DNA from: a virus
Taxonomy: Duplodnaviria > Caudoviricetes
Strand: one strand, 5' to 3'
IMG/VR virus record: IMGVR_UViG_3300031519_000068
Span: 1 to 40,258 of that record
DNA: 40,258 nucleotides
Each line of letters opens with the position of its first letter. The first letter of the stretch is position 1. The notes under the pieces were generated by a model that worked only from the letters and a program-made list of their open reading frames with translations, had not been told where the DNA came from and did not search any database. Positions 1 through 40,258 of this stretch are shown here, in pieces. The position numbers were made by a program, and so were the translations under genes.

Positions 1-2
1 CA

Positions 3-398
3 GCGCCTAAAGGTTCTATAATGAGAACTGAATCTGCTTTTGATCTACTCAAGAGAGTAAAACAAGTTGCCACTGAATGGGTTAAGCCTGGTCACCGTAA
101 GGGATCAAACACTCACAATGTGTCTGCGACAATAAGTTTGAAAAAGCATGAATGGGATGAGGCTGGTAAATGGATGTGGGACAACCGAGAATGCTACAAT
201 GGTTTGGCAGTCCTTCCTTATGATGGTGGTTCTTACACTCAAGCTCCATTTGAGGATATAACCGAGGAAGAGTTTAATAAGAGAGTCAAGCTCTTAAACG
301 ATGTGGTCTTACATCATATTGTTGAATCAACTGACGAAACAGATCTAGCAGGGGAATTAGCTTGCTCCGGTGGATCTTGTGAAATATCAAGCTTATAA
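3..398 (+). CDS. nrdJ: Class II (B12-dependent) ribonucleotide reductase, 3' end only (gene begins upstream of window)
   Basis: HNVSATI, GLAVLPYDGGSYTQAPFEDIT and the C-terminal redox pair ELACSGGSCEI are typical of monomeric NrdJ/RTPR; frame is open from the window start. Confidence 0.88.
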   Translation, partial: APKGSIMRTESAFDLLKRVKQVATEWVKPGHRKGSNTHNVSATISLKKHEWDEAGKWMWDNRECYNGLAVLPYDGGSYTQAPFEDITEEEFNKRVKLLNDVVLHHIVESTDETDLAGELACSGGSCEISSL

Positions 399-413
399 AT
401 TAAATTAAATATT

Positions 414-605
414 ATGGAAAACGAAGTAATCAAAATGATGACAACAATGCAAACGGTTTTTGAAACAGCTACAACTGATGCTACTAAATTTGCTGAAGGC
501 AACAACTCTGCAGGAACTAGAGTAAGGAAAGCAATGCAAGACCTTAAAAACCTAGCACAACACGTTAGGATTGAGGTACAGAGTCAGAAGAATGTAGCGG
601 CTTAG
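414..605 (+). CDS. Histone H1-like (Hc1-family, Bacteroidota type) small DNA-binding protein
   Basis: 63 aa with DATKFAEGNNSAGTRVRKAMQDLK, matching the GNxAAGTRxRK motif of Bacteroidota Hc1-like proteins. Confidence 0.75.
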   Translation: MENEVIKMMTTMQTVFETATTDATKFAEGNNSAGTRVRKAMQDLKNLAQHVRIEVQSQKNVAA

Positions 606-620
606 TAGTTAATGCAAATT

Positions 621-659
621 AAAAAAGGGATAGCCAATTACGGTTATCCCTTTTTTTTT
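621..659. terminator. Bidirectional rho-independent terminator
   Basis: AAAAAA-GGGATAGCC-aattac-GGTTATCCC-TTTTTTTTT between the convergent + and - gene blocks. Confidence 0.92.
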
Positions 660-660
660 A

Positions 661-720
661 TTATATCTAATTGAATATAGTCTCGCCCCCCAGGTCAAAT
701 TATATCTAGTTAAATATAGT
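661..720. repeat. 21-bp imperfect direct repeat (19/21 identical), 39-bp period
   Basis: TTATATCTAATTGAATATAGT (661-681) vs TTATATCTAGTTAAATATAGT (700-720). Confidence 0.85.
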
Positions 721-771
721 AGTAATATCTCTAACTAGATCTTCTTCTGTAATTTTTATATCAAATGTCAT
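706..771 (-). CDS. Possible 21 aa micro-ORF (MTFDIKITEEDLVRDITTIFN)
   Basis: Hand translation; start overlaps the end of the 33 aa ORF; stop lies within the direct repeat. Confidence 0.3.
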   Translation of the reverse strand: MTFDIKITEEDLVRDITTIFN

Positions 772-862
772 CTTTGTCACTTTTTATCCTACTGATTATT
801 GTTACTGTTATTGCTACTATCGCAAAGAATGCTAGGTAATACATGAGTATTTGTTCGATCAC
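761..862 (-). CDS. Small single-pass membrane protein, 33 aa (MIEQILMYYLAFFAIVAITVTIISRIKSDKDDI)
   Basis: Hand translation; GTG start overlaps the endolysin stop (TAGTG); hydrophobic stretch followed by a charged tail. Confidence 0.55.
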   Translation of the reverse strand: MIEQILMYYLAFFAIVAITVTIISRIKSDKDDI

Positions 863-1317
863 TAGATAACCATATATTTAGTTTTGCCATTCTCCTTGTA
901 TGCTTTTAAGCATCGATTCCGATTGTCAATTTCATTGACATAACTTATGTGTACCCAATTAGGATTCTTATCGTCACCAAATTCCCAGATCATTTGATCA
1001 AAGTTTAAATTTTCTTTTATCCACTCGTACATCTCAGCATTTGTCTTCTTGCACCCACCATCGTCTATATCCATAGCTTGACCTTTACAATGTTGAGATG
1101 TAGTTGATCCACCAATAGCTTTGTTTAGGGCTTTACCTCTATAAAAACTATTAATTCTGATAGGTCCACCAACCCACTCTCTTAACGGCTCGAACACTTG
1201 AGCGGCTATCTCCTTCATGTTAGCTAGTTCAAATTGACTAGGGTTGTTGTCTAATCCCCTACGTGTAGCGGTTGTGCTATACACTCCTTCTTTATCCGAT
1301 ATATGTTTGCTTATCAT
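862..1317 (-). CDS. Peptidase M15A-family endolysin
   Basis: INSFYR...LNKAIGGSTTSQHCKGQAMDI...DQMIWEF...WVHISY: SxHxxGxAxD and WxH Zn ligands. Confidence 0.9.
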   Translation of the reverse strand: MISKHISDKEGVYSTTATRRGLDNNPSQFELANMKEIAAQVFEPLREWVGGPIRINSFYRGKALNKAIGGSTTSQHCKGQAMDIDDGGCKKTNAEMYEWIKENLNFDQMIWEFGDDKNPNWVHISYVNEIDNRNRCLKAYKENGKTKYMVI

Positions 1318-1327
1318 TTATTTTATT

Positions 1328-2830
1328 TTAATCCCATTCAATTTCTAATGTTGACACAAAATATGTTATTTGTGAGCCATCACCCTTTATTCCTGATATT
1401 ATAATATCTCCCTCTGCTACATCTGCGTCCGTGAAAGTAGTTTGTTCTATGTCAATAACTTTAGAATTACCAGCTGGAGTGTGACCAACCGCGTCTAATA
1501 ACACCAAAGAAACAGTGCTACCATTCCCAGCTACAGGTCTATATCTAAATAAAGCGATATTACAGGTTCCAGATGTGGTACTATGAGTTGCCCAACCTTT
1601 CCATTTTTTTAAAGTACCCGCGTAAGGCATAACAACTCCAGTAGCTCTTATTAATTTGGTTACCGCTAAAGCTGTCAAACCATCAGATCCAGCGCTTGTA
1701 TTGTGTTCAAATGGAGCATTATTATCAGTTACAAAAACTGGTATCTCGTAATTAGTACCATCAGCAGTACTATATCCTCTTATATCAAAAGTGGCTAAAT
1801 GTTTTTGTTGATCCGTAGCTATAGCCGTCCCATTCCAAACTCCAGTATCAATCGTTCCTACAGTTGTAATATTGGCTTGCGTAAAGTGTTCATCGGCAGT
1901 AAAATTAGCGAGTTGATCGTGATCAATAACTGTTTGCGCTGCAACCTGCACAACGCCAGAGTTATTTATTGTAGCTGTTGAACCCATAGTAAGCGTTCCA
2001 GCTATAGTAGTTGTTGAAGCGGCTCCATTAGCTATCGTTACATCTACTTCACCACTTGTTGCGTGCTCGCCTTCTAACAATAAGCCTTGCTTAATCGACG
2101 TGGTTGTTCCATCGCTTGCGGCTACACTTAGGGTTAATTTACCAGCCTCATCACTATCATCAGCCTCAGATACTTGAGCTTGAATTCGTGCAAAAAGGGT
2201 TTGGGTTTGAGCCGCATCATCACCCATAAAATCAATTAAACCTATGATATCACCGTCCGCCCCAGCCGCACCTTTATCTTTAGTAAATTGAAGTTTGCTA
2301 CCCTTAGTACTGTTTGTGGTATTTTTTAATTCTAAAAAAGGTCTTTGATCAGTTGCAGATGTTATAACAAAATTATCTGTGTCTACAGAAATATCGTTCC
2401 CCGTAGCAACTATAGCTAAATCTCCTGAAGCGGTTATTGTATCACCGTTTATATTTACATTATCTACGGTTAAATCCGTGAGAGTTCCTAGTGAAGTTAT
2501 GTTGGTTTGTGCAGCAGCAATATAAGCGGCTGTTATAGCTGTTCCTTGCCAAACTCCAGTTCCAATTGTTCCTACAGAGGTTATTTGTGTTTGAGACGCA
2601 TCAACGTTTAAAGTTGGTATTGGACCCGTTAAATTAGTTCCGCTTAATCCAGTTCCAGCTACAATAGATGTAAGATCACCCCCACCATCAACCGCTTTTA
2701 CAATTTTGTTGTTTGAGTCTAGACCAAGATGAGCGCCGCTAGCTATGGTGCCAGTAGATATATCTTCTAAATAGACATCATTTCGAAACCTAGATACTAA
2801 ATCATATATATGTTGGCCTATCCACTTCAT
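1328..2830 (-). CDS. Tail fibre / receptor-binding-like protein
   Basis: Thr/Gly/Ala-rich beta composition, repeated QxxITxVGTIxTGVWxGTAI units, position at the end of the structural block. Confidence 0.65.
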   Translation of the reverse strand: MKWIGQHIYDLVSRFRNDVYLEDISTGTIASGAHLGLDSNNKIVKAVDGGGDLTSIVAGTGLSGTNLTGPIPTLNVDASQTQITSVGTIGTGVWQGTAITAAYIAAAQTNITSLGTLTDLTVDNVNINGDTITASGDLAIVATGNDISVDTDNFVITSATDQRPFLELKNTTNSTKGSKLQFTKDKGAAGADGDIIGLIDFMGDDAAQTQTLFARIQAQVSEADDSDEAGKLTLSVAASDGTTTSIKQGLLLEGEHATSGEVDVTIANGAASTTTIAGTLTMGSTATINNSGVVQVAAQTVIDHDQLANFTADEHFTQANITTVGTIDTGVWNGTAIATDQQKHLATFDIRGYSTADGTNYEIPVFVTDNNAPFEHNTSAGSDGLTALAVTKLIRATGVVMPYAGTLKKWKGWATHSTTSGTCNIALFRYRPVAGNGSTVSLVLLDAVGHTPAGNSKVIDIEQTTFTDADVAEGDIIISGIKGDGSQITYFVSTLEIEWD

Positions 2831-2831
2831 G

Positions 2832-3137
2832 TTACTTTATTATTAAATCTACCACTGGTGTTTCAGAGGCTCCTTGTGTTAGTTTTATAAATAACCCAAA
2901 CCCATTGTCTCCAGTATTAAAATTAAGCCCATCAATCACTAAGATTACTCCAACAGGAAGCGCTATATTTTTTGCTAGGTAGAACTTACCAAATAATTTC
3001 TTTTCAATATACATATCCACAGTACAAGTTGTACTAGCATGGATATTAACCAAGGAGATTGATGACACCTTGGCGCCATATCCCACCGCTAACACTTCTT
3101 GGGTTAGTTCTCCGGATATGTTTTTTTGCAAAGCCAT
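2832..3137 (-). CDS. Small virion structural protein (beta-sandwich, hypothetical)
   Basis: 101 aa, tightly packed between neighbours; SISLVN...VDMYI pattern seen in phage fibre-associated small proteins. Confidence 0.55.
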   Translation of the reverse strand: MALQKNISGELTQEVLAVGYGAKVSSISLVNIHASTTCTVDMYIEKKLFGKFYLAKNIALPVGVILVIDGLNFNTGDNGFGLFIKLTQGASETPVVDLIIK

Positions 3138-3140
3138 TTA

Positions 3141-3566
3141 CTATTCGTAAAATACAGTATACTCTAGCGTAGTTTCAGTAGCGTCAGAAGGAGTAATCTC
3201 AATATCCTTGCCATCCGTAGCGTTCCAAGGAAAAAACATCCAATCACCACCATATAACCTACCTATTTCCACAGTTGTTAATAAAATGTTTACAAATTTA
3301 GATCCATCACCTCGATCATTGTGGTTTTTAATAAATACTTTAGCAGATTTATCTGGCGTCACGTCTTGAGCTATACCACCCGCTAACGTAGCGTCTAGTA
3401 AAATTACATTAGAAGCGGATGCTACTTTTTTTCTTCCTAACCCTGTGGTTTCAGAAATACCAGTATCGTTACCGGCGTTATAAAGTGTTGATGTGTTAGA
3501 TATTGAAAATGAATTATCAGCTATATCTGAAGAAGCAAGTGTTATTGTTGCTGTTGTTGTTGGCAT
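3141..3566 (-). CDS. Hypothetical structural protein, paralog A
   Basis: MPTTTATITLASSD...EIGRLYGGDWMFFPW; clear paralog of 3592-4029. Confidence 0.7.
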   Translation of the reverse strand: MPTTTATITLASSDIADNSFSISNTSTLYNAGNDTGISETTGLGRKKVASASNVILLDATLAGGIAQDVTPDKSAKVFIKNHNDRGDGSKFVNILLTTVEIGRLYGGDWMFFPWNATDGKDIEITPSDATETTLEYTVFYE

Positions 3567-3591
3567 GTTTTTATTTATTTAGTGTTAATTA

Positions 3592-4029
3592 TTAGTCTCC
3601 AGAAGTTGGTAAAGTTTCTCCATTGTGAAATAAAGCATACTCTATAATAGTTTCGTGACCCACGGCTTCTATTTCTATAGAAGAATCAGCTGTAGCATGT
3701 GTTAAATCACAATCCCAAGGTATGAACATCCAGTCACCCGCATATAATCTACCTATTTCCTCCGAGTTAATGTCTATTAGTACGTAGTCTGTTACGTCTG
3801 TGTTTTTGTTTATAATATAAACATAAGACGCATCTTCTGATAAAGCCGCACTCTCTGCTATAAGGTCAAACGAGGTACCTGTTGGAATAACTAATCTATG
3901 ATAGTTCATTTCATCCAACCCTGTTGCTGTTGTGTTGTGTTGGTACAGGTTCATCGTAGCTGACAACGACAAGTTGTCACTTAGTAAATCTGCACTAGAA
4001 AGCGTAATCGTTGCTGTTGTTGTTGCCAT
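3592..4029 (-). CDS. Hypothetical structural protein, paralog B
   Basis: MATTTATITLSSAD...EIGRLYAGDWMFIPW; clear paralog of 3141-3566. Confidence 0.7.
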   Translation of the reverse strand: MATTTATITLSSADLLSDNLSLSATMNLYQHNTTATGLDEMNYHRLVIPTGTSFDLIAESAALSEDASYVYIINKNTDVTDYVLIDINSEEIGRLYAGDWMFIPWDCDLTHATADSSIEIEAVGHETIIEYALFHNGETLPTSGD

Positions 4030-4046
4030 TTTTTACTTTTTAATTA

Positions 4047-6068
4047 TTATTGTTTGATTAATTTTTTCTCTACACTACCATCATTGTAGAGGTAAAATAG
4101 AAGTTTGTTTTTACTTTGTTTTGTTGGCCTACCTAATAAATCAGTAATCATTATTAGTTCTTTTTTGTTTTCAATTCTACTTAGTATTGGTCCAACATAA
4201 GTTCCATCACAGTAGTTGTAAGTTAACTGACAAACCGTATCCCAAGCATTATCACAGCAATAATCATCTACTGAAATTACCCAAGCATAACAAGGATCGT
4301 TTAACCAATAAGGTAAACCAGGGCCAGTAACGCAAGTAGCATCATAAAGACAATTGTTATCACTAACATTGGCCTCGACAGAATAGTTATAGGCATTAAG
4401 ATCCATGCAACCTTCAACGATAGTAATACACGATTCATTTTCCGTGTTAGCCAGTGAATCATAGTTAAAAGCCGCTTGATCCATACACCCGTATAAGAAC
4501 TCAATACAGGTAAAATCCTCCGTATTTGACAAAGGATCATAGTTGAGCATAGAAGGATCCGTACAACCGAATACAAAAGGAGTACAGCTATTATTGTCAG
4601 CATTTGCTAGTGGGTTATAATTGAACATTACAGAATCTGTACAGCCGTATATATAAGGAATACAAGATCCATTATTTGTATTTGCTAGAGAGTCATAATT
4701 AAATTGAGTTGGATTTATACATCCATATATAACGGGAATACAACTACCGTCATCTACGTTAGCTGTAAGGGCGTAATTAAATGCTAAAGTATCAATACAT
4801 CCATAAACAACTCCGATGCAGCTACCATCATCTATGTTAGCCAGAGGGTCATAATTTAAGGCTATAGAACTCATGCAACCGTAAGCTATAGCAATACAAG
4901 TATCTGGAGTGTTAGCTAGGGGTTCAAAGTTAAAAGCTAGTGACTCCATACATCCTAAGATCACAGGTAAACATCCACCGTTATCTATATTTGCTATTGT
5001 ATCGAAATTAAAAGCTAAAGAATCAGTACAACCCCACTCTGCTTTTACATCACAACTACCATCACTAGTGTCAGCCACAAAACCTTGTGTGTAGTACTCT
5101 AGGTAAGATGAGTTGGTACAACCAAGAACATAAAAACACTGAGTGTTAGTATTAGCTGTATCTATATAGTTAAGTGCTAATGGATCCATACAGCCAAATA
5201 TTCTATCAACGCAGTAGTTACCACAATAAGTTGGCACAACGCGTTTGAATAGTGGTTGTATAAAAGGTGGTGCAACCTCTATCATAGTCATGCCTAGAGG
5301 ATTTGTTAGTTTAAAACCACAGTGAGCAGCTGACTGCATTCCTTGGTTTGATATTGAAAACTTAAATGATACTGGTTCAGGTGATTTTAAGTTTATTTTA
5401 AAGTCTTTAAAGTAAGCAATTGTGTCTAGTGTAAAATTCCAAACACTATCACCTTGTATTACTTCTAGGTTTGATGTTGGTGCCCAACCATCTCCAATTA
5501 AATCAGTTAGCGTTAGCGTAAATTCGCATGCTGGCACCAAAGACATTGTGTTAGCTAGAGCATCGTAATTGTACATTGTAGAATCTATGCAACCAAATAC
5601 TATTAAAGTGTTACACGAGCCGTCACTTGTGTCAGCCCTAGGATTAAACTCTACATAAGAAGAATCCATACAACCAAATATCGGTGGGCATGGAGCTACT
5701 AAAATAGCGTGAGCGGTATCATAGAAGAAGTTAGGCGTTGTTCCGTGTATTATAGTATCATAACATTGAACTACATAATACGATCCATCTAAACCACCCC
5801 AAAGAGCTCCGTTTAAACCATCGCCATAGCTATCTTTTATCGTAAAAGTTAAAGGACCAACAGGTAAACACCTTTGCTCTACAACAATACCATAATCAGG
5901 CTGGGACCAATACCCACTACCATCAGCAACTACTAATCCAGTTGAATCTTTTACATCCCAAGAAGTTTCACCTTGATATTGATCAAGGTTTATAATTATA
6001 GTAGTCGGAACACAGTTCTGACTAAACGATAATATTGGTAGTAATAATAGTAGTAGTAGTTTTTTCAT
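4047..6068 (-). CDS. Secreted Cys-rich repeat protein with putative T9SS C-terminal sorting domain
   Basis: Signal peptide MKKLLLLLLLPILSFS|Q; 13 GCxDxxAxNY..A..DDGSC-type repeats; DDYCCDNAWD module; C-terminus ITDLLGR...LFYLYNDGSVEKKLIKQ. Confidence 0.75.
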   Translation of the reverse strand: MKKLLLLLLLPILSFSQNCVPTTIIINLDQYQGETSWDVKDSTGLVVADGSGYWSQPDYGIVVEQRCLPVGPLTFTIKDSYGDGLNGALWGGLDGSYYVVQCYDTIIHGTTPNFFYDTAHAILVAPCPPIFGCMDSSYVEFNPRADTSDGSCNTLIVFGCIDSTMYNYDALANTMSLVPACEFTLTLTDLIGDGWAPTSNLEVIQGDSVWNFTLDTIAYFKDFKINLKSPEPVSFKFSISNQGMQSAAHCGFKLTNPLGMTMIEVAPPFIQPLFKRVVPTYCGNYCVDRIFGCMDPLALNYIDTANTNTQCFYVLGCTNSSYLEYYTQGFVADTSDGSCDVKAEWGCTDSLAFNFDTIANIDNGGCLPVILGCMESLAFNFEPLANTPDTCIAIAYGCMSSIALNYDPLANIDDGSCIGVVYGCIDTLAFNYALTANVDDGSCIPVIYGCINPTQFNYDSLANTNNGSCIPYIYGCTDSVMFNYNPLANADNNSCTPFVFGCTDPSMLNYDPLSNTEDFTCIEFLYGCMDQAAFNYDSLANTENESCITIVEGCMDLNAYNYSVEANVSDNNCLYDATCVTGPGLPYWLNDPCYAWVISVDDYCCDNAWDTVCQLTYNYCDGTYVGPILSRIENKKELIMITDLLGRPTKQSKNKLLFYLYNDGSVEKKLIKQ

Positions 6069-6069
6069 T

Positions 6070-6342
6070 TTATTGCGAGTCTTTTAAGTCTTGTTCAGAC
6101 GGAGCACCTTCGTCACCCTTCTTTCTCATTGTTTCCCCACGTTTTCTTTTAGCATGTATATTAGCCCACAATCCCTTAGATTCATGAAAAGGGCTTTTGT
6201 TCATTTTAAATGGACCTCCTTTTTTATGCGATACAACCTTACTGGTTTTACTATGTTTTGCGCCCGTGTGAACCTCACCGTCCATTTTATGTGTTTCACC
6301 CTTATACAAACCATCTTCCGTATAATGTTTTACTCCTTTCAT
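6070..6342 (-). CDS. Small basic His/Lys-rich phage protein (likely start at 6342, not 6396)
   Basis: ATG at 6342 directly follows the upstream stop at 6344; HYT..G.THKM.G.VHTGAKH and GLWANIHAKRKRGE motifs. Confidence 0.65.
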   Translation of the reverse strand: MKGVKHYTEDGLYKGETHKMDGEVHTGAKHSKTSKVVSHKKGGPFKMNKSPFHESKGLWANIHAKRKRGETMRKKGDEGAPSEQDLKDSQ

Positions 6343-6343
6343 A

Positions 6344-6625
6344 TTATGATTTTTTATGTTTTCTACAAAAGTTCCTAGCAGCTTCTTTACTGCCAAACCC
6401 CCACTTTGTTAAAGCTTTAGATAACTTACTTGGAGTTCCATTCTTGTCCTTCATATCCCCTTGCATATTACCAAACCTACAAGCGAAGCTTACTCTTCTA
6501 GGACTTGTACCACTAGTTAGCTTACTACCCATTGTAGGGTTTTCTTTTCTCATCTTACGGTTTTGCTTGTTATAAGATGCTTCCGTTATTTTAAGTGGAC
6601 CAACACTCTTGTTATTGTATGCCAT
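6344..6625 (-). CDS. Small basic phage protein, DUF6321-like
   Basis: SPRRVSFACRFGNMQGDMKDKNGTPSKLSKALTKWG resembles the RRKSFCARM..M.GPMKD..G.PTR..AL.KW phage motif. Confidence 0.6.
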   Translation of the reverse strand: MAYNNKSVGPLKITEASYNKQNRKMRKENPTMGSKLTSGTSPRRVSFACRFGNMQGDMKDKNGTPSKLSKALTKWGFGSKEAARNFCRKHKKS

Positions 6626-6626
6626 G

Positions 6627-6992
6627 TTAAAAGTCGCTCATTAATATATTGTCTATTTCTTCTTGTACTTCTTCTCTTGTAGCCATCATCTTAAAGCTAA
6701 GATCAGCTTGAAATCTAGCTACTTCAACTCCATCTTTAAATATTATAATAGTAGGTATAGCTGCTATTTTATGTTTTACTTGCATTTTAGGATTAGCTGC
6801 GATATCTACATATGCTAAAGTTTGGCAATCACTAAGGTCTTGAACCCAAGAAACCTCGTTAGCCGAGTTCCAGCTAGCGTTAAATTGAGATACAGATATT
6901 TGACCAGAGGCTTTTCCACATACACATACTAAAACAAGTACTAATAAGTATATACTAAAGATTTTCCAGGAAACATCTATTTTACTCATCAT
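6627..6992 (-). CDS. Exported thioredoxin-fold protein lacking CXXC
   Basis: Hydrophobic leader ending KASG|Q; FNASWNSAN at the WCxxC position; VDI and IAAIPTIIIFKDGVEVARF cis-Pro motif. Confidence 0.75.
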   Translation of the reverse strand: MMSKIDVSWKIFSIYLLVLVLVCVCGKASGQISVSQFNASWNSANEVSWVQDLSDCQTLAYVDIAANPKMQVKHKIAAIPTIIIFKDGVEVARFQADLSFKMMATREEVQEEIDNILMSDF

Positions 6993-7270
6993 CTTTTGTA
7001 GAGTTTATCTTCTATTCTTTCTAAGGTTTTTTTCATCTCATCTACATCTTTCTTTGTTTCCATGATTGTAGCTCTAATCATTTGATCCTTCATGTCAAAC
7101 TCCATACGAGTAACCTCTGGGTCTGGAGGAGCTGGTGATTCCATTGCTAAAGCAATATCAGCCTGTAGCATAAACCACATACTTATAACGGTTGCCATTG
7201 CAGCCCCAATACCTACCAATGTTTTTATACTTACTTTGAAGCCAGAGTCTTCGGTTAATTCTTTTGTCAT
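6989..7270 (-). CDS. Single-pass membrane protein with C-terminal coiled coil
   Basis: TLVGIGAAMATVISMWFML TM segment, Pro-rich linker, heptad-like IMETKKDVDEMKKTLERIEDKL; ATGA overlap with next gene. Confidence 0.7.
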   Translation of the reverse strand: MTKELTEDSGFKVSIKTLVGIGAAMATVISMWFMLQADIALAMESPAPPDPEVTRMEFDMKDQMIRATIMETKKDVDEMKKTLERIEDKLYKR

Positions 7271-7271
7271 G

Positions 7272-8351
7272 TTAAAATATAACGTAATTCATACCTAATT
7301 TAAAGTCGTACCAAGTTCTGTTCCAGTACCTATTGTATTTTCCTTCAAGAAAATAACCTAATTGTTTATTGTGTTTTATGCCATATATAAACCCTAAAGA
7401 GTAATCAGCCCATTGTCCGTCTACATAGTTGTGATAAGAAAACTCACTACCATCATCATAGTGGTAAGGCATAACACTAGCCCAAGCGTGCATCCAAGTT
7501 GATTTACTATATTTATAATAATCAAAACCCATAACCACAGAGTGCATTATAGTTTGTTTTAATTCGTTTCTTTTCTTTTCAGTGTAATCAGCCAAAACTT
7601 CTGGTATAACAACTGCCTCCCAAACCTCTGGGCTTGTAGCCACTAATTCACCTGACGGCGAAAAGTATTCGCTGCTATACACATCCACCGTATAACCTTC
7701 TTGTAGTGCTAAGTAAGTATAATGAATATCTCCATTATCTAACACCCACTCGTCTAATGGATTATAACCGTAAGGCTCCGCTAGTCTATGTGCTGCTCCA
7801 ATATTCCAAGATAAGTTTCTACTTTTTCTAACTCTATATCTTTCCGATGCTTCAAAGTATTTAATATCAGCAAATCCATCTTCTAAGTATTCTATTTTTA
7901 AAGCAAAGAAGTTTATACACATTTCATCTGGACAACCATCATCAGAGCTGTATCTAATAAAATGGTGTTGGTCCATATAATCTTTACCTTCTTGTCTTTT
8001 GTAGTCTACTTCGAATAAGTATTCAACCCCTCTTGACTTACCTACAACGGCTGCATCGCTGTAATTCGTCTCAGTACCATCGTAAAATGTTTGTGCTTTG
8101 TTTTCGTATCCGAATCTAGCTATTTTACGTAGTCCTATGGCGAAATTATAATCGTAAGGAGTTGAAATTGTTTGTGTTGATAATCCGTTGTTTACAGAAA
8201 AAACGTCTACATCAGAAAGCGATGTACCACCGTTTACCGCAGCATAAAACGTAGAGAACTTAAATAGCTTCTTAACACTCTCTTTATCAAATGATTGAGC
8301 TGTTACTATATTAGATACTAGTAATAGCGATATTATTAGTCTTTTCACCAT
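7272..8351 (-). CDS. Putative outer-membrane beta-barrel protein
   Basis: Signal peptide MVKRLIISLLLVSNIVTA|Q; aromatic-rich alternating strands; C-terminal YDFKLGMNYVIF resembling a BAM beta-signal with terminal Phe. Confidence 0.7.
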   Translation of the reverse strand: MVKRLIISLLLVSNIVTAQSFDKESVKKLFKFSTFYAAVNGGTSLSDVDVFSVNNGLSTQTISTPYDYNFAIGLRKIARFGYENKAQTFYDGTETNYSDAAVVGKSRGVEYLFEVDYKRQEGKDYMDQHHFIRYSSDDGCPDEMCINFFALKIEYLEDGFADIKYFEASERYRVRKSRNLSWNIGAAHRLAEPYGYNPLDEWVLDNGDIHYTYLALQEGYTVDVYSSEYFSPSGELVATSPEVWEAVVIPEVLADYTEKKRNELKQTIMHSVVMGFDYYKYSKSTWMHAWASVMPYHYDDGSEFSYHNYVDGQWADYSLGFIYGIKHNKQLGYFLEGKYNRYWNRTWYDFKLGMNYVIF

Positions 8352-8381
8352 CTTTATATTATCACTTATTTTTTGAATTGT

Positions 8382-8445
8382 TTACCTAGTTCTTGTTCTA
8401 GTTCTTGTTCTAGTTCTAGTCCTAGTGTTTGATCTTGTATTTGAC
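8382..8445 (-). repeat. Degenerate hexamer tandem repeat encoding the (RT)n C-terminus
   Basis: ctagtt/cttgtt units on the + strand; protein ends SNTRSNTRTRTRTRTRTRTR. Confidence 0.85.
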
Positions 8446-11400
8446 TTTGAGTTAGTTTTCTTTTTCTCTTTAATATCCTCTTTAATCTTTTCCATTTTTT
8501 TATTTTCAAGATCAAGGTTATATTGACTCCAACCTAAAAACATTAAAGATCTTTCCCATGCTGAATGATCGTTATTCAAAGCTTGTCTAACATTTTGTGT
8601 TTTATTGTACAATCTGTTTAAAGGTATGTTTGTAAGAGCTTCCGTATAATTTGTAACAGCGGACCATTGTGGGTTGTCAATATCAAAAGTTTCCATTTCC
8701 TTTATAACCTTTTTGTTATAATTAAGAGTTTTTTCAGCGTTAACTATTTTTCTACCTTTAATACCCAATACAGGTGATAAGTTTAACGCCTCTAACATAA
8801 CCGCGCTTTCATCTGGATTATAATCAACATCTCTTTGTCTAGCAAAAGCAATAGCTACGTTTTTCAATGTAGCAACCACACCACCAATTAAACCAGTACC
8901 TCTTAATACAGAGTCAATACTACCGTTTATTAACCTTTCTTTTTTCTTAAGAAATAAATTATTGTTATCTTCTTCGTCATCATCAAACATCATAGCAAAC
9001 AAAGCTGTTTGCAGCGTGTAGAATATTAAATTTTGCACGGCAAAGTAATATGTTATCCTAGACGCATTAGATATATCACTCTGCATTTGAGTCGTGTTAG
9101 GTTTTGTTATTCTTCTATTATATATATCCTGAAAAGCTTTCTTACCTAATCTATTAAACTGAGAGGTAACATTTTGGAAATTTAATATAACCTTACCAAT
9201 AACAGACGCTTGTTGCTTAGAGACCATATCAGGTCTTGCTGACTGCTGAGTAGCTTGAGTTATATCTTGAAAATCTGTAAATGCTTTAGCTTCGGCTTCT
9301 TTTTGACTTAAACCTTGTTTTAAATACGTATTTATTCTATTTCTATAGTAAGCAGCTCCACCAGTTGCAATAGCAATATTATCACCAATTTGAGTAGGCA
9401 TAAACCCTATTTCTAATAATTTAGATATTAATTTTCTAGTTATATCTTTAGAGTTACGCAGGCTAGCAGCAAGTTCAGCACCGTTAACATCAGTCTGTAT
9501 ACCACCTCGTCTTTGTTTTAACATGTCAGAATTAAATATAAACGACCAGTCAGCCCAATATTGTTTCTGATTAGCAAAAGCTTTAGCCGCTGCGAATACA
9601 TTGTTATCGGCAAAGTTAATGTAATTAACTATAGACATCTGCTGAAGCAATGCTGATCTCATATTAAAGAACATCACTGTACCAACAGAGCCATTTAAAA
9701 AGTTCATTAGCTTGTTGACCTGAGCGTTTTGTCCAGTTGGCCTGTTTCTACCAGTTTGAACTCTATATAATATATCTTCTAGAGATTCTCTAACTTCCTT
9801 GCCGTAACCAGCTTCAATTTTATTTAGATTTTCTTCAGAAAATATAACGTCAGCGTTTTCAATAAACTCACTAAAGAATTGTTTTCTACCTATTCTACCC
9901 GTAGCATCATCTAGATCCATTCTTATGTCACCAGAATTCCAACCTTCAGTTGGATTAACATAAGTTTCTTGTTTGGATATTATGTTTAAATTTTCAGCGT
10001 AAGCCTGTAGCTGTGGATCAGACTGAACTAACTCAGATAACTTAGCTTGATCAGTTTCACTCAATCCAGGTATTTTGTGACCATGTTTATTCCACAAGTA
10101 AACTCTTACAGCATCTTCAAAAGTAAAGTCACCATCTGGAGTTTTCTTTGTAAGTTTTTTCTTAACTTCTGGGAACTGTTTGTTTAATGCTTTGTAATCA
10201 TTAGCGACACTTTGTCTAGCTGTATCAAACTCTCTATTAGCTCTATTTAAAGGTCTAACTAAAGCTTGTTCAAGAAAATCTCTATGCTTATCACCTTCTT
10301 TACCTTTACCCATAAAGTTATATAATAACCCTACAAAATCCTCGTGAGATGGTGGTACGAAAAATCTAAACTTACCTTTACTTTCACCACGTTTTCTACC
10401 TTTAATAATAGAGAATCTTTTTATAGAATCAATACCAGTAACATTTTCTAATATATCGTTAAACTTTTCATTCATTGATTTACTAAACTTAACTCTAGCT
10501 TGCTGAACCTTAGATTTAACATCAAGTTGATTAAGCATGTTTTTAACAGCCTTCACGTTTTGTAGCGCATCGTCAGCAAAGTAAAAGTCGTTATAACCTT
10601 CACCAACTTTTTCAGCCATCCAAAGGGCTTTCGCCTCAGCAGTAGAACTAGCTAAGCCAGTAATATTTTTTAAAGGTATGTTTAAACCATTCGCTTTTAA
10701 AAACGCATGTATAGCACCGGCGGATTCTGCTGGTCTAGCTGTTAGCACAAACATACTTTCAGGACCAAACTTACCTTGCAATTTCATTGCCTTGTTAAAT
10801 AGTGGTGCTGTCTTGCCATCTACAACTTTAGTAAACTCTGAGAAGTCAAACTTATAACCTAGCTCTGAAAGGTTTTCGTAAGTACTAGCGTATTGCTCTG
10901 CGTTTAACGTACCTTTAGTTCCATCTGGTTTAGTGAATCTAATTAAAGATTTACTAGTAGCTAGAGTGTCATCAAAATCTAGAACAGTAATACCTTTTGC
11001 TGGGTTGTTGGCAGAACGAGAAAAAGAAACGGCTTTAGCTATGGTGTTCGATGCTTTGGTAGATTTAGAAAACTTCAATGAAGTATCTATAGCTTTAGCG
11101 AATCTCTTGCCATTTTTATCACTTAAAGCCATGGAAGATGTTTCAAAATTCGTGTCTTCTATTATGGGAGCAGTTCTAAATGTTAGTTTGTTACCTTCAC
11201 TAATCTGAACATATGCAATTAAATCTATACCTTTACTTCCTTTTACTAGCTTTAAAGGGTTTATTATATCCTTATTGTTTTTATTGTAAGTGTCTGTGAT
11301 ATTTTTGTGTAACAAATCTACATCTAAATTACCAGTTTCCATTAAGTATACTTGCTCGCCTAGCGCGATAATACCTTGAGGTGTACCTTTGTATTTACCA

Positions 11401-14400
11401 TTAGCATAAGCCCAGGTAATATACTTTTCACTATCCATGTTTACTTTTACTAAAAATTTACTTTTGTTTTCTTTTAACACTTGCACCTGATTGTCTGTTA
11501 AAATAAAATCATCACCCACCTTGCCTATAAGTTTTTCTATCTCTACAAATTTATCTTGTATTTTTTCAGCTATCTCATTGTCATAGGTTTTTTTATTATC
11601 TCTATGGCTTTTTGTTTCATTTGGATTAGCAAACTTTAATTTTAATTTATTACCTACTTTTTCAAAATTTATAACCTGTGAAACACCTCTAGCTTTATTT
11701 AGCTTAACTTCTATACCAGCTATCACGTTACCAAGGCTAAAGTAAACATCTCCTTTTCCAACAAAAGATTCAACTAATGAGTTTATATTTTTTAAAAATT
11801 TAAAAGCTTTTTCTCTAAATTTATTTTCATAAACAAGGCCTTGGTTTGGAGTTTTCCCTGTTTTTCTTGATTCTACAATAGAATACTCAACAACTTTTTG
11901 CCTGAATTGGTTTTCAGCTATTGAACCATAAATAGCATCGTTATTAATTTTCCAAACATGCTCTGCTATAAAATCTAGGTCAACTTGTTTTTTATCTGGT
12001 CGACCTCTACCTTTTTCTCTTTTTATGTCTTTTTTTAACTTGTAAACATCTCCATTTTTCTCAACAATATCATTGATATTAAGATCACCAGATTCTATTT
12101 GATCTACAAATTGATTTATATGGTGTGCGTTATCAACTTCTACCTCACTTAAAGAAAACTTAACATTATTCTCAGCACTTTTAGAAAACTTAACTCTTGG
12201 TTCTTGTACAACACCGTCTATTGTTACGGTTTTATAACCACCCGAAGCCATATCCGTAGTGCCGCGAGGCATGTCTATTCCTTTTTCATCTAGCCTTAGT
12301 TTTAACTTTACTTTTTGGCCTTGCATACCGTAGAATCTTTCGTGGGTAGGTGTTAAATAAGGTAGGTTTGTTTTTTCCCACCCAGTTACTGAGCCAGGAT
12401 CGTTAAACTCTTTAAAGTATTTTTGATTAACAGTACCTTCAATATTTATGGTCTCAGTATCTAGGAATCCATTTGTTTCAGTGAAAGATCTTTCATATTT
12501 AGTTATGTCGCTAAGCCTAATTTCTTCACTTCTACCTAATTGGGTTCCAACGCTAGCTTTTTTATCAATATAAGTTCTTTCTTCTTTAAAATCTTCCCTA
12601 AGTCCATCTCTATAGTTTTCAGTTTGTGTTCGGTAGTATTCGTTTGATCTTTTATTATCTTTTTGCACTTTGATAATTTCCCCATCAAGTTTGCCGTTCT
12701 TTCTTGTTACCTGCGAAACAAGTAGTCCATCAAGATCTTTTTCAATTGTTGTACCGTTTTTCTTATCACCAGTTACTTTTTCGTAATACAATAAGGTTTC
12801 TTTAGTTTTATCTACTTCTACAACCTCCTTAAATCCATCAACTTTTTTACCTCTTACAACAACACCAGTTGTAGGCTTGTCATTTTTATCCCACCAACTC
12901 ATATTATCACCATCTCTAAAGGCAATTAACCTACCATTCTGAAATGCTATTTTAAATCCATTTCCTTGTTTGTTGTAGTTCTTCCATAGTGCAAAAGCGT
13001 TATTAAGATTATATTCTGCGTTTTTTCTATCAATAAATATAACTACTTTTCCATCACCTTTAGTAAAACCTGGAAATACTTTATTAGCTTCTTCAACTCT
13101 ATGTTTTAAATCATTTTTCTTATCAACAAGTAATTTATCAACTAGTTTTCTTACTTTACTTTCTGCAGTGTTTTCAACAATAACTTCTAAAGATCCAAAA
13201 TCGTATTTTTCATTAAGATAGGTGTTCATTATAACATCTTGTATACCATCGTAGTTAACGGTACGTATTACGTCGCCATCATTAAAATCATTTCGTAAAC
13301 GCGCGCACAAACACCAATTATTAAACTTTGGACCAAAATGAGTGTCTGCTACTTTTCTAACGTCTAACTGTCCTTGTTTAGAATCTTCAACATCGTAAAC
13401 TGTAACACCACTAGTCAACTGGGTTTTATTAGAAAACGTTTTAACTTTATCTGGATCAGTTCTCTTAGACTTAGAGTCTTCAACGTATGCTTGCATTAAA
13501 ACATTAGGATCTTTTACGGAGAATGGATCTATTTTGTTTTTAGCAGCTAACTTCTCAGCCTCTATAACTTTATAACCATCTTCAGGTAGTATTAAGAAAC
13601 CATTAGCCATATAGTGCATAGCCATTTTCTCATACTTAGATTTTAAATGATTAGGGATAGCTTTATCATCAACAAAGTCAAATACAGATTGAACAGCCCC
13701 TTTTCTTTGCTTTTCAGTAAGATCAGGTCTTCTCTTAGTCAGTTGCTTCTCATAAGCTTCTCTGTGCGATTTAGAGAACTTAATTTGAGAATACACGTTA
13801 ACACTTCCCGAACCATTCATAGCTGCAGAGATGTCTTCTATCGCGTTACTCTTAGAGAATTTAACATTAACTTCTCTACCAATTGCAGCTCCTAGTTCAG
13901 CAACACTTCCTGGATCGATGTCCATACCAGCAATTCTATCTTGAACTTGATCAGATTGTCTAGCTTCCATGATTGCATCGGTAACTAAGCTATTAACCAT
14001 TCGCATTGCAAGACCATCTTTTCTAGTACCTTTTAAACCTTGCCTCAAGCCAGTTATAGGGTTTTTGCCCGGTTGATCAGCCCAACTTACCAACTCAGTT
14101 TCTGTTGGCATTACTTTATTATATAGAGAAGGTGAGAAAGCACCTTTACCAGTTTTCTTATCTTTTGTTATTTTGTTTAAAGCATCAGGAGGTAACTGCT
14201 CTTTGTTTACAGCATCTCTTACTTGATCTATAGAAGTTAACACCTTAACGAAGTCAGTAAATACTCTATCCGCTTCTGGAGTGTTTCTCTCCATTTGCAC
14301 TAAATCAGCCGTAGATGTGTTTTTTACGATGTCTTCTCTTAGCTTCTTTAACTGGGATATGTAAATATCCTTAGTGCCATATTGTACTTTTGTGTCAGCC

Positions 14401-17291
14401 ACACCATATGTCAAGAAGTTTTTAATCTGCTTGAAAAGAGGACTATTAAGATTAGCGTATTCTTTCTTTAGTTTAGCGGCAACGGCTTGAGCTCTTAACT
14501 GAACATCTGCAATGTTCTGAGTAGTACCATAAGCTATCATCAAACTTTTCTTAACGTTTTCTAGTACTTCATTATATATTTTATCACCTTCCTTAAACCC
14601 TAGCTTTCTTCTATACTCAGAATATTGTTGTTTATCAGCTTTTTCTTTTTTAGCTTGACCCTGAATGGATAAATCTTCTTCTTCAAAAGCTTCCATTTCA
14701 CTGGATTTTTCTGCTGCAACTTGAACTTTAACCTCACCTTCTTTAGTTGTCTTACCTATATCTTTAGCGCCTTTCATTTCGTCATCAACCTTGAACTCTC
14801 TGTTATAGACGTTACCAGCTTTATTTGATATTTGAGAATTCACCCAACCAAATAGACTATCATTAGATTCTGGCTTAAAACTCTTAACGTGACTAACTAA
14901 CTCAGAGTAAACTAAATCAACAAAATTACTAGGAACAACATCAGCTTTATATTTAGATCTTATTAACCCGTCAAGAAGCTTTTCGTCCTTCATACTCTTT
15001 ATAGCGAAGTCAGCACCTTGTTTCTTCCAGCTCTCATTAGTCCAACCCATTTCAGCCATACCATCTATAGAGTCTTTACTATCTTGCTCCATTGAAAATT
15101 TAGTGGAAGCAGTAGATTCTTTTTTGGAACCATCAACTAGTTTTCCTTTAGCGCCTTCAACAGCTACTTTTAGTATTGCTTTATTTATCTTACCACTCTT
15201 AATACTCTTGCTATAGTCTTTTACGAAGTTATAAACATCCTTACCAGTGTTGAAAGTAATTTCCTTCCCCAAATAATCCTGTGAAAAACCTCTAATAACA
15301 TCCCCAATTTTAGTAAAGAAGTTTTCCTCAAACTTCAAGCTACCATCAACTATTAACTCTGACATTATGGTTATAACCTCTTCACCAAACCCAGCGTCTC
15401 TCTTGAATTCGCCTTCCTTATTGTACTTCCCATAAGCAGCTAACCTCCTACCCAAAGCAGTGGCATCGCCACCTAATTTCTCAGCATGATCAATCAAAGC
15501 ATCTCCTAACCCACTCTGTATACTCTCATTATTACCAACAGTTTTGAATAAAACAGCATGCATAAACTCGTGGGCTGCTGTCCCCACCATCGGTTTATCT
15601 TTATTAAGTATTATCTTAAAACTACCATCACTCTTTTGTTGTATAAACCCATATTGTTCGGAAGCGCTCTTAGAATCTAAACCCTCTTCGTTCATACTCT
15701 CTATCTCAGCGGCTGTTAACTCAACGACACTACCTTTTTTCCCTGTTTCTTTAGAAAGTGCTTCGGCTTGTTTTACAATGTTAGCCGTGTTGATGATGGT
15801 TTTGATCTTGGTTTTACTAGCCTTAAACTTGTTGGTGAGACCCTCTACTGCCAAGCTGTGATCTTTTTCTGATATATTTCCATTAGCCAATTTCTTATTC
15901 AGCTCAGTAACCCTATAAGCAGCAACATCGGCTAAATCACCGAGGTTACCTATGTCGGATACGTTACCACTAGATAGTGATTCATATATTTTATTACCCT
16001 TCTTTATCTTATCGCTAATACTAGCTGTTAAGTCAATTATCTTGTCTTCAACAGCACTTTTTACATCTTCGTCTTTAGTTTCGCTGAATTTTCTCTTTAA
16101 GTCAACTAGGCTACTTAAATCAGCCTCAACATCAATATCGCTAACAGTCTTTCTAACATGTCCAATAGCTTTGGCTGAGTAACCGCCTCCCCTTAATCCT
16201 GCTCCACCAAAAAAACCTTGTAACCCACTTTCCACTCCTTCCTCACTAAACATTCCCTCTGCAACTGTTGTTGCTAGATTTATATCCCTACCCTCTCCCT
16301 TAGCTTTAGCTAGCTCTTTATTGTAAAACTCCAAACCATATTGAGTCATTTCAGTGAGGGCCTCGGTGCTACCAGTGGATACAACATCAAGCCCCACTCT
16401 AACAGCTTTATTAGTAGCATATCTCCTAGCTAAATCTTTACCGAGTTCTCTTGTTACACTTTTACCTCCAAGTGCTTTAGTAATTTTACCGAAACTAAAT
16501 AGCTCTAAACCAGCTTGAACAGCAGCTATTTTAATAGGAGTGCTAACGTCAGCTTCATTCGCTACTAGTAATTCATTTAAAGTTTTACCTTGTGATTCCG
16601 CTTTTATCTTATTTGCTTCTATAAAATTTTCAGCAGCAAAATCCATAAAGTAACCCGTTCCACGAGTACCAAGGTTGTAAACAACTGACCCACCAACATT
16701 AACAACTGCACCAGCAGCTACTGATAAATAGTCCAAAACACTATCTGCCTCTTTAAAGGTCATAGTTTGCTTTACTCCAGCCTTGTCGTTCCCAAAAGAT
16801 TCTATAACCTTCCCAAAAGTTTCTGAGTCAGAGGTACCAAAGTTCTGGAAGAACCCAGGAGATTCTTTTTTCCACTCCTTCATTTTCTCCCTACCAAAAG
16901 CCCCTTCCCAAATCAAAGTAGAGGCTATACTTAATCCCGAATAAGAACCTAAAGTGCCGTTTTCAAGAGCTTCCTCCACCGTGTCTTCATCTTGTGATAT
17001 ACCCCAAAATTCCAAAACATCACCTGACGTCTCTAGAGAATTCGATAAGTTGTTTTTTAAACTCTGCCAAGCCCCAATTTCAGGCTTACTACTCTTTGCT
17101 GTCGATTTTAATACCAAGGAACCATCCTCCGATTGTGATCCCATACCGTCTTGACTCATCGTCGGATCTACCGTCGAGTCTTGTGTTTTTCCCGCCTCTC
17201 TCTCTTTGTAAAGACGTACTACTTCTCTAATTTTTTCTTCTGGTTCCCCAGCATCCATCATTCCTTGAACTACACTTGTAATATCAGCCAT
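8382..17291 (-). CDS. Giant ejection / polyvalent protein (zincin, sigma-2-like, PD-(D/E)xK-like, HAD domains)
   Basis: 2969 aa; third gene of the post-tail ejection cluster; Gly/Ala hydrophobic N-terminal helices; HEFMH...EE; DFDDT/LTAR/K/FADD; repeated KFSKS linkers. Confidence 0.8.
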   Translation of the reverse strand: MADITSVVQGMMDAGEPEEKIREVVRLYKEREAGKTQDSTVDPTMSQDGMGSQSEDGSLVLKSTAKSSKPEIGAWQSLKNNLSNSLETSGDVLEFWGISQDEDTVEEALENGTLGSYSGLSIASTLIWEGAFGREKMKEWKKESPGFFQNFGTSDSETFGKVIESFGNDKAGVKQTMTFKEADSVLDYLSVAAGAVVNVGGSVVYNLGTRGTGYFMDFAAENFIEANKIKAESQGKTLNELLVANEADVSTPIKIAAVQAGLELFSFGKITKALGGKSVTRELGKDLARRYATNKAVRVGLDVVSTGSTEALTEMTQYGLEFYNKELAKAKGEGRDINLATTVAEGMFSEEGVESGLQGFFGGAGLRGGGYSAKAIGHVRKTVSDIDVEADLSSLVDLKRKFSETKDEDVKSAVEDKIIDLTASISDKIKKGNKIYESLSSGNVSDIGNLGDLADVAAYRVTELNKKLANGNISEKDHSLAVEGLTNKFKASKTKIKTIINTANIVKQAEALSKETGKKGSVVELTAAEIESMNEEGLDSKSASEQYGFIQQKSDGSFKIILNKDKPMVGTAAHEFMHAVLFKTVGNNESIQSGLGDALIDHAEKLGGDATALGRRLAAYGKYNKEGEFKRDAGFGEEVITIMSELIVDGSLKFEENFFTKIGDVIRGFSQDYLGKEITFNTGKDVYNFVKDYSKSIKSGKINKAILKVAVEGAKGKLVDGSKKESTASTKFSMEQDSKDSIDGMAEMGWTNESWKKQGADFAIKSMKDEKLLDGLIRSKYKADVVPSNFVDLVYSELVSHVKSFKPESNDSLFGWVNSQISNKAGNVYNREFKVDDEMKGAKDIGKTTKEGEVKVQVAAEKSSEMEAFEEEDLSIQGQAKKEKADKQQYSEYRRKLGFKEGDKIYNEVLENVKKSLMIAYGTTQNIADVQLRAQAVAAKLKKEYANLNSPLFKQIKNFLTYGVADTKVQYGTKDIYISQLKKLREDIVKNTSTADLVQMERNTPEADRVFTDFVKVLTSIDQVRDAVNKEQLPPDALNKITKDKKTGKGAFSPSLYNKVMPTETELVSWADQPGKNPITGLRQGLKGTRKDGLAMRMVNSLVTDAIMEARQSDQVQDRIAGMDIDPGSVAELGAAIGREVNVKFSKSNAIEDISAAMNGSGSVNVYSQIKFSKSHREAYEKQLTKRRPDLTEKQRKGAVQSVFDFVDDKAIPNHLKSKYEKMAMHYMANGFLILPEDGYKVIEAEKLAAKNKIDPFSVKDPNVLMQAYVEDSKSKRTDPDKVKTFSNKTQLTSGVTVYDVEDSKQGQLDVRKVADTHFGPKFNNWCLCARLRNDFNDGDVIRTVNYDGIQDVIMNTYLNEKYDFGSLEVIVENTAESKVRKLVDKLLVDKKNDLKHRVEEANKVFPGFTKGDGKVVIFIDRKNAEYNLNNAFALWKNYNKQGNGFKIAFQNGRLIAFRDGDNMSWWDKNDKPTTGVVVRGKKVDGFKEVVEVDKTKETLLYYEKVTGDKKNGTTIEKDLDGLLVSQVTRKNGKLDGEIIKVQKDNKRSNEYYRTQTENYRDGLREDFKEERTYIDKKASVGTQLGRSEEIRLSDITKYERSFTETNGFLDTETINIEGTVNQKYFKEFNDPGSVTGWEKTNLPYLTPTHERFYGMQGQKVKLKLRLDEKGIDMPRGTTDMASGGYKTVTIDGVVQEPRVKFSKSAENNVKFSLSEVEVDNAHHINQFVDQIESGDLNINDIVEKNGDVYKLKKDIKREKGRGRPDKKQVDLDFIAEHVWKINNDAIYGSIAENQFRQKVVEYSIVESRKTGKTPNQGLVYENKFREKAFKFLKNINSLVESFVGKGDVYFSLGNVIAGIEVKLNKARGVSQVINFEKVGNKLKLKFANPNETKSHRDNKKTYDNEIAEKIQDKFVEIEKLIGKVGDDFILTDNQVQVLKENKSKFLVKVNMDSEKYITWAYANGKYKGTPQGIIALGEQVYLMETGNLDVDLLHKNITDTYNKNNKDIINPLKLVKGSKGIDLIAYVQISEGNKLTFRTAPIIEDTNFETSSMALSDKNGKRFAKAIDTSLKFSKSTKASNTIAKAVSFSRSANNPAKGITVLDFDDTLATSKSLIRFTKPDGTKGTLNAEQYASTYENLSELGYKFDFSEFTKVVDGKTAPLFNKAMKLQGKFGPESMFVLTARPAESAGAIHAFLKANGLNIPLKNITGLASSTAEAKALWMAEKVGEGYNDFYFADDALQNVKAVKNMLNQLDVKSKVQQARVKFSKSMNEKFNDILENVTGIDSIKRFSIIKGRKRGESKGKFRFFVPPSHEDFVGLLYNFMGKGKEGDKHRDFLEQALVRPLNRANREFDTARQSVANDYKALNKQFPEVKKKLTKKTPDGDFTFEDAVRVYLWNKHGHKIPGLSETDQAKLSELVQSDPQLQAYAENLNIISKQETYVNPTEGWNSGDIRMDLDDATGRIGRKQFFSEFIENADVIFSEENLNKIEAGYGKEVRESLEDILYRVQTGRNRPTGQNAQVNKLMNFLNGSVGTVMFFNMRSALLQQMSIVNYINFADNNVFAAAKAFANQKQYWADWSFIFNSDMLKQRRGGIQTDVNGAELAASLRNSKDITRKLISKLLEIGFMPTQIGDNIAIATGGAAYYRNRINTYLKQGLSQKEAEAKAFTDFQDITQATQQSARPDMVSKQQASVIGKVILNFQNVTSQFNRLGKKAFQDIYNRRITKPNTTQMQSDISNASRITYYFAVQNLIFYTLQTALFAMMFDDDEEDNNNLFLKKKERLINGSIDSVLRGTGLIGGVVATLKNVAIAFARQRDVDYNPDESAVMLEALNLSPVLGIKGRKIVNAEKTLNYNKKVIKEMETFDIDNPQWSAVTNYTEALTNIPLNRLYNKTQNVRQALNNDHSAWERSLMFLGWSQYNLDLENKKMEKIKEDIKEKKKTNSKSNTRSNTRTRTRTRTRTRTR

Positions 17292-17306
17292 GTATTTATT
17301 TATTAA

Positions 17307-19187
17307 TTATGATTCAACTCCAGCAACAATGTCTGCTGCCGATCCACTATAACTACTTTTGCCCACCGACCAATTAGAGTGTAGCCATTTCCAAATTTCA
17401 GAAGCTCTATCTTCGTCATCCGTGAAGTTAGTGTCAACTATAAACGTTTTAGACTTACCACCAAGCTTAAGTGTGACAGAGTCAGAACCAAAACCTGACG
17501 CTTTTACTTCTAAACCTGTTATTTTCATGTTATCTAAGTATTCTTTAACTTTTAAATCATCTTTATCCACCGCTTTTGTAAAATCACTAGGTAGCCTTGC
17601 TATTTCACCAGCACCATCTCCAAATGGGTTTTGACTAGCAGTTTTACCCTTGCCATGATCAATCTTTTCGGCCTCTGCTTTTGTTGTTATGTTGTTAAAA
17701 CCAGGGTGATCAGTTATAAATATATCATCTCTCATGTCGTCAGCATTACCTATTATTTTAGTTAAATCTTCATCACCTTTTTTTATACCATAGTTTTCCA
17801 CCCAATTATTATCTCTAAAAGTGTATTCGTTACCCTGGTATTGGATTTTTGTACCATTATTTAAACTATCAATCCACCTTGTTACTTGAGCTCTAGTTTC
17901 TTCTTGTGCGTATCCGCCTTCATACGGTATAGGACCTAATCTTATTTTATCGGGTAAACCATAAGGATTTATATCTGTTTTAGTTCCATCTGTCCCGCTA
18001 CCAGCAACAGGTGGTTTTTGGCCATACCCAAACTTATGTGCCGCTTCAAACTTATCAATTGTATATTCTTTGAACAGTGCTTTACTAACTTTTGGATCTT
18101 TCATGCCTAATATATTAGCAGATAAAATACCGTAGTTTGTGTTGTTCTGAAGTTCAGCTTGACTTATACCCGCTTCACCATCTGTATCTATCATGTTGTC
18201 AGTGATACCACCTGTTAACACGTCGCCGCCTCCAGTGGTTTCAAGTAAAGTGTTGTAGAGCTCAAGCGACAAAGTACTTGGTTTTATTATGTCTTCAAGA
18301 AAAGAACTGTTTGAGTAACCAAACTTTTCACCAAAAGCTCTTTGTAAATCAGTATCAGTTTTTACTATATCATCTAACTGGTTCAAATGCATTTGCTTCA
18401 TCTCCGAATGGTAGGTACCATTCAAGCTTGTGTTACCTGCTTTTGCCGATGCATCGTTCACAGTATTAAGTTTTCCTTTCATAACTCCTTTGTCATCTAC
18501 ATTGGTAGTTATTGCTTTGTTAAACTGTCTGATAGTCATTGTTTGTGGTGGATCATAAGAAACTCCATTAGGATCTGACTCCGTGTCGTACATAGTGTAC
18601 ATTAGCTCCCCAGTTTTCTCATCTCTACCAAGCCTAGCTATGTTTTTGTTATTAGTAACTTTATCTTTTAAATTGCTTTTGATAATAGCGTTTACCATAT
18701 CAGCTTCTGCTTCGTTTCCTGTTAAAACCTTAAACGTACCCGCTGCAACAGCCTCTGAACCAACCCTAATGCTTTCTGTTGCGTTTTTAATATTGGCAAA
18801 AAGTTCTCTTTGCTCTAACTTTAGCGCTTGTTTTTTTTGTCTGGTTTCTCTTGATTGCAAAAAATTTATCCCTCGCAATTCTTTTTGGGCATCCTTGTTT
18901 GCGTATAACTCTTCTATTAAAACTTTCGCGCCCTCAGCATCTAAACCAGCTCCCTCAGCAGCCATTGCAGACAACTCATTAGCATTAGCCACCATCTCGC
19001 TACCAATAGCTGTTCCTAGCGCTGCTATTGAACCAAGCGTTTGCGATTGAGCTTGCATAGTTTTTTCGTAACTATCTGCCGCGCGCTCAAGAGTTCTACT
19101 GTAGTCTTTAGGTGCTGTGCTTACCGCTGCTTTATAAGCTGCATTTACTAAAGTTGCATCTGCTCCTGGGTTTAAATTTATTGCCAT
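17307..19187 (-). CDS. Internal virion / ejection protein (middle-sized)
   Basis: 626 aa, helical Ala/Gln-rich N-terminus, second of three increasingly large genes after the tail genes (podovirus ejectosome layout). Confidence 0.6.
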   Translation of the reverse strand: MAINLNPGADATLVNAAYKAAVSTAPKDYSRTLERAADSYEKTMQAQSQTLGSIAALGTAIGSEMVANANELSAMAAEGAGLDAEGAKVLIEELYANKDAQKELRGINFLQSRETRQKKQALKLEQRELFANIKNATESIRVGSEAVAAGTFKVLTGNEAEADMVNAIIKSNLKDKVTNNKNIARLGRDEKTGELMYTMYDTESDPNGVSYDPPQTMTIRQFNKAITTNVDDKGVMKGKLNTVNDASAKAGNTSLNGTYHSEMKQMHLNQLDDIVKTDTDLQRAFGEKFGYSNSSFLEDIIKPSTLSLELYNTLLETTGGGDVLTGGITDNMIDTDGEAGISQAELQNNTNYGILSANILGMKDPKVSKALFKEYTIDKFEAAHKFGYGQKPPVAGSGTDGTKTDINPYGLPDKIRLGPIPYEGGYAQEETRAQVTRWIDSLNNGTKIQYQGNEYTFRDNNWVENYGIKKGDEDLTKIIGNADDMRDDIFITDHPGFNNITTKAEAEKIDHGKGKTASQNPFGDGAGEIARLPSDFTKAVDKDDLKVKEYLDNMKITGLEVKASGFGSDSVTLKLGGKSKTFIVDTNFTDDEDRASEIWKWLHSNWSVGKSSYSGSAADIVAGVES

Positions 19188-19220
19188 ATTATTTGTTTAT
19201 ATTATCATTATACCCACCTG

Positions 19221-19943
19221 TTAATTATCACCAGTTAAAGTTTTCATAAACCCTAACCCCCCTGCAGCTGCCGGACCACCCATATAAGCACCAGCAACTT
19301 GAGCACCAGCACCTACTAATGTGCTAAACATGTTATTTTGAGCTTGCGCTCCATACATATCTGCTTTCATACCCATACCAGACATTTGATTCGCTAAAGA
19401 ACCTTGGTAGGCTTGGTTTGCACCAGTTAAAGCACCGTAATCCATACCTAGCAGCGTTGATTGCCTTCCAGCCTCAGCAGCTTGGACAGAGGCTTGACCT
19501 TCTCTTTCCATTTGATCTATTCTAGAACCTTCTTGCATAGCAAGCTTTTGATTTTGTTGTTCTTGCTGACCGATGCCAGCTGCTATTTGTTGTGTTTGCA
19601 TTTGACCTTGATTAGCAAGTGCTTGTGCTAACCCAGCAACACCGCTTGATCCAGCTGCGCCTCTTAAGCCTTGCATTATGTTAGCTCTTTGTTGCTGCCC
19701 TTGTTGTGTTTGAAACTCAGCAGCTCGCATATCAACCGTCATATCTTCAAAGCGGTTTTCCATGTTTTCAAACGGATTTGAAAATTCAAAATCCTCGTAC
19801 TGTTTTCTAGTTTTATCCGCCACGCCCTGCGCTTGTTCTCTATACGCTTTAGACTCGTCTACCTGACCTTGAATCATTTGATTCATTTGATTCATGGTTC
19901 TTGTTTGGTTTCTTTTTGATTTTTTTCCAGTAAAATCTCCCAT
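19221..19943 (-). CDS. Pilot / small ejection protein
   Basis: Gln/Met/Gly/Ala-rich with hydrophobic Gly-rich C-terminus, compositionally like T7 gp14 / P22 gp7. Confidence 0.65.
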   Translation of the reverse strand: MGDFTGKKSKRNQTRTMNQMNQMIQGQVDESKAYREQAQGVADKTRKQYEDFEFSNPFENMENRFEDMTVDMRAAEFQTQQGQQQRANIMQGLRGAAGSSGVAGLAQALANQGQMQTQQIAAGIGQQEQQNQKLAMQEGSRIDQMEREGQASVQAAEAGRQSTLLGMDYGALTGANQAYQGSLANQMSGMGMKADMYGAQAQNNMFSTLVGAGAQVAGAYMGGPAAAGGLGFMKTLTGDN

Positions 19944-19949
19944 TGTGTT

Positions 19950-20390
19950 TTATTTTTTTGTAAAGTTGTTTGTTAGATATTTAAAGCCTTCGTTCTGCAC
20001 GGGAACTAACATCCAGTCTAAACTTTCATGTATGCTTGTCATTTGTTTGTTGCCGCAAATAGTAAACAACTGCATTATACCAATTTTTTCTGCTTCTTTT
20101 TCTACGTTTGTTACTAGAGTTTTTATTATTTCTCTTCTATCTTTTTCTTTGTAATCAGGGTTAGACACCAAATAAGTTGTCCAACCCACTACGTGTGGTT
20201 CCATTATAAATAAAAAGTAACAAGCTACTGGCACTCCATTTTTTTCTACAACAAAACACCTTTCATCTTTTGGTAAAAAAGCTCTACCTACAGGGTCTCT
20301 ACCTCCGCGCTTCCACCACCATTCCCACCAACCACAACAAACCTCATAGTCTCCCTCTCTAAAACATCTAAAGTTAATATTATCTATCAT
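19950..20390 (-). CDS. GNAT-fold acetyltransferase-like protein
   Basis: FVVEKNGVPVACYFL, YLVSNPDYK..R, L....EKEAEKIG...LF; position before the ejection genes as is common in podoviruses. Confidence 0.7.
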   Translation of the reverse strand: MIDNINFRCFREGDYEVCCGWWEWWWKRGGRDPVGRAFLPKDERCFVVEKNGVPVACYFLFIMEPHVVGWTTYLVSNPDYKEKDRREIIKTLVTNVEKEAEKIGIMQLFTICGNKQMTSIHESLDWMLVPVQNEGFKYLTNNFTKK

Positions 20391-20438
20391 TTAATTTAAT
20401 TTATATCTATAATAGTCACAGTTATCACTGTTTTTTTA

Positions 20439-22433
20439 CTATGGAGCCGATGTAGAAAGTAGTTTGTTTATATCAAATCTTAACGTTTGATCCGCGTAAC
20501 CAGCTTTTACAATTTCTATATTACCAGTTATAGTTGCAACTCTACTTGTGTTTTCTACAGTTAACGTAATACCATTTTCTAAAGTTTGAACAGCATCCAT
20601 AGTCCAATCCCCAGTTCCGGTTGCCCCACCACCTGCTGTTATAAGTGGATTTTGTAATGCAGAGTTAATACCTATACCACCAACTCTAGACACGTTGTTA
20701 ATAACACCCTCTACACTGTTAACCTCTATATCTGCAGAGCTTCCACCAGCAGATGCCTCGGTAGTTGTTGTGGTTGGTGCGGTTAAAGCAATAGCTAAAT
20801 CTGTAAATTTAACCTCCCAACCATATATTCTTAGTATTTCAGTTTCCCCATAACCACCAACCTTTAAGGTATCTCCAGCTAAAGCTAGCACTTGTTGTTT
20901 GTTAAATACGATTTGCCCTTCTTGAACGGTAACCAAACCTTTTACTACGGTTGGTTTTTTAGCCAAAGTACTTAATGCTGGTCTTGTATTTTTAATTATT
21001 GTTTTTTCCTCTTTAGTTCCTTCAAATAAGATTAAAGTGTCTTCGTAAACACCTACAGACGTATCTGCTGTAACGTTTGTACCAGGCACAAGTACCATAC
21101 CCTCTTTAAGTACATCAGCATAATTATTTATAGGCCAACTATAATTCATTCTGTTACTAAAACTTAACGTAGCACCATCTCTAACTCCAAAAGTACCTCC
21201 ACCACCATCATCGGCAACGTAAGAAAATGCTTTAACATTGTCAGCGTCTGGATTTAAAGCAGCCACCGTAAATAATTGTCTATTACACTTAGGTTGAAAG
21301 GTTAACGTGCTACCGCCGTGAGCTGAACCAGCCGCTCCACCACCTAAAACAAAATCTATTTGAAATTCCTTAGCGTTGTCACCGTCTGGATCTAAAGCAA
21401 CTACCTGCACGAGTGTCGTGTCACCAACATTTCTTAAACCCAATACCCTATCGCCAACAGCCATTTTTGTAGCAACATTACTATCCATAACAATTTTTAC
21501 ACCACTAACAGTGCCGTTTACCGTGTCTGTTAAATCCGTTGTTTCTACAGTTATTTTATCGCCAAAAACAATATTATCAGCTACATTATTATCCATTACT
21601 ATTTTAGTTGCCGTTGTTGTCGCTCCATCAACCGTGTCTGTATCACTAACAGCTGGGTATATATTTTCTCCTGGTAAATCTATTGGAGCAGATCCAACAA
21701 CCGGTTCAATGAAAGCTAAAACATCATTTGCTACTGGTTGTTTTAAAATTCTATAAGCGGCATTTGTTGCGGCTGTGGTTGTAAAACTAAAAGCTGTTTT
21801 AACTTGAGGTTTACCTCTATTGATAGAAATAGTATCTGTGCCATAACCACCAGGAGTAGCAGGGACAGTACCACCAATCGAATAACCTTGTAGCGTTAGC
21901 GTTAAAGCCGCGTACTGATATATAACTTTTTGCATCATCAAAGAATTAGAACCCGTGGAGTTGTTAATGTCTAACGAACCATCACCAAATCTAACCTCAC
22001 TGTGAGCGGCGTGTATTGTACCTGGTTTTGCGTAAAGATACACATCATACTGATCATCACCACCTGTTACCGCTGGAAAGGTTATACTTCCATTGTACGA
22101 ATTACCGGCGATTTGCTCTTCTAACCTAGAAGGGCTAACTTGAAAAACATTTGTTACAAAATTGTAATAATATCCAGTGGTGTTATCTTTAATTTCTAAT
22201 ATAAATTCCGCTCCTCTATTTCCAAGTATATTAAAACGCCTACGTTCGCTTGTGGCTGGTAGATCTGATAAATCTAAGTCAAAACCCGTTATTGATATCT
22301 CATCGTTCAGTATCATTTCTGAATCAAGCATTAAAGTTCCATCTGGCATATAATGATATCCAGCAGGAGCTTTTTGCCCTTGGTCATTTACTGTTCTTAA
22401 ACTTGTGTTGCTATATAAATCGTGATACGACAT
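20439..22433 (-). CDS. Virion structural protein (tail-associated), with internal duplication
   Basis: 664 aa, Thr/Gly/Val-rich beta protein directly after the tail stabilisation gene. Confidence 0.6.
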   Translation of the reverse strand: MSYHDLYSNTSLRTVNDQGQKAPAGYHYMPDGTLMLDSEMILNDEISITGFDLDLSDLPATSERRRFNILGNRGAEFILEIKDNTTGYYYNFVTNVFQVSPSRLEEQIAGNSYNGSITFPAVTGGDDQYDVYLYAKPGTIHAAHSEVRFGDGSLDINNSTGSNSLMMQKVIYQYAALTLTLQGYSIGGTVPATPGGYGTDTISINRGKPQVKTAFSFTTTAATNAAYRILKQPVANDVLAFIEPVVGSAPIDLPGENIYPAVSDTDTVDGATTTATKIVMDNNVADNIVFGDKITVETTDLTDTVNGTVSGVKIVMDSNVATKMAVGDRVLGLRNVGDTTLVQVVALDPDGDNAKEFQIDFVLGGGAAGSAHGGSTLTFQPKCNRQLFTVAALNPDADNVKAFSYVADDGGGGTFGVRDGATLSFSNRMNYSWPINNYADVLKEGMVLVPGTNVTADTSVGVYEDTLILFEGTKEEKTIIKNTRPALSTLAKKPTVVKGLVTVQEGQIVFNKQQVLALAGDTLKVGGYGETEILRIYGWEVKFTDLAIALTAPTTTTTEASAGGSSADIEVNSVEGVINNVSRVGGIGINSALQNPLITAGGGATGTGDWTMDAVQTLENGITLTVENTSRVATITGNIEIVKAGYADQTLRFDINKLLSTSAP

Positions 22434-22445
22434 AGTTTATTTTTT

Positions 22446-25400
22446 TTATTTACTACTTTCAGTTACTTCAGAACCCACTGAGAATAACTCAATTTTCCCT
22501 GTAGAATTGTTTTCAAATTGAACATCCGCAAAATACCCAAGTAAACTAGATGTATTGATAGCGTGATTTTTTGCAAACATAATGTAATCATCTGCCACAG
22601 GTGCAGAATCAATAAGATTAACAGTTATTGTATCGTTTGTTATAGCAGTAACATCTCCATATTTAATTATATTACTAGAATCTATAGTATTAAAGAGACC
22701 GTTAATAGTAGGAGTTTGGAAATATATAATATCACCAATTTGTAATGATGCGTTAACGTTATCGCTAAAAGTTAATACATCTGAACTTATACTAGATAAT
22801 GTACCGATTCCTTGTATATCGAAAGCACCAAAATCTGTGTCTGATGTTATATCAGAATCTACACCTTTAATATAGTTAAACCATTTTCCTTCTTTTTCTA
22901 TAAATTCAAGTATACTACCCTCTTGTTTGTCTGTTATTATGTTACTAGCAAACCAACCATCATTAGGCATTGAGTTGGAGTGATTAACGATATCTTCTTG
23001 ATCTTGAGTTGTTATAATGTCTCCAATTTCAAAATCTCCTGCCTCTTGAGTTGTTAAATTTATGGCATGTATTCCATTGGAATTATTATAAATTCTAATT
23101 GGACCGCTGTATATTAAACTATTGTTTCTATATTGTTTTATATCCAAATCAATTTCAAAATTAGAAGTTGTAAATGGTGTGCCGCTCAGCATAAGCATTG
23201 TTTGTATATCCCAATTCCAAAAATATTTTCCATCAGGTGAGAAAGTAAAAACACCATTGGGGTTAATTATCATTGTGACCTCTATACTTTTAATACCTTC
23301 AACTCTAGATTGACTACCTTCGTAGTTAAGCGCATGAAAAGTCTTGATAGTTCCAGGTAAATCATTTAGCAAAACATTTACACTTGAGTTGTAATCAACT
23401 CCATAAAAATTATTTCTATTAGTATTTTCAATATGATGCTTATATAATTTACCGCCAAGCGTTGAGTAGTAATCACTAGCCATACTCAAAGCGTTCTCAG
23501 GAACAAAAGATTTGAAACTCACCCAACCTCTTACATCTTCTTTAAAAGATACTGTTATAGGATCGCTTACAACAGGTTTTAGTGATACATATTTTACTCT
23601 CAGTTGTTTAACAAATGTAGCTCCATTAGACATTTCTACATAAAACGCCATACTAGTATCGTTGTTATTGGCTGCTTGGTTGAAGGTAAAAACATTAGTA
23701 TATTCGCCAGAACTATTTATATCAACGTTTTGGTAAGTATCGTAATAAGGTCTATAATCTGCATTACCACCACTCGCATTATTTCCAATCATAAAAATTT
23801 TACTAACACCAGCACCTCCGTTATCAATGTCAGAAATCCCAACTTTTAACTCATATGTTTCGCCATCGACCAAATTAAATCCTAGCTGTTTCCAGTGTGG
23901 ATAATTGTCCGTGCCAACCGTTCCACCAACCCCGCTTGACGTAAGAAGTACGCCTGATTGACTGTAGTCCGCGGATACTGCACTGCTAGTTTGCCAAAAA
24001 TTACCGTCTACCAGCTCATTATTTTTTAATAACTCTTCTCCTAAAACTTTTCTATCAGCAAGTGTGATATTATATTCGTCGTTCCTATCATCGTAACTGC
24101 CTATAAGTTTAGTTGATAATTTTAAATTATCTCTAAACCAATCTTTCATACCGTGGTCTGATATTGACGTTAATCCATCTTTTGACAATCTCATTACTGC
24201 TCCTCTAACTCTATCCGTGAAATAAATTCGATATGATTCCGACGCAAACGATTCTGGATTTTTAGATATACCAAACTCACCACTGAACGGCATTGCTTGG
24301 CCTAACACGTTGTTACTAGCTATTAATTGTGGGTTTCCGTCTGCATTATACAAGGCATCTTTGTTGGCTAGGATTTTCAAAATTCTATCCTCACACAGTG
24401 TTATTAAATCACCATCAGCAGTGGATCTAGAGTGTAACTTTTGAATGCTACCATATATTGGGTTTATATCCTTCGTTATTTTCTCTGCCGCTATGAACTG
24501 GTTTAAGTCATTAACTCCACTGGTTGAATTATATATACCTGAATATATTAACCCATACTTCCTACGCTCTTCCTTGTAGTCTTCTAGCAAAGTAGTGGAG
24601 GCTTTTACTCCATTTGTAATATAAGGCTTGTTATAAGTGTCTCCGATGCGATTAGATTCAACTCCATTTCCAAAGCTCCAGCAATTAAACCAACCTAAAC
24701 CAATTTTGTTGGACATCATTACTATTATACTAGAGCTCATAATACTACCAGTGGCGCCCGTATCTGACCTAGTATAAATTGTTCCATCATCGCTAATAAA
24801 AAAACTACCCCCACCAGGTTGTATTACTTGTTGGAGGTTGGTTATTGCAAAACTACCATCGTCATTATAAAATCTAATTTCTGTACCTTCATTGTTATTC
24901 CCGGTATCACCGTAATAATCGGCTTGGTTTGGCGTTGATAAGTTTATTCTCCAACTATTAGGGTATGCATCTACTCTCGTTATACCAGTTACAAAAACAC
25001 CTTCATTCACAGCCTCGAGGCTAGCCTCAGCACCAGGTACTCCAATTTGCATTATAGCTCCTATTGTGATAAGATCATGTACGTTTAATGAAGTTACATT
25101 AGTTGGCTTTTTACCAGATGCTTCGTAATATATATCTAAACCAACATCTTCTTTTGGCTCTGTTTCAAATATAGCGGGATATGAAGTTAATACATTTTCT
25201 TTTGTAGTACTAAACTCCTCAACAAACTCTAGCCTTTCAGCAGAACTTGCGGACATGTTTGAGAAAGAGTTATTATCCGTGAGATTACTCGCCACGAATG
25301 CTTCGCCATCTGCTTGTGTCCCCGGGTCGTTTACCACCTCATACTTAATAAGGTAATTCCACCTACAGTTTAATGGGTCAGTTATACTACGATGTTGTAT

Positions 25401-28400
25401 GTGTTTAGCTGTGTAGTGTAAAAAAGGATCACCACTAGTATGCAAGGTGAACTCATTTACTTGCCTGACAAGCCCATCTAAATCAGGTGGATCTATAGTG
25501 TTAACTAAGTGATCCGGAGCGCCACTCGTATTGGCATCACCCCAAGTCTTATTATCTGGAGCACCATAATAACCACCAAGATGGTGCAGGTTGTTTACCA
25601 ATTGGCCCTCGCCATCGTACCACATTTGCGGATACTCTAGAATACCATTTATTGTGGTTAATACACCAGCCTCATCCCAACGTATTTTACCCATATAATT
25701 ATATAACCTTCTTTTTGTTACCCCTAGGATCTTGTATATAGTGGAATCTCCCCGTAGTTTAAACAGTTTACCATAACCTAGGTTTTTGACTATGTTTGCT
25801 TGGTTAGACGTAGCAGAGTTAGAACTGACACCAACCCCCCAATTTTTATCCTGCACAAAAGCATCCCAATAATATTGCCTATATTGTCGAGCTATAAAGG
25901 GATCGCCTGCTGGCGGAGTGCCGATAGTGTAAGACGCTCCATTAGGTTTCGGGTTAATACCGCTATACGATAAGTGTAAATAAAGATCTGTCCCTGCGCT
26001 GTAACCACTTAAAGCATCGTCAGCTAATTCCGCCATATCATATGTTGCTGCATGTACACCTTTTAGTTTTACGGCCCCTTTACTCGCCCCAGTACCCCAA
26101 TTTCTAGTTACCACCTCAAGATATGGGGCATGGTAACCTGCGTTACCCGCATTAGGGTAGGGGGAATTAGGCCCCGAGCCATCCGTCCAATCAATTAACG
26201 CGCCTTGATTAAAATTAGCATAAGCGGTAGGTAAGTCCGTATCGCATAAATCTGTACTACCATCACCACCCCGCGTGACAGAGTATTTAGGGTGGTTTTG
26301 ATTAGCTGGTTGCACACCTGCAAACGCTGTTTCATCTATAAACCACCTATCGTTATCTTCTCCACCTAAATTACTTAGCCAATGAGCACGTGTCATACTC
26401 TCGGCTTGCCCTGTTTCCCCCGCGTTTACGTTAGTACCGTCTTTTAAGTGGTATAAATAATTTATAGCAGCGACGGTCATATAGCCATCCTCAGGAGTTT
26501 CTTCATTAACTCTTAGCGCTGCAGCCAGCGCTTCATCCTCTATTATTTTAACAAAAAACCTACCATCAAACTCCGGTTTGTTTTTTACTTCTTCTTTATA
26601 GAAATGAGGACGTAATTGTCCTCCGTATGGATAGCCACTTCCAGATCCGTAAGTTCCTGTGGCAAGATATTCAGTGAGCCAAGCTTCTGACTGTGGGATA
26701 GTTTCTGATATTGTTATTCTATATAAATCGTGGCCATTGTATCCCTCGTCTGCAGTCTCTTCTGGAATAAGCTCAATACCGGTGACTCTATACTTATTGG
26801 ACATAGTGATTGGGGATTGACCCCAACTAACATCATCAACTTTAAATCTATTTGAAAATGACACATATATGTCGTTATCGCGCCTAGTGTCCCAGATACC
26901 TGTCCCTTCATCATTTGTTAAAGCCATCATCCCGCAGTGGTAGGATTCATTACCTGTATGTTCCCACCACTTCTTATTTATAGTGAAACTTTTAGTTCCG
27001 GGGAAAGGCCCCTCCGCAGGAAGTTCAATCTTATAATCAGTATCAGTCGGGTTTGATCCATCATCGTAATTACCCCCAAACAAAGTTACGCCATCAATCT
27101 TATTTGTTATTTCAGCTAGCACCGTGTACTCTGTTTTTATGTAGTCCGGAGCTTCGTTTTCAATAGCCACAACTTTATATCTAGCTTCGTCAAGTACCGC
27201 TTTATTACCACTATAATTTCCATCTTCATCTTCAATGTTAGCGCCCCCAACACCCTTTTTTAGTATTAAGTAAGTATCCTCATCTATTTTATTTCTATCA
27301 ATTGAAGGAAACGAAATCCAGACATTACCGTCCTTAGCATCATACATACGTCCCATGGGTAAGTTATAATACTCGTTAGCCGTTTCCTTTATGTACATTT
27401 TGTAGTATTCGGCCCAATGCGGGTGCTCAGTCTCTACACTCGCTACGATAGCATTAGCTGTAGCACTCGATGGTTTAGCGATAAACTGATAAGCACTTTC
27501 ATTGGTAAACACAGGGGTTTCTCTGCCGTATTTATCGCCATAAACCACCCCTAAATTATATGTTCTCTGTGATTTTACCGAGTGCACGGGTTCATTCCCT
27601 TGCGGTTGCATTAACCTCTCATATCGCGTTGCATTAATAACAGGGTTTATCTTATACTCCCCACTATCTCCGGTCCCTAGTAAATCATACCCTTGCATAT
27701 AGTTTCCATAAACAACTCTGTTACCAGTAACCTCTTGTGCTAACGCGGTTTTTGGAACATTATCCCAAGGTCTTATTAGTTGGTTTGATGGTATTTGTGC
27801 GTATACATTTTCTGTTTTTATAACGTATTTATTGTACTTGGAAGTATTAGTGACATCCCACTCATCATCACTCTTATATATACTCTTTACTACATAAATA
27901 TTTGGTGAGAATTCATTTTTATACAGTAAGTCAATACCTACAACATCTGTTGGTATATCTGCCGCCACAAAGTCCTTTAGAGTTAACTCTTTCAGGTTAT
28001 TAACCATTCCTTTGTTGTACGCTTCGGTTGGGTGGTATTCAAATTCTCCGGGGAAAAAAACCACCTCTGAGAATGGGCCCACTGAAGAATACTCATTATC
28101 TTCATACTTGTATCGACAAGCAAATCTAGGAAACTTTCTTTCAAATATGCCTACTTGCTCTTGCTCTAGTTCAAAGTAGTACTTATTATTTGAAGAGTGC
28201 TTAACGTACGAAGCCACAGATACTCTTAATGCCGCTTCATGGCTATAGGCGATAACGTCAGTTGGGTAAGATGTTGCAAAATTATTTTGCGCTTGGGTAA
28301 CACGTTTTGTACCATCACCACTATTGTGCACCTCTTTAATCAATAGCCTTGCAATTGGTGTTTCTATTAAACCAGTTGAAGGATTAATCGTTGGAGCATC

Positions 28401-29588
28401 ATACCCGCTGTAAACCCTAAGTATATCTCCAACCTCTAAGTTCAGTGCTGTTCCAATATTACCAGTGGAACCACCCGTGTCGATCCCAATCCACATCTCA
28501 TCTCCATCTACCACTTCTTCATAAGAGTTGCCAGATGGGTGAAAATGAAATTGTTGTTTTATATTCCCTTCAATCCTCCCGGTTCGAACACCTGTGATGG
28601 TATCAAGGTTAGGTGATTTAGTTGGAGGCTTTTTGATAACCGTTATATGCTCTTCTTTTATCGGTCCCTCATCACTACCCTCAACAATTAGATTGGTGTG
28701 GGTCAAGCCACTAACATCTGTACCCGCCTTACATCTAGCAATGTTAATTTTTTTAGGCTCGTTAACATTATCTGTCCATAACAGTAAGTCATCAATTATA
28801 TTTATACCAGTAATTGTATTGTTTAATTTTCCAAACTTTAAGACATCACCAATAGTATCAACTAAAACCGGTGTTATAGAATTAGTTTTAGAATCATATT
28901 CGATTATAGCGGACATGCTCTTTTTTACAGACACGTAGCTGATAATAGCTCCGTTTGTAAGAGTGTTAGCAGTAGATGTACTAGCATTAGCATTAGAATG
29001 AGGGTAATGATATATTTTGAAGCGCGTAGTGGCAGTGGTGTTTGCGATAAAGGAAGATTTGTATGTTCCTGCTATGCCTATTTGGCTTTGAGGCATTAGA
29101 CGTGGGTAATTGAAACCGTCATTCACTCCTAACCCAACTCCATCGTCTATACTGTCGATTACAATCTCTACGTCATATCTTTGCCCATCTACTAAAATAA
29201 AATCATCCGCTTGTAAGTGAGAATAATTACCATCATCATTAAATTGATGTCTTCCTGATCCTACTCTAGGTGATCCTGCGTTACTTGTCGACCAGCCATT
29301 AAGTGAATTTAAATTTGGAGATGTAACTAGTTCTTTACTAGCTACAAAGTAATATAATTTATCATTTTTTTCATCAGCAATTGACCCTATGGAGTACATG
29401 TCATCAAGAAAAGACTGACCTGTAACCAAAGAGTTACCTAGTATATTTTGAAGCGTCCCAACGTCAGATCCTTCTGAAGTTGATACCTGTACGTTTAATG
29501 CGTCTCTATATTCTCCATTAGGAACAAGTCTCTCATCGAGATCTTTATTCATCTTTCCCTTCGTGAAGTTATGCTTAATTTCTGGCAT
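22446..29588 (-). CDS. Tail stabilisation / nozzle (muzzle) protein, crAss/P22 gp10-like, with large insertions
   Basis: N-terminal FTKGKMNKDLDERLVPNGEYRDALNV; FACRYKYED.EYS; EFGISKNPESFA..YFTD..RGAV.RLS.DG; KEGKWFNYI. Confidence 0.8.
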   Translation of the reverse strand: MPEIKHNFTKGKMNKDLDERLVPNGEYRDALNVQVSTSEGSDVGTLQNILGNSLVTGQSFLDDMYSIGSIADEKNDKLYYFVASKELVTSPNLNSLNGWSTSNAGSPRVGSGRHQFNDDGNYSHLQADDFILVDGQRYDVEIVIDSIDDGVGLGVNDGFNYPRLMPQSQIGIAGTYKSSFIANTTATTRFKIYHYPHSNANASTSTANTLTNGAIISYVSVKKSMSAIIEYDSKTNSITPVLVDTIGDVLKFGKLNNTITGINIIDDLLLWTDNVNEPKKINIARCKAGTDVSGLTHTNLIVEGSDEGPIKEEHITVIKKPPTKSPNLDTITGVRTGRIEGNIKQQFHFHPSGNSYEEVVDGDEMWIGIDTGGSTGNIGTALNLEVGDILRVYSGYDAPTINPSTGLIETPIARLLIKEVHNSGDGTKRVTQAQNNFATSYPTDVIAYSHEAALRVSVASYVKHSSNNKYYFELEQEQVGIFERKFPRFACRYKYEDNEYSSVGPFSEVVFFPGEFEYHPTEAYNKGMVNNLKELTLKDFVAADIPTDVVGIDLLYKNEFSPNIYVVKSIYKSDDEWDVTNTSKYNKYVIKTENVYAQIPSNQLIRPWDNVPKTALAQEVTGNRVVYGNYMQGYDLLGTGDSGEYKINPVINATRYERLMQPQGNEPVHSVKSQRTYNLGVVYGDKYGRETPVFTNESAYQFIAKPSSATANAIVASVETEHPHWAEYYKMYIKETANEYYNLPMGRMYDAKDGNVWISFPSIDRNKIDEDTYLILKKGVGGANIEDEDGNYSGNKAVLDEARYKVVAIENEAPDYIKTEYTVLAEITNKIDGVTLFGGNYDDGSNPTDTDYKIELPAEGPFPGTKSFTINKKWWEHTGNESYHCGMMALTNDEGTGIWDTRRDNDIYVSFSNRFKVDDVSWGQSPITMSNKYRVTGIELIPEETADEGYNGHDLYRITISETIPQSEAWLTEYLATGTYGSGSGYPYGGQLRPHFYKEEVKNKPEFDGRFFVKIIEDEALAAALRVNEETPEDGYMTVAAINYLYHLKDGTNVNAGETGQAESMTRAHWLSNLGGEDNDRWFIDETAFAGVQPANQNHPKYSVTRGGDGSTDLCDTDLPTAYANFNQGALIDWTDGSGPNSPYPNAGNAGYHAPYLEVVTRNWGTGASKGAVKLKGVHAATYDMAELADDALSGYSAGTDLYLHLSYSGINPKPNGASYTIGTPPAGDPFIARQYRQYYWDAFVQDKNWGVGVSSNSATSNQANIVKNLGYGKLFKLRGDSTIYKILGVTKRRLYNYMGKIRWDEAGVLTTINGILEYPQMWYDGEGQLVNNLHHLGGYYGAPDNKTWGDANTSGAPDHLVNTIDPPDLDGLVRQVNEFTLHTSGDPFLHYTAKHIQHRSITDPLNCRWNYLIKYEVVNDPGTQADGEAFVASNLTDNNSFSNMSASSAERLEFVEEFSTTKENVLTSYPAIFETEPKEDVGLDIYYEASGKKPTNVTSLNVHDLITIGAIMQIGVPGAEASLEAVNEGVFVTGITRVDAYPNSWRINLSTPNQADYYGDTGNNNEGTEIRFYNDDGSFAITNLQQVIQPGGGSFFISDDGTIYTRSDTGATGSIMSSSIIVMMSNKIGLGWFNCWSFGNGVESNRIGDTYNKPYITNGVKASTTLLEDYKEERRKYGLIYSGIYNSTSGVNDLNQFIAAEKITKDINPIYGSIQKLHSRSTADGDLITLCEDRILKILANKDALYNADGNPQLIASNNVLGQAMPFSGEFGISKNPESFASESYRIYFTDRVRGAVMRLSKDGLTSISDHGMKDWFRDNLKLSTKLIGSYDDRNDEYNITLADRKVLGEELLKNNELVDGNFWQTSSAVSADYSQSGVLLTSSGVGGTVGTDNYPHWKQLGFNLVDGETYELKVGISDIDNGGAGVSKIFMIGNNASGGNADYRPYYDTYQNVDINSSGEYTNVFTFNQAANNNDTSMAFYVEMSNGATFVKQLRVKYVSLKPVVSDPITVSFKEDVRGWVSFKSFVPENALSMASDYYSTLGGKLYKHHIENTNRNNFYGVDYNSSVNVLLNDLPGTIKTFHALNYEGSQSRVEGIKSIEVTMIINPNGVFTFSPDGKYFWNWDIQTMLMLSGTPFTTSNFEIDLDIKQYRNNSLIYSGPIRIYNNSNGIHAINLTTQEAGDFEIGDIITTQDQEDIVNHSNSMPNDGWFASNIITDKQEGSILEFIEKEGKWFNYIKGVDSDITSDTDFGAFDIQGIGTLSSISSDVLTFSDNVNASLQIGDIIYFQTPTINGLFNTIDSSNIIKYGDVTAITNDTITVNLIDSAPVADDYIMFAKNHAINTSSLLGYFADVQFENNSTGKIELFSVGSEVTESSK

Positions 29589-29591
29589 GTA

Positions 29592-31094
29592 CTAGTGTTT
29601 TATTTGTTTCGATTTACCTCTTAAAATTTGAGTTAATTCTTCTAACTTAATATTTGATAATCTTAATTTTGCTGTCCTAACAGCTGCAAATCTTTCTTTT
29701 TTAAATCTAGGCGCTAGTTGTTGGTGTATTTGTGATGACGATGTAGATAAAATTGCGTGCGCTATCCACTTGTACATTGCCTCCTCAGCAAATTTATGAA
29801 CTTGCATTTCACTATCTGTACCAAGACTGTCACTTATGTAATCTAATATCACAGTTTTTCCAGAAATATTAGAGCTAAAATGAATTTTTCCTAATCTATT
29901 GTTTATATAAAAAGATCCATTAACTTGAGCGTGTTGAGGATCTAATCCATACCTACTTCCATCCATTGGCCAATAAGTATCGTCTTGATAATCATCTTGA
30001 TTTTCAGATGGCGTTCCAGATTTATAATTATTCCAAGTAGCAGATGATTCACCCGTACCTGAAGACAACGCTGACATCGACGATGTGTTAGTTACCACTA
30101 TATCATCTATAGTGTTTGTAGCTGTTAATGAAGCAAGCGTTGTTTGTGGAGTAGTATTAGTGGTAGAAAAAGAACTTCTACTAGTTATAACAACATATAT
30201 TTTTTCGTAACCCGAGACGTCTACGGCGTCGTTATCAACAAGCTCTTCAGTTGAGCTCTCGCCGTTAACCCATTCTAAATACCCGTCGTTTGCGTTTAAA
30301 GTTTGTAACCAGGGTGGATTTAAACTTGGAGAAGATTGACTGCTGTTGGAATAAACGGTGATATATCCATTAGGATTATAATCGTTTGGGCTAATACCAG
30401 TTATTCCAATTTTTAAAGTACCACCAACAATATCAGTAGCAGCTGCCTGAGCCGAACCTAAAGCGGACAATTCTAAAGACGACATACCGGTAACATCTAT
30501 TTCTTGCCAAACACTATATATTCTACTCTGATTCCAATCAAAACCCGCCTGCACGTGTTGTGTAAAGGTTAATAACCCACTTGGGAGTGTTATCGTATCG
30601 TTTTGTGTACTGGAATTATAGTGAGATGATGCTGGGGTATTTGCCAACCAAGGTGGTTGTAGTGGATCGCTAAAATCCATGTTTACACCTATAGCAAAAT
30701 TACTTGGAAAAACATAATTACCATCTACATCTTGCGATACACTGAATGGGTTTGAGGTGCTACTCGTTGGGTATAACGGATGTTTTATACCAGCGGAATC
30801 ACTCCAACTTATTTTAGTATAATTAACGTAGTCATGTGGGAGTATCATTTGTAATGATGCAGGTACAACTATTTCTTGAGCTTTTGTAGATTTAAACGTA
30901 TCGAATGATAGTTCTTGTAAAGCTCTTTGAGCGTGAAAAGCAATATCTAATTTATTTACTTTAGATATAATTTTACCTTCTCCAACATAAGCTATTTGGA
31001 ATTGAGTGATAACATCATCTAAAGATATAAATTGATAATTACCATAATCGCTACCTTGATAGTACTGTTGTAAACTGTCGTCTAATAATCCCAT
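29592..31094 (-). CDS. Tail ring / tubular protein with inserted beta domain
   Basis: LPHDYVNYTKIS and IHFSSNISGKTVILDYISD..VHKFAEEAMYKWI..AKLRLS motifs like crAss-type ring proteins; gene position. Confidence 0.7.
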   Translation of the reverse strand: MGLLDDSLQQYYQGSDYGNYQFISLDDVITQFQIAYVGEGKIISKVNKLDIAFHAQRALQELSFDTFKSTKAQEIVVPASLQMILPHDYVNYTKISWSDSAGIKHPLYPTSSTSNPFSVSQDVDGNYVFPSNFAIGVNMDFSDPLQPPWLANTPASSHYNSSTQNDTITLPSGLLTFTQHVQAGFDWNQSRIYSVWQEIDVTGMSSLELSALGSAQAAATDIVGGTLKIGITGISPNDYNPNGYITVYSNSSQSSPSLNPPWLQTLNANDGYLEWVNGESSTEELVDNDAVDVSGYEKIYVVITSRSSFSTTNTTPQTTLASLTATNTIDDIVVTNTSSMSALSSGTGESSATWNNYKSGTPSENQDDYQDDTYWPMDGSRYGLDPQHAQVNGSFYINNRLGKIHFSSNISGKTVILDYISDSLGTDSEMQVHKFAEEAMYKWIAHAILSTSSSQIHQQLAPRFKKERFAAVRTAKLRLSNIKLEELTQILRGKSKQIKH

Positions 31095-31098
31095 TTAT

Positions 31099-31869
31099 TT
31101 ATTGTTTTTCTTGTTGAATTTGCGCCGTTACTAAACCAGCTGCGGTTTGTACGAGTTGTGGTTTTTCTATAGCAACACCAGCAAGCGCTAATATTCTATA
31201 TACTAATTCAGATTCTTCTGATGGATGGAGTTCAAAATTTGTTGATGTAGTCGAATTATAAAGAGCTTTATCGTTTACAACTACATAACCCCAATTTGGT
31301 GGCATAGGTTTCCTTGTGTAATACACTTGTGCTATATCCGTGTAACTATATGTGTTACTGTTTAGGTTGAAAATTGATTTGCTTGGGTAAGGTCTAATTT
31401 GCATTATTTTTTTGCCTAATGAGTTTTCGTGCCGCAAATATACAGGTCTTTTTTTATTATATCTTGTTAGAGGGGAGTTGCTGTACACTAAATTTTCTTT
31501 CCATGTTTGTGGCTCAGCAACTACAAAAGTAGGTTCTCCTGAATACTTAACAATAACAGAACCTATTCTATGTAGATCACCTATATCATCAATATCAATA
31601 TTACCATAATCATCAATAACATTAGCGTTTTTTTTATATGCGTTGAACAAATCAATCTTCTCTTGTAGATTTGTTAACATGTCTGAATAAGTACTATCGT
31701 TACCATGTTGTCTTGTCCATTGATTTACATCATAAAAATATTGTTCAAATATTTCTATTTGTGCTTGATGGGCAAATAAGTTAAACTCTTGAGGAGTTAT
31801 ATATCCTCTCTGCTCTTTATTAGCTAAAGCTAAAACTTTTTGATATACTCTATCTATACTTACTGCCAT
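31099..31869 (-). CDS. Head-tail connector / ring protein
   Basis: LANKEQRGYITPQEFNLFA.QAQ, YTRKP.PPNWGY, FELHPSE motifs; position between capsid and tail genes. Confidence 0.65.
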   Translation of the reverse strand: MAVSIDRVYQKVLALANKEQRGYITPQEFNLFAHQAQIEIFEQYFYDVNQWTRQHGNDSTYSDMLTNLQEKIDLFNAYKKNANVIDDYGNIDIDDIGDLHRIGSVIVKYSGEPTFVVAEPQTWKENLVYSNSPLTRYNKKRPVYLRHENSLGKKIMQIRPYPSKSIFNLNSNTYSYTDIAQVYYTRKPMPPNWGYVVVNDKALYNSTTSTNFELHPSEESELVYRILALAGVAIEKPQLVQTAAGLVTAQIQQEKQ

Positions 31870-31884
31870 AATTTCTTTTTAGTT

Positions 31885-31923
31885 TGTAGTTTACGATCGC
31901 CCCGTAGAGCGACCGCATCTACA
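31885..31923 (-). promoter_or_regulatory. Intergenic RNA stem-loop with cUACGg tetraloop, no U-tract
   Basis: Minus strand UGUAG-A-UGCGGUCGCUC-UACG-GGGCGAUCGUA-AA-CUACA, three G-U pairs in the stem. Confidence 0.7.
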
Positions 31924-31929
31924 GTTAGA

Positions 31930-32796
31930 TTAATTTAATCTTTTTTCAATATTGGAGTAAATCTCCATACCTTCATCAGTTTTAAACCAAGCGGCTAAAG
32001 CTGAGTAAGGATGCTCATCAAAAGGAACATTCATTAGTTTTCTATCATTAGATCCCCATGAAAAAGTTCTTTGATCAGAGGATAATTTTAATATACCCAT
32101 TTCAGTTGCTTTGATACCAAAGTTTCTAAGTACAACGTTCTCATCATTTACTAGTTCTAAGAACAAACCTGGGTTTCTCTTAGCATATAATAGTAAATCT
32201 CTTTTAAGTTCCTTAGAGCTCATGCTAGATACTTTAGATCCCATTTCAACACGCATAACAGCTTCAGCCATATCTATGTCTAGGTTCTGAGCCGCATTTA
32301 AGGCTTCGATTTCCATTTCTATTACCTCAACTTCATTAGATGCTATAGCTTGAGGCTTGTGCTCTACGAATAATCTACCCCTGTGAGGGTGGTACATTGA
32401 TAGTAGTTTTTGTAAAACTGTTTTGTTTTTTGGAACAAATAAAGAACCATTACTAAAAATAATATGCTCTAATCTTTGGTCACCCTTCATTTCGTCAACA
32501 AAAGAAGTTCTTTGATTAGACGTGTACTTTAACTCTCTCTCGTATCCTAGCTCTTCATCAAAATAATGTATATTACTACCTCTTATTAGGTATGTTAACG
32601 GGGATTTTCTTCCAGTTAAATAATACATTCTATCCTTGATTTCCCAAGTGTCTTTTTTTGGTTTTGGAATTTCCACAACCGTTTTTTTCTTTGGTTCTGC
32701 AACTACAGTGTCTTCAAAGAATTCTGTAACTACTTCTTCCATTGTTTCTATTTGAGGCTCTACCTCAACTTTCTTTGTGTTAGCTTTTTTAGCCAT
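31930..32796 (-). CDS. Conserved hypothetical protein downstream of major capsid gene
   Basis: 288 aa; charged disordered N-terminus, helical C-terminus; position matches the post-MCP conserved gene of crAss-like phages. Confidence 0.65.
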   Translation of the reverse strand: MAKKANTKKVEVEPQIETMEEVVTEFFEDTVVAEPKKKTVVEIPKPKKDTWEIKDRMYYLTGRKSPLTYLIRGSNIHYFDEELGYERELKYTSNQRTSFVDEMKGDQRLEHIIFSNGSLFVPKNKTVLQKLLSMYHPHRGRLFVEHKPQAIASNEVEVIEMEIEALNAAQNLDIDMAEAVMRVEMGSKVSSMSSKELKRDLLLYAKRNPGLFLELVNDENVVLRNFGIKATEMGILKLSSDQRTFSWGSNDRKLMNVPFDEHPYSALAAWFKTDEGMEIYSNIEKRLN

Positions 32797-32816
32797 AATA
32801 TAATATAATATAAATT

Positions 32817-32855
32817 AATAAAATAAAAGGGTCGAGGCCAAAGCCCCGACTCTTT
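32817..32855 (-). terminator. Rho-independent terminator after major capsid gene
   Basis: Minus strand AAAGAGTCGGGGC-TTTG-GCCTCGACCC-TTTTATTTTATT. Confidence 0.8.
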
Positions 32856-32870
32856 AAATATAAATAGTGC

Positions 32871-34304
32871 TTAGTTCATTAACATGAAATTGTTAGCACC
32901 TTGTGTAACTAAACATCTTTCTGATAAGTAATGTACTTGCATAGAATCAACACCAGAAGTTAAAGCTCCAACAGAACCAGTAACCCAAGTTTTTAATTTT
33001 CTACTTTCCATTTCAGAAGCTCTGTAACGAACGTGTAAGAAAGGACGTTTCATGTTCTTTCCTAGTTGCTCGTCATAAACAGAAGATACTCCAGCTGGAA
33101 CAACAACACCTCTAATAGCGTTAACTGTATCGTTTAAACCACCTCTTGTACCTTTGTCATTTAAGTATTTGAAATCAGACTTGTAGAAGTCATAAGAACC
33201 TCTTCTGAAACCAGAGAAACCTAGGTTTAATGCCATGTCTTCAGAATTGTCAAATACTCCGTAAGAAGTACCACCAGCTCCATAAGAATTCATAGAAGCT
33301 AACATGTCATCCATAGCTAGAGAAGTTCCTCTATCAACAAACATCATGTTTTCTTCAATTGCACCATTTTGATCAAACACCGCTAACATAGCATCAAATT
33401 CAGCTAAATCAGTAGCAGCGTTAACGCCAGTAACACCAGTAGTTTGGTGACCTCTAGTAGTGATAGCTTGGAATAAACCTTGCGTACCATCTTGTAGAGC
33501 ACCGCCATCAGTACCACCAATTGCACCAGCATCAGCGTGAGCAGTCTCAGCTTCTAGCATAGTCATTTCTAAATAATCAGAGAAACGAGCTCTAGTATCA
33601 CCTTCAGCTTTTAAATACCATAGGAATCCGTTTTGCCCTTCTTCACCAGAAACTTCAACCCATCCAATCGCAGTTGCGTCAGATCCTGAAACTTCGTAGT
33701 AATCTCTCATGATTAAATGCTTATTCGAGTGAGATTTGAACTGTGGAGCATTTGCAGTTGTTCTTGCAGCGGATCCTTTTTCAAACTCAGAACCAATAAC
33801 TAATAATCTAGTGTCACCAGCAGCAACAGTTGTAGAGTTCAAGCCATCAGCAGAAACTATATGATCGTCTGCATAACCTAACACTGTTACATCAGCACCA
33901 GATACATTGGATACATAACCTTTAGCTGTAGCAGAAGCATTAGACATAACAACCATGTCACCAACTCTAACACCGTGATTAGCGCCAACAGTATTACCAT
34001 CCATGTCGTTTATAACAGTATATACGTTGTTGGAATCTTTATACGTCATTGTGTAAGCAAGGTGTAATCTTCCTTGTTCAGACCAAATTACTCTGTCTGA
34101 CGCAGAAGCTTCTTCCGCTCCTACTTGAGCTAAAAATCCCGCGATTGTTCTTTTACCGTAAACCTCTGCTTCTTTCGCCATAAGGTCTGGTAAATATTGT
34201 TGAGCCCATCCTTCTGTAGCTGCAGACGTAAAGTCTACATAGTTGGATGCCAACGTTTGTTTTCTTGGAGCAGCATCTATACCACTCGCACTTGTAATTG
34301 CCAT
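32871..34304 (-). CDS. Major capsid protein
   Basis: 477 aa after portal and scaffold, followed by a terminator; strongly biased codons; WSEQGRLH, GLFQAITTRG, YLSERCLVTQGANNF motifs. Confidence 0.85.
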   Translation of the reverse strand: MAITSASGIDAAPRKQTLASNYVDFTSAATEGWAQQYLPDLMAKEAEVYGKRTIAGFLAQVGAEEASASDRVIWSEQGRLHLAYTMTYKDSNNVYTVINDMDGNTVGANHGVRVGDMVVMSNASATAKGYVSNVSGADVTVLGYADDHIVSADGLNSTTVAAGDTRLLVIGSEFEKGSAARTTANAPQFKSHSNKHLIMRDYYEVSGSDATAIGWVEVSGEEGQNGFLWYLKAEGDTRARFSDYLEMTMLEAETAHADAGAIGGTDGGALQDGTQGLFQAITTRGHQTTGVTGVNAATDLAEFDAMLAVFDQNGAIEENMMFVDRGTSLAMDDMLASMNSYGAGGTSYGVFDNSEDMALNLGFSGFRRGSYDFYKSDFKYLNDKGTRGGLNDTVNAIRGVVVPAGVSSVYDEQLGKNMKRPFLHVRYRASEMESRKLKTWVTGSVGALTSGVDSMQVHYLSERCLVTQGANNFMLMN

Positions 34305-34324
34305 AATTAATTTTTTTTAAATTG

Positions 34325-35482
34325 TTATTTTTTAAATTTGTTGTTTTTAAACTTAAAATCAGAAGAATCTTGCCCTAACACTTTAAACTTTAAACCACCT
34401 GCTTCAATTTTCCCATGACTTTGTCTTGGGTTCATATCAACATTCTTGGCTTTAGCAATACTATTTTTCATAGCATCTGCTTTACCTTGGTCGTAAAAGT
34501 GTTTTGCAACGGCATCAGCGTTCATCGCCGTGTAAAGAGATTTATGATAGCCCTTAGCATCTGATAATGTATTATTTTTATCCAGAAACTTTCTGGTAAA
34601 ATTATTTATATCACTTTGGGTATTTTTAACCTCGTTAGCATTATTAACATTAAATCGATATTTTTTATCCCCGACGTTATATTCAAAACCTTTGAACTTG
34701 TCATTGAAAACCTGCTCGGTTTTCTGAGTAAAAACATCTGTATTTTGTTTAGCTGCTTTTTGAGTTACTTCTGACTCCTTGTTATATCTATCAAAGAAGT
34801 TAACAGCTTTCTGTTGCTCGGTTGTGAGCTTCGATCCAGCTTTAATTTCTTCATAGTATGTAGACTTTTGCCCGTCTAAGTGGCTTTTAGCGCTGGCAAC
34901 TTGCTCTTTAAGCGCTAATTTCTTTCTACGTATATCTCTATCGTCGTCAACATCTTCGTCAAATGAGAATGTATCTTCCATAAGGAAGTTAATTTCTTCT
35001 TGGTCTAAATGAGGTTTTGTTTGCTTGTAATACTCATGCAGCAAACTAGTATCATCTAATTTTGAGTAATCTTGGTTAAGCTTAACATAGTCACTTAAAT
35101 CTCCACCAGTATCATCCATGAAATCCATTAACTTTTGGATATTCTCTGGTAATGGTTTTCCAGTAGCTTGAGCTTCCGCTATAGCTTCTTCAACTTGCTC
35201 TTCAACCTCTTCAACTTCTTCTTCAGTAATCTCTTCTAATACTGGAGTTTCTTGTGTTTCAGTTTCTGTTTGTGTTTCTGTTTCGCTAGTAACTTCAGTT
35301 ACTGCTTCTTCAGTTTTTTTCTCTGCCACAACCTCGGTCTCTACCTTTTGTTCAGGTGGTGGTGCACTTAAATCTACTTTTAAAACACTATCGTCTCCAG
35401 CAGACTCAAATTTACTTTCATCAACTTGTTCAGTTGTTTCTTGCGTAATCTCTTCGACTACTTTTTCATTTTCTTCTTCCAT
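34325..35482 (-). CDS. Capsid scaffolding protein
   Basis: Very acidic Glu/Thr-rich N-terminus, helical core, basic C-terminus; located between portal and MCP. Confidence 0.7.
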   Translation of the reverse strand: MEEENEKVVEEITQETTEQVDESKFESAGDDSVLKVDLSAPPPEQKVETEVVAEKKTEEAVTEVTSETETQTETETQETPVLEEITEEEVEEVEEQVEEAIAEAQATGKPLPENIQKLMDFMDDTGGDLSDYVKLNQDYSKLDDTSLLHEYYKQTKPHLDQEEINFLMEDTFSFDEDVDDDRDIRRKKLALKEQVASAKSHLDGQKSTYYEEIKAGSKLTTEQQKAVNFFDRYNKESEVTQKAAKQNTDVFTQKTEQVFNDKFKGFEYNVGDKKYRFNVNNANEVKNTQSDINNFTRKFLDKNNTLSDAKGYHKSLYTAMNADAVAKHFYDQGKADAMKNSIAKAKNVDMNPRQSHGKIEAGGLKFKVLGQDSSDFKFKNNKFKK

Positions 35483-35509
35483 AATATAATATAATAATAA
35501 TTAATAATT

Positions 35510-37936
35510 CTAACTAGGGTCAAAACTACCTAAATCGAATCCGCCACCTAGTATATCATTACCTGCAGACTCAAAGTTTTTAGGTGGTTTACCACCATTT
35601 CTTTGTTCAATCATCTCACTTTGTTGAGTTGCTTGAATTTTTGTTCTTTCATCTTTACGATCTTCTTTTTCTTTTTCTCTACTTTTCACCCCTTCAACTT
35701 CGATACCCTTAAGCTGCATGTTGTATTGAAATTCTAAAGCCATTAGTTGTTTTTTCATTTCAACTTCTTGTTGCATTTTTTGTGCGTTCATTTGGGCTTG
35801 CATTTGCATTAACTCAGCTTTTCCAGCGTTTAGCGCTTGATTTTTTTGAATATCAGCTTGAGCAGCGGCTTGAGCGGCTTGTGTGTTAGATTGGGTTTGA
35901 GCTTGAATGTTCTCCATTTGAAGCTTTCTATCTTTTTCTTCTTTTTTAACTCTTCTTATTTTAAGAAGTTGATTAGCTAACTTTATGTTTTTAATTTCTC
36001 TAAGATCAATAGCATCTTCCAAGTTTATACTTTTTTGCTGTAAAGCCATTTGGATATTGTTTTCTAGCTTAGCGTTTTCTTCTTCGTCAGGCATTAAGTC
36101 TATGAATATTCCAAAGTCATACAAGTGTAGCTCTGACATCTCTTGTAGCGTAGCTACGTTATGCGCTCCAATAGCTTGAATAAAAGCATCTTTTGTTGGT
36201 GAGTACTCTATAATATCAGATATTCTAAGAGATAAACACTCGGCAGTTTCTGCTGTTAAAAATAAACCAGCTTGAAGTATGTGTCTAGTTGCGGTGTTAG
36301 AATTAGCAGCTGCTAACTTTTGCACACCAACTAAAGCGTTTTTATCTGGAGTACTACCATCTCTAGCTTCATTAAGACCAGTCACATCCCTTATCATTTG
36401 TAGATAGTAGTTGTACGTGCCGATTAAGGCTTGCATTTTATTACCACCAGATCCAGATGTTATTTCTTGAATAGGTACTTTACCTGGATTCATGTCCCCG
36501 TCACTCGTGAAGCTTCTACCTATAACAGAACCTGTTTGAAAATACATGTTCAAAGCCTCTTGTGGGTTATAATTAGTTCCATTACCTAGGTCGATTTCAG
36601 CTAATCCATCCGCATCTAAGTAAACGCCATCTGGCACCAACCTAGACATTACTTGTTGTAATTTTAAGTGAGTTAGTTGAATCATATCAGCAAAACCTGT
36701 TATGCGTTTTACTAGTGAATCAATTTTTCCATTATACATTCTAGGCGCAACAATAGCATAATTCATCTTAACCTTAGTGTAATCACTTTTAGGTCTCATC
36801 ATGTTTTTAGCCATCTCCCACTTAAGTAGTTTATCCGTACCTAGTATCATAGCCCCATCATAAAGGCATTCTATGGATCTTAACATTCTACCATAACCAC
36901 CCTCTTTATCTTCCGGTGGATTATATTGATCATCTCTAGGTATAATTCTATCGCCACCTGTTGTTGTTTCTTTAACTTTATAAACCTCATTCATATAGGT
37001 TTTGTAGTTAAAGTATAAAACTTGAATGGTGTTATTGTCTTCTTTATCGTAAGTATGTGTTGAATTGTAATTAGATCTATTATTAGATTTGTTTTTCATT
37101 ATATCTTCTAGATCTTCGGCTGATAAGTGAGGAAATTGCTTTGCTAACTCGTTTACCGGAATTGTTTTTACTTCACCAACGTAGTATATATCGTCAAAGT
37201 AAGGCGAGTCGGTGTAAGAGTAAACTAATTTAGCTGGATCAACATAATCTACAATAGCTCCCTCTGATGTATTGAACCCTGTTTTTACAGCCCCTATACC
37301 AAGCACCGTCAAGTCACGATAAAAACGTTTTTTAGTTAGCTCGTATTTACTTCCCTCAAACAAAACATTTAAAGCTTGTTCTTCCGCAAGTTCAACCGCC
37401 TGCTTGTAATTAAGCTGCATGTGTATACCTAGCTCTTCGCTAGACTCTGGTAAATCTTCGTTAGCCAGGTTACTCTCCTTCATATCCACGTTGAACCTAG
37501 ACTCAACCTCTTGGTTGAACTCTCGCATTTCCATATCACTTTGTATCGCCTCCATGTATTCAGTTCGTTTTTCAACGCCGTTTGGAGATTGTGAGTAAGC
37601 TTTTATATCGTAAGTTCTTTCTGCAATACCATTAACAACGATATCAACAAACTTAGATATAATTGGAACAGGCTTCCAATCTAAATTAAGATAGGACAAA
37701 TCACCGTTGATCGATAACTCATCCTTATACTTTTGAACAGACTGCTCGCCTCGGGCGTACAACCTTAAATTATGAAAATCGTTGTGGTTAGATCTATATC
37801 TATTAGAACCTTGATCATGGCTAAACCACTCTTGCTCTATAGCTTTACCTACTTTTAACCCATATTCATAGCTTAACTTCTCAGCATCGCTGACCGTTTG
37901 ACTTGGGAAATAACTTTTAATGCCAGACTCTGCCAT
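35510..37936 (-). CDS. Portal protein
   Basis: 808 aa directly after TerL; VPIISKFVDIVV, IRDVTGLNEARDG; long Gln/Ala coiled-coil C-terminal barrel as in P22/crAss portals. Confidence 0.88.
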   Translation of the reverse strand: MAESGIKSYFPSQTVSDAEKLSYEYGLKVGKAIEQEWFSHDQGSNRYRSNHNDFHNLRLYARGEQSVQKYKDELSINGDLSYLNLDWKPVPIISKFVDIVVNGIAERTYDIKAYSQSPNGVEKRTEYMEAIQSDMEMREFNQEVESRFNVDMKESNLANEDLPESSEELGIHMQLNYKQAVELAEEQALNVLFEGSKYELTKKRFYRDLTVLGIGAVKTGFNTSEGAIVDYVDPAKLVYSYTDSPYFDDIYYVGEVKTIPVNELAKQFPHLSAEDLEDIMKNKSNNRSNYNSTHTYDKEDNNTIQVLYFNYKTYMNEVYKVKETTTGGDRIIPRDDQYNPPEDKEGGYGRMLRSIECLYDGAMILGTDKLLKWEMAKNMMRPKSDYTKVKMNYAIVAPRMYNGKIDSLVKRITGFADMIQLTHLKLQQVMSRLVPDGVYLDADGLAEIDLGNGTNYNPQEALNMYFQTGSVIGRSFTSDGDMNPGKVPIQEITSGSGGNKMQALIGTYNYYLQMIRDVTGLNEARDGSTPDKNALVGVQKLAAANSNTATRHILQAGLFLTAETAECLSLRISDIIEYSPTKDAFIQAIGAHNVATLQEMSELHLYDFGIFIDLMPDEEENAKLENNIQMALQQKSINLEDAIDLREIKNIKLANQLLKIRRVKKEEKDRKLQMENIQAQTQSNTQAAQAAAQADIQKNQALNAGKAELMQMQAQMNAQKMQQEVEMKKQLMALEFQYNMQLKGIEVEGVKSREKEKEDRKDERTKIQATQQSEMIEQRNGGKPPKNFESAGNDILGGGFDLGSFDPS

Positions 37937-37941
37937 ATTTA

Positions 37942-40155
37942 TTACTTGATTATTTGTGAATTATTTCCAGTGTTCGTATATCTGGAAACGTTTATATTTA
38001 GTTGAGGTTTTTTAACCTCAGCATTTGGTCTATATAAATGCCTGTTGTTAGCCATTATAGCTAAACCAGAACTTATAGACGCATCATGCTTTGTTCTTTT
38101 GTTTATATCAAATTTACACCAGTCATTTAACAGCTCGTTAAAATAACAATCTCCGTGCGTTCCATCTTGCTTAATACCTACGTGGTCTTGAATATACATC
38201 TCAATCGCCGCGGCGTGTGCTTGTTTTATATCTTCACTTGAATTGGGTATTCCACCAACTTCTTTTTCTGCTACAGATAGTTTGTTCCATATCTTGTCAG
38301 GTCTATTCATGCTAAACCCTCTATATCCTCTTCGCCTTAAGTAGTACAAAAGACGAGGTTTATTGTTCTCCGCTAGTATTGGCATTCCATAAAACACTAA
38401 AGCCATTAAAACATCTTCAAAGAACATCTCGGCTGTTGGTGGTCTCGATAAGTACTCTAAGAAAAAGCTATTTGCCGGAGCATCTTCCATGCTAAATTTA
38501 GTTAGACCGTGTAAAGCTCCTTTAGACCCTACTCCATCCACTGTTCCTGATATATCATATGAATCACAACCAAATGAACCCATATGTTCGTTTCCAGGGT
38601 GTTTAACCCCGTTTTTAAGTACAACGTTGTTTTGTATATTAGAAGGTGGAACCCAACTAACTTTAAACCTACCTTTTCTATCTGGATAAAATATTACTTG
38701 AGAATCTTTAACTCCGTTAACCCACTGGAAATTACCTTGAGTAATACCTAGAGTGTTTGTCATCTCTTCATTATAATCTATCTGTTCATATAACTTGACA
38801 AGATTAAAAATACTACCTTTGGTCTCGTCTCTAAACGCGTGCTCTGTAGTTCTTGGAAACTGACGATAAAATTCATTTAAACCATCTGAATCATCTTTTA
38901 AACCATCTACTTCATTCTGCCAGTTATCTATTACACCTACATCTATTAGTTCACCGCTTGGGTCGAACCGATCGACATCAGGAGTAGTGAAAACTGGAAC
39001 TCCGTACTCATCAATAAAGCCTTCGTAGTTCCATTCCATTGGGATAAACAAAGAGTATAAACCAGACTTTGTCTGGCCATTTCTGTTTCTTTTTGTAACA
39101 TCTGAAGCATTGTATAATTTTTTAAAGTTCTCACCTCCTTTATCTAAAGCGTTTGATGTTGATCCCATCATGCACTTACCGATAATTCTACTACCTAATC
39201 TTAAACAAGTTTTTGTAACTCTCCAGTTATTAAGGATATTGTCTGGTCTTTCCCACTTACCACTCTCATCGTGTACTAGTAATGCCAACTTTTCACCATC
39301 ATAACTATTGTCCCCAGTGTTTTTCCAGTCAATCGTTGTGTCTAATCCTTGTATATCCTCCAGCTTTTCGTTAGCTGTAATCTTTTTTCGTGTAAACTTA
39401 CTAGCAGGTACACGGTAAGCAAGCTCGGACTTTGGGCGATCCATACCATCTTGGACAGGTTTAAAGAAAAACGGATAGTTGATTGATATAGGTACAACCT
39501 TATCGGTAAACATTTTTTTAGCATCAGCTCCTGATTTAGATAATATTCCATATCTACTATCACTCGCAAGAGTGGCTAAATTAACAGTTTCAGCTGATGA
39601 CATAAAAGAAAAACCAGATCTTCTATTTTTAAGGTAGCACATTCCGTAGCATCTTTTATCCGCTTTACAAGCTTCCCAGAATATAAAAAACAATCTATTT
39701 GCTTCTCTAAAGTCTGGAGCGCCTACATCTATCTTACTCCATTGTAAGTACATGTAGTGCGTACCAGTTATCCAGGTTGGTTTACCATCATTCGTGAACC
39801 AGAATCCTTCTTCTCTTCTTCTAAATTCTTCGTCTATATAATCGTGCCATTTTTCTTTACTGCTTTCCGGGTAACTTCTCCAGTCAAATATGTTTTTTAA
39901 GCGCTCTAATTCCTTCGGCTGCTCAAACTTAACCCATTTATTTTTAGTGTCCTTATACACGTCCTTAGGCACCTTAGGTAGAGCGATAACTAAGTTTTGT
40001 ATCTCTATGATCTTTCCTATCTGACCGCTGTGAGATAGTATAATAATGTCATGTTCTTTGTCGTAACCGTACTTCCACTTCTTACCCTTGTTCATTCTGG
40101 ATATAGTAGTCCTCTTTACCGGCTCAACCGACTTAACTAAACTTTGCTCGTACAT
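37942..40155 (-). CDS. terL: Terminase large subunit
   Basis: Walker A variant YLKNRRSGFS, Walker B LLVHDESGK, MGST coupling motif, QFPRTTEHAF, nuclease FGCDSYD, AENNK, KHDASIS. Confidence 0.92.
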   Translation of the reverse strand: MYEQSLVKSVEPVKRTTISRMNKGKKWKYGYDKEHDIIILSHSGQIGKIIEIQNLVIALPKVPKDVYKDTKNKWVKFEQPKELERLKNIFDWRSYPESSKEKWHDYIDEEFRRREEGFWFTNDGKPTWITGTHYMYLQWSKIDVGAPDFREANRLFFIFWEACKADKRCYGMCYLKNRRSGFSFMSSAETVNLATLASDSRYGILSKSGADAKKMFTDKVVPISINYPFFFKPVQDGMDRPKSELAYRVPASKFTRKKITANEKLEDIQGLDTTIDWKNTGDNSYDGEKLALLVHDESGKWERPDNILNNWRVTKTCLRLGSRIIGKCMMGSTSNALDKGGENFKKLYNASDVTKRNRNGQTKSGLYSLFIPMEWNYEGFIDEYGVPVFTTPDVDRFDPSGELIDVGVIDNWQNEVDGLKDDSDGLNEFYRQFPRTTEHAFRDETKGSIFNLVKLYEQIDYNEEMTNTLGITQGNFQWVNGVKDSQVIFYPDRKGRFKVSWVPPSNIQNNVVLKNGVKHPGNEHMGSFGCDSYDISGTVDGVGSKGALHGLTKFSMEDAPANSFFLEYLSRPPTAEMFFEDVLMALVFYGMPILAENNKPRLLYYLRRRGYRGFSMNRPDKIWNKLSVAEKEVGGIPNSSEDIKQAHAAAIEMYIQDHVGIKQDGTHGDCYFNELLNDWCKFDINKRTKHDASISSGLAIMANNRHLYRPNAEVKKPQLNINVSRYTNTGNNSQIIK

Positions 40156-40256
40156 TATTTAGATCTACCTTCTGCGAATCCTTTAAAAGTTTTTTCCTTT
40201 GCCTCTTCAGGTGTTTTACCCTCAAGCAAGTTTTCTTCTTCTTCAATTCTGTTAAG
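40155..40256 (-). CDS. 3' end of upstream gene, possibly terminase small subunit
   Basis: ...LNRIEEEENLLEGKTPEEAKEKTFKGFAEGRSK*, with TAATG stop/start overlap with terL. Confidence 0.55.
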   Translation of the reverse strand, partial: LNRIEEEENLLEGKTPEEAKEKTFKGFAEGRSK

Positions 40257-40258
40257 TA

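Follow-up and report, generated by a model that had tools for sequence, protein, structure and literature searches.

The question raised by this locus is why a single short peptide motif should recur along one giant phage protein that also carries a zincin-like metallopeptidase domain. The window, that is, the whole stretch of 40,258 nucleotides that was analysed, is a virus record (IMGVR_UViG_3300031519_000068), 71% complete, with a crAss-like structural module on its minus strand. A sequence-only reading had taken the motif, [VILT][KS]FS, for the cleavage site at which the zincin releases individual effectors after ejection, and possibly also for a joint at which cassettes are exchanged. The motif is referred to below as the tag.

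Genome setting of the giant ORF

The structural module comprises genes for terminase, portal, capsid, rings and muzzle, a GNAT gene, genes for proteins of 240 and 626 amino acids (aa) and the giant ORF. The C-terminus of the 2380-aa gene product matches the crassvirus muzzle; the GNAT gene, the 240-aa and 626-aa genes and the giant ORF then follow. Gene order and family matches place the giant ORF (8382..17291, minus strand, as are all of its features given below; 2969 aa) in the cargo-gene position of the crAss-like module. The available portion of PMC10172136 describes the genes that follow the muzzle in crAss001 as encoding the injected cargo proteins, and a virion location of the giant protein would follow from synteny with crAss001 gp44-gp50. 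Its gene position suggests that the giant protein is virion cargo, packaged and injected, and the likeness of the module to those of crAss-like phages points to a host among the Bacteroidota.

The GNAT acetyltransferase gene lies at 19950-20390, between the tail and cargo genes (Pfam E 6e-4). Downstream of the giant ORF, positions 4047-8351 encode a possible outer-membrane barrel of 359 aa, a TM/coiled-coil protein, another that resembles thioredoxin, and one of 673 aa in which GCxD repeats rich in Cys occur.

The N-terminal region of the giant protein (aa 1-515; 15747..17291) is variable, has few motifs as measured by held-out motif density and contains a single moderately hydrophobic stretch at aa 185-203. 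At the other end, a C-terminal domain of ~700 aa (8385..10475) is conserved in the family alignment and is without the motif in the same density analysis; the protein terminates in a low-complexity basic (RT)n tail (8382-8450). The named clusters nearest to the C-terminal domain are LPD39 (28% of members) and LPD38 (88%), at scores of 0.94-0.95 that serve as a lead only. The giant ORF sits in the virion/structural gene module and joins biochemically disparate domains in a single reading frame, namely a zincin, a PD-(D/E)xK-like domain and a Pnkp-like HAD domain, and on both counts it is probably a phage polyvalent protein. ART-PolyVal or LPD23 is carried by relatives, and ART-PolyVal is present in P0170, a relative with the same C-terminal domain and tag. 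None of the LPD Pfam models was matched by the window protein; scanning its full length against Pfam and PHROG, and searching cultured phages by tblastn, yielded nothing useful, and family searches recognised no virion RNA polymerase in it.

Copies of the tag in the window protein

Eight copies of [VILT][KS]FS are present in the giant protein, at aa 730, 1143, 1170, 1700, 1710, 2072, 2088 and 2267, against a mean of 0.45 and a maximum of four in 5000 shuffled sequences, none of which reached eight. Since the pattern was picked after the sequence had been seen, the held-out tests described below weigh more than this enrichment. Pattern matching recovered every copy where it had first been read: TKFSM at the post-zincin joint (motif 1, 15090..15104), VKFSKS (motif 2, 13848..13865), IKFSKS (motif 3, 13767..13784), VKFSKS (motif 4, 12177..12194), VKFSLS (motif 5, 12147..12164), LKFSKS (motif 6, 11061..11078), VSFSRS (motif 7, 11013..11030) and VKFSKS at the joint before the C-terminal domain, hereafter the pre-C joint (motif 8, 10476..10493). 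The close pairs read at three of the five junctions are likewise present, with spacings of 27, 10 and 16 aa, as is the variation in Ser codons between copies (TCA, TCT and AGT). All eight copies lie downstream of the zincin, as had been claimed, although the domain is preceded by one looser copy, RKFSET (aa 401; profile score of 8.4). The 21-aa spacer between the paired motifs 2 and 3 (13785..13847) moves with the WC cassette; the 27-aa spacing occurs in 20 cases, and a small peptide would be released if both flanking tags were cut.

In structural models the surroundings of the tag vary. The residues STKF of motif 1 form a short strand in the zincin model, for which no pairing strand was apparent. 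In a model of aa 1690-2300, motif 4 (aa 1700) is disordered, motif 5 (aa 1710) is of low confidence and directly precedes the first helix, and motif 7 (aa 2088) is at a helix end. Motif 6 (aa 2072) lies inside a confidently modelled helix (pLDDT 88-91) and motif 8 (aa 2267) in a helix of low confidence, both of which count against a cleavage site. The expectation that domain boundaries coincide with the motifs is borne out in that folds lie between tags, but not for the copy at aa 2072.

Distribution of the tag in the family

A search with the C-terminal domain found 4031 relatives, of which the best 120 were analysed; further sets consisted of 40 distinct viral loci, 114 WC-bearing proteins and the best 150 of 1437 matches to a zincin profile. 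The family motif is broader than the window pattern and reads (V/I)-[KQR]-x-S-[KR]-[ST]. Alignment of 136 proteins at the post-zincin joint shows Ser in 129 and Phe in only 26; position -2 is K/Q/R and position +1 is K/R. At the pre-C joint most of 138 proteins read V/I-K-F-S-K, with F in 124 and S in 127. A profile was trained on these two joints and then run on 93 held-out full-length relatives, clustered at 50%. Per 1000 aa, the density of tags was 0.12 in the N-terminal region, 0.05 in the zincin core, 4.6 after the zincin, 1.27 in the middle, 21.8 at the pre-C joint and 0.05 in the C-terminal domain. Giant proteins held 94 matches in 90,059 aa and the other ORFs of the same loci five in 87,013 aa; the tag is therefore not a general tag of virion proteins.

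Because relatives have inherited the same joints, junction counts are not independent. A strong tag was missing in 11 of 137 de-duplicated relatives, which counts against a cleavage site. De novo motif searching of 14 distant WC hosts found RYSL in P0234 and FSKS in P0212, and most of the 14 were dominated by MORN or other words. Taken together, the alignments and profile matches support the tag as a family-wide marker of domain and cassette boundaries in a family of thousands of proteins.

Level at which the tag is conserved

Codon choice shows that the tag is conserved at the level of the protein and not of the DNA. Its Ser is encoded by AGY at 42 and by TCN at 40 of 82 sites, and KFS is encoded by 13 different 9-mers. 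This diversity makes it extremely unlikely that the tag is a translated DNA recombination site of the shufflon type, an explanation that would account for the sharp end of homology at the tag and for a skew of the Val/Ile codon at -3 to GTT and ATT (25/29 and 10/13, against 56% and 46% in controls). An initial excess of AAG for the tag Lys vanished against Lys-Phe controls (28/47 against 298/524, p 0.76) and was rejected.

A purely structural role, as a helix N-cap or as a linker that lets adjacent modules fold, would agree with the helices that follow or contain several copies. It is nevertheless very unlikely, in that no capping box accompanies the tag (E/D/Q at +3 has a frequency of 0.08 against a background of 0.18), the same tag stands before unrelated downstream modules, and Ser at the pre-C joint gives way to K (8 proteins), T (1), A (1) or P (1) and never to Asp or Asn. 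A DNA-level site and a generic helix cap both fit the tag poorly.

The zincin and its relation to the tag

The zincin-like metallopeptidase (MPTase) domain, delimited by conservation and by a model, covers approximately aa 516-715 (15147..15746). Its motifs are as they had been read, HEFMH (H574, E575 and H578) at 15558..15572 followed by EEVIT at 15369..15383, which contributes E638 as the third zinc ligand, and both are conserved in the family. In a set of 140 proteins chosen by H[ED]xxH (two others of 142 were 5'-truncated), H574 and H578 are present in all, E575 in 136 (Asp in four) and E638 in 139, and the zincin Glu is present in 147 of 147 representatives. Judged by the zinc-binding and catalytic residues kept, the zincin looks catalytically intact. 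The model (mean pLDDT 78) has the MPTase layout of three strands, an HExxH helix and a Glu helix (strands 2-7, 30-34 and 40-45; helices 53-67 and 117-131). The folds it matches best are those of zincin peptidases and related proteins, at a Z of 4-6 that is weak and below trust level; Foldseek gave no match at E<=0.001 for this model or for that of aa 1690-2300, and a PDB sequence search with the zincin profile returned nothing.

The residue at +1 of the tag bears on whether the zincin reads it. Glu at this position, in place of Lys/Arg, is rare overall and agrees between joints 1000 aa apart of the same protein (first against last joint, 6/1/6/114; 3/2/1/96 after de-duplication by zincin). The window protein has a Lys-type zincin, P0090 and L014 a Glu-type one. 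Glu at +1 tracks the zincin more closely than the adjacent C-terminal domain, the nearest neighbour being also Glu in 7 of 14 cases against 3 of 14, with 8 changes on the zincin tree against 12 on that of the C-terminal domain. Covariation of motif and zincin amounts to three to four independent pairs, which is not significant and of low power, and P0095 is a counter-example in which a Lys-type zincin (97% identical to that of P0013) is combined with Glu-type tags.

If a different protease, of the host or an unrecognised one of the phage, cut the tags, the zincin could be directed at peptidoglycan or host proteins. The available parts of 10.64898/2026.04.10.717836 and 10.1101/2020.03.07.982082 propose a peptidoglycan role for domains of this kind in phi24B gp47 and phi14:2 gp65, and the window's incompleteness leaves room for another phage protease. 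This explanation is quite unlikely, since tag variants follow the zincin more closely than the neighbouring domain, albeit with little power, and S78 and ClpP proteases are absent in five of five near-complete related genomes (the S77 search lacked a positive control).

Four lineages with H-D-x-x-H instead of HExxH retain their tags, which counts against cleavage: if these zincins are inactive, the tags persist without cutting. H-D-x-x-H zincins occur in L014, L021, L022, L027, P0033 and P0046, and the tags there have changed to the FSE or ESK type. Relatives that were at first counted as zincin-less carry HDxxH, and that class was rejected.

The retention of tags in the HDxxH lineages and the helical state of one tag copy in the model would suit a signal that is read uncut, for docking or for pacing packaging, unfolding or threading through portal and tail, with the zincin or the C-terminal domain possibly binding it. 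The virion RNA polymerase (vRNAP) of coliphage N4 also has an HExxH domain, which is needed for encapsidation, and is packaged unprocessed (available parts of PMC5512222 and PMC13434306), a caution for any reading that invokes cleavage. Such an uncut signal is unlikely in that the catalytic Glu is retained in all but four of the 140 zincins, the remaining genes in cargo position are without a tag, and so are the 500-aa N-terminal region and the 700-aa C-terminal domain, which also need ejection.

Cassettes between the tags

The four segments bracketed by tags had been labelled sigma-2-like, WC/MORN, PD-(D/E)xK and HAD. Fold matches uphold the last two labels, the first is weakly supported, and MORN was not found in the window protein.

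Cassette A (~410 aa; 13866..15092) belongs to a family of 203 pieces and its start weakly resembles sigma-70 region 2. Four of 30 members match a SigI model (best E 0.0076, weak), the match to RpoS is weak as well (E 0.64), and Pfam Sigma70_r2 was not matched.

The optional WC cassette (12195..13766; NWC at aa 1325) is mobile between positions and scaffolds. Neither the Atlas nor a PDB sequence search with the WC profile gave a family or fold for it, and the window WC segment had no match to MORN; MORN_2 occurs only in distant WC-bearing proteins. The cassette is an insertion in the window protein relative to L023-L026, and in L013 it is placed between the HAD module and the C-terminal domain. 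Of 111 host proteins, 91 carry a tag in front of it (8.2 expected), many of these having been inherited jointly, and a tag comes after it in 24 of 25. Scaffolds of other kinds place the cassette after a tag of their own, RWS in P0233, and R-[FYW]-S occurs six times downstream of HExxH in that protein. P0233, P0234 and P0232 are unrelated polyvalent proteins of 3400-5000 aa in which WC stands behind R-[FYW]-[SA] tags of their own.

Cassette B (11079..12146; GD...EVK, aa 1847-1863) is predicted to be an HhaI-like PD-(D/E)xK nuclease, as the model of aa 1816-2071 matches HhaI endonuclease moderately (Z 8.8, rmsd 3.8, 171 residues aligned). Scans of viral and metagenome contigs with this cassette found the window's own contig only. 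The same slot is filled by at least seven alternative families of ~320-430 aa (L001, L004, L038, P0001, P0008, P0012), with conserved residues of either the D...ExK or the EH type; slot-B cassettes had no Pfam match. Nucleases of the PD-(D/E)xK type and of the EH/HNH type seem to alternate among these families; the EH-type families are presumed to be HNH-like, and one weak HNH match was obtained.

The HAD module (10494..11012; DFDDT, ARP and FADD) is predicted to be a Pnkp-like end-healing phosphatase. The model of aa 2097-2254 matches the 3'-phosphatase of T4 Pnkp (Z 10.4, rmsd 2.5, 119 aligned), the domain matches phrog_415 (E 0.002), and the DxDxT, T/R, K and DD motifs of a Pnkp-type HAD are present together with the HAD fold. 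A P-loop kinase with Zeta_toxin/AAA_33 matches is found just past DFDDT in P0002, P0011, P0015, P0018, P0019, P0032 and L017, and the kinase-in-phosphatase arrangement in these is that of a Pnkp-like end-healing enzyme.

Homology breakpoints and cassette exchange

The suggestion that the tag serves as a cassette-exchange joint holds for swaps of whole cassettes, the ends of which fall within residues of the tag Ser, but does not extend to most homology breakpoints. Alignment of homologues showed cassettes swapping at FS, yet 860 of 1095 breakpoint clusters were more than 25 aa from any motif. The 235 clusters within 25 aa compare with 131 expected, and so small a share counts against the cleavage reading, as does the insertion of a P-loop kinase within the HAD domain without any motif in seven inspected relatives.

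Taken from the side of the tags, the association is closer. A breakpoint lay within 25 aa of 162 of 220 internal motifs (94.5 expected). An independent test on HSP ends covered 137 proteins de-duplicated by zincin. Where a motif was at most 40 aa away, 67 of 118 alignment ends fell in the 10 residues before the motif Ser. In a separate analysis of left-side breakpoints, 57 of 183 fell 1-5 residues past an [FY]S serine. Between P0020 and P0007, identity drops from 95% to none at AFS. L024 and L026 share a DNA identity of 94.9% over 4965 bp that begins exactly at the post-zincin tag, and P0152, which has a different zincin in front, matches the window's cassette A at 92.6% beginning with the tag. 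Blind cutting of 303 proteins at their tags yielded 755 pieces in 115 families, which were recurring and length-coherent, in the recurring order of cassette A, optional WC, slot B and HAD.

There is much mosaicism inside cassette A, and divergence within it diluted the signal of an initial breakpoint test that took in every change-point. Counts of plain FS within 10 aa (103/275) and a right-side peak were discarded as inflated by FDFSEF in the HAD domain.

Proposed mechanism

On balance the tag is probably a cleavage site of the built-in zincin, at which the modules of a packaged and ejected protein would be freed. We infer the position and timing of the cut, and the virion location, as follows. 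The giant protein would be packaged whole and ejected unfolded. The tag would be bound by the zincin in extended-strand form and cut at the Ser, which is nearly invariant, or directly beside it; a cut at F|S, which is a guess, would leave an N-terminal Ser on each product. The N-end rule is the ground for this guess. Cutting would take place after packaging, most likely upon refolding in the host, and would set free a sigma-like factor and a nuclease together with the WC module and a Pnkp-like phosphatase for end healing, with the N- and C-terminal parts serving packaging or ejection. New cassettes would survive only when fused directly behind a tag, and homology would end at FS as a result of selection for a cuttable joint.

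In its wider form the proposal states that a 'magazine' protein which processes itself is injected by marine crAss-like phages, that the short cleavage code read by the zincin co-evolves with the zincin, and that any enzyme placed behind the code is released separately as an early effector. This extension is put forward tentatively, as slightly more likely to fail than to hold. If true, it would represent a DNA-phage counterpart of the polyproteins of RNA viruses, combined with the swap logic of polymorphic toxins and with lineage-specific codes.

Processing of polyvalent proteins into functional units by the MPTase was proposed by Iyer et al. in 2017 (available part of PMC5512222). The portion of its main text available names no cleavage site or linker, and its supplementary alignments may show the tag. 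No paper naming such a tag was found in the literature searched, which left subscription papers mostly uncovered, and the available parts of 10.1101/2020.03.07.982082, 10.64898/2026.04.10.717836, PMC7824862 and 10.1101/2023.09.18.558157 contain no such tag in a polyvalent protein. The present family gives the self-processing proposal a defined site, a catalytic residue that can be mutated (E575) and thousands of relatives. Natural variants are on offer in the form of Lys- and Glu-type tags and HDxxH zincins, and the self-processing hypothesis becomes directly testable. The tag also provides an objective guide for dividing giant proteins that lack annotation into their separate modules; in the present family, such cutting exposed the nuclease slot with its alternative families and the predicted end-healing phosphatase, which may be delivered at infection.

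Comparison with known systems

The giant protein resembles the phage-type polyvalent proteins described in the available part of PMC5512222 in its giant size and in combining an HExxH-E zincin with several enzyme modules of unlike kinds. Unlike those proteins as they are presented there, it has a defined tag at every joint. With the Crassvirales cargo block (phi14:2 gp65-67 and crAss001 gp45-50), as far as the sources describe it, it shares the position after the muzzle and a zincin in a giant cargo protein. Cleavage of fused forms has been suspected for that block; the vRNAP of N4 is packaged uncut (available parts of PMC13434306, 10.1101/2020.03.07.982082 and PMC10172136). The giant ORF differs from both in its array of swappable cassettes.

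Short-motif module junctions have a parallel in the self-cleavage of Rhs proteins at DPxG. As at the VENN motif of CdiA (available part of PMC3150448), sequences in this family diverge abruptly after a short peptide that marks the limit of exchangeable modules. CdiA and Rhs proteins carry one C-terminal toxin with an immunity gene, whereas the giant ORF, beside which no immunity genes were seen, has three to four tandem internal slots between conserved N- and C-terminal domains.
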